A stretch of 64,000 nucleotides of DNA from Argiope bruennichi. Lineage: Eukaryota. Under the pieces are notes generated by a model. That model saw only the letters and a list, made by a program, of their open reading frames with translations. It had not been told where the DNA came from and did no database searches. Made by a program: the position numbers and the translations under genes. Where the stretch lies: NCBI RefSeq assembly GCF_947563725.1, contig NC_079159.1, positions 100,113,559-100,177,558 of the forward strand, written 5' to 3'. Positions 1 through 64,000 of the stretch are shown piece by piece (positions within the stretch are counted from its first letter, which is position 1; each line of letters begins with the position of its first letter).

Positions 1-83
1 AAAGTCTGTCTAATATGGAGTGTGACTACCATATCCTGTTATACAAACCTCACAATGAGCTCTCATACTGTTTGTAAGGGTAT

Positions 84-1010
84 CAATAAATGTTTGTCAC
101 AACAAAGCCGATTCTTCCAAAAAAGTGGTTTTTAACTTCTGGAAGGTTTTGAGAGTGCGGTTACGCTGTGTGATGACTCTTCCTAGGCTATCCCATACAT
201 ATTCAATAGGGTTGCGATCCAGAATCTTCGAGAGCCATTCCATATGGCGAATGTCCTCTTCTTCAAGAAAATCATCAGTAGCCTGGTATCTGTGTGGACG
301 CGCATTATCGTTTATAAAAATGAAGTCCGGGACAGAGCCCCCGGAACAATTTCACATAGGCTTCAAGTATCTCATCTCTATAGCGATGCTCGGTAACAGT
401 ACTCGTATTGAAGACATGTAATGGTATACAACTGCCCATCATTATTCCACTCCTGACAAGGATTTCTTTACCACCAAATCTGTTGATGTATTTTATGTAG
501 GGAGGATAATAGCGATCTCCTTGTTCTACCCAGATAAAGATTTGATGAAGATCACTCTGTATGGTGAATCTTGGCTCACCACTGAAAAGAACCCACCTTA
601 TTCTTATTGTGTCTTAGACTGATGTATTTGACTCCACAACAATCGTGCATTCCTGTTGGATGCAAACAAAGGGATGCACAAGACTGGATGCCGGGCGTTG
701 AAAGCCCTTTCACCTAGACATCTATATACTATTTGCCAGGAAATTCTTATTTCAGATGCAGCAATAAAATTACTAGCAAACTGAAAAACCGTTGTCAGCC
801 GTTGACATGCGCTGAAGCCAAGTAGCGATCCAGTGCAGACGTTGTTGCTCTGTGGTGGCTTTGGTCAACCTTCTGGTGACAGACCACTTATTTAGAATTG
901 ATTCTAGAGCCTGGATACCACTTGGAACCATCGAACCACCTCTGCTTGTAATTAGCCTGCTTCAAGACTGCCGATGGTATCCCTTTCAAGAAATCATTGA
1001 AATGATTATA
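84..1010 (-). mobile_element. Tc1/mariner-like transposase pseudogene (frameshifted DDE transposase remnant)
   Basis: The reverse-strand translation reads ...RWVLFSGEPRFTIQSDLHQIFIWVEQGDRYYPPYIKYINRFGGKEILVRSGIMMGSCIPLHVFNTSTVTEHRYRDEILEAYVKLF..., then a frameshift, then ...FIFINDNARPHRYQATDDFLEEEDIRHMEWLSKILDRNPIEYVWDSLGRVITQRNRTLKTFQKLKTTFLEESALL*. This carries the classic Tc1 'DNARPH' catalytic motif and the '...DLNPIE.VW' C-terminal motif. Upstream, around 850-960, the reverse strand gives ...RRLTKATTEQQRLHWIATWLQRM... Stops and frameshifts break the ORF. Confidence 0.65.
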
Positions 1011-1349
1011 AGAATTCTCACTGCAAACAGGCTAACTTGTTTATTTTAATGCAATATTCACAAAATTGAAAGCAAAAATTCTAGATGCTTAAATGATCTA
1101 ATTCCAGTGTTTCTAAAAAAATTAACACTAAATGACTTTTTTTTCTAAAATAAAATTTAAAATTGTTACCGATTATTCAAAACATATAAAATACAAATTC
1201 TATCAATTTTGTTTGTAGTAATTTAGAATTATTTTGAAAAACATGTTTGTGACCTTAATTTTGGACATGAGCATATAACAAAGTTTAAAGATGTGCAAAT
1301 AAAAAAAAATATTTTGCAATGATAAACATCTATTATGTAATTTTCTTAG

Positions 1350-1727
1350 GGATTTGAGTTTTGTACTAATGGTCCTGTGTTTTCATCCGCCACTACTGCT
1401 CTACCACCAGATAATGATCGTATTATATTTGGTTGTCATGATTCTGCTGTATACTGTGTTAATGTTAAAGGGGAAAATGTATGGAAATTTAATAGTGACT
1501 CTCCGGTTTATACAACTCCATTTGCCTTTCAGTGGAAAGAAGATAATTATGTTGCTATTGCAACTACAGCAGGTATGATATATATTCTAAGTCAAAGTAA
1601 TGGTGAAATTAAATATACTTTAAAATGTCTTGGAGAAATATTTTCTTCTCCAGTTGTATTGAATGAATTTTTGATTGTTGGTTGTCGAGATAATTTTGTA
1701 TATTGTTACCATTTATCTTCTCTTTAA
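1350..1727 (+). CDS. Terminal coding exon of a beta-propeller (PQQ-like repeat) protein, possibly the AASDH/ACSF4-like C-terminus; the rest of the gene lies upstream of the window
   Basis: An AG acceptor ('ttttcttag|gg') sits at 1348-1349. The open frame runs from 1350 to a TAA stop at 1725-1727. The translation reads GFEFCTNGPVFSSATTALPPDNDRIIFGCHDSAVYCVNVKGENVWKFNSDSPVYTTPFAF...IVGCRDNFVYCYHLSSL, with repeated 'G..D..VYC' blade motifs typical of PQQ/beta-propeller repeats. The ORF-track 'M' at 1377 is a GTG, not a true start. Confidence 0.4.
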   Translation, partial: GFEFCTNGPVFSSATTALPPDNDRIIFGCHDSAVYCVNVKGENVWKFNSDSPVYTTPFAFQWKEDNYVAIATTAGMIYILSQSNGEIKYTLKCLGEIFSSPVVLNEFLIVGCRDNFVYCYHLSSL

Positions 1728-3150
1728 TTGTCATAACTACTTGTTTTGAGTATATTTATAAAACATTTTTCTGCAAATATTATTTTTGATTAAAAAAAAT
1801 GCTTCTGAAGTTATATTTCCCCCCCATTAGCACATTATAAATTATGTATTCTATAAATCTGAAATTCATCAAAAGCCAGAATTATTGTGTTTACATTATT
1901 TTATTCTATTACTCTTAAACATCATATCATTCTCCTTAACAATTAGTTTAGCAAACTGTCAATATTTTTTTTTTCTGACACAAACTGAAGATTGCTTTAA
2001 GTATATTTGACATATATATTTAGAGGTTGTTATTTAAATCAAAATACCCACTGCCAAAAATCTGTGTTGAAATTGAAAATAAATATTTTAAATATCATTA
2101 CTTTTTTTATGAAGGAAATCAAAAGATGGAACAATTATAAATAAATGAATTACGGAATAATAAAAAAAAAATTCCAATCTTTTTTTAAATAATTATCATT
2201 TACCCTTGACCAAAATCCATTACAAAATTTCACAGGCCTAATGATATAGAGTAGTATGCCTTAGGCACCAATCATAGAAGACACCATAGTGACAAAACTA
2301 ATGTGTTCATAAGATTTTTAAACCAAATATTATAAGGTAGTGAAAAAACACAGAATCTCTATGGCTAATGGAAGTGAGAATGAAAAACTAAATTATACAT
2401 CAGCTATCATTTACATTGACTCTCACATTCACATTTAAAGGAGCTAAACTTATGAATAACTGTATATATTTTAGAACAATACAGATATAATATATATTTT
2501 AGCATATGTTTGAATCCTCCTGCAAGAATTCTATTTACTTACCTCTCACATAGTTACTCTGCCATTTTTCTTAACTTAATAGTTACAGGAACAGTCCTGT
2601 AGCAATCGAATCATAAGGAGAGGGCTATAGAAGCTGGAAAAGATAGATTGTAGTTTTAAATAGTCCGGCATTGAGATACTATTAAGCACGTTTACTTTTC
2701 TTTTTAAAGTAAATATGACAGGGGAGGAAGAAAAATAATATTTTTACCAGATTTATTTTTGCTATATAAAAGCACATTGAATGCGATCTAGAGTTGTAAC
2801 TCTGTTGAGTTTACATAAAGTTGTGAATATATACTTAAAGAGATTAACTATTTTCATTAGAAAAGAATTAGTTTTATTTCTGTTTTCCAAAGGGAAATAT
2901 TAATGTAATTGGTCATAAAGAGCTCAAATAGATAGAGACATCTAAGAATATTTTCTGAATATATATATTAGTATTTATTCTAACCCCACTTCTGTACAAA
3001 TTTAAATTGAGATTAGAATTTTTTCCCTCGAAAATATTTAAGAAAAAAAAAATCAATATGTTCGATGATTCTAACCCAGGGATGGCAAACCAGAGGTACG
3101 CAACACAATATTTTGGGCATGCAGCTGATCAAAACAGTTTGTAAAATGGC

Positions 3151-3489
3151 TTGCATGTGACTTCATTTGATAAACTGAATTTTTCCCAATTCGATTGGTT
3201 AGAAATCGAAGAATTTGAAATGCAACTGACTGATTTCCAGTCTAGTTCAATGTGGATTCAAAAATTGATTGAAACAGAAAGGTTAATAAGCAACATAAGT
3301 AAAAATTCCAGTAACAAAATTTTGGAAACATGGAATTCGATTCTAGCATTTAACTGTTTGAAGAAGCTGGCTCATTCTATTTTAAACATATTTTCATCTT
3401 TGCCTGTGAGTCATTTTCAGAGAGGAATACCATTAAAGACTCACTTAGAAACTGTTTGCCAGTTGACTTCAATTCAGCCTGCATTCTGA
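3151..3489 (+). mobile_element. Possible hAT-superfamily transposase C-terminal (dimerisation, hATC-like) domain relic
   Basis: The 112-aa ORF reads ...FSQFDWLEIEEFEMQLTDFQSSSMWIQKLIE...; the '..Q L.DFQ.. ..W..KL' pattern resembles hAT (Charlie/Buster-type) C-terminal domains. It is an isolated fragment in AT-rich non-coding DNA with no upstream DDE domain. Confidence 0.25.
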
Positions 3490-6285
3490 ACATCTTACAA
3501 TCCTAATATAAATTATTTGCCATCTAATCTGCAACAACAGAAGTCACATTAATGCTACTTTAATTTGAATTACATGTATAACTAAAACGTTTACTACTAT
3601 ACAGTGCAAAATGTATTTTTCAGTAGTAAATAAAGAGTTTTGAGTATTTAGTTTTATTATCTTCCAAAAAATCACAGGCCAAAATTATTTGACAGCACGT
3701 CTATATCTCATTAGACATTTCTTTAGAAAAAATGGCATGTTGATCCATAAAGGTTCGCAAACCCTGTTCTAACCATTTATTTTTCATGTTTCATTCTGCT
3801 ATATTTCAAATATCTAAATATACAAACTGAAAAATTTAGATTTATTAAAGAAGACAAATTAATTGAACTAACAATGTCTCTATAAATATAAGTTGTATTA
3901 ATATTTAATAAAAGAACTATAATTGATATTAATAAACACTCGATTTTAAGTGATTTGTTCATAATTACAGAAATATGATAATTGTGAAATTAACCATAAA
4001 GTATATTCTAAATATCTAGGAATGCAATATTTAAACAGTGCAAAGGAAATAATTAATTAGTAGTTATCTTGCTGTCATAATGTTAAAATAAGATATACAG
4101 GAATTAGTGATATATAATACTACAACCAAAGAAACCATTTATTCTTACTAAAAATGAACATGGCTATCATTCTTTCTCCCAAATTTCAATTAACTCCTTC
4201 CTTCTGAAAAATCTTCTCTTAAGACGATTAGCTTTCATAAAAATGTTGAAGAAACTTTCAAGTGATGAGAATAAGATAAGCCTTGCATTGTAGTTATCAT
4301 AGATCATATTGAAGCATGCCAATTTACAACTGATGATTAATAAAGTCTTTTCCTGGTTGAATTTCGTGAATTGCTTATAACATTGCTTCGATCCTAAACA
4401 ATGAAAATCTATTGTTAGTCCTTTTTTCTTCTTCATACATTTTAAATCTCATTCATCTACATGACATTATTAACATTGAAATAATGATTTTTCTTTAACA
4501 GACAAGTGTAATATTATTTTTTTCTTTTAATGAAAGTTATAAAGTAATGAAAATATTGATTGACTAACAAAAGAAGTAAAAAAATTAGTTTGATTTTGAT
4601 AATTATCTTAAAATCCATTTGCAGAATGTTTTCTTGCAACAGATTATTTTTGCAAGAAATAAAAACCTAAGTTCAACTAAAAAAAGGGGGAGGGATTCAT
4701 TTTGACTTTTAAAGGATGACTGCATTCATAATTTTAAGCTAGCTCAATTTCTAACTGAACTTTAAAACCTACTTGAAACCTATGCTTCAATATATCATCT
4801 ATTTATTGACCTTTGTTTTTGTTTTCCTATTGGTGAGAATTTCTTACATCATGCATTTGAGGATTATTTATTAAATGAGCTCTAGAAACAAATTTAATAA
4901 TTAGTAACCCAAAAGAAAAACTGCTATAACATGAAATTCATTTTTATCTTTGTTTGGGGATAAATCATTTTTAAAAAATGTGTATGCCTCCTCTTCTAAT
5001 TTAAAACTTTCTTCCACTATTTACTGAATTTTCCATCTGAAGTTTTGTATTTCAAGTGTTGGCATATAAAGAGTTTTTTGTGAATTTTTTAAGCAATTCA
5101 ATGTTTGCTTAAGTATTATATTCTGGAAATCTAAATTCATTAAAATATTACATAATAAAGAAATTACATTCTTTCATGAAATGATGATTTGGGCTAAATA
5201 GTTAACAAATAAGATGTTTCACATGATAGTATTGTCACATTTCCTGTAGAAAAATTGTGCAAGAATATAAGTTGATCTAAAAATAGAAATTGAGATTTAT
5301 TTGAAAAATAGAGCTCAGTAAACATAAAGAAAATTTTTTTAAAAATGAAAGAATGGATAAAATACCAATTTATACTGAACAAGTTGTTTTATTTTAATAT
5401 AAGTTGCGTGCAGATTTATTATAAAAGAGAGTATGATTTCTGAAAGTTTTAGCTTGCTAAAAAACAACAATCACAAACAAAGTCAATAAATATTCTTTAA
5501 CAAGACTGTAAAAGTTAAACACAGGGCTTTATGTGACATTTAGCCTTTGAAATGTGCATTTTCTAACAATTCTTTAAAGTTCAAACACTTAACAATATAG
5601 GCTGCAATAAAATAGTTTCTAGTTAATAAATATCTCACTTAAGGATCTATAAGGCAATATTTCAACTAGACATGTATACATGTATATAGCAAATATCCAT
5701 CATTAAATATTTTACAGTTCATATTGTTCTTGAATGCAATATTAAAAGCATTATATGTTTCCTACAAAGGGAATGTTTGTAGTTAACAGTGTTAGTTTCA
5801 TGTGTGATACAATGCAAAATGATTCAGAGAAGGATGATAGTAAACAGAACAGTTCTTATATTATCAAAAAATAATGAATAAACATTTCTAAGCTTCAGAA
5901 AGAGGCCCTATTTAAATATATATATATACACACACATACACATTCCATTTTTAGTGTTATTTTTAACTTTCACAATTATACTTTTTTGTCCTTACTTTCT
6001 TCAATTTATAAATCTAATACTTTTTACAGAATTTCAAATTTTATTCAGTAACTTTTTATGTAAATATAAAAACTCTCAGCATTTCAAAAAAAACAAAATC
6101 ATAAAATTTGCATTCTACTATATCATTTTCAATTTCATAATATTTACTCAAGAAACTAACTCACAAGGTGTGTAGCTATGCATGATCTAATATCTAGGAA
6201 TCAAAGAGCTGCTTTCATTGTAATTAAATAACTTATTTAAAATTTATTTTATTTTACAAGTTATGCAACATAAAAAAAATTATTT

Positions 6286-6319
<34 letters not shown>
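6286..6319. repeat. (TA)n microsatellite
   Basis: A perfect TA dinucleotide run is visible in the sequence. Confidence 0.9.
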
Positions 6320-6321
<2 letters not shown>

Positions 6322-8756
6322 GAAGAATTTATTATGTCTGAGTTCATACTTTAAAAAATGTATTCTTTAGATTTATACATGAAGATTTAATTTAATCTGT
6401 TATTTACCCATTTACTTAGGAAATAACAGATTGTATTCACATTTAATAATACATTATTTAGGTGATATAAAAATATATGTTAGGGTTTTCTTTCTTTCTT
6501 TTCTTTTAATTTAACTACAACAGAAAATTCAAGAATTTTTATACTTCATCTAGAATAAAAGTACTAAAACAAGTATTTAAACAATAAATAAATGAGTCAA
6601 CATGAATGTTAACATTATAATTATTGCTTGTTCCTGAATGTTCACTGAACATGGCTTAATACATTAAGTTTCCTTCTTATAAATTTGTGATTCATTTGTC
6701 ATGAAATCTAAATATAATATTCTCTAATTTTAATCCTGCAAGCACCCTATTATTACAATCTTGTGGTAATCAAATTTAAAGAGGGGGGGGGGAGTTTTAA
6801 AGGGAATGAAACTTTTTATATTTAGTTACATAGCTAAAATTTTAAGAATATTTTATTCATAGATGTTTAAGAGTCATTCTTATATGAATTACCTCCTTTT
6901 TGAACAGAACACAACAAACAAACAAAAAACCCAGTTATGCTGCTCAAAAGGTTAAAACAGATTAAAATTTTGTCTATGTTAATGAAGTATGAATAATTCC
7001 TGTTAAATGCACATATAAAAATTTACACAGTGATTAATGAATAAAGCAGAATGAAATAATCTTATTGAAAGTGATTAAATTATTATATCTTGGCAATACA
7101 ATTTGAAAATTTCAACTGTAATTTCCTCTAATCTATCATAAGTAAGCAAATATAGTAATTGTTACATATTGATTTTGCCATGGTGCAAGTTTACTCATGT
7201 TAATGTAGTTTAGAAGATGAAAAATCAGTATCAGTTTAAATTCCCCCCCCCCCCCCCTTTCCCATCTGATCTGACTTTGAAATCATGTTTCTATATCCAA
7301 CAATATCTGAAACAGGTTATTAGCCATACAAAATTAATTATAGATATTATTCAGTGTATGTAGAAAATAATTATTATTAAAAAAAATCCTTTCTGCAGAA
7401 ATTAACTCTTTCATTATAGTGACAAGAGTATAGAGCTTTAAATTTCTTTCCTGGAGCCGTAAACTTTTTCATTATAATGAACAAAAAAGTTTTATATCTT
7501 GTAAGTATAGGCACTTCACATTCTTAATTCAAAATACAAGATTTATAATGTTTAAATAATTCATAAAATAAAAAAATAATTTCAATAAATATTCTGCTTT
7601 GAAAATAGTATATATTATAAACAAACATTTTCAATTTGCTTTATTTTTCAGATAATATTGGTAAAAAAAAAAAAAAAAAAATACAGTTATGAATCTAACT
7701 ACCATTTTATTAATATTTATATCATTGAAATAAATTCATAGATATCTTAAGAATATCACGATATTCATTTGAAAAATTCTTAATTTTCATCTTAAAACAT
7801 TAGCAATTATTCATCTACATTCTTCACAAGAAAAATAGAGATAGATATTTCCCTGAAAGAGACCACTATCTTATATATATACATATATATATTTTTTTCA
7901 AAGCAGTGTATTTGAAGTAACTAAACACATTACATTTCAAAATATAATTATGCCAGAAAACTTGAGGGAGAGAAAAAAAACATTCCTTCATATAATTGCA
8001 TATACATATAAAACAGTATACCTAAAATAATTTTAAGTGATGACTTGTTCATTTCAATGACAGAAAATAATATCTAAATATATTCATACACTTTTATGAA
8101 ATAAAGATGAATATTTTTAAAAGATGTATTCTTTTTAATTTATATTTGAAGCAAGAGCATGCCATTTAAAAGTAATAAGTAAATATTATATCTAATACTT
8201 TTCTGAAAACAATTTTTAAAATTTAAAATAGAGAAGTGAAATATTAACCAGATTTATAATTTGATAAATAAAATATTAAATGCTATTTTATAAACTTTCA
8301 ATAAATTAATCTTATATGAAAAATATTATCACAGTTCAATGTAATTTTTTTAGAATTATGGATAATAGACAGAAAATAACGGAATTAATATTTGTTATAT
8401 TTTAAGAGAAAAAGATACACTCTTTGAAAAAATTCAAAATACTTTATGAAGTTACTTTGTTCAAAGTATCATTGAAAGACAATGTAAAATCACTAAATTA
8501 TCAATACTGCATGCACTCTTTTGCTAATAGATAAAATACATACAAGAAAACAATGATTAAAAAAACACAACCAAAAGTATAAATACAAAATTTAAAAAAA
8601 AAATCATAATTTAGGATAAATATCAATTTACATCAGATGCAATTTCAAAATAAATAATATAACAATGATTTTTATAAACATGCTATGGTAATATTTCCAG
8701 CATTTATATTACAGTTTTTCTTTGCATAGTATATGATGTATCTGTCCAGTATTTCA

Positions 8757-11501
8757 TTATTTCCATGCAGCTCTGAGTGTTTTGCGAGCTGCTAATCTTT
8801 TTGTAGTATATGACAAGGCTACCAATCCTAATAGCACTACACTAATTAAATAATGATCAAAGTCATCTTTAAGAATGTCAAATGTTTTTGATGGAGTCAC
8901 TCGAGTATAAAATAAATCAAGTCCATGAACAAAAACTAAACAAGTTGATTCTAGGCCAGAAGGTGCAGTGACTATGTCTCGAACTCTTGAAACACTTTGA
9001 TTATAATTTATGATACCTTCAGTCAAGATAGGAAGTTCTGGAATGTAAGGAATGAGACCTTCTTCTCGATGTTCTGGCAAAGGTGTAATAGGACGTCTTG
9101 GATCCAAGAAAGTTTTAGGCAGTTCCAAAATTCCACCAGAAGGTAATGCCATTAAAAGATGCTTGTTGGTCATCCCTCTTTCTGTAACTGTATCTGCCAT
9201 TGTCACAATAGTTGATGGGAATATAAATGTTTGATGCTCTACAAGAGGTAAAGGAGGTGGTGCAAATGAAGAGAATGCTGTCGTATTACTTTGATATTTT
9301 CCTTCAAATAATTCAATTGATGAGATTTCAATTCTTCTAGACTTATCATTGTGATAACTGTAAATAATCCAGTTTTCTGAATGAACAACATGTATAGGAC
9401 TCTTGCATCTTTTGTGTGATGCCGAGTAAACAACAAGACCAGTAACAATATCAATGAGATAAAGGTTGCAGAAAGTCTTTTGAATTGAGTCATTGCCTTC
9501 AGTAAAAACAGCAGCCAAATTTGGATTTAAATATTTATACAAAACACTTCTATCACCCATGACTCTTCCTTGCGAATGCACATGCTCTGAAGGCCTCTTA
9601 GTAGCTACATTAATAATTGGCTGGGGTAATTTCATTTTCCATGCTTCAACAGCTTTCAGACTATTAGTTTGATCTGCAGTAAGGGAGTAACCTATCAAGG
9701 TACCAGATTCAGGTTCAGCTGTGAACATAAAATGTGAATTTTTATGTCTCGATATATCATGAGATTCTGGATAAACATGAACTCTTAGATCTGAATCTAA
9801 TAAAAGAATTTCTCTCAAATAATAGCTGAGTGTTCCAACAGGCATTACCTGTATTACAGTATATGGTAAAACTTTTGATTCTATAGTAATACCTGTAATA
9901 GGATCAAAAGAATATATGCGACTTTGCTGAGAATGAGCATGCCTTCCCACAGCAGTGCAAACAGGAGGATAAGGAAAATGAGCTGTTGTTCTTTGGACAA
10001 ATAATGGAAAATAAAGTTTCTCTTTCAAGCTAAAAGGAGATAAATTTTTTTCAAAATGGCTCCAAATAATTAGTCCAGACAGGTTATCAATTCCAAATGC
10101 TTTTCCTGGTTTGGTAATAACAACGATTATCTTGTGCAATCCAAATGTATCACGAGTTAGACTTTTCTTATCTATACCAACATGATCACTATCACCTTTA
10201 AAACCAACAAGGACACTTAATAAATATGACTGTAATAAATAAACTTGGGACTTTAATCTGTTCAAAAACATGGTAAGAGGATTGGCATCAGGTTGTCCAA
10301 ATTCTTGTTCAATGTTTGCATCTGTATCTGACAGTGGTAAATCTAATATTTCCGATGATACAATACTAGATAAAGCCTCTTCACGAGTCCACACCAATCT
10401 TCCCTGTTGATGAATCACAAGAACTGAATGGTCTTCAAATAACAGCAACATCTTATAGCTAACACCATGATCTTTTTTAATATATGGAAGGATAAAGAAT
10501 AGTTCCAAGTCCCCATGCTCTTCTGACAAAGAAAATGTTCCATCTAAATTTTCTAATTCTTTTTTAGATTCAATATCTAAAGCTTTTATTTTGTAAGTAT
10601 TGCTAGATTGTACCAAAGTAAACATCACTAACTTATCTTCTATAATAGTTGATGTAATTTTACTTATGCTAGGTAAAAGTTTAACAAGTTTTATCCCTGG
10701 AGGATGAATTTGTAACAGTATTCCACTATCTTCAAGCTGTAGAGCCATTAATGGTTTGTCTGATGATCCTTGATATGGCAAAGCCACTGCTTTCATTTCT
10801 TTTAGATTTTGAGTTATTTCAATACCTAGATTTCCTAATGTAACAGGTATAAAGGCACCACTATCTTTAATAGAAAGTAGCTGTAAACTCTTCTTATTGC
10901 TCTCAATGCAGACAAAATAGTTACTGGAAATAAAACTACAATTAGAAGATTTATCATACCATGGTGAAGAGATTATATTCGATGTTTTTAAGGATCCTCG
11001 TGTGTAACTATATACAGAAACTTTGGTGTGCTGCATAGGTAACATTTCAATTCTAATTATTTCTTTAGTTGAAGAGTTAACTTGAAAGTAAAGTAAAGCA
11101 GCATTATTGGGTGTATTAGGAAAAGAAGTTTCCCATAATAAAACGCCTGTATTTGCATCCCAACTTCTAATAAATTGTCCTCCACCACTAACTGTTACCA
11201 AATCACCGTTCTCAGAGACAGCATCAATTACACCCGCGTCTCCATTTTCTAAAACTTGTCGCCATATAATACTACCCGTGCGTACGCTTAAACAGGCCAA
11301 AACATTTTCCTCTGTTGCAACTATAAATTTCTGTGAACCACCTATGGCAGGATCAATATAGGCAAATTTCACTTTACCAATATATTGCTGCCTCCAATCA
11401 AATTTTCCAACTTGATCTTCATAAAGAGAACTAACAATTGCAATTAATATGAAAATAATAGTCAAGTTAATGAAGAAACTAAAATTACCAGATAATGTCA
11501 T
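8757..11501 (-). CDS. EMC1: ER membrane protein complex subunit 1 (EMC1/KIAA0090 orthologue), 914 aa, single exon
   Basis: The uninterrupted 2745-nt ORF begins with a signal peptide and then the conserved EMC1 start [20 protein letters not shown] (human [20 protein letters not shown]). Internal conserved blocks include [94 protein letters not shown] and [15 protein letters not shown]. A C-terminal TM helix precedes ...[14 protein letters not shown]. Confidence 0.92.
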   Translation of the reverse strand: [914 protein letters not shown]

Positions 11502-12801
<1,300 letters not shown>

Positions 12802-15800
12802 AAACGGATAAGTTCAGAGTGTAATCCAAAACCATATACACAAGATTTCTTTTAAATTTTGGACATTAATTAACTCCAAATGCAGTCCAGCGTTGTATTC
12901 AGTTGTTCTAGTTAAATTGTTCTTGTCCTTATAATTCAATAAAAGTATTCTACACTACACTTGTTTAAATTTTTGTTTGAAGTATTATTCATGATAAATA
13001 ATTACTATATTGTGAATTAGAAAATTTATTTTTTAAATATTTAATTAGACTAACAAAAACTGTGTTGAATTGTTATTGGGTGAATGAAATAGTATTATAG
13101 TAAGTTTTTTGGGCAGTCTGAATATTTGATGAAATTTAGCAATGTAGAGAGTATTATTTCTATGAACGAAAGTGAGTTTTTACATCTAAACCTAACTAAT
13201 TAGTTTTGCTTTAGTTTTTCTTTTTATAGATTGTCTTATAATACTATTAAGTTTTTTATCCTCTATGAAAGTAATGTGCAATGATAAGAGCACTTTATGC
13301 GTTATACTTTTTAATTGTTAAAATTTACAAAAATATTAGAAATTACTGATAAACATCAAAACTAAAAGATTACTATTGGGTTTCCTTATCAACTGTCTCT
13401 TTAAAGTTATATATTAGTTGCATCAAATATTCGTTTTTTTAAAGTTTTTTTTCATCTTGAGATAGTTATAAAGAGATTTATTTAATATGGCAAGTTATAA
13501 TTTTAAATTTACAATGAAGTCAAGGGTTTTTTTTTTTTAATATTTTAAAGAATTGCTTAGTTTGAATATCCACAAGCAAGATATCTGTAGATAAATGTAA
13601 AAGAAGCATGTAAAAAATCTTGTATTGTTATTAAATTGTAACATTAACGTGTAAAAGAATTTAAAGTTTAAAAATCAATTTTTTAATAAATATTTTTTAC
13701 TAATTATTTTATTTTTATATAAGTTTGAGCAAGGTCCTTCAATATATGATTCATTGAATAATCTTTTTTGAATACTTATTGTGATTAGAATGAATTGATG
13801 GTGATCCTTATTGTATTTTTAAAAAAAATAATTTTGCAAGTTACTAAAATTGTTGCAAAGGAAAGAGAGTATTAACTTTAAAGAATTAACTGTGGACATT
13901 ATAGAAAACAAGTAATACACAAATTCAGATAATTTGGTTTGATATAAATAATAAAAGTAAGTGGAAATTTAATATTAGATTTTAATAAAATTTAAAACTT
14001 AGTTTATTACTTGAAGGTTTATGATGAATTTTTCACTTTCAATCCTTATTTAAAATATGATTTTGGATATATATATATATATATTGTGTAAACTTGTTTA
14101 AATTGCATTATGCAGGGAAAATTAACATAGTTAATGCAATCAAATATCTATTTATATTCCTTGTGACACTTCATGTGTTTTATCCTTTATTATTTTTTAA
14201 TTTATATTCGGCAAAATAAGTATATTGTTATTTCTGATCTTTTTTAAAAGTAGTTTTATGTATAAAATGAAATAGATTAAGAAAACAAAGATTTTTTTTC
14301 TCAAATTTTATCTTATGCAAAATCATAATATATTTATTTATATGCAATCAAACCATATATGAATATTTACGCAACACCCTGCTAATATTTGTAAAATGTT
14401 TCAGAATATTAATACAAAAAATAACTATCTTTAAAATTTTTAAAAATTTCAGATCAGTACCAGATTTTTATTTCTTAGATTATGGGTTGGTATAGATGTA
14501 TCAATAATCTATAGGTAATTATGTAGTACAGTTCTTCTGCCTCTTTTATAATGCTATAAAAATTTTTTATCCTTTGAATGCATTATTGAAAAGAGATGTC
14601 TCATATTTTTAACCTATTCCTGATATGCTCTTGTAAAGTCTCTGTTTTAAGAGCATGTTTGAGAATTCATAAGAATGACATTTTTCTCATAATTGTTTCC
14701 TTCATAGTTATGTGAAAATTTTTCCCTAAGTAAATAAGTTGATAAAAATTGAAATGAGTCCTTAAGTAGGCTGTCACGTGCATTTCCACTAGATTTTTTC
14801 AGGGTAGCCAGATGTCCAGGAAACTGAGAAGGGTCTGGTAAAATCAGGGAAATTTGTTATAAAACTTGACATTTCTTTATAAAGTTGTAATTTTCCATAA
14901 GTAGAATGAAATATTGTTGGCAACTAATGCAAATAAAATTTTAATTGATAGTTTAGAATGGTCTGTAAAAGAAAGATTAACCACCATTTAATTTACTTCA
15001 TATATGTATAAATATATAATATTTTTGCCAAAAGTTTTTGTTTGCTTTTTTTCTTAATGACATCTACATAATTAGCGAAAATAGCAGTCTAACTAAAGCT
15101 CATTTCCTGTTGCTGTTATGAGCTTGCGCTTTAATGGGTCTCTTCTACTTAAAAAGATATATATATGGAACTATTGCCCCCTTCCTTTTTTCTTTGAATG
15201 TCAAATTGATCATATCATGTGTTATGAGAGATAAAGTATGAATTCTGAATATTTATATTCAAAATTAGTTGTAAAATATCGATCCATTATTATAATTCTA
15301 AAACAATTTATTTTAAGTAAGTAAATATTTTACAAATTTTTTTTATCCCTCTTGGAGATCTTTTTGTTGAATTATGAAATATCGTACGTTATTGCTATTA
15401 TTTCCATAAACCAAATTTTTTTTTAAATGTTATGAACATGGTTAACTAAATTCTTTGTATGAATGGATGACATAAAATGGACATTATTGATAATTTTTTT
15501 TTAATTTTTTGTTTGTTTAAAATTTTCCATACATTCAACATTAAAATAATATTTAACATGAGAAATTAATTTTTTGATACATAATAAGTACACATGCTTC
15601 TTGAATTTTTTTTTTTTTTTTTAATATTTATAAAGGAGAAGGGCAGCTTTTTTCTTATAGGGTTTGATGTATGTAAAACTGTGTGGCACAAAAATTTACA
15701 AAATTCATTCAAACTTGTCTTTTTGAAATTTATTTCTTTTAATACAATAAAGAAGAAACTTGATAAGGACCAATTATCCTCTTTTTTCTCTGTTTTAAGC

Positions 15801-16384
15801 ATTGAGCCAGTATGTAAGAGATTTTTTTTTTTTTAATATAGTTGATGAGCTAAAAGTCAATGAAGTTTTGATTTCATTGAAGAATTTTTCTTATTTTGAT
15901 GAAGATATTAAATTTTGTATTTATAAATGAATTTTTTTTTTCTGATAGTAAGATTATTGTTCAGTTCTGATTGATATATTAGTAAACAATATGAATAGGG
16001 GTGAAACCAATAGAAGGAAATAAATTATTATTTTAGTACTACATTTTTTGCGAGTATATTTGACAAACAGTTTTGAGATATGACTGGTTGGCTAAGGGGC
16101 GGTCTAGATGGGGATGTGTCTTCTAGTGTTCGTTAATACATTTTCAAAAAAAAAAAAAGGTGGAGGGGAGGGGATTTTACATAATTTAAGTTTGTCTGAA
16201 ATTCAATAAATGAAAATCACTTTTGTTTTGTTCTGAGAATGAAATTCTATTTTACATTGATTTTAGTTAAAGAGTAGAACAATTTTACAATACAATTAAG
16301 AACGTATTGTACAATAATTAAAAAGAAAACGTCAAGCTACAATTTAGGGAATTTCAAATGGCAAAAATGCTAGCCACTCTGTTT

Positions 16385-16480
16385 TTCTATTTAAAAGAAC
16401 ATAAGCCGGCGTCCTGGCATAGGGGTAGCGCGTCTTCCCGTAATCTGGGCGTCCCGGTTCGAGCAATGTTGCTCTATCTG
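16385..16480 (+). repeat. tRNA-like pseudo-element (possible SINE head or tRNA pseudogene)
   Basis: It has a GC-rich core with a D-loop-like GGCATAGGGGTAGCGC and a T-loop-like GTCCCGGTTCGAGC. The flanking stems do not close into a valid cloverleaf. Confidence 0.25.
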
Positions 16481-19400
16481 TGAGGTGTGTGAATGTGCCC
16501 CCCTCCCCTACAAAAAGGGATTGTGCAAGCGAATGTGACGCATGAAATAGCTAAGTCGTATTCTCATAGTCTTTTTAGTTGATGGACATTAATTATGAAA
16601 TGTTAGTGATGGACGTTGTTTCTACGATGCAACGACTGATGTAATCAAGACAAATCTATTGAATCCATCTATTGACAGAATATAGAACTAAAGTGAAATC
16701 GTTAAAGAATTTTTTTTTTTTTTGATAATACATAACTTAAATAAATAAATTAAATTGATGGCTTTAAATAGATTTAAAATTAAGCTTAAATAGATAAATT
16801 AAGTCAAAATTAATTAAGCCTTAAATAAATTAATTAAGTATTAGTCATAATTAATAAATTTTTATTGATATAATTAATAGTTTTTAATAAAATGTGATTG
16901 AAAAGTAGATATTTGGAATAAATATTTAAAAATAACAAAGGCAAAAATATTTGTCATTATATAAGGAAAATGGCCATATTATAGCACAAGTTCCTAATTT
17001 TAGTTTATATGGTTACGTCATAATTCTGTGTAAACAAAACAAACCGGACGGGCGTTTTGTGTCGATTGCATCTGTTGCCGGTAACTCTATTGCCGGTAGT
17101 TTTGTGCAATCGGAAAAGCAGGTTTAAAATTTCTATTGCACTATTAGATATTCACATCTACTGCATTGAACCCGTATTTCCATTTCTTAATTAAAGATAC
17201 TTTGATCATCACCTTCAGATCTGGATTTCAACAGTTTCAATTATCCACCACTGTCCCAATCTACAGGTAATGGTGTCCACTTGATATTTTACATCCTTTT
17301 TCAGACTTTAATGTATATGGCCAATAAAATATTTAAGTATTTTTACATTATTTACTCTGTACACATTAATTAGACAGTAATAGTAAAATTATTTTTGTTG
17401 ATAGTTACTGAAATTGGTAAAATTATTTTTGTTGAGTTACTGAAACTGGTAAAATAAAATTGATAATTTTTAAAAATATATGTTAGTTCTTAGATTATAT
17501 AGTTTTTGAAATGTCCGTAAATTTTCCTTAGATTATATTACCATTTCATCGAATGTTATATATTTTGCGAAATTGTGTAATGTATTTTGCCTCCATTTTA
17601 TCTGTAGTTGACTAAGATTTTCATATTAATTATGTCAAGAGTAATCATAATTCATCACATGTTTTCAAATTTTAAATTTCTTATGCTTTTAGAAAGAGAT
17701 AGGTAGCTGCCATAATAAATATATATACAAAAGGAGGATCCCCCCTCAAATTTTAGACAATATTTTGTAGTTTGTAAAAATTCTACCATTAGGTTAACCG
17801 CATATGAGCAGTTTGATTAAGCTGTATATATTTGTTTTATTTAAAAATATTTTGATCGAAATTGGTTAGAAAGAATTAAAGAATAAATAAAGAATTAAAT
17901 AAATTTGCTTAATTTTTGTTACCATCTTCTTCATTGATGAACAGTCTTGTATAAAATCACTGTTATGAACTCTAGATGTAATATATACAGCCAATTCTAT
18001 ACAGTCAACTTAAGATGGTGTGCGTATAAGTGAATACTATATGTTACTTTTTATCAAGGAAATTATAATACATTATATATGTTATTTATATAGAGTATTA
18101 TCTAGTCAAAGCTCGGGGTAAAGTTATTGTTGGCAGTCATGGAAATTCTCAAAAACTATGTCATTCAAAATAAAGTTTCTAAAAGTTCTAATTTTGCTAG
18201 TAAAATAAAGTCATAAAGCATATAATGACATAGTTTAGTTCTAGATGCCTTATTCCTGACTGATTTTGTGCTTTTTATTGATCTCTAAAGCTCAATAGAA
18301 AATATATTTTATCCAAGACTATATGCTTAAACTTGACCTCTCCTAAAAGGCTAGCATGTTTTCATTCCTGCATGTGTTGCATTTGCTATATTATAGAACT
18401 TATGACTGTTAAAATATAATAAACTCTAAATAAAGATATATATGTGCTGTGTATAAATTAATTTTTGTAAAAGGAATTTATATCTTAGTTTAAAAATCAT
18501 CAATAAAGAGAGAGATAAAGCAATCTGCTGTTTTTTTTTCTTCAAAACATTATTACTCTTGTACTTTTTAACTAAAGAAAATAATTCTGTTAAGATATGA
18601 AATTTTCATTTTGTCAAATTACCTCAATTGAGTTAATTTAAGGGTTATTTTTTAAATTATTAATAATTATGCTTCTGAAAGTATATATATTTTAGAATAC
18701 TTCTTCAGCTATCTTTAAAATTTAATCGAATAAGAAAATTAAGCATCAGTGATGGTAATTAAGATGATTTTATTTTAAATGAAAAGGCACTATATGTTTC
18801 GAAGTTGATGAAAGCAGTCTTTAATTAAAAGAATGATTAAATGTAAAAGAAATAAAATCCATGATGGTTTGTCCAGTAGTGTAGCAGAGCTGCAACACCC
18901 CTCTGAAGTTATTTGTAGAATGTGTGTGTGTATTTTTCTTCTTATTTTTAATCATATTTGATTAGTTTCTATCATTGAGAATTTGAGGAAAAATGAAAAT
19001 AAAAAATTAATAATAATTAAAATAAAGAAGAAAAAAAAAGAGATATAGAGATTGAATCAATATATAGGAGATATAGAAGTTGGAACTCAAAAGTATCAAA
19101 ATTTATTTTTTAAACAATGCTTAAGTCAAAGAGGAAAACTTGCATTGTCATTCTGAAATCATCAGTGACCTGGTTATTCAAGCTGTAGCTTAAGATTGCT
19201 GCCTCACCAACTGATATCCCCCCCCCTCCCAAGGCACTTCTTTGCTCTTTATTTATTGATTTGCCATTCCCTGTTTTCTGTTACTTGATTTTTATCACCT
19301 AATAAAAACTCATTTGTTTTAATGTTCTTCTATTTTCTTTTGTTAAAAATCATTTATTTATCAATAAAGATATTTTTTATTAAATATCATTTAATAAAAA

Positions 19401-22400
19401 AAAATATGTTCATGAATATTCATTCTAACAGACAAGTAAAATAATTGCGATGCAAATTCTCATGCTGTTTCAAGATACTTATATTTTGAATGTATTTTCA
19501 TAAAGTTTTTTTTAGTAACATTTATTTTGAAATTGATAGGCTATCACTATGTAAAATTTTTGTTTTTGAATTCCATTGTAACCATGAGTTGGCATTTAAA
19601 TAATAAATACATTACAATTAGATCTGGGATCTGAGATTGACATTCCAATTACTATTTATCATTATCATTTAATCATTATTTTTGGAAATATATATTATTT
19701 TGAAAAGTAGCATTGCAAATTTTTCAGTTCTGTTTCATTTATTTAATAAATAAAAATATTCATAATTTCAAACATGAACTTTTAATATGTTTCTAGAACT
19801 CCCCCCCCCCTTCCTTCCTTTTTTTTTTTTTTTTCTTTTCTTTTGCATAAATGAATTATTGTAGATCTTTGTATTTTTTTCTATTGTGAATAATCTTTTG
19901 TTACATCATAATCTTTAAAAAAATTCTAAAGAAAAGATTTCATTAAAAGGATCTTTTAGTTGATATAAATGTTATTCAATAATTTCTTTTTATCTTGCTC
20001 AGAATTGATAATTCTTAAAATGAAATAGATAAGAATTTTGAAAAGGTTTGTGTGGAAGTGATAAGAAAAAAACCATTCTTCTGAAAAGCTATCGTTTCAA
20101 ATTACTTAGGCTCTTCAGATTACATACTGATAACATGGAAAGTTATTTTCATTATCAATTGTAATAACCTTTAAATGTTACATTTCTACAATACTGCTAA
20201 AATTATTATTTAGTTTACTTATGTCAGCTAATGAGTTTTAGTAATCTGATAAAAAGGAACATGAATGAGAAAATATAGTAAATTATGTGTAGAACTCTCT
20301 ATAGACTATAATAAATAATATATATAATTTGCTCTTGAAGAAGGGAAGAAAAAACACACACATTTTTTATTGGTTGGTATTGTACCCATGAAGAAAATGC
20401 CTATTTGAGATGGGAAAATTTTATATGAATATTTTGTAGCCCTTTGCAGTGTTGAGTCTGCTCAACATTCTAAATTGTGTATCACCTTGAATAGATAATG
20501 TTTATAAAAGCTACAAAATTGCAAATTTAAGTTCCTAGAATTACATCAGTTATCTATTAATAGAGCCTTTAAGCATGCATGTGGGTAATTATGCATCTAC
20601 TGGTATTTTGAAGCACAAGATTAATCGCTTAACTCTATGTTCATATATTATATATGTGTAGACAACATGTATTAAATTTTTTATTTATTTGTTGAGTGAA
20701 TGTGATGCATATGTTTTCCCCACTAAGTCCAATCACATTTCAGAATGTCTTTTGCAATAGATAATTCATTTTTATTAAAATTTGTATTTTATGAGTTTAC
20801 TGTTTTAACAATAAACATTTTTTAAACTGCAAACTGTGCTACTGTTTTTCTTTTTCACTGTGTATGAAAAAGTGTATCAGTGTTTAACAAATAATTCAAG
20901 ATATTGTTAGCAACAGAGAAGTTTAAAATTTAAAAAAAAAAAAAATATCTAAATTTGATATATGTTTATAAGAGGATCACTTTTAAAAAATGGTCAATAA
21001 GTAATTTTTCATTTAATTAATGGGTAACTTTATAATTTCAGCAACTTGAAAATATATATTAAAATTAAGAATGAATAAATTGAAAGAAAAAAATTTCATT
21101 GGTGGGTGAGGAAATTTGAAATGGGAGGAGAGGTGCAAGATTATTATGCAAGTCTGGTATGTGATAAAGAAGTTTGTCCTAAGATAAGTAATAATAAGGA
21201 TGTGAATCTGACTGAATTAAGTTGAAATTCCTCACTCCTATTCATTTCTGAATTGGCTTGTTACTGCAGAAAAAGACAATGGAATATTTTTCATTCATTA
21301 ATTTTTTTCATTAAAATTGTGTTGAAATTATAATGGCTTTGTAACACTTATTAGGTACATAATATATTCTGTTTCAACAGCATTATCCTTTTGGGTTTTG
21401 AAAACTTGAGAATAGAGAAAGAGTGAAGGCTAATATGAAAGAAATAAATGAATGAATATCTACAAATTTTTGTGCAGGGGAAGAATATACAATATTATTC
21501 ATTTAGGAATACTTTATTTTAATATGAAAGAAGGGGGGGGGGAGAATTACAGTCATAATTCTTTTTAGTAAAATTATGTTTGATTAAATGGATATTCTTA
21601 AGCCACTATAATCTTTATACATTAATACTCCAACATTAAGAATGAGTTTCAATAATTTTTTTAAAAATTATATTAAAATCTCTATAATTAGGATAACACT
21701 ACAGCAAAAATATTTTTGGAGGATGGAGCTTTTTTTCTCCTAGAAATTATAGAAAAATTCATAGGAAAGTATTTAACAGTTTTTAATAGATATATATTAA
21801 TAGATTTTTAAGTATATTAATATATAAAAAAATGGAAGATTATTTTCAAATTCTTTATATCTCGAAAGTAAATAAAGGCAAGAATTCAAAATGTGATACT
21901 TTGATTTCAGAATCTATCTAATGGGTGACATATGTTTGTTGAAATTATTTTTAGATTTTTTTCATGTTAACATTTTAGACAATACAGCAAAGAAATAGCA
22001 GAATGTGTTTGGGTTTTAACTATATAAATTAAATACAGCAATCCTATAAATAAGATATTGGGAATTGACAGATTAAATAATTTATTATTTTAAGTTTATA
22101 CTTTAAATTAATAAATCAAATTAGTGGTTTTACATGTTTATGGTTTGAATATGTCTTATGCTGAAATAAGGATGTGATCTGCTGTTTATAAAAAGTAACT
22201 CTCAATGAAAGTTTATTTCGGGATCATTAATTCAGGAATCTTGTGTGCTTTAATCAAAATGGTATTCTGTAGTCCATGCCATTAAAAAAAATACCATTTT
22301 TAAAAGCTAAAGAATATCATTTTTTAAATTTATTTTTTGAGACTAAATTTAATGATTTGGTAACATATTCTCTATTTAGTATAATGTTTACTCTTCATGA

Positions 22401-23918
22401 GGTTGAGGACATATGCCCAGTAAAGAGCCTTAAAAAAGCAGCAATGTACTAATCATGTTTTTAAAAAATGCATTTTCTATACTATGTATACTTGAAATAT
22501 TTAAAATTATAAAAAAAAATCTGGAAAAGAAATTTAAAATTAAATTTTGTTTTACGTATTTTTAGTAGTAAAATTAGTTTCTACTTAATTATTATAAATT
22601 TCAACTGATATTTCAAAACTGCAATCTTACATGGCTGTTATTATAATTAATCTGATATTAATATCCAAGATTTTTTTTTTTTTTTTCCTTTAAAGGTTCC
22701 TTTTAGTTTCTGAAAAATATTCATAAAATATTTTAGAAATATGCAATTAGTATATTCTTGATGTATAAAACTTAGTTTGCATGTAATGCTGTTTTAGTGA
22801 TAATGCCCCCCCCCCTCCCCATTTGTTCTTTCTGTGCAAAAAAAAAAAAAAAAAAAAACATACCAATGTCACATTTCTGGTTATCCATCCCCATCTTTTT
22901 TTTTTTTTTTTTTTTTTTTTTTGCTTGGCTTTTATAGGTTTTTTGCATTGAAATCTTGTTATAAATGCTTCTTTGAAATGTTTCATTCTGATTTCATTTG
23001 GCGGTAGGCTACATCATAAAATTAAACCTCATTGAACCATATATATGTTTTTTCCCCTCATAAAACTCAGGTTACTTTCAATTGCCTCTTCCTTGTTTAC
23101 TTTCTTGTCTTTTAGGTTTTGTAACTTACTGTCTTTGTGTATATCTGTTTTATAATTCATTCTTATTAAACTTTGCTCACTTTGGCTGACCATCAGTCTT
23201 GAATTATATTTTGACTGGTTGGTTACAAATTGAAAATTCCTTAATTTTTCAATAAAAAACTTTGAATTTCAAGAAAAATGGTTTTTGAAAGAAAACTAAA
23301 TGGTTTATTAGGGGTTTTTTTCTACTATTTACTTTTATTTTCAGAGTCTTTATGCCTCCTGAAAGATCTTCGCAGAGGAAAAAAAGGAGTTCTCAGGATT
23401 TGAGTGAGCATTTTATGCTTGAGTTCTAATTAAAGCTACAAACACCTCTTTTTTTGAAATTCAAAATATCTATTTATTATATTTAAATGGATTGATCTTT
23501 TATATTTGTGGAATTTTAAATGCAGTTTTAGCATGCAATGCTTGTTAAACAATTGATTAAATTTGGCAGGGAAAAGAAAGCATGAAAGAGATTGATTTTA
23601 CAAAGCTTATGCATTTCATTATTTCTCAGAAAAGTAATTAGATGAATGATTGCTGTAATTATGTAGCATATTGATTGTGATGATATGTTGGCTGATTTGA
23701 GGATGATCAATTGTTAGCAAAGTTTGCTGAATAATTATATATGTATCTTAAATTGACAGTATGAAGGTTATGATATAAGTTCCAAATGAAGAAGAAAAGT
23801 GTGTCTTGTTGGTTCAGCAAAAAGCATGAGAATAATTATATTTTCCCAAATATGTACTATTAAATATTAGAGTTGTCTTGTTACATCTGAAGTAACAATT
23901 TCTTAGCATGTGTATAAG

Positions 23919-23949
<31 letters not shown>

Positions 23950-25393
23950 CTTTTATAATCAGCTTTTTTTTAAAAGTTCTGTAGGTACTGAAATAATTAT
24001 TGGTAGCATTATGAAATTCATTTGTTAGCTGTGACTAGCTTCCTGTTTTTTGGTATGAAAGCTCATTAAGTGATTTTTTGTAAAGCTGTGCTATATACTA
24101 GCCAGTATACTTGTATAATTTCTTTTTCAGCCTGACAATTCTTAGGATATGAAGTATCATGTTTGATCATTTTTTTTACTTGTTTATTAGAAAAAAAATG
24201 CCTCCTGACCAGTTTTTTATTTCCTTTTATTGTCTCATAGTATTAGAGCATCTGAAAAAAATTTAATTGTAAAAAAATTAAGTATTGTTCTGGATTCCAT
24301 TTTTGTGTTTGTAGCCATAGTTTTGTATATTAATGTATTAGGTAGCAAGTTTAAAAGTTGGAAAGATTTTCAATTGAAAAATTTTTTGGATTTAGGTTCT
24401 TATAGTGTTGAATAAGGTCTGAGCATTGTTGTATGATTTATCAATTATCACCAACTTGAATTATATATCCCTTCCTATATTCTTGTGTATACAAGAAATA
24501 CTGCTGTTTCCATACTTTAAAATTTGAAATATCTTAAAATTGAACTGAAAATAGAAATTTTATTTAAAGATATTTCCAGTTCTTATTTGGACTAAATTTT
24601 ACTTTTAGCAATCATATGTTAATTTTGGGGAATTTGAGGAAACATGCTTAAAAAAAATAATTGCTAGATAATATTTTTTTCATTTGTTATGTAATCGTTT
24701 TGAAATTGGTATCTGTTAAGGGGGGGGGCGAGTATGGTTACTAAATGAATCTACTTCAAGTTAAAATTATTATTATGTTTAATATATAATAATTAATTTG
24801 TAATAGTTATTCAGTATAATTAATTCATTGGTCTATTTCAGTAATTCAACATCCGTTAGTTATCCTTTCTTCCTAATTGAATATTTTTATAATTTCTATT
24901 TGATATCTGTGTATTTCTTGTGTTTGAAATTCTTTGCTTTCATAATGTAAAATTATTAAGATTATTTCATTTGACTTAAATACAAAGAGTAAAAAATGTG
25001 CATGCATAGTGAGGGAAAAACTCTTTACCTTAAATAGATCAAAAGAGGAACCTTTTGTAAATTTGAGATTTGTTATTTAAGTCTAAAATTATTATTTTAT
25101 TTTGGAATTATTTTATTATATTTTTTTATGATTGAAAATTGTGATGTTGTGAAATAATTTGATTGTTTTACTAAATTAGTATTGATGTTTAATTTTATAT
25201 TGTTACATTTTAATCTTTAAGAGCATTTATATGTTTTTTATGTATTTATTTTTTCAATTTAGGATACTTTCCTATTTATCTAAAGAAGTAATGAAGCAGA
25301 AAATGCAGTTTCAGTAATAATTTTTATGTAAAACATTTTTATTTTTATATAAAAAGTACTAATAAAGCTTAATTGTCAAATCTTCTTGAAGGT

Positions 25394-25548
25394 ATGGCTC
25401 CTCACAAAGAATCAGATGTCAGCTCTAAAGGAGAAAAGAGTATTTTTAGAATTGCTCCTTACAAGTATATGCATGTGTTAGACCAAACAACAAACATTAC
25501 CAGAGTTGAAATTGGACCAAAGACTTATATTCGACAAGAAAATGAGCG
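25394..25548 (+). CDS. MVP: Major vault protein, coding exon 1 (ATG at 25394; the ORF-track start at 25373 is a TTG)
   Basis: [52 protein letters not shown] aligns with human [39 protein letters not shown]. The donor reads cg|gtatgt. Confidence 0.8.
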
Positions 25549-25647
25549 GTATGTTCTTTTCTTTATGCAGATTTTTAATAAGATGGATAATTTTACCTAT
25601 AATTGACTTGGGTGATATATAGTTTCATTTTTAATTGTTTATTTCAG

Positions 25648-25843
25648 AGTTCTGCTTGGACCAGATGATATGATAATTATTCCTCCATGTCATTATTGTA
25701 CTATTCGTAATCCTGTTGTTAGAAATGCAGAAAATGCCTTGGTATATGATAAAGTTGGCCAGATAAAATTGAAACATGGAGATTTGGAAGTGAGATTAGA
25801 GCAAGAACCATTTCCACTATATCCTGGAGAAATTATTGATATG
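25648..25843 (+). CDS. MVP: MVP coding exon 2
   Basis: The acceptor reads atttcag|a. The exon encodes (R)[65 protein letters not shown], matching human VPPRHYCTVANPV...[23 protein letters not shown]. The donor reads atg|gtatgc. Confidence 0.8.
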
Positions 25844-27514
25844 GTATGCTTAGGCAATTATGTTTTAAAGAATTTGTTTTAATTGTAATTGAATTTACAC
25901 AATCTTTATTTTAGATTTTAATATTCTGTATGTAAAATTTATTTTGAACAATTTACTGCAAGTTTCTCTAGATTTTCCTTAATATTCTGGCTTAAATATA
26001 TAATTACTTGTTAAAATAAATGGTAATTTAAAATATATATATATATATAAATTAATTTTTGAATTCATCAATATTGATTGACGCAGTTAAACAAACTGCA
26101 ACCATATAAAAATATTGACATTTTTTTTCGTGAGATATTTAAATTGCACAACTGACATTCTGTTGCACAGTTAATATCTAATGAGTTCTACTACTTATAA
26201 TTAATATTACTACCAAGAATTCATCAAGCATGTTCAAATAGATTATTTAAATGAAAGACAATAGTGATTTGACAGACTCAAAAGATCACATGCAAATAAA
26301 AAAAAAATGGCTAAGGTATGAATATCTTTTAAAATATCATATACAGAATTTAGAACCACTTTTTCAAATGGGAATTAGTATATGGCTTGATTTAGGAATT
26401 TCAAAGGTTACAACTTAATTGAATTTTTCTCTCATTACTCGATTGCTCAAAAAAATAACAGTATTACTTCAAAAAAAAATGTTTTAAATATTTATAACAC
26501 TACAGAAATTCAAATTTCTCATTTAATACACCATGAGTGATTTACAAGTTTCAGTTTTATGCAAGAAGTTTAATAATTTTTGTTTCAATCTTTTATCTGC
26601 CTGAGAGAATGTTGTCATCATGTCAAGTAATTAGGAATTTGATTGTGCTTTTTTTTTTTACTATGCATATAGCCTAAACTGTGCATGTTGATGCCTCTTT
26701 ATTCAGAGACAATGAAAAATGTGTTGCTTCTCCTTTTCATGAGAGATCCAGTTTTCAAAAAATAAACTTTCTAGTTTAGAATGAAATCATTAAACATAAT
26801 TCTATCGAACTGCATCTCTTTGATTGTGGTTCAGTAACTTACCACAAATATGTGATCGAAATCTTGGAATACCATGTTAGAATATTTAGAAGTGTCATTT
26901 TGCAAGATATTTATTTATGAATGACAAATTTCTCCAGCATTTAACATCCCTATTAAAATATTTAAGAAAAGATGGTTTGTAAACATGAATAAGCCAGTTC
27001 ATGTACCTTACTTGAACATATTTGGGTTTTTGTAAGATGTTAAAAGATTATAAAAAGAACATTTTCAGAAAGCTTAATCATCTGTATATTAAATCATAAG
27101 GAATTAATAGCATGTGAGAATATCATTTCTGTTGAAGGTAATCTATCATCTTTTTAAGAAAGATTTATTGTAAATCAGGTGGAATCATTTATCCATTATT
27201 TTTTAAATTTTTATAAATTCAATTTCTAATCCAAAAATAAATTAATCAATCAAAAGAAATAGTAGTTTATGTTAAATCATGTTTATGTTCAATTTTCAGT
27301 ATGTAGTGATCAAATTTGCATTCAGATATATCATTACTTATGCTTCATAAAGGTTTTATTTTGTTGATATTTTATTTTATTGCAACTAAATAGTGTATGT
27401 CTCTCATGTAGTGATTTAAGTATGAAATTAGTTATTGAATATAAAAAGTGCTCAAATATTTTATTTCTGGAATGGCTGCATATGGTGTGAAAGTGTATTT
27501 AATTTGTATTTCAG

Positions 27515-27635
27515 CCAGTAACTCCTTTGACTGTTGTATCAGCTAACAGTGCTTTAAGGTTAACCGCAATTCGAGATTTTGAAGATGGAGATATCAATAG
27601 AACTGCTGGAGATGAATGGTTATTTGAAGGCCCAG
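27515..27635 (+). CDS. MVP: MVP coding exon 3
   Basis: tcag|[40 protein letters not shown](G) aligns with human ITPLQVV...[25 protein letters not shown]. The donor reads cccag|gtaaaa. Confidence 0.78.
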
Positions 27636-28708
27636 GTAAAATGATTTAAATGTACATATCTGAATATTATATATTGATATTTTGTCAAATACTTATAATT
27701 TATAATGATGGAACATGATGGCTTAATTTTAAGGACTTTTTCTTTATCATATGCATGTTTAAAGACTTTTGATTAATGTTTTACTTTTTGATTTTATTTT
27801 TGCTAAGAACAAAATATTCCTTTTGATATTGATGCAACATTTTTGTTTGTGCTTGATAATTAGTCCGAAAGTTTAATTTGGTCCAAGCAGAAATTAAATA
27901 AAAAAATGTTGAGATTGATTTATTCCCAAAAAGTGTTAGCATAAAAGAAGACTTTGAAAGAATTTTTTTCTAATATTATGATGATGCCAGCCTGGTCACA
28001 CATAACAAAACATATTTCAACAATTCAAAATAAGTGACTTTGTCTTTTTACTTTCTCAATTTGCCTATGCATTTCAGTTTATTGTTGATCTTATCTATTT
28101 CTAAGTTCCTGATTTGAATTAAAGGTGTACATAATTCCCAACTTCTCAGACTGTAAAGATATCATTTGAAATTCTTTCTCATTATCTTACCATATAACTA
28201 ATGAGATATCATCTAAGGTTGTCAATTTCTTAATGATGCCAAGATTAATAATTTTCATGAATGTTGCTTTCACTTATACGACTAAAAAAAGTAGCAAGTA
28301 ATAAATATCTCTGCAGTAAAAATGATGGAAAACCATTTGATTTTGTTCAAATAAGTGTAAATCATTTAAATTAACCTAATTATTCATTATCACTCTTTTA
28401 ATTATTTTAAATGCATCTTCATTAGAAAAATTTTTTATGTGACTCTTTTGTGTATTTTATTTTTTGCTTCTGGATCATTCATTATTCCTTCAAATTCCTT
28501 TATTATCTGTGATACAAAACAATTAACAAAGCTTACATAATGAATCATTCATTATTTATGCAAGTTTTGTTAATTGTTTTGTATCACAGATAATAAAGGA
28601 ATTTTTAAATTAGTTATATTTTTGGTATTTGAATGTTGCATCACTATAAATTTAATTTTTTGATTAAATGTAACTAATATTTTTTTAAATGACTTTTTCC
28701 TTTTTTAG

Positions 28709-28935
28709 CCACCTTTATTCCTCGTAAAGAAGTTGAGGTTTTAGAAACTATTTTTGCTACTGTGATTAATCCTAATCAAGCCCTTAGATTGCGTGCAAAA
28801 GCTGAAACCAAAGACAGAGATGGTAAAGAAAGAGTAACTGGAGAAGAGTGGATAGTCAAGAAAACTGGAGCTTATTTGCCTGGAGCTTATGAAGAAATAG
28901 TTGATGTTGTCAATGCCCATGTTTTAACTGAAAAA
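28709..28935 (+). CDS. MVP: MVP coding exon 4
   Basis: tttttag|..[75 protein letters not shown] aligns with human [49 protein letters not shown]...ILTEK. The donor reads aaa|gtaagt. Confidence 0.8.
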
Positions 28936-30034
28936 GTAAGTTTTAAGATTTAGCATTTTATCTTAAATTATTTGTGTCTTGTTTTATGAAAATACTATCT
29001 ACCTTTGTGGATAATTGGTTTTTAGAAATGTTGGCCATGTTTAATTTAAATTAAATATCTTAAGAATAATTTAAAATCCAGTATTCTCTCATCAAAAGAA
29101 GAGTTTGTCTATTAAGTCAAGTCCCATGATGTCATAGTGCCATTAAAAACTTAACTGAGTAATCGGTTTCGAATTGCATAATGTTTTATTGTGATAATGT
29201 AATTTGCCTTTCTGATACCTACTGTAAACTGCTTGGATGATTAGTAAAATCTTTATTCTTGATCTCCCACCTGTGGAAGAAGATTATGCTATTAAATATT
29301 GGAGTGAAAATGATAATTCTTTTAATTTGATTGTGACTATGAAATCTATTATTGAAAATAATAATAAAAAATTGTCCAACTTTTTGTAGAATTTTGTTTA
29401 CATGATGTAATCAAAATTAAAATGGTGTAAAGATCAGTTTTGTGCTGTAATATTTTCAGAAGTTATCTCGGGGGAAAATGCTAGCTTAGTTATTAATAAA
29501 AATTTCAAAACAAAAATTTTTTTCTCATCTTTCAAAGAATATCTGTACCAAATTGGTAGTTTTAGATCTGATGGCCTTTTCTGTAGAGCATTGACTTGCA
29601 CATACATACACAAGTTCTTTCTTTATTTGCATAGGTCATTTTCAATAACCTAAGCTATTCCAATGATACTTAATATTGTCTAACATATCAAATTTAAATA
29701 TTGCATTAAAATTATAAATTGTATGCATTGTTTGAATTTGCTTATTGATTGTATTGTATCTTAAATGTAGAAATAAATTTAATTCTACTTTGTTGTATGT
29801 ATTTTCATAATCAAAGATTTACTCCTGCCTTGATTATCAAATTTATTTGCTTTTATTCTTACTGTTTTATACAGATAATTTATTGCTATTTTCTTTCATG
29901 AAACAAATCTAATGCATTTGCATTTCATCACCTATCATTGATCTTTTAATCTGTATATAGTTTGCTTTAAAGTGTATAGTATGTAATATAACAGATTTAA
30001 ATTTTAATAGTTATGATGTTATGGATGATAGTAT

Positions 30035-30157
<123 letters not shown>

Positions 30158-30346
30158 TATGTATAATGTTTTTAAATCTTCAATCTAACTGAATTGTGCT
30201 TTAAGTCATGATATATTATTCAAGTTCCTCCTTATACTTGTCTTCCAAGATTCATATAAACTTCAAATGAAACATTATTTAAAATTTAATACCATAATCA
30301 AAACTGTTTATTTAATATATAAATCATGGATTATTTTTCTTTATAG

Positions 30347-30583
30347 GAAGCTGTTCATGTTAAAGCAAAGAAAACATTTGTTGATGAATTTGGCAAGACA
30401 AGAAAAAATGGAGAAGAATGGCTAATAACCTTAAATGATACTGAAACTTACATTCCAGGGGTTTATGAAGATGTTTTAGGAATCATAAAAATTACAACCC
30501 TTTCAAATCGTCAGTATTGTGTTATTCTGGATCCTGTGGGAGAAGATGGCAAACCTCAGCTTGGAAGGAAGAAGTTAATCAAG
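30347..30583 (+). CDS. MVP: MVP coding exon 5
   Basis: ttatag|[79 protein letters not shown] aligns with human ...[61 protein letters not shown]. The donor reads aag|gtttgt. Confidence 0.8.
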
Positions 30584-31577
30584 GTTTGTAATTAAAATTA
30601 AACCCTTTGATATTTAAATACTTTTTATGAAATTTTTTATTTATTAAATAGAAAATGTATTGCAATACTGTCAAAAGAGTGGCAGAAAAAAATTAAGTCT
30701 CATTACATTCAAGTTCCATTAATATAGTTTGAAATTTTACTTTAACTTGCTACTTGGAATTTGTAATTTTAAACATTTACGAAGAAATGTGGGCTCCCCC
30801 CCCCACAATTTTAATATCTGCAAGTGTTATACAATAATATGAATTAAATTTAAATTACATTTAAAAATTATAAAAAAAGCATGTAATTTTTGATTTCCAA
30901 ACTAAATTTTGCTATTTGAATGATAACTAAATTTTTTCTCTTCCATTTCTCATGAAACATAGCAATTTGAAAAATAAGTCAAAATAAAAAAATGTTGCGG
31001 GAACAAATGTAAATTATTCTAACTAGTACTATTGCTAACTAGTTTTTGCACTATAACATATCTGAAATTATTTATTGATGTGATTAAAATTCAAATGCAG
31101 TTTCTGTATGAAATCAAAATTAGAATGCAGAATGTCTATATTTTACATTGTATTGTATTGAGTTATTTTGGTAATGTAAAAAAAAAAAAAAAAAAGAAAG
31201 AAAGAAAGAAAGAAAAGAAAAGAAAGAAATTGTTCAAGTGTAATTTTTTAGAGCTTTATTTTTACAATGAAAGAATATTGCTAGTTATTACATTTCAAAT
31301 GGATTTTTATAAATTATTTTTAGGATAAAATGTTGCATTTCTTATTCTCTTTAAACGTTCAACTTATTATTTCAGTTTTATTATTTCTCTGTACTCTATT
31401 ATGATATCTTTTATCTTCAGTAATATCTTGATGTAGAATCTGCAGAATATTTTAAGTGAAGAAGTTTTTGGTAGATCACTTAAAATTATTTCTTAACAAT
31501 TTAAATATGATTTGTTTGATATCCTTGCATTACTTTATCACTGTTAAAACTATATTTTTATTTCTTTTTATGATTAG

Positions 31578-31709
31578 GGTGAGAAATCATTTTTCTTGCA
31601 ACCTGGTGAAAAGCTAGAAGCAGGAATCCAAGATGTATATGTTTTAAGTGAAACTGAAGGTCTCATTTTAAAAGCAAGAGAGCAATTCCAAGATACTAGT
31701 GAAACACCT
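31578..31709 (+). CDS. MVP: MVP coding exon 6
   Basis: gattag|[44 protein letters not shown] aligns with human [33 protein letters not shown]. The donor reads cct|gtgagt. Confidence 0.8.
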
Positions 31710-33973
31710 GTGAGTAGATTGTTTTACTACTACTATTTAATTCTAAAATTTTACTTTTATTTGAAAGCATATTTAACATATATTCCCATAATTTATATTA
31801 ATTTTTTTAAGTATTGTCATTAAACCTAAATGAAATAGAAACTTACTCAAACCAGGTGTTAAGTTTCAATTTTTAAAGAATTTATTTTTTTAAAGTCCCT
31901 CAAATCCCCCTTTTAAAAGTCAACTCATGACGTAAATGGAATATATACAAGTCGAACACAATATGAATGCTTGCATAGTAAATTTTGCAAAAAATCATAA
32001 GATTTCATTTCCGTTAGATAAAAAATTGCACATCAACCGCAACAAAATGAAGATTTTGAAGATGTCAAATACACTTAATTGAATAAAGTTCTGAATATTT
32101 TGGACTCATTTTATCATTACATGAATAATTCTGTTTTAAATTTTGTTAAAGTCTTAAAATTAATGTGTGAAAAATAGGATTTTTTGATGCAAGAAGACTC
32201 CTAGGGGAGTCTTCTTGCATATTCATAAATCCATTTTACTTAATTTAATTTAAATAAAATTTCTAGTTCTAATTGACCTGAATATTATTTAAGCCTTAGA
32301 GTAATGAGCATTTTTAAGATACAGAACTGCTATTAGCAAGATCTAAGAATCATCTTTTGAACTCATGTGCTTTAATATGTATTATATAAATACTTTTTTT
32401 GCATGGTGAAAGCTGCAAATTGTTGAGTAGCAGTAACTTCTTTTATATTCCAAAATGTCTTTCTGCAGATTTTTTTTTCATATCACCAAGGGGGAAAAAA
32501 TGAAATCTGATTGGGAATAGTAGCCTGTTTTCTATCTTTAGATTTAGCAGGGTGGGAGGACAATATATATGAGTGCTTTTTTAATATAATTTATTTTTGT
32601 CCTTTCTGGAACAACAAAGCAACTTTTCTTGACCATTACTGAAGCTTTATAAATAATAATTTTTGTAATCATTGTATATACAATTCATCTTAAGTTGCTC
32701 CTTTATGGTAGTACAACATTCAGTAGGGAATCTAATAAAATGTTCTTTAAATTTTTGAATTTATTTGCACATTATTTTAAATTTCTGGTCACTACATTAA
32801 AAATAAGTTTTACTTTTAATCATTCTAATGCATATTGAAGATAACGATAACAAAATTATCTATTGCATATTAATTTAATGGGTCTGAAAAATTAATGATA
32901 TTTCCTTAGGATTCATATATATATCTAGTTACTACATTAAAAATGAGTTCTGATATATGTGGTAAATTGAATTTTTTAATATCTTCTCTAAATTGAAAGT
33001 ATTTTAATTCATTTTGAAAATAGGTATGATAAATTTAACATATCCATTGTGAACAAAATTTTTTCCTTAGTTGTAGAATTTTTAAACTGATGTTCATCAA
33101 TTATTCTACCTTAGTAAATATAAAACTTGAATCTTGTTTTTCTTTTAAATTTGGCCTATTATGTTATTAAAGCAGTGTTCTATGATTAATTCTTCATTGC
33201 AGATGTATTTTGCCACGATTGAAAGACTGAAAGAAAGCAAATAATATACATAGCATAATTCATAAAAACAGAAACAATTTAAATACTTTATTCTTTTATC
33301 ATCTTCATGTAATAAAACAATTATACATTTATTATTATTATTGAAATATTTACTTTGGGGAACTATACTTAAAAGCATGCTATCCACTATTTCTCATCTG
33401 TTCAAGATTTTTCTGCCTTATTTTTGCTGTACATATAGCAAAAATGTCTGGAATCAGAATCTTTATAAAAAGTTATTTATAAGCTTTTTTAAATCCTTAT
33501 AGATTTTTCTTATTTAATATTAAGTAATTATTTTCAAATTTTACTTTACTTTTATATTTAGATTGCTCCAAAAAAAGTTATAGTTCATTAACATTTGAAA
33601 AAACCTTTTCTGCCATTATTAAAGTAAGAGTTGGAATTCTTTCATCACAATACGTCTTGTATTCATTGGGTATAGAATTAGTATCCATTTTAACAAGTTC
33701 ATTTGAAATCATGATACCAAATCCTTCTCCTCCTACTTAATACTTGTGGTGCAATTCATCTGAATTGCAAATTATAGGTTCAAAGTGGAGATTGAGTATA
33801 TTTGATACATATTATATTTTTGGGCAATTATCTTGGATTATTCATTGAATAGTTTTTAAAAAAAGTTCTGATTTCTAATAAACTAATATTTAGTTTTATT
33901 AATTATTTTATATTAAAATTAGGGATTTATTTGGAAATTTTTTAAAAAATCATTTGTACTCTTATTTATACAG

Positions 33974-34123
33974 CCAGTTACTCGCAATCCTGGAGATCGC
34001 TGGATGATCAAAGGGCCTACTGAATACATTCCACCTACTGAAGTAGAAATAATTATTAAACGATATGCTATTGCTTTAGATGATAATGAAGGGATATATG
34101 TGAGAAATATTAAGTCTGGTCAT
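33974..34123 (+). CDS. MVP: MVP coding exon 7
   Basis: tacag|[50 protein letters not shown] aligns with human [45 protein letters not shown]. The donor reads cat|gtaagt. Confidence 0.8.
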
Positions 34124-34973
34124 GTAAGTAGGTCAATGCATTCTATTTCTTTTTGTTTATTTTTATTATGATGTACTTAGATTTTTCAACTTTTCAAACA
34201 TTTTTTTTAAAGTTTTAATTATTTAGATGTAATGGTATATATAACTCAACTTAAACATACAACTATGATTACAGATTTTTTTAAAAAAAATTATTATTTT
34301 TTAGTGTTGCACTCAAAGTTATTTCAAATACATTTTTTGCTCATTATTTATTTAATATATTTCTGAAGCACTTATTGACTGTAATTGTATGATCTTGCAA
34401 AAGTAAAAAACTTTTAGATGTTATTTAACTTACAAACCTCCAGTTTTATTATTTAAAATGTTCTTTTATTAATATTCATAACTTAATATTTTTCCTAATT
34501 GAAACAGTGTTCAGTATTTTTGATTATTTCATTTTATCATATACAAAGCATTATTGATAGTTTTTGTTAAAAATATTAGAAACAAATTTAAAATTAATTA
34601 AGTTAATCCATTCATTAATCCCTTTTTTAAGCAACTTCTTTATTTTGCCATCATATAATCATCATTACAAGCATTTCTCATTTCTGAAATTAAAATTTAA
34701 TTTAAAGAACAACTCTGTTTTTGACCAAGGGGCATGCCATTTCTATGCAATATCTAGAAGGAGAGAGAGCTGCAAAGTTTGCAAAGATACTCATTTAGAA
34801 GCATGAGAGAAGATTTATAACTTTCTAAAATGGATATGAATAGATATGGATCAGAAAATAAGGAATAAATTTCTACATTTGGCTTAAAATAATATATCAC
34901 ATATGGAAATGCTTTTTACTGTAATTCTTTTATTTTGAACCACATGAATTGATCTTCAGTATTCTTTTAATAG

Positions 34974-35239
34974 ATACGGCTTATATCTGGTTCAACATAC
35001 ATGCTTAATCAGGATGAAGAATTGTGGGTTAAGGAGCTTCCACAACAAGTAGAAGAGCTTTTAAATCAGGGGCATGACCCTTTAAGTGATCGAGGCTCTT
35101 GGAGAATGGCAAGAGGTGTTGCTGCTGCACAAGTAAAGCAGAAAACTAGGTCAGAAGAAGATGGTGCTAAGGCAATTACTCTGAGAGTTCCTCATAATGC
35201 TGCTGTGCAGATATATGATTATAAGCAAAAGAGATCTAG
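34974..35239 (+). CDS. MVP: MVP coding exon 8
   Basis: aatag|IRLISGSTYMLNQDEELWVKELPQQVEELLNQGHDPLSDRG...ITLRVPHNAAVQIYDYKQKRS(R) aligns with human [41 protein letters not shown]...RVPHNAAVQVYDYREKRAR. The donor reads ag|gtaaac. Confidence 0.8.
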
Positions 35240-36845
35240 GTAAACATTGAGTAATTATCAAAGTAGCCAAAATATATTTTTATATTTAATTTTACTAGCA
35301 AAGTACCAGTTTTTTATGAGTACTTTTATCAAATTCATTTATTATTGAATTTTCAAAATATATTCATTGTATATTTGTTATCAGATTTATAGGGCAAAAC
35401 CATAATGATATTGAATTTTCACCATTCTGATTTGCTTTCAACCATATTTCATCCTCAACACATGCAAAAATTTCAATGTATTTGGCAAAGTTAATACAAC
35501 TATAACATCTTCTTGTTAATTCATTTAATTGTATTTAATTTTTTTGGAATTGCAAACTAATAATGTTATTTAGTTTAAAATAGGATATTCCTATGAGTAT
35601 CATCTCCTGTAGATTTATATAAATATTGTATGTATGAGCTTTGAATTAAGTATTTGTTAATAATTCATTAAAAATCTTAGAGCAAATTTTATTTTTTTGA
35701 CCTAATAGTGGTACTTTTATAATAAGATTCTGCTAATCAAAAAATCTGTATTTATGTATTGCAGTCATAAACTGTGATAACTGGTTGCATATTCTTTTGT
35801 GTTAAAATGTCTATTTATCAAGGCAAACTGAGGATTGCCTTTCTCTATATCTCCACAAAATGACATATTTATTTCAAATAATCATGTTTAATTAACTTTC
35901 CTTTTATGATATACCAGTGATTTGATTTTTAAATTTCTTGAAATGATCTTTGTTCTCTACTGACATCTCATATTACTGAAACCATTTTTTTTTCTTTGTT
36001 TATTTCTCTCATCAAAATCTTTTAATATTTTATCTGTTTGAAAGAGAAAGGATATATACTTGACGAGTAATATTAATTCCCCCTTTTCAATTAAATCCTA
36101 TGTGATTCACTCTCCATGCCATCTGATGGACCTAAATTCTCACTCTTAAAGTAGTTTCTCTCTTGTCTTTTCTGAGACATAGGCAGATCACAATGCAGGG
36201 TAATTTATTTCATTCAAAAGTAGTAGTCATAGTTAATAGCTAAAAACAAATTATAGAAGAGGGTGGCATAGATATATAAATAGAAACCAAATTCAGTTAA
36301 AGGGTTATTTGGTTTGTTTTTTTATGTATCTTAATATTTGCATTTAATCATTCTACTTTTAAAGAATTACTGATTAAGATAATAAAATTATGAGAATTTA
36401 CTTTTTAAAATTGGTAAATTTGTACCCTCTATGCTGAATTTGTTAGAAATCGCATTTAGTTCTTTCCTCTGGTTACCCTTCTTAACCTAGGAACATATTT
36501 TAAGTATCTTTTTTGACAATATATTTCATTGTTGATATGAAACTCAAACTGTTTTCATTCTTGCTACCAGCATTTTAAATGTTAATTTCAAATTTTTAAT
36601 CACTTCTGCTATTTCCAATTATATATTTGATGCATAGAGACAGAAATAGGAACATGAATAGCATAATGAAAAAAATACTGTAAGTCTTATCAAATAATAT
36701 GTATTATGTTAAAAAAAGCCATCAAAACAAAGCTTCACAAAATATTTAATATTGAAAGTTTTGGCAAATCATTAATTTTGACTCACTAATTTCCAAAGAT
36801 GGATGATATAATATAAAAATATTTTATTTATTTTCCTTTAAATAG

Positions 36846-37043
36846 AGTTATATTCGGTCCTGACCTTGTAATGCTAGCTCCTGATGAACAATTCACTCAA
36901 CTAAGCTTATCTGGGGATAAACCAAAGAGACCCAATGTTATCAAAACTCTTTGCTTGCTTCTGGGACCTGATTTTTGTACAGATATCATAACAGTTGAGA
37001 CTGCAGACCATGCTCGACTTTCCCTGCAGTTGTCCTATAATTG
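36846..37043 (+). CDS. MVP: MVP coding exon 9
   Basis: aatag|(R)[65 protein letters not shown](W) aligns with human [66 protein letters not shown]. The donor reads tg|gtatga. Confidence 0.8.
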
Positions 37044-40000
37044 GTATGATAATATTTTTATTATTTTATACAAATACTTCTTGAATGTATCATAAGTGTA
37101 TTTTGATACTAATTCAATGCTTTTATTTCTTTTAATGCTATTCTGAAAGAAAGTTTAAAAACTTAATGACAGATTTTACATTTTTTTTATGGAAGACATT
37201 TATAATTAAGGTTAATATTTGTCGTGCTGTTTTTTAACATTTCGATAAATGAATTTTGTTTTAGGTTGATATTTAACTAAAAATGAATTGTTCCCATTTT
37301 GTGAAAATATTTTAAAATGACAAAAGTAAGGAATAATAGGAAACCTGAAACCCTTTTTTTTATTATTATTATTTTCTCAATGAAAGTTCATTGATATAAA
37401 TACTTTTTAAACTTTTCAGTAATTGAGAAGATACTAATTAATGCTATTTGATTAGCAAAACAATATTAATCAAGTATTAGAGCCCATTATTATTTTTTTT
37501 CTTGCAACATATAAACAGCTGAATATGATATAATATTCTCTAGATACAATATTTTTTTTAATTCATTGTTAAAGCTATATAACTGCATAAAAGAAATTAT
37601 TATAGTATATTCATACAGCTAATAATATATTCATATATACTATGTAGCTATATTACTTTTTCTATTACTTATATTCCATTGGTAAAGACTTATTTTGATA
37701 AACTTACCAACAGTTTTGTTAATAATGAGATGCTTTATTGTAATAAGTCTGTCTGAATTTCAAAATAATGGATTTGTACACCAAATAAAAAAAATCTTAA
37801 TTCATAATTTTTTTTTCAAACTTCTTTACATATATGAATCTGAATTATTTTCTTGTCTGAAATATAAATACTCTAAAACAAGCAGTGAATTTTGTATGGA
37901 TACCAAATCTTATAAAATGGGCTTGCCTTCTGGTTAGAATTGCTATGAATTAGTTAAGTATAGTAAGAAAAAAAAAAGAATTTGTGTTATAATATATCAT
38001 CAGAAGGATAAAGGGAATTTCTAAAACTATTAATTATTAGCATAGAACATGAAAAATTTAAATTTTGTTGCCTGATTAAAGTGAGAAATGAGTAGTTTGT
38101 TTCTTAAAGAACATTTCTTATTATTTTCTGAATTTTTTTTTCTTTCTATGTTTTATAGCATGAGAAAACTTGTCACGTTCATTCATTCTTCATTTATTGC
38201 ATAGATGCAAATAGACATTTTTAACAAATTAACTTTTTTTTTTTGTCTTGTGATGCATATTTATTAATCTTAATTGAAGTAAAATTTCACTGTTTTCTAG
38301 AATGTGTGTTGTGAGGCTTCACCTTTATTTTACAAAATATGCTCATATATGCTACTACTTATACAACAGAGTGCATAGCATCATGAAAAGTGCTTAAATT
38401 TGAAAGCCATTTTTAAGCACCTTTAAAGTGCTTAATTTTCAGAAAAGATCTTTAAAAATTGCCCAGTTTTCTTGTGAAGATGAAGAAAGCTTTTAATATT
38501 GTTTTGTTTCCCCTCAAGTTAAATATGATAATTAAAAATTATGGTCGTAAAGGCTTGTTTACCAGATGTATCAAAAAAGAAAACCAACAAAAGGGAAGAA
38601 TTCGAAGAAGTATTCCGGGGATTCCAGCTAATATTAAGATAATGTTTAATATCCCCTCTTTTTTTTATCCCCTTTTTTTCCAGCAATGTGCATTGCTATT
38701 TATTAGAATACTGGAATAAATATCTGGAAGGTGCAGTCCTAAATACATACAATGCCATATTTATTGTGAATCGAAAATCATTTCAATTTTTAATGTTTTA
38801 GATGTTGAAGAATTTAAGTTATGCCTGGTAAGTATATATTTACACTTTTATGTGTTTAGAAGAATATGCAATATGGTTGCATCAACGGAAAATATGAAAA
38901 TAGCAGCATGAATTTGATGCACCAAAACAATGTATCGTACTTGGAAAAAGCTGCATAAAAACACAAGCATATTCTATTATCATTCTCATTAATATGTCAT
39001 TTTTTAGCAATCGCTTGAATGATCTACTGCAGATATTCAACTGTACTATATTGAATTGTAATTAATTGCGGTACATGATTATGTTAGTCAATCTCGTAAA
39101 ATCTGGCTTAATGAAATTTAATTTGAAGCCTTAAATTTTCAATGATCGCGATATCTTTTGCGGTATTTTTTGCATGTCCCCATCAATTTGAAGATTTATA
39201 TTTGTTAGATTAATTATGCCAAATTTATTTTGATTAAAAAAAAAAAAGGAATTGCTGTGTCTAGCACTTAACTTTTCCCGCAATGCAATCTTTCTGTATA
39301 TATAAAGTCTTGTCCTGAGGATGACTGCTGGATCTGGTGCTTAAATATTTTTAAAGAAATAATAAAAAGTTTTTTAAATTTTTCTTTTCAGAACTTAGTT
39401 TCTATAATTTTACAAGGATGTTTTTTCTTTTTATATCTCTCATAAAAAAAATTGCCTAATGAAATCTCACTTTATATATAAAGTTTTGTTTTGAGCAACA
39501 CCTAGCATAAGACCATTGAATTTCAGAGGATGAAATTCAGGAAGTTTTTTTTGGGGGGGGGAAGAAGTAGAGGCATACTAAGAACGGATTTCCCAAACTT
39601 TTTGTTTGAAATTTAGTTAAAAACTAGAATTTTAATGTGTTTTTATCATTAGCCTATTATCGCATAAAAAATTTCTTAACACTATTTTAAATGTTAAAGA
39701 ATAGCTTTTGAATAATAAAAATCTTGTTTGGTTGAATGTAATTTTAAAAGAAATTCTAAAAAATTAGTTTTGGACACAGTTTTTAACAAAGATTTTATTA
39801 TTTTTATGATCTTTTCTATACTATTGTCAAATCCAAAAGGGCATAATTTTACAATAGATGTACAAATACAGAAATATTAAAATTTAAAAAATAAGTATTT
39901 AAAATTATTCTTTATAGAATTTTTTTCAATAAAAACTATGCATTTTTATGAAACATAAGAAAATATGCTTAGAAAATACGCAGTTTGTGTATGCATACGT

Positions 40001-40208
40001 ATACAAAAGTACTTAATTTTAGCAGCAGTTTTTGAGGACCCTGCACAAAAGACAAGACGTCATTAAACATAAAATGCCATCAACTAATAGCAAAATATCT
40101 TGTTTATGGTCCTTTTCAGATATTATTCCTATCATATTGAATAGTATTCCCATTTATGTATTCATTCATTTTATTTTTATTTATCTTTATATTTTACTTC
40201 ATTTGAAG

Positions 40209-40350
40209 GTACTTTGATGTTGGTGACAAAAGCCCTGAGGCAGCTGCTAAATTATTCAGTGTCCCTGATTTCATTGGAGATCTGTGTAAAGCAGTAGCTT
40301 CCAGAATTCGTGGTACTGTAGCTGGAACAAATTTTGATGATTTTCATAAG
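40209..40350 (+). CDS. MVP: MVP coding exon 10
   Basis: ttgaag|(W)[47 protein letters not shown] aligns with human [35 protein letters not shown]. The donor reads aag|gtaaat. Confidence 0.8.
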
Positions 40351-41500
40351 GTAAATTCTTTCTTGTTATTGATTTTATAAATTGGCAATTACAAAAAAAA
40401 AAAAAAAAAAAAAGATTATTTATTTAATGGAAATTTTTAAAGATTATAAAATTTGCTTCTTATTTGAGGATAACTGATTATTGCATTGTGGAAAATAATT
40501 GAAAAGAGAAAATATTTATAAAATGATAGCATCATGATTTAATTTTTCATTTTTTTTATAAATTTTGTATATTCATTATCAGAATTTTTTTGGTACTAGA
40601 TTTTAAGGTTTTCTTTTGAAAAAGGATTTTTATTAAATATTGGTTATTGGAATGTTAAATCATCTGTATTTCAATAGACAAATTTTTATAATGTGCCTTT
40701 ATATGCAATTTAAGTTAATTGAGGAAAATATTATTTAGTGTCAAAAATTGTATTACTTAATTTCATAAAATACTATTTTTTTCCCCTATCATAAACAGTG
40801 TTATGAGCTAAATTCTTTCTAAAAGATTTATTTTACATTTTTGATTTATTGATAATCAGTTTTATTTTACAAAATATCTGTTGTAATAGATAAGATTAAT
40901 TGACTCTTTTATACATAATTTTTTGAAAATATTTTCAAGCTGTATATTAAATGCACAAGTTTCTCTCTCTCTCTCTCTCTCGACCTTTAATCCTCAATTG
41001 AATTTCTCAACTATTCTTTCATGCATAATTATATGAAATTTAAAAGGCTTTTTATATACTTGCATTTAACTTGATTTGTTTTTATGTTTGCAAAGACAAA
41101 TTTTGTAATTCAATTTTCTTTCATTTCTAATATTAGATTTTAATTAAAATTAAAATCTCTATTGGCAATTCTTTAAAACTTATTCAGTTAACCAATTAAT
41201 TTAATTCAATTTTGATTTTATGTCAGTAGTGAATTAGAGAAGGAATTGATTTTATGATTCCTTAATATCTCTAATAATTTATTATTAGAGATTCATAAGT
41301 AGAAAATAATTAAAATAAATTCTACTTATTAGCAATTACTTGTTTTTGAAAGTTTGGATTAATATTTCCTATCCTAGAGAATGTCAAATGAATGCATGTT
41401 TGAATTTTTTTATATAATTATATAAGATATGTTAATGAATAATATACTAAGATTTTTTTTTTTTAGTGTTTATATGTGTAACTCATCTTGTCTGTTTCAG

Positions 41501-41712
41501 AACTCTGCAAAAATTATCCGCACAGCAGTTTTTGGTCTAGATGAAAACAAGAAGGTTAGAAAAACCTTCAATTTCCCACAAAATAATTTAAACATCACCA
41601 GTGTTGATATTCAGAGTGTTGAGCCAGTGGATCAGCGTACTAGAGATTCATTGCAGAAGTCAGTTCAGCTTGCAATAGAGATCACCACTCAAAGTCAGGA
41701 AGCTACTGCTAG
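41501..41712 (+). CDS. MVP: MVP coding exon 11
   Basis: gtttcag|[70 protein letters not shown](R) aligns with human [12 protein letters not shown]...[40 protein letters not shown]. The donor reads ag|gtgagt. Confidence 0.82.
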
Positions 41713-42559
41713 GTGAGTAATATATGTGCTGTTTTAATTTGTGAAGTATGAGAGGCATTTGATTTCTTTTTTATATAGAAAGTGTTTCCTTGAGCTTTAA
41801 ATATTAAGTTAATATAGGTACAGGTGACATTTTTTTGAAGTAAATATAATAATTATTGAGCTACTTTTCATCAGTTTCATGTTTTGAAATTTAAATTCAT
41901 ATAACATGATCAACTTTTGCACCACTATGTCATAGAAGTTGTCCGTTGTAATAGAAATTATCTATTAGATTTTTCTGTATGACATTCACTTTATGCACAG
42001 TTTGTAAAACAGCTGTTCAAAGTAATTCAAATAGCAAGGTTTAGAATACTGGAGGAAAATATTAGTTTCTCCCAATCACCTAATATTGGTTTTTATTATA
42101 TTCTTATCAATTCTGCATCATTCAGTTAACAAGAGATGATTGTTTAATGTAATGTCATTGATATTTTTTTAAACCTTTGAAAAATTAAATCTAAAAACTA
42201 TTTTTTCTTGATGGTCATATTTCATACATTTTATCACAAATCTGTCTTTACATTCTGTAGGTTAAAGAATAAACAGTGATATTTCCAATCTTAGTAAGAT
42301 AACAATTGAAAAGTGACAATTATAGTATGTTATAAAAGTTATTTAAATCTCTATCAGCAACATATGGCTTGCTCATTACTACACAGTTCCACTAAAAATC
42401 CACTAATAATGTCCACTAATAATCTGCAGCATATATCCTATCTATTAATGAATGTCATTTAGGAGGTTAAAATAAATACTTTCTAGTTAACCTTTTAAAT
42501 GGCATTTGTTAAGATACATTAGAGATTTTAAAAACTACAAATTTTATTTATATATGTAG

Positions 42560-42803
42560 ACATGAAGCTGAAAGGAGGGAACAGGAAGCTCGTGGACGAC
42601 TGGAGCGCCAGAAAATATCTGATGAAGTTGAAGCAGAGAAAGAAAGAAAGAGTTTGCTTGAGTTGAAAGTGAGTAGTATGGCAATAGAGAACTGTGGCCA
42701 AGCTAAAGCAGAAGCATTAAGTCGGGCTGAGGCCCAAAGAATTGAAGCTGAAGCTGCTGTTGAACAAGCAAGGTCTAAAGCAGAAGCTATGAAGATTGAA
42801 GCT
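42560..42803 (+). CDS. MVP: MVP coding exon 12 (start of the coiled-coil cap helix)
   Basis: tgtag|(R)[81 protein letters not shown] aligns with human [65 protein letters not shown]. The donor reads gct|gtatgt. Confidence 0.82.
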
Positions 42804-43519
42804 GTATGTTGCCCGTTTATTTACTATAATTTCATATTAAAAAAGCTTGCTGATTGGTGATAACTATACTTTGATATAATGTTTGTCAAATTTGTTCTAA
42901 AAGTCTTTCATATTTTAGAAAATTTGTATTTTATTCAGTTTTTATCATGCAGTTACATTTTATGAATGAGATGTTGATTAAAGAAGAAAAAAAAGAAAGT
43001 TTTTCATATTTGTATTTTCAATTTTTAAACAGTTAATATTAAAATTGTATTCTAAACAGTTAATATTTAAATTGGTTCTTCTCTTTTTTGTTTTTAAACT
43101 TTTAAATCCACATCTAAAACCTAATTTTATTTATACTAATGCTGGATCTAATACCAGATTAATAAATTAAGGCAAATAGCAGATTTTTATAATAACTGAA
43201 ACAAATTTTTGCATAACATCTTATTTAAAGAAACCAAACTATAATATTGTCTTCTGTTTTCTCCTAAAAAAAAGTTTTTTATAATTATTTTCTTTAGACA
43301 TATTTGAAGATAAAATCACAAAATAATTATAGATTAAATATTTGCAAAGAAGTTTTTATTTTCCCTCATTTTATATTTTACTTTTATTTATTATTACAAA
43401 TACTTCAGTATCATTGTCTATTATATAATTATGATAATCCACTCTTTAGATGATTTTACTTTCTCTATGTATACTCATATAAAATATTTATATATTTCAT
43501 CTGAAAATATTTTTGTTAG

Positions 43520-43708
43520 GAAACTGAGTTGGAACGTCTTCACAAAGCTAGAAACGAGGAATTGCGCTATTTTAAAGAACAAAATGCTTTGGAGGTTGAA
43601 AAATTGAAACAAGTTGCTGAAATTGAAGTCAGTAAATTTAAGAACCTTGTAGAGAGTCTTGGTAGAGAAACCATTCAATCTGTGGCTTCTGCTGGGCAGG
43701 AGTTCCAG
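43520..43708 (+). CDS. MVP: MVP coding exon 13
   Basis: gttag|ETELERLHKARNEELRYFKEQNALEVEKLKQVAEIEVSKFKNLVESLGRETIQSVASAGQEFQ aligns with human [65 protein letters not shown]. The donor reads cag|gtatgt. Confidence 0.8.
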
Positions 43709-44933
43709 GTATGTTTGATTTTTCCATTTTCAATATATGTGTGATCTTTAATATAAATTTTATCCTTAAATCATATGAAATAACAAAGTCATATATTAAA
43801 TATTATTAAATGATAAGTTTTAAACAAATATTTCTGTGAATGCACATTATATTTTTTCATTTTGCATACATTACAGGCTTGGGATTTATAAAATTCCATT
43901 TCTTCCCAACTCATTTTTATGTAATAAATTATTATATGAGAAAGAGATGAAATAAACAAATGCTTATTAGGGCTGATTATTAGATCTAGAGCTGGAAAAA
44001 AAAAAGATTATTATTTTTTACTTTAAAAAATACAAATAAATTTTATAAACAATTTTATCCATGTGAGTTAAATTAAAAAAAATTCTAAATATCAGATTCT
44101 ATTGCATTTTAAGTGTTGCTAAAACTAATTCTGATGTGTATATAGCATTAATTAAGACAAAAGAAGTTGCTGGCTCTCCCGACTTGTCAGAAGATCCTTT
44201 CTCATCCCCTTTCAATTCATAATTTGGGGGGGGGGGGTTATATGTAAAATTTTGCATAAGATGATTATCTCTGTTGAAATTTTTTTTGAGAACATGACAA
44301 CCTATTAAAACTTCTGTTTCTAAAGTAACCTTCTTCCCTATAAACAACTGGCTACTAAAGCAATTTTTAAGAATGGCTGAAACCCTGGAAAATCTACATC
44401 AATATAGGTCTGAAATCATAATGGAAGGAAGTCCATTGTTAACAAATCTTTGAATCTACTAACTACTAACCTAATATTTTATGGGGGAGGGGACTGAAAG
44501 TTTCAGAATTATCAAATAACAGATAAAAGATGGCATAAATTATGTAAGTCTTAAATCTAATTGATTTTAAATTTTAATGTTTCTTTTTAAAATTTAACAA
44601 ACTTTCAAACTTGTTGATTATAAAACAGTTTGATCAGTTAAGAAAATATTTTAATTTTCCCCCTTTTATATAGAAATGTGTGAATTTCCATTATATAGTC
44701 TTTAAATCAGAAAATTTAATATTTCATTTGAATAACAAAGTAAATTTTGGTCTGAATATAGAAAATTGGTGTATTCAAGCGATAGTGTAAAAAAAAGGAG
44801 AAATAAAAATTTTAGAATGAACAAATTGAGTAAAAATAATTTTCTATTAGTATTTTATAATAATATTTTGTTTTATTAGAAATAAAATTTATTACTATAA
44901 GGTGTTTTTCTAATTCTAATTTATTTGCTTTAG

Positions 44934-45083
44934 GTTAAACTTCTCCAAGGTCTTGGAATTCAATCTGCATTGATCACTGATGGCAATACCCCTATTAATC
45001 TTTTCAACACTGCACAAGGCTTTCTTGGTGGTGCATTGATGCCACCTTCTAAGAGACAGAGAAAGGATAGTGATGAATCATAA
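44934..45083 (+). CDS. MVP: MVP terminal coding exon 14 (includes the stop)
   Basis: ctttag|[49 protein letters not shown] aligns with human [32 protein letters not shown]. The fourteen exons total 2619 nt, giving 872 aa plus the stop, all in frame. An aaataaa sits about 390 bp downstream. Confidence 0.82.
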
Positions 45084-48000
45084 GAAGTCCCTTTTTGAAA
45101 GCAAAGATGATTCTCATAATTTTCTTTATGCATATTGCACCCTATTTTATAACAATAAGCATGGTTGAGGCTTGTCTCATCTGCGCAAGAATTAATTTTT
45201 GATTAGAAGCTTTAAATGTTTTATAATATTCCTTGTGATTATTATGTGTTAGTGCATTTCAGTATTCACAAGGTTTTTCAAAATCAGTATTAATTGAATG
45301 AAAGAGTTTGTTCAATGTAAATGAAGGTGCAATTAATTTGAATCTTAAGTTGACTATCTTAAACAGATATTGAAAAATCTCACGTTTTGTTCAGAGTACT
45401 TTTATTTTGAAATAAGCTGCTTTTTGTTTTACTGGCTGCAATCTTAACAGCATCTGGCAAGGTATCTAAATAAAGCCACAGTGTTCTTTTTAAAAAATTA
45501 TTTATAAAAAATTTTTAGTTTTGGCTGCATCATATATATATATATAATATTCTTAATATGTGTATGAATACAATCAAAAGAAAGGAGAAACTGGATTTTC
45601 TCCTTAAAGTTCATCTTGTTAACATATATTGTCTTAAATAAGCTTAATTACGTTTGGTGCTTGAAATCATCGTTCCTAATTTTAATTATTAATTTTTTCG
45701 TATTGAAGCTTATAAAGCTTTTTCTTATCTAATCATGTAAACAGGTACATCTTAAAGTTTGTTGATTTTCATGCATTTTTTATTTTTGTTATTCCTAGAT
45801 TTTTTAAAAATAACTTTATAGTATTTGTATAGTGCCTTTTATAAATTCTTGGAAAGTGCCAGATAAAGTTATTGTCAGGAACATTGTGATGTACTTATTG
45901 ATATACAGTAGAAAGAGCTTCTTAAACATTTGCCATTTAAGATCTCCAAATATGTAAACAGTTTGGTAATTAACATTTACTTTTAAAAATGTTCCATGAA
46001 ATAAGTCCACTTATAGCTTTCTGAATTATGTATCCTTGCTTAAATAATTTGACTAAAGTTTAAAAAATATCAAAGAATTTAATATTTCATTCCAGATTAG
46101 CAATCATAGTTTAAGAAGTTCTAATTTATGTATATATACTGTTAACAATATTGTTGTGATTTTATCTTGATATTGGCTATATAAATGCTAATTAGGTATT
46201 TGAAATATTTTTATCTACTTATTAAAACTAATGAATTTATGCTGTTATTGTATACTGTTATAATTTGTTGTTTTTGCTTTGATATTTAGCTTTGTGATAT
46301 TAATTTTTAGAAGTGCCTTATATGTTTGGTTCCAAAGCATAGCACGCCACATTTGAAATTCGTGCACTAGTCAGAAAATATATTTGAATTTATTATAAAT
46401 TTGTTACAAATATATTAAAAATATTTATGGATCAAAAATTACCTATTACTTCACTTATTCTTCCTATTTTCTGAGTTTTGTTCACATTCATAACAATTTG
46501 TGCAACAATATATTGTCATTAAAAACACTGGGGAAATAGAGAAGGTTTTTTTTTTTTTTTTGTTATATTTTTAATATTTTTTTTTTCTGTGTTATAGCCC
46601 AGTTATAGCTATAGTTTTTTATTCTTAAAATTTTCAACTGAATATTGGTGAATATTGCTAAAAAATTTGTTATCTGTTAACCAATTAAATACAACCATTT
46701 ATGTGCTTTATATATACAAAAAAAAATTTCAAGATTTTTTTAGAAATGAAATTTATTTTTAGGTCATATTTTTTATTCATCTGTTACCATCTTTTATATC
46801 AAATGCTTCAGTTGATATAATATGAATTTATTGATTTTGAAAAATATATTTATTACATTTATGAATTCATTCTAGATACAATTGGTTAAGTAGTGACATA
46901 TTTTATCTAATCTTTATACAGTAATAAATTAATCTATCTTTTAATGAAATATCGAGCAAAGATTTATAAAATGTGCTTTCTAAAATGGAAATATTTTTTG
47001 CTATTCTTATAAAATTCATTGTTGCTAATTATAAATATTTGTTTAATAGTTTATTTTTGATATGAAGCTTGTTATTTTGATTAAATATAATTCATGTATA
47101 TATTAAATGTTATATATAATTAAAATTATAAATATTGTGGTGTAAAATTGCTATATAGAAGTTTTATTGAGTTTTCTATTAAAAAAACAATAGCATATAT
47201 ATTTTTATATTTTATACAGACATATATATATATATATTTTTAATGCAGTGAAATAAAATAACAAATTGTAGAGGTATTAAATTGAGCTATCCTAGTCCCT
47301 CATTTTTCCATAATGCCTGGAGTTATTTAATGTACCAAAAAATAATAATGTGCTTTATAAAATTTGGGACTTTTCATTTAGTGGAAGTAACAGGATTAAT
47401 TTACTGGCTCTTTGTTTTAACATACTGGCAGATGTGGCCAAATATTGGTTATGGAAAGGCAAAGCTATTTTCGTTTTAGATCTTTTACAATGGTTAAAAA
47501 AATAACAGATATTTTTTTTATCTACTATAGTAAAAAAATTTATGTAAACATTACATTTTATTCATTTTGCGATTGTTAAATAATGAGTCACCTGACTAGA
47601 TGAGGTTTATTTTGCCAATATTGCCATTTCCAAAATATTTAATGAAATTTTTTATATCATATTAAATATTTATATTCTTTGTGGTGGTATTCTGGCACAA
47701 AAAAGGAAAAGTAATGCTTTAACAGCAAATGAATTTAAAACAATATTATTTGTAAATTCTACTTTTAGGCACATCGTTTGTTACAAAAATAATGAATAGC
47801 TTTCATGTTTGCGCACATTTTTCGAGTAACAAAAATTTTTCATCTCTCGGCTGGCAATCGTCGGAATATCTTAGCAATACATGCGTTAATCTTGCATTTT
47901 TTAAAATTGTGATGGGGCGTGCAGCAATATCAGATGAAGAAAAAATGCAAATAAAGACATAACTGTTTTAAGAAAACTTTTATTTAATTTGTTTAAAATT

Positions 48001-50137
48001 TCATACTTTATTCTACTGAAAAAGTTAAAATTGTGTTGCAATTTTTTTTTCTAAATTTTAATTAATGCTAAAATTTATTTTTTTATTTGGAAAGAGCTGT
48101 TGAATTGAGCCGTTTTGCTCATGATATTTTCAAGACAGTTTGTCACCCATTCACCCCCTTTTTTTTTTTTTTTTTTTTTTTTTTTGTCTAAAAGGATGGA
48201 ATCAATTCCAACTCTACTAACCTGAGAACATGCATGATTCCAGGACAGCATCGAGGCTGGCAAATGAAAGCAAGCAGGGAGCAAGGCTCCCTAGTTATAT
48301 ATAATTTTATTACAACTATGTTTAATTTTAAAAAAAGAAAAAATCATCTACTGTGTATACTGTGTAAAAGAATATTTGGGGTATTACTAAGAACAATGAA
48401 TAATGCTAATAGTAATAAGAGATAATAACGAAAACATTACCACAAGAATTTCATTAAAGAAAATAAAACGAGTGTAGCACAATCAAGATACTGTATAGTT
48501 ATCTTATCTTCTCTTTCCTTGAGATCATTATTATGTCTTTAATTTATTTGATGATTAGTTCAGTTTGTGTTTATTTACAATAATCTAAAAGGATTAATCA
48601 TTATTATGCTGGCAACCACTACATGAACAACATTAGCAGACATAAAACTAAATTCTTTTTAATCAACATATCTTATGGTTATTAGTAATCCATAAATATA
48701 AGTTTACTGTATTTACCTCGCAGACAGTCAAATGTCTGAATTTTAAAACTAATCTGCAGTCTAGTAATGTATGCGGGAATATAAAATTATTTGCAAAAGG
48801 GATGCCGTAAAATATTTACTAAAGTGCATATAAAAAAAATGAGATTGATTTAAGCAATTGCGAAGGAACGGGATTATGCTATGCAAAATATTTTTGTGCA
48901 CAGCTGACCAAGATCTCTGGCTGAAGTCGCCTTTTTATGTTTTATTAGTAGTGATCATCTTTGAATATTTATAGCATTGTGATCTGGAGTGTTGAGGAGC
49001 ATGAATACATTTTTGGTCCTGATTATTTTTTTAATAAAAAGTTTAATGAGGAAGAAAGTGTAAGAACCTCCTTAAATATGAAGTGAATTTTTATCAAATA
49101 TTTATTCTTGAAAAATATGACTAATATCTCAAATTAAGATAAGTACTGTCGCTGACAATTGGTGATGAAAAGTATTTAAAAAGGATAAACATTTAAATGT
49201 ATTTGATCAGAAAAATCTTAATATTTTTATATCAAAATTTTATGTTGAAATTACTTAATTCTAGTATACCTTGAAATCCACATATATTTTAAACATTTGC
49301 ATTGTTTACAAATTTGGAATTATATTTGATCAAAAATAAAATATCAAATTATGCACTGATTTTTCCACATGTTTAATTCTAAAATAAAATAATCATATAA
49401 GTGATAAAAAAAGGAATTTTATTTCGAAATGATCCTTTTTTTACCCTTACCATTAAACACTCCATGTTTTCCTTACATTTTCCCTCTTGTCCTATGCATT
49501 AGAGCATTCTGATACTGATTAAATTATGATTACACTAGTGAGTATAGAAAACGGTTTTGCAAAATAGAGAATTACAAAAATATCCTAGTACAAAGAACAA
49601 GTGAGAATTATATTACGAAGGATTTTTTATTCTTATACTTATGGGTAGCTTGTATTTTTAAAAAATGGTAACTTCTCTGTACATAAAATAAAACATAAAT
49701 ATGTATTTTGTTCTATGTCACTTCATGTGGCTTGTTTACTTTTGGTTGAACACATGTTCTTTATTGACTAATTAAAAGTATTGAGTATAAAATGTCTGAG
49801 ATAAATCTAATCCCTTCTGACTACTGTATTGTTACAAGTAACAGTTGATTGACATATTATAAAAGTGTGATTCAGTCTATCACACTAGAAATGCTATAGA
49901 GTTTGATTTTTAATTATTAATTTTACTTTAATAAGCTCTGTGGATGATTAATTGTTTTTGAGGTGTATAAAGATGTGTGTTCAAACAGATGAATTGAGTC
50001 TGATGAAAGAGGTGAATTATTATTCGACTAAAATACTGTAGGGTTAAATCAATTTTGGTACACTTCCTTCTGGATAAGACAAGGAAGACTGCTGAAATAA
50101 ATGGAATAATTTACAAACTGGTTAGAAGAAACTGAAT

Positions 50138-50625
50138 GTAGCGAGTGGATTTTGAAGCGTTAGGAAATAAACGTTCATAGATGGCGCTAGACAACTAGCG
50201 CGAGTGTAATTAAAAGAGTGATGTCATTCGAGTGTTTGCTCTTGGAGGAGAAGGAGTTACTGAGCAGAGTAACTCGAACGAATCTGCAATAAATTTGTTA
50301 AGTTTTCTATTTGCCTATTTTTTCAAAGCACTCACGAACCAGCCACGACATTTGGCGCAGTCGACAGGATTCGAACCTGTGCGGGGAAACCCCAATGGAT
50401 TTCGAGTCCATCCAAATGTCGTGGCTGGTTCGTGAGTGCTTTGAAAAAATAGGCAAGTAGAAAACTTAACAAATTTATTGCAGATTCGTTCGAGTTACTC
50501 TGCTCAGTAACTCCTTCTCCTCCAAGAGCAAACACTCGAATGACATCACTCTTTTAATTACACTCGCGCTAGTTGTCTAGCGCCATCTATGAACGTTTAT
50601 TTCCTAACGCTTTAAAATCCAATCA
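50138..50625. repeat. Near-perfect palindrome (inverted repeat) with ~215-bp arms and a 56-bp tRNA-derived centre
   Basis: The left arm, about 50138-50355, is the reverse complement of the right arm, about 50412-50625, with only a few mismatches. For example, ggattttgaagcgttaggaaataaacgttcatagatggcgctagacaactagcgcgagtg on the left pairs with cactcgcgctagttgtctagcgccatctatgaacgtttatttcctaacgctttaaaatcc on the right. ORF-track entries 50232-50435(+) and 50332-50535(-) translate to the same peptide, which is a by-product of this symmetry. Confidence 0.85.
50356..50411 (-). pseudogene. tRNA-Ser(CGA)-derived 3' fragment covering the anticodon arm, long variable arm, T-arm and 3' acceptor strand; the 5' acceptor and D-arm are missing
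   Basis: The minus strand reads ATGGACTCGAAATCCAT (anticodon stem-loop, loop CTCGAAA, anticodon CGA), then TGGGGTTTCCCCGC (class-II long variable arm), then ACAGGTTCGAATCCTGT (T-arm with a 5-bp stem), then CGACTGCG (3' acceptor strand). This matches the metazoan tRNA-Ser(CGA) consensus ...ATGGACTCGAAATCCATTGGGGTTTCCCCGCGCAGGTTCGAATCCTGC.GACTGCG. Where the 5' half should be, an inverted copy of the flank sits instead. Confidence 0.6.
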
Positions 50626-51600
50626 CTACACTAAATTAGCATGACGTATCCTGGAGTGATTTTGATGGAAGTCTTTACATATATCTGTCAACTGTAAATA
50701 TTTTATATCAAAAGTATGATTAAATTTGTAAATTACGTTTGCTTTCAAAAATTTGGTAAGCGTTTTTTTTTTGTGTTTAATTTGCAAACAAATGAAATCG
50801 ATAATTGGAATAATTGTGTGTCAAACAGTTATTTATTTAATTTTAATTTATAATTCATTATTTATTTTTATATTTTTATTTTGTATTATTTTATAATTAA
50901 CAAGTTTAATTTATAATTAAATTATGTTTTTTTAAACAAAAGTTCATTATTGGAGAAAAAAGATAAATGGAAGGTATCTATTAAAAAAAATTTATTAAAG
51001 AATACATTCTTCCCTAGTAGTAAATGTATTGATATCAACTTTCCAACCAAGTTATGAGAATGGAAAGTGAAGATCATTCATTTCGCAAAGCTCATTCTAG
51101 TTCAATAAACGATTTTGAAAGCGTATTTGAAACTTTATCTTCTAAGATAATCCCAAAGATGGTACAATGACATAAGGTCCCGAATAGAGCTTAAACAGTC
51201 CATTCGCTCTAAATCTTTATTCTCGACAAGCTTAATTCGATAAGATTGAGCATTGAATCATCTAATAGAATGAATCCCTCATCAGTAGCATAAGCATGTA
51301 GCTGAAGCAAGGATCTCATCACTATTTCTCGAAGCAGCGAGAATTTCGTTTTGGAAATATTAAATGGGACATAAATGAGCTTGTATACAATCCCTGATTG
51401 CGATAATGTCTTCGTATCTTAGTAGCCTCTAATATTGTGCCTGTTGAATTTGTGTTACAAATTCAGGCATAATAATGGTCTTGTTTCTCGCTACCGAAAA
51501 TGATCTCCCGCAGTTGTAGCTCGTGGTCGACTCGGATCATCTTCTCAAAACTGAATTTTTTGGATTGTAACTAATGCCAGGGCCACACTGTGAGACATAT

Positions 51601-51745
51601 TAAGCATTCTAGCAGCAGTGTGGTGACGCTTTATAAGCCAGATAACAGCTACGAGACATGAGAAATTTCATTTGTCTAGTGGTCTTGTTACTCGGCTACG
51701 AACCCAAAGGTTGCGAGTTCGATCCTCGCTTATCGCCAGTAGCAA
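51601..51745 (+). repeat. tRNA-derived SINE-like unit, copy 1
   Basis: gtggtgacgctttataagccagataacagctacgagacatgagaaatttcatttgtctagtggtcttgttactcggctacgaacccaaaggttgcgagttcgatcctcgcttatcgcc contains a perfect T-arm (GCGAG-TTCGATC-CTCGC) and a D-loop-like TCTAGTGGT, but the acceptor stem does not close. Confidence 0.55.
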
Positions 51746-51994
51746 CATTGGTGACCCGATGACGAAAATACACAACCTTCATACAACTGTTGTGGCGCCC
51801 TCTACCAGAAATAAATAAAAATCAATAAGCTGATAAAAAATCGGCCAATAAATAAATAAAAAAAAATGAAGCTGATAAATAATCAGCCAATAAAAAAAAA
51901 AAAAATGGATAAGGCGCAACAGCCAATATATCACCACTAATAACAGCAAAAACAGGACAAAAAATCGTTCGTCTCACCTCCGACGAACTGAAGG

Positions 51995-52135
51995 GGGAGT
52001 AATGTGGTGACGCTTTATAAGCCAGATAACAGCTACGAGACATGAGAAATTTCTTTTGTCTAGTGGTCTTGTTACTCGGCTACGAACCCAAAGGTTGCGA
52101 GTTCGATCCTCGCCTATCGCTAGTAGCAACAGCAG
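51995..52135 (+). repeat. tRNA-derived SINE-like unit, copy 2, a tandem duplicate of 51601-51745
   Basis: About 120 bp is near-identical to copy 1 (gtggtgacgctttataagccagataacagctacgagacatgagaaatttcttttgtctagtggtcttgttactcggctacgaacccaaaggttgcgagttcgatcctcgcctatcgc). The two copies are separated by an A-rich tract carrying repeated 'aataaataaa / gctgataaa / atcagccaataaa' motifs. Confidence 0.55.
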
Positions 52136-52939
52136 CAACTTGTTCAAATCCATTTCCGTTGACCCGATCACCTGCCATCTTAATAAGAGACTTCCCGGAG
52201 ACAGTGCCAAGAATATCTTTGCAGATAAAAGCAATAAGAACTCAAAATTTTCACAAATTATAAAAAAACAATATATTCATATTTTTCTTTGGGTTACATA
52301 TAAATAATAGATTCCTTGAAAAAGGTAATAGATGCACTTCTTTCGTTATTTTAATAAATACTACACAATGTCCTTCATATAAATCATATTTGTTACCGTA
52401 ATAATACACATTTCTTTAATGGTGAAATTCAAAAAAAAAAAAAAAAAAAAAAAAAAAACTGGTTGTACCTTAACTTTTGGAGGTCAATATGTCTTATAAA
52501 AATTCAAACAGTATTCCTTCATTAAAACAATTCTAATAACGGAAACTTCTAATGGATGAATTTCACAGTTTTTGAACCCTTTTCCAAAAATGACTACTTC
52601 TGAAAAGACAATTACTCTCTAAATTTCTTGGCTGCAAAAGGAAAGTTTCTCCATAGCAGTAGATTTAGCATTCGTACTCATAGATACGAGAAATGTGATG
52701 GAATCAATCTTCCAATCTTACAACTGGTACTCTGAAAATATGCCAACTTCAGGAGGTCTCAAATCTTAAATCCACATTTGTTTTTAGTTCTCTCAATACG
52801 TTCACTGAAGTGAACAAAGCTGCAGCTTTCGTTTTTGTTATGATGCAAAATGACATTAATTCTATAATTAAATTTGTGAGCCGTATTATTTCCCATTCAG
52901 TTCAATATACCCTTACTTTTTATTTTCTCGTATACATAC

Positions 52940-53490
52940 AGTCTGTCATAAAAAAGTATTTGGACACACTACTAGGACACATATTTTACTTAAATATACA
53001 AATGAGACCAAAACAAAGAAGTAAATATTATTTTGATATATATAAATCATAATAATTCAAACAAAACTCTCATATTAATGCAATTATGGTTATAATTGAA
53101 AATAAAAGAAAGCAAGTAAAAAAAATGCTCAAAAAAGTATTGGGACACTTTTCGATAAATTAAGGAAAACAATGCAAACTTAAAAGTTAATATCTTGTTG
53201 GGCCTTCCTTGCTTATGACCTTTCCTGGTCTATTTGGTTTGGATTGGTCCAATTTTTTTTCAAAATCATCCATCGATTTTGGCTGACTTTTCTATCAAAT
53301 GTTTTCTTAAATCCTGCTTGTTAGAAATTTGATGCTCATATTGTGTTTGTTGCAAATAATTCCACAAATACTCAATGAGATTAAAGTTTGGACTTTGGAA
53401 GAATTTTAATAATACTAGTACAGTGGTAGAGGACCCATCACTTGCAAAAACCAGCAGTATGTTTCGGGAGATTTTATCGAATCTCCACAT
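52940..53490 (-). mobile_element. Second Tc1/mariner-like element end: transposase C-terminal remnant plus terminal region with direct repeats
   Basis: The minus-strand ORF 53266-53490 reads ...FQSPNFNLIEYLWNYLQQTQYEHQISNKQDLRKHLIEKSAKIDG*, matching the Tc1 C-terminal 'DLNPIE.LW...L...W..I' region. Downstream of it, the plus strand carries two copies of AAAAAGTATTGGGACAC-like motifs (about 52955 and 53133), reminiscent of the paired transposase-binding direct repeats in Tc1-family inverted repeats. Confidence 0.45.
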
Positions 53491-54330
53491 TTTACACCTC
53501 CCTGAATTCTAAAACTATCCGTCTGTATGGAACAAAGATAACTCAAAAATGCTTTGAGCTAGATAGATGAAATTTGGTTTGCGTTCTTTATATCAAATGT
53601 TTGGATTTTCATCAGATTTTGAAATTTATCTGCTCAGAGGAAGTCTGCTTGTCCGGCTGTTCGAATATAAATTAAAACAATGACTATAAAACGAAAAGAG
53701 CCAGATGAATAAAATTCAATATACACATTTGTTATCTATATTGTAGATATCTGTCTAAGTTTGAGTCAAATCCAAAAAGGAGTTGATCGTATATTGATCT
53801 GTACTTTCAGAAACATGTAAACGTGATCACTCAAAGACGCAGTGACTTAAATTTATTAAATTTCGCACTGGATTTTATGATTGCAAGTGCAGTTTTGTGT
53901 CAAAATTTTATTTCGGTCGGTTGAGATAAACGCGTTTAAAACAAAAATTAGATTTAACCGCATGTCAGGGATTAATCGCCAAAAAACTCGATAAACCAAA
54001 AGTGACACGATCGATGAAATAAAAATGCTAAGTTCACACCAAAGTTAATATTTCATAATTAATGTATGTCAATTCTATGACAGGCGTTTTCTGGAATTAA
54101 GAGAGAAAGTATGCGAGATTTATTATTAAAGCATATGCAAGAAATTTTCGGGGACACCCCTACCACTGCTTTTGAAAACATTTTATTTCTGATCTTTCTT
54201 CTATCCACCGACATATTAAATGAAAGAAAAAGCGAACATTCTGATATAACATTTTCGGATCTTTTGGGCCACTTTCCCCCAAAAAGTTGCAAAACCAAGA
54301 ATTTTTTCTGTTATAAGGAATATTTAACCA
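53480..54330 (+). repeat. Dispersed repeat family, copy A (unclassified, non-coding)
   Basis: Blocks within it recur elsewhere in the window. 53800-53930 (catgtaaacgtgatcactcaaagacgcagtgacttaaatttattaaatttcgcactggattttatgattgcaagtgcagttttgtgtcaaaattttatttcggtcggttgagataaacg) is about 75% identical to 55480-55620. 53518-53570 (ataactcaaaaatgctttgagctag) matches the reverse complement of 58790-58840. Confidence 0.5.
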
Positions 54331-54362
54331 AATATTTTCTGTTATAAGGAATATTTAACCAT
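54304..54362 (+). repeat. Tandem duplication, 2 x ~31 bp
   Basis: ttttctgttataaggaatatttaaccaaata is followed directly by ttttctgttataaggaatatttaaccata. Confidence 0.9.
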
Positions 54363-55289
54363 ACAGTTTTTTTTCTGCTAAAGATTTGCCGTGTACTCAA
54401 TGAATAGTAGTGAGAATGAAACATTGATTTGAGGTAGTAGAATGTATCTTACTCGCACAAACTTGATATTCGAATTTGAAAAAAAAATTTGCGATGAATT
54501 TAAGCTTTTTTTCCAGTAATAACCAGCTGAAGGCATTTTAATACAAGCTTATAAACATACGTAGAATCAGAATGAATTCTGATATCCAACGTTATATCAA
54601 TAAAGTAATTTAATGTTGTGTTTTTGTAATGACAGTTATACGTAGAGAGTTTATTGTCTTTAAAGGAAAACATTCATAAAGGGCAGAATTTTCCTATTGA
54701 TTAGTTAAATTTTGGGCAATAAGCCGTAGCATTATCCTTTCGAAGATTTTTTAAAAAGACAATTGTATAGGCAATGGATCTGAAGGAATTATTGGAATTA
54801 ATTTGCTTTTGTTTTATTTTAAAATATAGTTTTTGGAACAGGAATGATTATCAAATGTTTCCAATGATCTGAGACATATAAACTGAAAATACATCTTAAA
54901 AAATAGAGGAGATTTTCATCAGATCAGTGATATTTAATTTTATACCAATTCGCTAGGAAGCCACTCGCTCCTAGTATTAAATTTCTTGAGTTGTCCTTCT
55001 AACTTCTGAAGATGAATAGGCAAGAATAGGTATTGATAATTTCGCTGTGATATTATCCACTATATATATATATAAAAAATGATGAAGTAATTGCTTGGTT
55101 TAAGAGGATTCAAAATATGCTTATTTTTATTGAAAGTGCGGCTAAAAATATATATTTCTTTGTTAGAATGAATATATACTTTATTGAATAATGAATAAAA
55201 CATTTGAGAGTTTTGAAATATTTTACACATTTCTGTCCTAATAATTTCGATATGCTTTTCTACCTTGCGCCAAATTTGCAGATTTTTAA

Positions 55290-55620
55290 AAATATTTGAA
55301 CAAAATCCACATCGAGAAAGACTATCTATCTGTCTGTATACAGGTGAACACGATAACGAGGAAACATAAATAGATAGATAGATAAAAAAAAAAATATGGG
55401 GAATAGGGTTAGCGTTAAAAATGTACATCCGTATCAGATTTGGAACAAGATTTGTCAAACAGTTGACCACCTGTCAGTCTACACTTGAGCATGCATGTAA
55501 ATATGAAAACTCAAAAACGCGGTGATTTAAATAAATGAAATTTTGGGTGTGATCTTATAATTACAATTGTAGTTCGGAGTCAAATTTTGTTTTCAGTAGG
55601 TCGAAAAGAAAACGTTCCAA
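55290..55620 (+). repeat. Dispersed repeat family, copy B
   Basis: catgtaaatatgaaaactcaaaaacgcggtgatttaaataaatgaaattttgggtgtgatcttataattacaattgtagttcggagtcaaattttgttttcagtaggtcgaaaagaaaacg aligns with copy A at 53800-53930. Confidence 0.5.
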
Positions 55621-56559
55621 ATTATATATTTGACTTGCTGATACTTGTGTAATAACCGCATGCTAAAGATTAATTCCTCTGAAAGAGGCAACTATTTCCT
55701 GCTAGTTATATAAAAATGCTAGATTCGTGTCAAGGATTGCTATTTTGTTACTATTATTCGTCATTGCCTTGTAATTAATATATATGTTCCGATTTTCTAT
55801 GAAGCAGAAAGCGCTCATGTGCGGAAAATTGAAAACAAAATTCTGCTCACTCATGGCATTTACGGCCTTTCCCATGTTCACCATTTTTTGCGAATAATTA
55901 ACTTTGCAATAAAGTTTTAAAGAAATTACTTTCTCTGTTTCGATATGTGACAGATTTGTGTTATACTCGATAGCTTCTGAAATTTTCCACATTAATGTGT
56001 TTAGATTGTTTTTGGTTGATATAATACTTTAAAATTATTTCATTGAGCAATTTCATTTCAAAGCTGGAGAGAATATCCTTCTGGATATTTTCTCCAGCTT
56101 TGACATGTGGTAATTACTGCAATGTGATCGCTTTCAATATTCGAATCCGAAACATAGCATTGAATTTGATGGAAATTGATAATAAGTAGATCGAACAAAA
56201 AAAAAAAAAAATCATTCCGGGATAAGTTATATAAATAAGATTCAATGAATAATGAATAAAAATGGAGTTATGCTATTCAGTGAGATTTTTCCTATGTTAA
56301 ATAGTTCTATTTGAACCTCATGAAAGGTGATTAAAATCGCTAAAAATGCGCGCAACATCGAGAAATGAATCGGCCAAAGCTTTCTTGCTTAATTATTGTT
56401 AATTGAGGCTTTAATGAGCATACAAATTAACAATAATAATTTTAAGTCATTGTAAAAAGCTTATATTATTACTAATTCTATGTTGATGTATTTCTATGTA
56501 AGTGTTCTGAGGGATTCTTCTCGGAATAGTTTTACGAGATGCTGTTGTGGTGAATAGCA

Positions 56560-56680
56560 TATAAGCCAGTAACAGCGCATCTACCCGAGCTGCTGTTTTG
56601 GTATAATCGGTTAGTTACAGGACTGCTAACCATAATGTCCCAGGTTCTATCCTTCGCGCATCGCCTATCACTTCACTGTC
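56560..56680 (+). repeat. Diverged copy of the tRNA-like SINE family seen at 51.6 and 52.0 kb
   Basis: ...ggtataatcggttagttacaggactgctaaccataatgtcccaggttctatccttcgcgcatcgcctatcac shares the T-arm-like 'gttc.atcct.cgc...cgcctatc' tail with the 51601 and 51995 units. Confidence 0.35.
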
Positions 56681-58189
56681 ATAGGAGGGCTTGTAGTCAG
56701 ACTTTTCCGATCTCTCCTTTCTTCAAACCGATCTTGCCTATCGGAGTAAAAGAAAGTTTTCGTTGATGTAAAAAGCTTTTTCCATTGACTGAAGAATGTT
56801 TCCTTCCACCCAGAAAATTCTGATATGACAAAAAGTAAAATATTGTGCCAAATATTTATCTATTTTTAAGGTATTGAATTAATGTTATATAATGGGAAAA
56901 AAAAGACACGCAAATAAAAATGGAAGAGAAATTTTGCAAAATAGAACGATAGAGAAAATAATGATTAAGCTGCATGCTTTAGGAAACAAGTTCTAAACAA
57001 GCATGTGGGGAGGGAAAAATATTTCTCAAAGAACATTAAGTTCTAGATGTCTCATCATAGATACTTGCATCATGTAAATGAAGATTTGATCAGAAATTGA
57101 GTACTTTTTCTTTTGGGATCTATTTTTTTCCCCATCTTGATTAAAGATTTAAAAAAATTTTATAAAATATTCTGTATTGCTTTTTCAAACATCGGGAGTG
57201 TTCTTGATTGGCCTTTTTTTCTTTTCATTAAAAGTGGCCATAGATTTTATTGAGTGTTCAATATCTATAGGTACTATATCTGCTTTAAAGGCCACTTAAT
57301 ATTTTGAGGTCTATTGATTAAAAATAAATCAAACTTTCCATTTGTCATATGGGTTCGATATTAAAATTTCAATTTGAGCTGTTCCTTCCTTATTAGCACA
57401 AATCGTGACTGTATTTTCGTGATATTGTGCATGATTCGGAATATCGAGCAACATCATGAAGATATCGTATAATATCTTGTGTAATAACGAAGACATGTAA
57501 AGAGCAACTTTCCCTTTGATCTTGATACATTTATTCATGCCATAAATGGCATTTGCTTCTGCACAAATTCTTGCTAGATGAGACAAAATTGAAACTTTTG
57601 ACTTTATCTTGGACAGTAGAGCGAAGCTTGAAGTTTTTGGTCCATGAACCAGATTTTCATCGAATTTTGCCGGATGCTACCAAGAACAGTGACAAGAAAT
57701 CGTAGAAATCATTTTGTATTTAAAAAAAAAAAAATAGAAAGAAACGATGCATTTCGGCAATTTCTTCATTTTGAAGGGAATGTCAAACGAAAGGAAGAAA
57801 GAAGTTACGTCCTTCCATATTGTGTCTTTAGAGAAGGCTTATAAATATGTTAACTAAGCTTAAAAATTTGTGCAGTATATACTGGATCCTGCATAAAAAC
57901 AACAAAACCTCCCTTTGGTTGCTGAATTTGGTATTTGAATGCCGGTTGGACTTTTCCTTAATGTAAGATTGAGGCATAAAGTACTCATTTGGAAAATCTT
58001 AGACTTTGATTTAAATTTGATACAATAATACTTATTTCCTCATATTGTTTTTGATTCAATCATAAAAAATGTTCGTTTGTGGGTTCATCGCTTTTGAAAA
58101 ACTTTTCCGCTACGTGTGGTTACATTTTTAATTTTTGTCTATTATTGAATTCAGTGAGAATAATTACTAAAGGCATCTTTTACAGTCAT

Positions 58190-58860
58190 AGTTGTGGGAT
58201 TCAGTCTGGTCAAAAATTTGATCGTTAAGGGGGAAAAAAAAGGACCCGTAGGAGTTGTCACACCAAAATTTTCTCGCATAATCTTTTATAAGGATCTTAA
58301 TCCTCTTGCATCGCACAAAATTCTGGATCTTGCACAGCATTGGCGGAAATTAATTACGAAATATATATCTTTGTTATAAATCTAACAGTTTTACTGAATC
58401 TATCGTGTGAATACGTTTTTTGGATGCTTTTTTTTCCAACTGATTGTTACAAAATTTTATACGGAATTGCAATAGTAGTCATAATTTAACATATCGATAT
58501 AATTGATTTTAGTTATTGCACTTGTGTGCATACGAAAATATGGATCGACAAACGGCCAATCATTTGACGTATTTGATTCAAAATTTGATAAGAATCAACA
58601 TTTTAGATGCAAAAATTGTGTACCAAATTTTATTTATCTAGCTCTTAACGACTTGATATTGTCAAGTTCACTTCTATTTGAACGGCCAGACAAATAAACT
58701 TAATTTAAATGGATTTCGTTCAGAATTTAATAGAAATTTGTTAATTTGGTCTAAAGTCTATACATCAAATTTTTTTCTGCCTAACTCAGTGCGTTTTTGA
58801 GTTATCCTGTTGAGACAGATCGACGGACAGATAAGCAGTCATTGAGAATACATTTAGATT
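58190..58860. repeat. Dispersed repeat family, copy C (rearranged, mixed orientation)
   Basis: 58600-58640 (tgcaaaaattgtgtaccaaattttatttatc) is a direct match to copy A at 53888-53918. 58780-58840 is a reverse-complement match to copy A at 53518-53570. The small ORFs here (58194-58379, 58503-58697) have no recognisable domain. Confidence 0.4.
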
Positions 58861-59204
58861 CGAAAATCTTGAATTCGATTTTTTTATATGATTACAATAA
58901 TTTATCAATACTTAATATCTGAGAAAGGAAAAACAGATTGATGTCACTTCTATCCTTCAAAAATAAAACCCAGAAACAACAACAAGAAAAACAAAAAGAA
59001 AGGAAGAAAGAATACCCTGCATAAGAATCAATTCGAAAACGTCTCTTAAGAAATTCTGAAAATATTTATCTTGTTTTTATTTGTACACTCTTTATGAGAA
59101 ATTTAACAAATACAATCCCTGAATATGTTGCATAAGAATCAGCGAAAAAAAAAAAAATGCTTTTTTAAATAATTTGTTTTAATTATCAGAAGGAGCTTGA
59201 CAAC

Positions 59205-59222
59205 ACAACTCTTTCTCCGTGA
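59205..59222 (+). promoter_or_regulatory. Putative 5'-TOP (terminal oligopyrimidine) transcription start of RPL23A
   Basis: The pyrimidine tract CTCTTTCTCC lies about 75 nt upstream of the ATG. Metazoan ribosomal-protein mRNAs typically start in such a tract. Confidence 0.35.
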
Positions 59223-59291
59223 CCGACTGTGGATTTGGAAATTGAAAACGTGTTTTTGTCAGGAGCGGTGTAGGAACTATATTTATTAAAA

Positions 59292-59328
59292 ATGGGTCCC
59301 AAATCAAAGAAAGGCGCATCTGAGAAGC
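59292..59328 (+). CDS. RPL23A: Ribosomal protein L23a (uL23), coding exon 1
   Basis: The exon begins at the ATG and encodes MGPKSKKGASEK. The donor reads aagc|gtaatt. Confidence 0.75.
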
Positions 59329-60287
59329 GTAATTTTATTTCTGTTATATTTTAAATGTTGTTTTGTACATATTTTGCTGTTTTAATTTTATAATTTGTAA
59401 AGTTTCTTTTCATGTTGGAGAAGTTTTAATATGGCGATTTCTACATGTATCCTCGTGATTATATTCTAAGTTTTTTAGTTATTAAAATTTTACGAATTTG
59501 CTTACTTTATGATTGACCCTTTTTGTTCTTCAAATATAAATATTATGCTTTTAATTTGCAATTGATAAAACAACTTTTGTCTTAAGCTCTTCAACATTCT
59601 TAAGCCTAAATTTTGGCAAGTGTGGTCCTGTTTTTTAAAAGGCGGATTTTTTTTTTTTAAATTTATATTTCTGAATTGCTCTTTCATTGTTCCAATTTTC
59701 ATTTATACATTTTAATTTATATCGTATTGTAAAGAAAAATAATGTAAAGTAACTATGTTGAGGAGTAATGTTGAAATTCGACTCGTGGTTAGATCCTTCT
59801 TATAGCTGATATTTCAACTATGTGTTGAATATTTATCATTTTCATAATTAGCGATTGTTTTATTTTTAAGGCAAATTTTAATTGCCGCTCCTCTTATTTT
59901 TAAAAGTGGAAGTATTTTTTAATTTTCATACCTCCTCAAGGTAGGAAGAAATTCGCCCAAAAGATGCATATTGGGAATATAAGTTTTTCGAATAATTTGG
60001 ATTCCTTTTTAATGTTGTTTATTCATCCGATATCATAGCAGATGTTTAATGTATGCTGCTCTGAGCATTCTTAGTAAATGTCATTGGAGGATGGCGATCT
60101 TCTGAGCTGATGGCCATTCAAATTGAATTTGCAATTTGAAATTTTTTTTTGCATTTTCAGTTTTATTTATGCTTTATTTCATTCGAAATTCCTGGTTTTT
60201 ATTGTCGGATTATAAGTTTTATCAGCATATTAATTGTTATATAATCCCCATCCTTCTCTTACCAAATACTTTTTTTTAAATCTACAG

Positions 60288-60609
60288 CGAAAGCAGCAGC
60301 AGCTGCTGCTGCAAAGCCAGCAAAAACAGAAAAACCAAAAGAAACGAAAAAAGAAAATGTGCCTCCTCCCGCTAAAGCTGCAGCAACACCAGCAGGCAAA
60401 GCTGAAAAGGTGGCACCTAAAGGTAAAGGTAAATTGAGCACTGCCCAAGCTAAAGCAAAAGCTCTAGCAGCTAAGAAGAAGGTAGTAAAAGGGGCCCATG
60501 GAACCAGAGTAAGGAAAATTAGAACTACTGTTCAGTTTAGACGCCCAAGAACTCTTACATTGATGAGAAATCCTAAATATCCTAGGAAAAGCTGTCCCAG
60601 GAGACCTCG
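60288..60609 (+). CDS. RPL23A: RPL23A coding exon 2
   Basis: tctacag|(P)[12 protein letters not shown]...[52 protein letters not shown](R) aligns with human ...[52 protein letters not shown]. The donor reads cg|gtaagt. Confidence 0.85.
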
Positions 60610-61605
60610 GTAAGTATGATTATGACTTCAATTATTATTTCATCAGTTTTGACCAATTGATACAATTTATTACATCTGTACATTTTTTTAATAGATTAAT
60701 TTTCATATTTCTAATTCCATATGTTTTTTCCAATTAATTTAATATTTCGTAAGTACTTTAAGTTGCGTTTGGTTATTTTTTGAATGCCTTAAATCTTTTA
60801 GATGAAATAGGAGAGTTGCTAACTATGTTCTTACCAAGGTAAAAAAAAATATTCAAGCCAAACTTTATTATGACTAACTAAATTATATATGTAATAAAAC
60901 AATTTAGGGAACAGATTTAGATAGTTTAGTGATTTATCTTTAAAAGATTGCAACTATTTGTTGCATGTACCCAATTCTCATTTATGGTCAGTCTTCTGTG
61001 CAGTTTCATTATGGTTTCTTATCAATTTATAAAATAAGCATTAGATGAACAGAATTAAGAATATGTGGAATATTTTAATGCAACATGTTGTTTGTTTCTC
61101 ATAGGGTCAGAATGAAAAGATATTGTAAGAAATTGATATTAAAAAAGACCAAATAATATATAATATTTTTTTTGTTTAAGCGCTGAATTATTGGTGAGCT
61201 GATTCTTATATGGAATTTTTCTCATCTTTAAAACTTGAGTATACTTTGATTTTGCTTTGTAAAGGCATCTCTTTTGTATAGAAATTGTATATATTGAATT
61301 GCTTGTAATTTTTTTATTGGACACTGATTAGAGTATTTAAGAATATCTTTAATATGGTTATTATAAGCATATTTTTTTTTTAAATCAAAGTGGAAATCTT
61401 TATAATTTTTAAGTGAAACAAAAGTTGTTTACAAAAAATTCTTAAATTGATTCAAAGTCATCGAATTTGATTACGTATAACCTATAGATTTTTATACTTG
61501 TTTTATCAAGTATTCTGTATTTTTTATACATTTTTAAAAATATTTTTGATTTTTTTCAGAATTTTTTAAAGTACTATTTATTTGAAAAATGTTTATCTTT
61601 TACAG

Positions 61606-61782
61606 ATTTGATCAATGGTCTACCATCAAGCATCCTCTTACTACTGAATCTGCTATGAAGAAAATTGAAGACAATAATACATTGGTATTCATTGTCCACA
61701 AGAGAGCAAACAAGCCTCAAATTAGAAATGCTGTTAAGAAGTTGTATAACATCGATGTTCAAAAAGTGAATACTCTTATCAG
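61606..61782 (+). CDS. RPL23A: RPL23A coding exon 3
   Basis: tttacag|[58 protein letters not shown](R) aligns with human [59 protein letters not shown]. The donor reads ag|gtaaaa. Confidence 0.88.
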
Positions 61783-62589
61783 GTAAAATATGCATTTGAT
61801 ATTATATTTTTAGAAGAATGTTACTTATGTTGTCAAACTACAGTATAAAGGTCATCATTAAATTTTTTATTTTCAGTTTTGAAAGAAAAATTTAAAATCT
61901 GCGTAAATGTAACAAATAGTAAATATGCTAAGTTGCCCTTTATTGAATAATGGAATTCTTTCATGGTTTGTTTTTATGAGCAAATAGTTTAGTTTTGGAA
62001 ATAATTTTTATAGAAAAAAAATCATGGAATTTCTTAATTGTATGAAATTGTCAGATTATAGAGTTAAAAGTTTATTTGAAAGATGAAGTAATTTGCATGA
62101 TTAATTAACTTTGAATAGTTTATATTCATAGTTTGGTGATTTCTTTAGCTTTCATTTATTGAGCTTCTAACAAACCAAAGTAATTCTCTTAGAATATTAA
62201 ATATTACAGTATGATGATTATTTTATTTATTTTATTTAACTTCTTTTTTTAATATAAGGGTAGTTTTGTTCTATAATTGATATAACTTGATAGAATTCTC
62301 TATTATCTATACCTGTTACTCGTAAAATGTTACAAGAACAAAAAGTTTCAAATATAAGAATGGTCTTTACAATATGTCTTTTTTTAAATGTGAATACGGA
62401 AATCTTTTTAAATTCACAATTGCAGATGCAAGATTCCGGTTGTAAATAAAAATTGTTCTAAAGCTTTTCCTTGATGATCTGTGCTTTCTTCTCACTTTGA
62501 AGATTATTTGAATTTCTTACAGTTAATGCATCACTGTAAGCAAATAATTGGGAATTGACCACATAAGATATAATTTTTCGCTTTTTCAG

Positions 62590-62659
62590 ACCTGATGGGC
62601 AAAAGAAGGCATACGTGAAACTAGCTCCAGATTATGATGCATTGGATGTTGCCAACAAA
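62590..62659 (+). CDS. RPL23A: RPL23A coding exon 4
   Basis: tttcag|(R)[23 protein letters not shown] aligns with human [24 protein letters not shown]. The donor reads aaa|gtaagt. Confidence 0.88.
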
Positions 62660-63126
62660 GTAAGTCTTCTTTTCTATATGCCTTTTTTATTTCTTCATAT
62701 ATTAAATTGCTACATTACACATAGGTTCTTCTTGTCAAAATGCTAACATTTAATCTTTAATTAAATTGATATTTATTTCATCTTTCTAGAATAGTTCCTT
62801 TTGATCATGCATAAATTGTTTGAATCAAAATGTAGTTGAGCTAAGAGATTTAAATGTATCAATCCCCTTTCATGTATGATATGTTTATCTATGGAAGCTA
62901 CTATCTTGTCACTAAAATATGCTTTTACTGACCCATTTTTATATCAATTATAGTATCTAATAAAAGGAACTTTTATGTAATATTTTAATTCTTAAATCTG
63001 TGATTTTTATTCTCAAATTTTCTTTTTCGAGCATTTTTTTCTTTTGATTTTGTTTTAAAAAAATCTTGAGGTATTTTATTTTAGTGATGTATGCTGTACT
63101 AATTTTGTTTTCTTTTCTCTTTACAG

Positions 63127-63141
63127 ATTGGAATTATATAA
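63127..63141 (+). CDS. RPL23A: RPL23A terminal coding exon 5 (IGII*)
   Basis: ttacag|ATT GGA ATT ATA TAA. Human L23a ends ...KIGII*. The five exons total 621 nt, giving 206 aa plus the stop. A poly(A)-signal-like aaataaaataaa sits about 20 nt downstream. Confidence 0.8.
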   Translation: MGII

Positions 63142-64000
63142 ATGCATCAGTTTGTATCAAATTCTTAAATAAAATAAAAAAAATCCCAAGAAATTTCTTG
63201 AGTGTCTTAGTTGATGAATTTTCAATTATACAAATTTAACGAAATGGCTCAGAATGTTCATAAAGGATTTACTGCTTGAAATGACCTTTGAAACTGCTTT
63301 CACTTCAAAAATTTTCAATAGATCAAGAATTAATTTTTTCCAAATATACTAGACTTTGCTCTGCAGTTACTGACAGGATTTAAAAACTCGCCAATTTATT
63401 TCTGCATCGGCAGATTTTCTTTTCCACCAGAGCATTCATGAATGATTATTTGAAACAATACATACCTTTTTTCCAGTATTCGTTTTGAGTCTTCTACCCA
63501 TTTATATTGCACTACTCTTAGAAATTACTGGTTACTAAAAGGCCTTACTGGTCATTTAGAAACAATGATTGATACTTTTTTTCCCCCCATTTCCGAGTAA
63601 TGATGTTGCTTATTTTGCCCTTAGAAATTTAAATGCCTTGCATTTATAATATTTTGAAATTATGGAATAGGAATATTTCTCTTCGGAAAGTGCAAAAACA
63701 TATCCTTCAATCCACAGCTTATTTACAATATGCCATTTTGAAAGAAAAATGAATTTAAAAGTAATACAATATTTCTTATTCCAAATAATGAGTTGTCGCA
63801 GAACATTTTGTTCTAAAACATTCACTTTTTTAAATTTTAATTTAATTTAAATTTTTTTTGTCAAAATTCATTCTAAAACGTGTAAGCATCTTTTGCAGTA
63901 ATAAATGATATTGATATTTGATGTAAGATTTAAAATGTTAAGAAAGAATAATCGTAATTTATACTTTAATGAATGTTTTGGATGCTGCAATTTTCAATTA

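Follow-up and report, generated by a model that had tools for sequence, protein, structure and literature searches.

A 494-bp palindrome lying 5 kb downstream of MVP in Argiope bruennichi is probably a defective, inert insertion derived from an LTR retrotransposon primed by tRNA-Ser(CGA), and it most likely has no present-day activity. What can be read directly in the DNA is the palindrome itself, the tRNA identity of its centre, a CCA at the end of the tRNA sequence, a stop between tRNA positions 26 and 27, a succession of LTR end, spacer and primer-binding site (PBS), and LTR-like termini. The features are as follows (positions refer to the window, the whole stretch of 64,000 nucleotides that was analysed).

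50132-50136: left flank, CTGAA, which may form a 5-bp target-site duplication together with CTAAA
50137-50350, plus strand: left arm, sense copy of the LTR-like unit (214 nt), TGTAGCGAGTGG...CCAGCCACGACA, with TG...CA ends and a terminal inverted repeat
50207-50215 and 50224-50229, plus strand: TATA-like, TA-rich TAATTAAAA and initiator-like TCATTC, recognised by eye; putative U3/R boundary
50254-50275, plus strand: hairpin with an 8-bp stem, GAGTTACT-GAGCAG-AGTAACTC, from a self-complementary blastn match; putative R
50288-50293, plus strand: AATAAA followed by a T/GT-rich stretch, by sequence reading; putative polyadenylation signal, which would define R/U5
50351-50352, plus strand: TT, the spacer that separates the PBS from the LTR end (..ACA), from the sequence
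50353-50411, plus strand: PBS-like stretch of 59 nt (over-long), TGGCGCAGTCGACAGG...GAGTCCAT, complement of the tRNA copy
50353-50411, minus strand: candidate copy of mature tRNA-Ser(CGA), positions 27-76 including CCA, from Rfam in truncated mode and comparison with genes
50356-50411: unique centre, tRNA sense on the minus strand, tRNA-Ser(CGA) positions 27-73
50412-50416, plus strand: CCAAA, proposed turn-around point, mirror of TTTGG (50351-50355), from the sequence and its symmetry
50417-50630, minus strand: right arm, inverted counterpart of the left one, likewise 214 nt and LTR-like, from base comparison of the two
50631-50635: right flank, CTAAA, possible duplication partner of CTGAA at the left

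A repeat search placed the arms at 50130-50355 and 50412-50637, each 226 nt long, 97% complementary and 56 nt apart. Compared base by base, the inner 201 nt of the arms contain one mismatch and the following 25 nt contain six, and past offset 226 pairing is at random level. We set the ends of the palindrome at 50137 and 50630 (TGTAG...CTACA), so delimiting arms (50137-50350 and 50417-50630) that are unlike at 4 of 214 positions. Both comparisons bear out the preliminary description of a near-perfect palindrome of about 490 bp with a 56-nt unique centre, and its bounds, 50138-50625, essentially match ours. With the exception of a (TA)n run, this is the longest inverted repeat of the 64-kb window. 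Folded as single-stranded DNA it reaches -279.7 kcal/mol, versus -54 +/- 5 for shuffles (z = -46), a stability far beyond chance. Judging from the predicted fold, cruciform or fragile-site behaviour is plausible; that a hairpin or cruciform actually forms, or a hairpin RNA if the palindrome is transcribed, is speculative. We see no sign of a functional role for the palindrome at the MVP locus.

Read on the minus strand, the centre is ATGGA-CTCGAAA-TCCAT / TGGGGTTTCCCCGC / ACAGG-TTCGAAT-CCTGT / CGACTGC-G. It matches the Rfam tRNA model (RF00005) in truncated mode at 28.5 bits (E = 7.5e-5), over model positions 26-71 of 71 and thus incompletely at the 5' end. We compared it with 14 genuine eukaryotic tRNA-Ser(CGA) genes: identity to the ten of equal length is 50-53 of 56 positions, the differences including a compensated pair in the T-stem. 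The 3' part of a tRNA-Ser(CGA) that had been proposed for the minus strand is therefore there, a tRNA search does find tRNA-Ser similarity in the centre, and both the lack of the 5' acceptor and D arm and the CCAAAT after the 3' acceptor strand are as had been described. ARAGORN reports zero tRNAs in the window as it stands, and no tRNA match reaches the gathering threshold of Rfam; with a generic Ser 5' part appended to the centre, ARAGORN calls tRNA-Ser(cga).

Several features set this segment apart from a tRNA gene, which it is not. Eukaryotic tRNA genes do not encode CCA. Here CCA adjoins the discriminator, where none of the 14 reference genes has it, which argues that a mature tRNA served as the template. 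The copy stops at A27, next to a position, 26, that is occupied by G in 14 of 14 reference genes, and the m2,2G26 of tRNA-Ser blocks reverse transcriptase (PMC11831618). Taken together, the CCA, the stop at G26 and the PBS junction point to a cDNA of a mature tRNA rather than a broken gene. A functional tRNA-Ser gene was rejected on account of the incomplete cloverleaf, the encoded CCA and the lack of a T-run terminator, and the head of a tRNA-derived SINE was rejected as well, since the B-box (GGTTCGAATCC) is present and the A-box region (positions 8-19) is absent. Two further Rfam matches were set aside: MIR2119 (31.8 bits, gathering score 73) reflects the hairpin shape only, and tRNA-Sec (22 bits) aligns poorly and draws in part on the arm. 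Rfam finds no hammerhead ribozyme in the region, which leaves a Penelope-like element or retrozyme repeat without support.

In the established layout of LTR retroelements, a short spacer separates the terminal CA of the LTR from the TGG with which the PBS starts. On the plus strand, the left arm enters the centre through precisely such a junction, ...CGACA-TT-TGGCGCAGTCGACAGG (LTR end, 2-nt spacer, primer-binding site), continuing as ...CGACA-TT-TGGCGCAGTCGACAGGAT...; in ACA-TT-TGGCGCAGTCGACAGGATTCGAACC, what follows the spacer is the complement of the tRNA-Ser(CGA) 3' end plus CCA, as in a PBS. The preliminary description had overlooked both this plus-strand reading and the non-encoded nature of the CCA. 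Like an LTR, the arm has TG...CA ends with a short terminal inverted repeat, which over 12 nt agrees at 8 of 12 positions (chance 0.011), or 9 of 12 in the right-arm version (chance 0.002). By sequence reading, its TATA-like, initiator-like and AATAAA motifs follow one another in the expected order. The spacing from the TATA-like to the initiator-like motif is below the canonical one, and the two are resemblances to a consensus only. The GC content of the arms, 41-44%, is foreign to the flanks (13-30%). The arms differ only at LTR positions 6, 9, 18 and 174, and three of these four differences fall within the outermost 18 nt (P = 0.002 if uniform). The two LTR-like units are inverted and separated by the tRNA copy alone; an arrangement of direct LTRs around an internal region with a polypurine tract is not present, and the window contains no reverse transcriptase or integrase ORF.

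Sequence searches (blastn) revealed no second copy of the arm within the 64-kb window, and a full-length parent element or gag-pol was found neither there nor in protein, metagenome and viral collections; we therefore apply the label LTR on the strength of motifs only. The arm ORF yielded no candidate among 5.8 billion proteins, a collection from which spider genomic ORFs may be missing. As exact patterns, the U5/PBS junction had 0 matches in metagenome contigs and an arm 28-mer had 0 in viral contigs. Look-ups of Argiope MVP proteins and of a 67-aa ORF spanning arm and centre returned nothing on record. The orthologous MVP locus of Larinioides sclopetarius can be aligned only as far as about 47.1 kb of the window, and the lack of a counterpart of the palindrome there is uninformative at that divergence. 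Literature searches found no published example of an identical architecture.

Both flanks of the palindrome are unique and non-palindromic. CTGAA and CTAAA, identical at 4 of 5 positions, are suggestive only of a 5-bp target duplication, given that random pairs of 5-mers from the window reach 4 of 5 in 3.4% of trials. Outside these pentamers, inverted, gapped or direct similarity between the flanks is not above that of shuffles. The surrounding spider DNA is rich in mobile elements, with tRNA-related SINE-like repeats and Tc1/mariner remnants.

We favour, at a confidence evenly divided between belief and doubt, an origin in strong-stop DNA of the plus strand, made by an LTR retrotransposon with a tRNA-Ser primer: this DNA would have read far into the primer, snapped back to copy itself and been integrated. 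Such DNA (U3-R-U5-TT-PBS) would have been made from the minus strand during replication. The normal stop, 18 nt into the still-attached primer tRNA, would have been bypassed, synthesis continuing to position 27 and stalling at the dimethylated G26, with a read-through tail unfit for the normal second strand transfer. The stalled 3' end may then have turned round on 0-1 nt of homology (the C at 50412 could also be templated by G26) and taken its own strand or a sister strand as template, from nucleotide 3 of the PBS out to the end of U3. The product, LTR - tRNA copy - inverted LTR, would possess an integrase-competent TG...CA terminus at either end, and this palindromic molecule would finally have inserted downstream of MVP. 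The order of these events, the enzyme of the turn-around and the route of integration are what we infer here. The mirror symmetry extends inward beyond the LTR-like arms through TTTGG/CCAAA and so exceeds the LTR end by 5 nt, as expected if the LTR/PBS junction was copied through and not if LTR ends were joined; for this reason, and because the LTR arrangement would be wrong, we rejected autointegration and a 2-LTR-circle junction.

Priming by tRNA-Ser also occurs in Ty3/gypsy elements of the 17.6/297 type. By analogy in LTR length, primer and the possible 5-bp duplication, the insertion resembles the Mag type of Ty3/gypsy: arthropod elements of this lineage have LTRs of 119-304 bp, a tRNA-Ser PBS and mostly 5-bp duplications (PMC3286476), and the values here are an LTR of 214 bp, a tRNA-Ser PBS and the flanks CTGAA/CTAAA. 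The likeness to the 5' LTR/PBS module of the Culex Mag-like families, from which the LTR range of 119-304 nt comes, includes the TG...CA ends and a PBS that starts with TGG and is directed to the tRNA-Ser 3' end (PMC3286476). The palindrome is unlike that module in having no internal gag-pol region and no polypurine tract, a second LTR that is inverted and not direct, and a "PBS" of 59 nt versus about 18.

Primer read-through is a known failure mode of reverse transcription, after which the plus-strand cDNA cannot pair following strand transfer (PMC8599865). Strong-stop DNA for which the stop at m1A58 has failed likewise copies the primer past 18 nt (PMC8599865); the copy seen here extends up to G26, the strong block that follows (PMC11831618). 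The published products are HIV intermediates from in vitro or cell-culture work, dead ends that are non-integrable (PMC8599865), whereas the product proposed here is apparently fixed in the germ line and folded into a palindrome. A genomic precedent is Culex cqgypsy_1, of the Osvaldo lineage, in which reverse-transcribed mature tRNAs ending in CCA lie directly after the 5' LTR, exactly at the LTR/PBS boundary as in the palindrome (PMC3286476). Those copies are flanked by duplicated LTR-end sequence, and the authors interpreted them as having been incorporated after reverse transcription (PMC3286476). However, cqgypsy_1 carries two complete tRNAs (Lys and Glu) head to head within an otherwise full element and a direct LTR-end duplication of 26 nt (PMC3286476), whereas the palindrome contains one partial tRNA and nothing else, and its whole LTR is duplicated in inverted orientation.

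More distant parallels exist. The joining of tRNA and retroelement sequences has long been postulated in the birth of tRNA-related repeats; Ohshima and Okada reportedly advanced a strong-stop-DNA model for the origin of tRNA-derived SINEs in the 1990s, and tailless tRNA retropseudogenes are said to have been described by Schmitz et al. in 2004. The palindrome resembles the former in having a tRNA-related segment that ends in CCA and is joined to retroelement U5/R, and the latter in being a CCA-ending 3' tRNA fragment truncated at a structured or modified position. However, SINEs and retropseudogenes of these kinds are multicopy families transcribed by Pol III or insertions mediated by LINEs, and the locus studied here has neither the A-box half nor a tail and is palindromic.

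Some observations speak against the snap-back origin. A polymerase reaching position 27 must pass m1A58 and, if spider tRNA-Ser is modified as in human, m3C32 and i6A37 too, and yet the copy has the canonical bases at A58 and C32, with no obvious misincorporation. The clustering of arm differences in the outer 18 nt is not predicted by snap-back followed by uniform decay, and so an extra assumption is needed, for example gene conversion between the arms that spares their edges. Moreover, a snap-back product starts as a hairpin, which would still have to become an integrated duplex. The target duplication is also imperfect, and the negative outcome of the searches for a further arm copy, a parent element, gag-pol and a published counterpart counts against this origin as well.

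In an alternative that we consider possible but doubtful, the same retroelement material was integrated first and the palindrome formed later at the DNA level. The starting point would be either a solo LTR whose tRNA-derived PBS is over-long or an LTR beside a tRNA retropseudogene, and template switching in replication, or repair by fold-back, would have duplicated it in inverted orientation at the locus. No hairpin molecule has to be integrated, the differences at the outer edges could mark the point of switching back or the ends of conversion tracts, and a junction microhomology of 0-1 nt is typical of template switching by any polymerase. However, the copied segment ends exactly at the LTR-like TG...CA terminus on both sides, which is expected of a cDNA template and not predicted by a chromosomal template switch; the flanks offer no further homology to guide a switch back; and the unusual read-through to position 27 is still required.

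We consider it unlikely that the palindrome belongs to a non-autonomous foldback or MITE-like family of many copies, its arms long and inverted and its core tRNA-derived, moved by a DNA transposase or else, in the manner of a minimal retroelement, by the integrase of a retrotransposon. A foldback or MITE-like element, as already offered in the preliminary description, comes nearest in form: the element is compact, its terminal inverted repeats are long, its ends sharp and its GC foreign, it lies in a neighbourhood rich in SINE-like repeats and Tc1/mariner remnants, and it shares with foldback elements and with long inverted-repeat (hairpin RNA) loci its arms of about 220 bp, short spacer and hairpin or cruciform potential. 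However, it occurs as a single copy within 64 kb, its flanks (...ACTGAA / CTAAAT...) fit no duplication of a DNA-transposon superfamily (TA, TTAA, 3, 8 or 9 bp), and the junctions of its arms are of retroelement and not transposase type, the inner layout of LTR end, TT and PBS having no reason in a DNA transposon. That the arm ORF shares no words with the 5.8 billion proteins is a weak argument in the same direction, for the reason of coverage given above. On the origin, then, the evidence favours a by-product of retrotransposon reverse transcription over a DNA transposon.

A further version would make the palindrome a member of a class of unrecognised minimal mobile elements, snap-back strong-stop DNAs (LTR - primer-tRNA copy - inverted LTR) with two identical, integrase-competent U3 ends, which we regard as very unlikely. 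A retrotransposon primed by tRNA-Ser would make such elements recurrently and its integrase would insert them, and their arms would perhaps be held homogeneous by conversion between them.

An artefact of assembly or sequencing, for instance a consensus that has absorbed a chimeric or foldback read, is highly improbable. Near-perfect palindromes are a known class of artefact, and the possibility had been raised for this one; however, the centre is an asymmetric and biologically meaningful 56-nt piece of tRNA, the arms are unlike at four positions, the palindrome measures merely 494 bp with unique non-palindromic sequence at each side, and a library artefact would not create the retroelement PBS layout at the junctions.

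Least credible of all, and already largely refuted, is an unusual tRNA gene, either broken by an inverted duplication or permuted or split with its 5' part downstream, as had also been suggested: the 3' part agrees very well with tRNA-Ser(CGA) and GTCGTGGC, equal to tRNA positions 4-11, starts 6 nt past discriminator G73 (CCAAAT) and 3 nt past CCA, but positions 1-3 and 12-26 are missing, so that no acceptor stem or D arm is possible, the tRNA strand has no run of at least 4 T (no Pol III terminator) within about 150 nt downstream, the break falls exactly at G26/A27, and CCA and the ARAGORN and Rfam results stand against it as above. In permuted tRNA genes of the Cyanidioschyzon type, the 3' half is followed by 5'-part sequence. 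The palindrome has 8 nt of the 5' part only, no bulge-helix-bulge junction and no promoter or terminator context, and its CCA is encoded. As had been described, GTCGTGGCTGG sits at the inner end of both arms; its likeness to the 5' portion of the tRNA is confined to the first 8 nt, which equal positions 4-11 of real tRNA-Ser(CGA) genes. A match of this kind is equalled in 196 of 1000 shuffles and is not significant alone, and we rejected the inner end of the arm as a degenerate tRNA 5' half because the alignment does not extend beyond it. The 8-mer may be U5 sequence able to pair with the 5' strand of the primer (8 bp plus AACCA/UGGUU), which in our view explains it better than a tRNA 5' part.

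The palindrome is a curiosity for retroelement biology. If our favoured reading is true, strong-stop DNA can pass the usual stop in the primer tRNA and reach the next hard block, G26, and the locus would be a germ-line fossil of failed reverse transcription, meaning that "dead-end" molecules could still enter the genome; this contrasts with the published view that the products of read-through are non-integrable (PMC8599865). The locus would then also illustrate concretely the joining of mature-tRNA sequence, CCA included, to retroelement sequence. For annotation, tRNA-like fragments with an encoded CCA beside TG...CA repeats would be retroelement debris and not tRNA genes, and short palindromes such as this one need not be assembly errors. 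Were the palindrome instead one of a class of minimal elements, it would record directly in a genome that the primer was read through to m2,2G26, and would be a living example of the long-proposed way in which strong-stop DNA and a primer tRNA give rise to new tRNA-related repeats.

The palindrome claimed in the preliminary description, with its 56-nt centre, was confirmed by a repeat search of the window, which returned two arms of 226 nt (50130-50355 and 50412-50637) that are 97% complementary and lie 56 nt apart. Compared without gaps from the centre outwards, the arms differ at one of the innermost 201 positions and at six of the 25 that follow, and similarity is at random level past the 226 nt; gapped alignments of the sequence farther out, in inverted or direct orientation, were no better than shuffles. 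The palindrome occurs once within the 64-kb window and is its longest inverted repeat, a (TA)n tract excepted. As single-stranded DNA it folds with -279.7 kcal/mol (z = -46). Its GC content (41%-44%) is unlike that of its flanks (13%-30%), as expected for inserted foreign sequence.

ARAGORN found no tRNA in the window, and Rfam at gathering thresholds likewise found nothing. Submitting the centre alone made the truncated mode of Infernal usable, and 50356-50411 (minus strand) then matched RF00005 with 28.5 bits and an E-value of 7.5e-5, over model positions 26 to 71 of 71 and marked as truncated at the 5' end. When the centre was joined to a generic serine 5' part, ARAGORN called tRNA-Ser(cga). 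Reference genes were obtained by scanning a 22-nt anticodon-arm pattern against metagenomes; all 14 contigs retrieved hold a complete tRNA-Ser(CGA) gene, often within tRNA clusters. The centre is identical at 50-53 of 56 positions to the ten of these genes that have an equal-length 3' part, and its one distinctive T-stem pair, A49-T65 in place of G-C, is compensated. The Infernal match and this identity bear out the tRNA-Ser(CGA) 3' fragment that had been recognized there from the sequence alone.

Directly after the discriminator G, the window sequence has CCA, which eukaryotic tRNA genes do not encode and which follows the discriminator base in none of the 14 reference genes; no Pol III T-run follows the tRNA copy in the sequence. 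The copy stops at A27. All reference genes read ...GGTTAAGGCG directly upstream of ATGGA, so that position 26 is G, and the base past A27 (G on the tRNA strand) could be G26 or part of the arm. Position 26 of tRNA-Ser is N2,N2-dimethylguanosine, a modification that stops primer extension by reverse transcriptase (PMC11831618). The left junction, read in plus orientation, is ...CCAGCCACGACA-TT-TGGCGCAGTCGACAGGATTCGAACC.... It has the canonical layout of LTR retroelements, in which an LTR ending in CA and a short spacer (2 nt here) precede a primer-binding site (PBS) complementary to the tRNA 3' end; it departs from this layout in that tRNA complementarity extends over 59 nt, not ~18. Given the CCA, the missing T-run, the stop at A27, and this layout, we regard the centre as a retroelement copy of a mature tRNA, probably a reverse-transcribed primer adjoining an LTR end, and reject a broken tRNA gene, with which the CCA and the lack of a T-run disagree.

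The arms indeed look like LTRs in their sequence. The arm unit is 214 nt long, with ends placed at 50137 and 50350, and it starts with TGTAGCGAGTGG and ends with CCAGCCACGACA (TG...CA). Its terminal inverted repeat matches at 8/12 positions, or 9/12 with the version of the right arm (50417-50630, minus strand), values reached by random window 12-mers in 1.1% and 0.2% of trials, respectively. Internal motifs, assigned by resemblance to consensus, lie in the expected order:

50207-50215, left arm, TA-rich motif (consensus resemblance)
50224-50229, left arm, initiator-like TCATTC (consensus resemblance)
50254-50275, left arm, 8-bp hairpin
50288-50293, left arm, AATAAA, then T-rich sequence (consensus resemblance)

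The bases directly outside the element, CTGAA and CTAAA, match at four of five positions (chance 3.4%). In Culex, families of the Mag lineage of Ty3/gypsy combine LTRs of 119-304 bp with a primer-binding site for tRNA-Ser (or Leu), and their duplications are mostly 5 bp long (PMC3286476). The combination of LTR length, primer, and possible duplication seen here is thus one that a known arthropod lineage typically shows. Within the window, no gag-pol sequence was found, and searches of protein, metagenome, and viral collections retrieved no related LTR.

We rate the element as a defective product of retrotransposon reverse transcription, the most likely origin and one missing from those listed in the preliminary description (inverted duplication in a tRNA gene, foldback or MITE, permuted or half tRNA, assembly artefact). 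The left arm and centre would represent plus-strand strong-stop DNA (U3-R-U5-TT-PBS), whose synthesis would have continued through the usual stop site within the primer as far as position 27. When the m1A58 stop is lost, plus-strand synthesis enters the tRNA, and the resulting tail is unpaired after strand transfer (PMC8599865). The rest of the palindrome consists of CCAAA and the inverted LTR and is exactly complementary to ...LTR-TT-TGG; since the mirror symmetry extends 5 nt past the LTR end, the second arm appears to have been made on a plus-sense template, by synthesis through the junction of LTR and PBS. The strong-stop strand may have snapped back and served as its own template, or a sister strand of the same kind may have been copied, with an overlap of 0-1 nt at the switch point. 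The copy would stop exactly at the LTR terminus because the template starts at the first base of U3, which would also produce the sharp, symmetric ends. Carrying a TG...CA terminus at both ends, the product could be inserted by integrase; alternatively, in the last steps, the tail may have been ligated to the recessed minus strand, a hairpin may have integrated by one end, or the molecule may have been captured at a break. We give the snap-back mechanism an even chance of being the origin of the palindrome; that the centre is a reverse-transcribed primer tRNA adjoining an LTR end is more likely.

The arms differ at four LTR positions (6, 9, 18, and 174), three of them among the 18 outermost nucleotides (for uniform decay, P = 0.002). 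Conversion between the arms that did not reach the edges would explain this clustering and would imply some age. Because of the same clustering, we retain a DNA-level event, such as a chromosomal template switch, as an unlikely source of the palindrome. As to the presumed primer, m3C and i6A are further modifications of human tRNA-Ser (PMC11831618). They occupy positions 32 and 37, and m1A occupies position 58. The tRNA copy shows canonical bases at these positions, so that the enzyme either passed without error or worked on a hypomodified primer. At the inner end of each arm, GTCGTGGC is followed by AACCA (genome strand). The resemblance of this 8-mer to the 5' portion of tRNA-Ser, pointed out previously, holds insofar as it equals positions 4-11 of the reference genes, but the match is statistically unremarkable in a shuffle comparison. 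GTCGTGGC and AACCA could pair with primer positions 4-11 and 16-20, and extended primer-template contacts are known from other retroelements.

The palindrome lies ~5 kb downstream of the last exon of the major vault protein (MVP) gene, in AT-rich intergenic sequence of the nuclear genome of the wasp spider, Argiope bruennichi (window GC ~26%), that also contains other mobile-element debris. Besides an L23a-like ORF, the window holds the following genes:

8760-11534, minus strand, EMC1, a single uninterrupted 925-codon open frame
12133-12798, plus strand, NAC/UBA-domain protein (NACA-like), a 222-codon open frame
~25.4-45.1 kb, plus strand, MVP exons (concatenated translation against XP_055949872.1)

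The joined MVP translation has 99% identity with A. bruennichi XP_055949872.1. Unlike the neighbouring MVP gene with its many interruptions, EMC1 and the NACA-like gene have uninterrupted frames, suggesting possible intron-poor genes or retrocopies. The first ~2 kb past the MVP stop codon (44853-47083), presumably a conserved 3' UTR, can be aligned to the Larinioides sclopetarius MVP locus (45366-47786) at 64%-76% identity; similarity between the two spiders ends well short of the palindrome. MVP introns contain a (TA)n microsatellite of ~60 repeats, which is perfectly palindromic and potentially fragile (30032-30159), and a small near-perfect hairpin with 54-nt arms, 93% complementary, and a 5-nt loop (28492-28604), which could be a MITE or hairpin-RNA candidate. 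On the plus strand, 51614-51747 and 51998-52131 form a repeat pair (96% identical, 384 bp apart) separated by an A-rich low-complexity stretch; with weakly tRNA-like cores (51674-51729 and 52058-52113; Rfam tRNA 18.5 bits, E = 0.49), the repeat probably represents the tRNA-derived head of a SINE, or a SINE duplicated in tandem. Downstream, ~29 consecutive A's (52431-52459) may represent a retroposon tail. An ORF fragment on the minus strand (53266-53490), ~2.7 kb from the palindrome, weakly matches the C-terminal end of the DDE_3 transposase domain (E = 0.0038) and is a decayed Tc1/mariner-type remnant; a second transposase-looking ORF (308-613, minus strand) has no Pfam match.

The nearest published case that we found for LTR-adjoining tRNA copies is cqgypsy_1 of Culex. 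There, the 5' LTR is followed immediately by two complete tRNAs, reverse-transcribed with their CCA and arranged head to head, and a direct duplication of 26 nt from the LTR end flanks them (PMC3286476). Studies of HIV have described strong-stop DNA extended by read-through (PMC8599865). Our literature searches yielded no example of two whole LTRs in inverted orientation enclosing a partial copy of the primer. That primer tRNA and strong-stop DNA can seed tRNA-related repeats is reportedly an old idea of the Okada laboratory. The element lacks the direct LTR pair, internal region, and polypurine tract of a complete LTR retrotransposon, and belongs neither to tRNA genes, permuted or otherwise, nor to tRNA-derived SINEs or DNA-transposon MITEs. 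Judged from its sequence, this palindrome, a single copy in the window and without sign of function, would be an instructive molecular fossil.

Follow-up and report, generated by a model that had tools for sequence, protein, structure and literature searches.

A probable TRIM of the Helenus type, with tRNA-like LTRs, in the genome of the spider Argiope bruennichi

Two nearly identical tRNA-like units in the genome of the spider Argiope bruennichi most probably form the LTRs of a single full-length terminal-repeat retrotransposon in miniature, or TRIM, of the Helenus ('TRIMp3') kind at positions 51619-52131 of the analyzed window, with a more diverged unit at 56546-56675 representing a solo LTR (Table 1). 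The window, meaning the whole 64-kb stretch of DNA to which all positions refer, carries these repeats in an intergenic region that is bounded by the last exon of the major vault protein gene MVP (~45.1 kb) and by the ribosomal protein L23a gene RPL23A, whose coding start lies at 60359 and whose conserved 5' region extends from ~59.2 kb. The LTR-internal-LTR arrangement is proposed because the pair of units combines TG...CA ends, a primer-binding site, a polypurine tract and a single 4-bp duplication around the pair. In the original prediction the units were regarded as tRNA-derived, repeated and similar to mobile elements, and these attributes are borne out by the alignment with the Rfam tRNA model and by the LTR architecture; their further classification as SINE heads is not retained here, for the reasons given below.

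The two units were correctly recognized from the start as near-identical, with limits that differ slightly from those found by pairwise alignment. The alignment delimits two units of 129 nt, TGTGGTGA...GTAGCAACA, whose starts are 384 nt apart and which agree at 126 of the 129 positions (mismatches at unit positions 52, 112 and 119), and the TG and CA dinucleotides are its exact edges. Together with the sequence between them, the units form an element of 129 + 255 + 129 = 513 bp with LTRs that are 97.7% identical and have a GC content of 46%, as compared with 27% for the window. The tetranucleotide GCAG is present both immediately before the 5' LTR and immediately after the 3' LTR, and this 4-bp target-site duplication encloses the pair as a whole. 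GCAG makes up 0.19% and CTGT, the tetranucleotide that flanks the solo LTR on both sides, 0.35% of the 4-mers of the window, and a match of two flanking 4-mers by chance has a probability of ~0.01 (1%). The junctions of the full element and of the solo LTR, including both 4-bp duplications, are identical in a second A. bruennichi assembly. The number of mismatches between the two LTRs of the full element is two to three of 129 positions in the window and in the other assembly; under an assumed arthropod-like mutation rate, the insertion of the full element would, as a rough estimate, have occurred a few million years ago. The sequence around the GCAG duplication resembles (AGC)n, and the 3' LTR is followed by what looks like the remnant of a primer site. 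The full element may be nested within an older copy of its kind.

Table 1. Features of the putative TRIM and of related sequences in the 64-kb window (a slash marks a junction)
Feature	Positions	Strand	Basis or remarks
Old degenerate copy of the family: internal domain and decayed LTRs, limits approximate	49400..49807	+	nhmmer; directly upstream of the empty site
Empty site in the window; further 472-bp copy in the other assembly (L002 59-530)	49807..49808	+	window ...GATAAATC / TAATCCC
5' target-site duplication GCAG	51615..51618	+	same 4-mer at both element edges; same in the other assembly
5' LTR, 129 nt, TGTGGTGA...GTAGCAACA	51619..51747	+	126/129 identical to 52003-52131; TG...CA from alignment ends
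tRNA-like segment of the 5' LTR	51674..51729	+	box A-like TCTAGTGGTC at 51675, box B-like GAGTTCGATCC at 51715; Rfam RF00005
Internal domain, 255 nt, non-coding, A-rich	51748..52002	+	between the LTRs; homologous to the L002 copy and the 49.4-49.8 kb copy
Primer-binding site TGGTGACCCGATGACG	51749..51764	+	1 nt past the 5' LTR
42-bp tandem duplication in the internal domain	51817..51858 / 51859..51900	+	two copies, 81% identical (repeat search)
Polypurine tract GAAGGGGGAG, then TAA, then the 3' LTR	51990..51999	+	3 nt upstream of the LTR
3' LTR, 129 nt	52003..52131	+	tRNA-like segment at 52058-52113
3' target-site duplication GCAG	52132..52135	+	equals the 5' flank 4-mer
5' target-site duplication CTGT of the solo LTR	56542..56545	+	matches the 3' flank
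Solo LTR, diverged subfamily, 130 nt, TGTGGTGAAT...CACTTCA	56546..56675	+	end-to-end homology with the 129-nt LTRs
3' target-site duplication CTGT of the solo LTR	56676..56679	+	matches the 5' flank; same in the other assembly

The internal domain of the full element has a primer-binding-site motif near its start and a polypurine motif near its end, which reads ...gaagggggagtaa. The first 9 contiguous nt of the primer-site motif TGGTGACCCGATGACG are complementary to the 3' end of tRNA-Trp, the reference being the Apis mellifera tRNA as printed in Fig. S2A of Kojima (2024, Biology 13:119, PMC10886601). The periodic A-rich tract between the units had been interpreted as a duplicated SINE tail; the duplication does exist, in the form of the 42-bp tandem repeat, but the tract as such is the internal domain that extends from the primer site to the polypurine tract. 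The open reading frames that span the element had already been dismissed as genes, and consistent with this view they have no homologues, as judged by a protein-database search in which the 86-aa ORF across unit 2 was the query.

A third, diverged copy had been expected near 56.56 kb, and the segment 56546-56675 is indeed homologous to both units over its full length (single-sequence nhmmer, E ~1e-4), with the same TG...CA termini. No primer-binding site (no TGG motif) was found 3' of this solo LTR, and no match to the Rfam tRNA model is left within it. Beyond these units, the single-sequence nhmmer search found no further unit copy in the 64-kb window.

Additional copies became apparent from the second A. 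bruennichi assembly (GCA_015342795.1), two stretches of which share 99.8% (L001) and 99.4% (L002) identity with the window. Many small indels and one large indel separate these stretches from the window, so that two A. bruennichi haplotypes or assemblies can be compared; the intronless EMC1 ORF of the window (ER membrane protein complex subunit 1) is encoded exactly on chromosome CM027190.1 of the second assembly. At the empty site of the window, L002 contains an extra copy with the junctions ...GATAAAATC / TGTGG...CATCAACA / ATC / TAATCCC, in which the LTR, the primer-binding site and the internal domain are homologous to those of the full element (nhmmer E 4.5e-42) and the primer-site motif is kept. 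Its identity to the full element is 95-97% in the 5' LTR, 72-82% in the part proximal to the primer site, and only ~50-65% in the 3' LTR. Equal LTRs are expected from reverse transcription, and the L002 copy does not appear to be a clean new insertion because its LTRs are very unequal. With a left flank of 58 nt in L002, the possible explanations are that a young cDNA converted an old element, that the window haplotype underwent a microhomology deletion, or that the assembly contains an artefact. When the L002 copy was used as the nhmmer query, the old degenerate copy that precedes the empty site was recovered over 49491-49751 (E 5.8e-6). One short non-coding internal domain is therefore common to three copies (the full element, the L002 copy and the copy at 49.4-49.8 kb), which argues for a non-autonomous family rather than a single accidental deletion derivative.

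Each of the two 129-nt units includes the T arm GCGAG-TTCGATC-CTCGC, with a perfect 5-bp stem and a canonical T loop, and the box A-like motif TCTAGTGGTC, located 40 nt upstream of the box B-like motif GAGTTCGATCC; the textbook T arm and the D-loop-like box that had been reported for each unit are thus both present. A spacing of 40 nt between boxes A and B is compatible with a Pol III promoter of the kind found in tRNA genes, and this is the outcome of the proposed check of the box spacing. The Rfam tRNA model RF00005 aligns at no more than its positions 10-63 and gives 18.5 bits, which is below its gathering score of 29. In this alignment a perfect T arm stands beside weak D and anticodon stems, ACG occupies the anticodon position, and the acceptor stem remains unaligned. 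ARAGORN identified no tRNA genes in the window, and the earlier statement that neither unit folds into a complete cloverleaf agrees with both programs. A functional tRNA gene was rejected on the basis of the ARAGORN result, the sub-threshold Rfam score and the unaligned acceptor stem. In the Rfam scans, tRNA was the sole small-RNA similarity and no 5S match was obtained, for which reason a 5S origin of the Cassandra type was rejected as well. The tRNA-like part of the LTR is probably an internal RNA polymerase III promoter and not a tRNA, as its sequence suggests. A TTTT run directly upstream of box A was observed in the 3' LTR, in the 5' LTR of the other haplotype, in the solo LTR and in a relative from Trichonephila inaurata. 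A long hairpin of the LTR is predicted in units 1 and 2 (z about -2 to -3). It was rejected as a conserved structure, since the bases that pair in these units do not occupy the same alignment columns as the pairing bases of the diverged copy.

The tRNA-like stretch could also be incidental, for instance a decayed SINE insertion, in which case the element would be an ordinary LTR remnant (an internally deleted element of the Gypsy type) or a plain TRIM driven by Pol II. This explanation appears unlikely. The tRNA-model score below the threshold and the disappearance of the similarity from the diverged solo LTR are in its favour, as is the fact that Pol III transcription of the element is deduced from sequence only. 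However, the short non-coding internal domain in three copies implies that the short form itself was propagated or duplicated, and every young LTR carries a perfect T arm, with GGTTC still present in the solo LTR.

Outside Argiope, related units were identified in two species of Trichonephila. The unit of Trichonephila clavata (L010 6113-6215, E 1e-11), which also begins with TGTGGTG, sits in a ~520-bp element with terminal inverted repeats that is missing at the orthologous site of T. inaurata, and the possibility that this relative is an orthologue of an Argiope copy was rejected on these grounds. T. inaurata possesses another LTR-like relative (E 4e-4) and, in addition, a tRNA-derived element of SINE-like appearance, in which a similar T arm is combined with an A-rich tail (L011 ~3040-3450). 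The latter fits the proposal of Kojima that the tRNA-like part of Helenus LTRs came from a SINE, more precisely that Helenus arose via a SINE2 insertion into the LTR of a TRIM (PMC10886601). No copy was detected at the RPL23A loci of Araneus ventricosus, Larinioides sclopetarius and two Caerostris species (~22-30 kb each). The intergenic DNA upstream of RPL23A could not be aligned between Argiope and Araneus or Larinioides, and the T. clavata locus was aligned over the RPL23A exons only. When collections of metagenomes and prokaryote genomes were scanned for exact LTR motifs, there were no matches, as expected for spider DNA.

The SINE-like element of T. inaurata could be taken as support for the view that the two Argiope units are LINE-mobilized SINEs of tRNA origin, either independent of each other or duplicated in tandem, in which an A-rich tail follows a tRNA-like head; the tRNA-like segment with its box A/B-like motifs and the A-rich stretch after unit 1 point in the same direction. 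It is nevertheless very improbable that the units are SINEs. Homology among the copies, the diverged one included, extends from the TG, located ~46-55 nt upstream of the tRNA-like segment, to the CA. The sequences that follow unit 1 and unit 2 are unrelated, which leaves no common body or tail, and it is the pair that is enclosed by the primer-binding site, the polypurine tract and a single 4-bp duplication. The search for SINE-type target duplications around the single units, which had been suggested as a check, revealed none of 7-20 bp, only the 4-bp duplications around the pair and the solo LTR. The longest strings shared by the 5' flank and the post-tail sequence were 5-6 nt in the three units, and such strings were matched or exceeded in 61-92% of shuffles.

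An equally slight probability is assigned to a purely local tandem duplication, without mobility, of a segment with a tRNA pseudogene: the units are adjacent and in direct orientation, and all the Argiope copies seen lie within ~7 kb of one locus, but the sequence 3' of unit 2 is unrelated to the spacer 3' of unit 1, which a 384-bp tandem copy would repeat and the absence of which rules out a plain duplication of this length, and furthermore the solo copy 4.4 kb away carries its own 4-bp duplication, related units exist in the two Trichonephila species, and the primer-site and polypurine motifs occupy canonical positions.

As a TRIM of the Helenus type, the element would encode nothing and would depend on an autonomous LTR retrotransposon for its reverse transcriptase and integrase; by analogy with the literature on animal Helenus, this helper may be a Gypsy element. 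Transcription would probably start from the internal Pol III promoter provided by the tRNA-like part. A cellular tRNA, with tRNA-Trp as the likeliest candidate, would prime minus-strand DNA synthesis with its 3' end 1 nt past the 5' LTR, and plus-strand synthesis would be primed at the polypurine tract upstream of the 3' LTR, after which the integrase would join the TG...CA ends to the target and create the 4-bp duplication. The solo LTR would be what was left when the LTR pair of another copy recombined.

Five related pieces are located in the 49.4-56.7 kb interval and one more in the other assembly, and in this respect the suggestion of a local nest of tRNA-derived elements at 50-57 kb proved apt, the related pieces occupying the region of 49-57 kb. 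The clustering of the copies is compatible with targeting, with local rearrangement and with chance. The copies surround a palindrome at 50.1-50.6 kb with arms of 226 nt, which is centred on a sequence that resembles tRNA-Ser(CGA) over its 3' two-thirds and terminates with CCA. It is conceivable, if rather doubtful, that the spider Helenus family is still or was recently active and that it prefers to integrate by Pol III-type sequences, among them its own tRNA-like LTRs and the tRNA-Ser palindrome. Activity combined with such targeting would explain the presence of five or six pieces within 7 kb versus none in the ~67 kb around them, as well as the 472-bp difference between the assemblies with its TG...CA ends.

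For the annotation of spider genomes, the element illustrates a trap, in that tRNA-like repeats need not be SINEs or tRNA pseudogenes. The published repeat annotation of A. bruennichi contains only 4,643 SINEs and leaves 20.5% of the assembly as unclassified repeats. Insertions of the family could be used as population markers if it is polymorphic in A. bruennichi, whose rapid range expansion has been a subject of study; apart from these points the element is an ordinary non-coding selfish one in intergenic DNA.

Among the known systems, the spider element shares the miniature LTR-internal-LTR structure, the primer-binding site, the polypurine tract and the dependence on a helper with PbTRIM of ants, the TRIMs of bivalves and ta-TRIM of Echinococcus. 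TRIMs without a promoter derived from a small RNA are designated 'TRIMp2' in the grouping of Kojima (PMC10886601). Like the tRNA-derived SINEs (SINE2), the spider element is short, non-coding and presumably interspersed and has a tRNA-derived segment with box A/B-like motifs. In SINE2 elements, unlike in the spider element, the tRNA-like head forms the start and a tail the end, mobilization is by LINEs, and the duplications are longer and variable. Cassandra of plants and Ajax of nemerteans follow the same replication logic, with TRIM LTRs in which a Pol III promoter that goes back to a small-RNA gene is embedded, but there the insert in the LTR stems from 5S rRNA and not from tRNA, and the target duplications are of 5 bp.

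The closest correspondence is to Helenus (TRIMp3), that is, to TRIMs with tRNA-like LTRs, the animal members of which produce 4-bp target duplications. Helenus lengths of 311-1263 bp have been reported, the similarity to tRNA is partial in most published elements, and the primers of animal Helenus are tRNA 3' ends, which in insects belong to tRNA Lys, Leu, Trp or Arg, with Gypsy elements as the probable agents of mobilization (PMC10886601). The spider element resembles them in its short direct LTRs with TGT...ACA-type ends and a tRNA-like segment with boxes A and B, in its 4-bp target duplications, in its length of 513 bp, which falls in the reported range, and in the occurrence of solo LTRs with target duplications. 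Its non-coding internal domain starts with T+TGG... and ends with ...AAGGGGGAGTA, and published Helenus internal regions end, for instance, with ...ggaagggggagta (PMC10886601). The start of the domain, T+TGGTGACCCGATGACG, also agrees with those of Helenus-2_SyJa (T+TGGTGACCC) and Gypsy-32_NVi, for both of which the supplement of Kojima prints the 3' end of tRNA-Trp together with sites of the form 'T TGGTGACCCG...' (PMC10886601).

The supplementary text of Kojima, including the consensus file, was searched for 11 strings from the LTR (8-13 nt) and one from the polypurine tract, with only three matches, all generic: the T-arm string and two 8-mers, of which one was located within an internal region and the other in an LTR. 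By this comparison of short exact strings, the spider LTR appears to match no published consensus, and full-text literature searches turned up no spider case of Helenus, TRIMp3 or TRIMs in general. Judging from these sequence comparisons, the spider element would be new and would belong to a kind of element that has already been described. It differs from the published Helenus in its host, a spider (Chelicerata); the list of Helenus hosts includes no chelicerate, and arthropods are represented in it by chalcidoid and cynipid wasps only (PMC10886601). The host range of these Pol III-promoter-bearing TRIMs would thus probably widen from wasps to chelicerates, and a spider Helenus would support the idea that such elements have originated repeatedly.

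The two A. bruennichi assemblies differ by 472 bp at the point where an older, decayed copy of the TRIM family ends, as these are present in the stretch from GCA_015342795.1 (L002 59-530) and absent from the window at 49807/49808. The additional sequence is itself a copy of the TRIM family, with a young 5' LTR and a badly decayed 3' LTR, placed exactly at the end of the older copy and having ATC/AATC on either side. Insertion, deletion, cDNA conversion and misassembly are all possible causes of this difference. The full TRIM element may have inserted into an older copy, or its target may have been (AGC)n-like; its 5' flank and a primer-binding-site-like remnant downstream are listed in the table below. 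A run of 28 consecutive A residues lies at 52431-52458, with the full element 300 nt upstream, and no target duplication joins this run to the element.

Features of the window and of the RPL23A-locus stretches of T. clavata (L010) and T. inaurata (L011)
Feature	Position	Strand	Details
ORF	window 3151-3489	+	112 aa
EMC1	window 8757-11501	-	single uninterrupted ORF, 914 aa
Nascent polypeptide-associated complex alpha (NAC-alpha)	window 12145-12801	+	single uninterrupted ORF, 218 aa
Large palindrome	window 50130-50355 / 50412-50637		arms 226 nt, 97% complementary; centre 56 nt
5' flank of full element	window 51606-51618		CTAGCAGCAG, similar to LTR end CTAGTAGCAACA
Primer-binding-site-like remnant	window 52158-52171		GTTGACCCGATCAC, 26 nt downstream of 3' LTR
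Interspersed repeat, copy 1	window 53500-54170	+	comparison sequence for copies 2 and 3
Interspersed repeat, copy 2	window 55261-55768	+	nhmmer E 3.9e-20 vs copy 1
Interspersed repeat, copy 3	window 58243-58841	-	nhmmer E 2.7e-28 vs copy 1
Near-perfect hairpin	window 56054-56107		arms 25 nt, 92% complementary; loop 4 nt
Terminal-inverted-repeat element	L010 5876-6397		roughly 520 bp; CCAGGGGTGGCCAACCT ... AGGTTGGCCACCCCTGG
SINE-like tRNA-derived element	L011 about 3040-3450		A-rich tail at end

The large palindrome, found in both assemblies, is centred on a tRNA-Ser-like sequence with a CCA terminus. Read on the minus strand, this centre has an anticodon arm (CGA), a variable arm, a T arm and the 3' strand of the acceptor, and it is bordered by CCAGCCACGACATTTGG and an inverted copy of it. 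The only Rfam match was a weak one to tRNA-Sec/tRNA (22 bits). A retro-copied tRNA, primer read-through and a foldback element are possible origins of the palindrome. The near-perfect hairpin, which may be a small inverted-repeat element, gave weak matches to plant miRNA families (MIR848, 28 bits; gathering score 90) that are probably meaningless. The three copies of the interspersed repeat, about 500-670 bp long, are unrelated to the TRIM. Elsewhere in the window, the EMC1 and NAC-alpha ORFs are arranged head to head, and the 112-aa ORF, judged by its sequence alone, appears to be a C-terminal piece of a hAT-type transposase.

In Trichonephila, the T. clavata terminal-inverted-repeat element, which has TA at either end, contains a unit related to that of the Argiope LTR; the orthologous position of T. 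inaurata (L011 11124-11129) lacks this element. The SINE-like element of T. inaurata carries a T-arm region, CCCAAGGTTGCGAATTCGACCCC, similar to that of the Argiope LTR, and is possibly related to the SINE donor of the tRNA-like part of the LTR.
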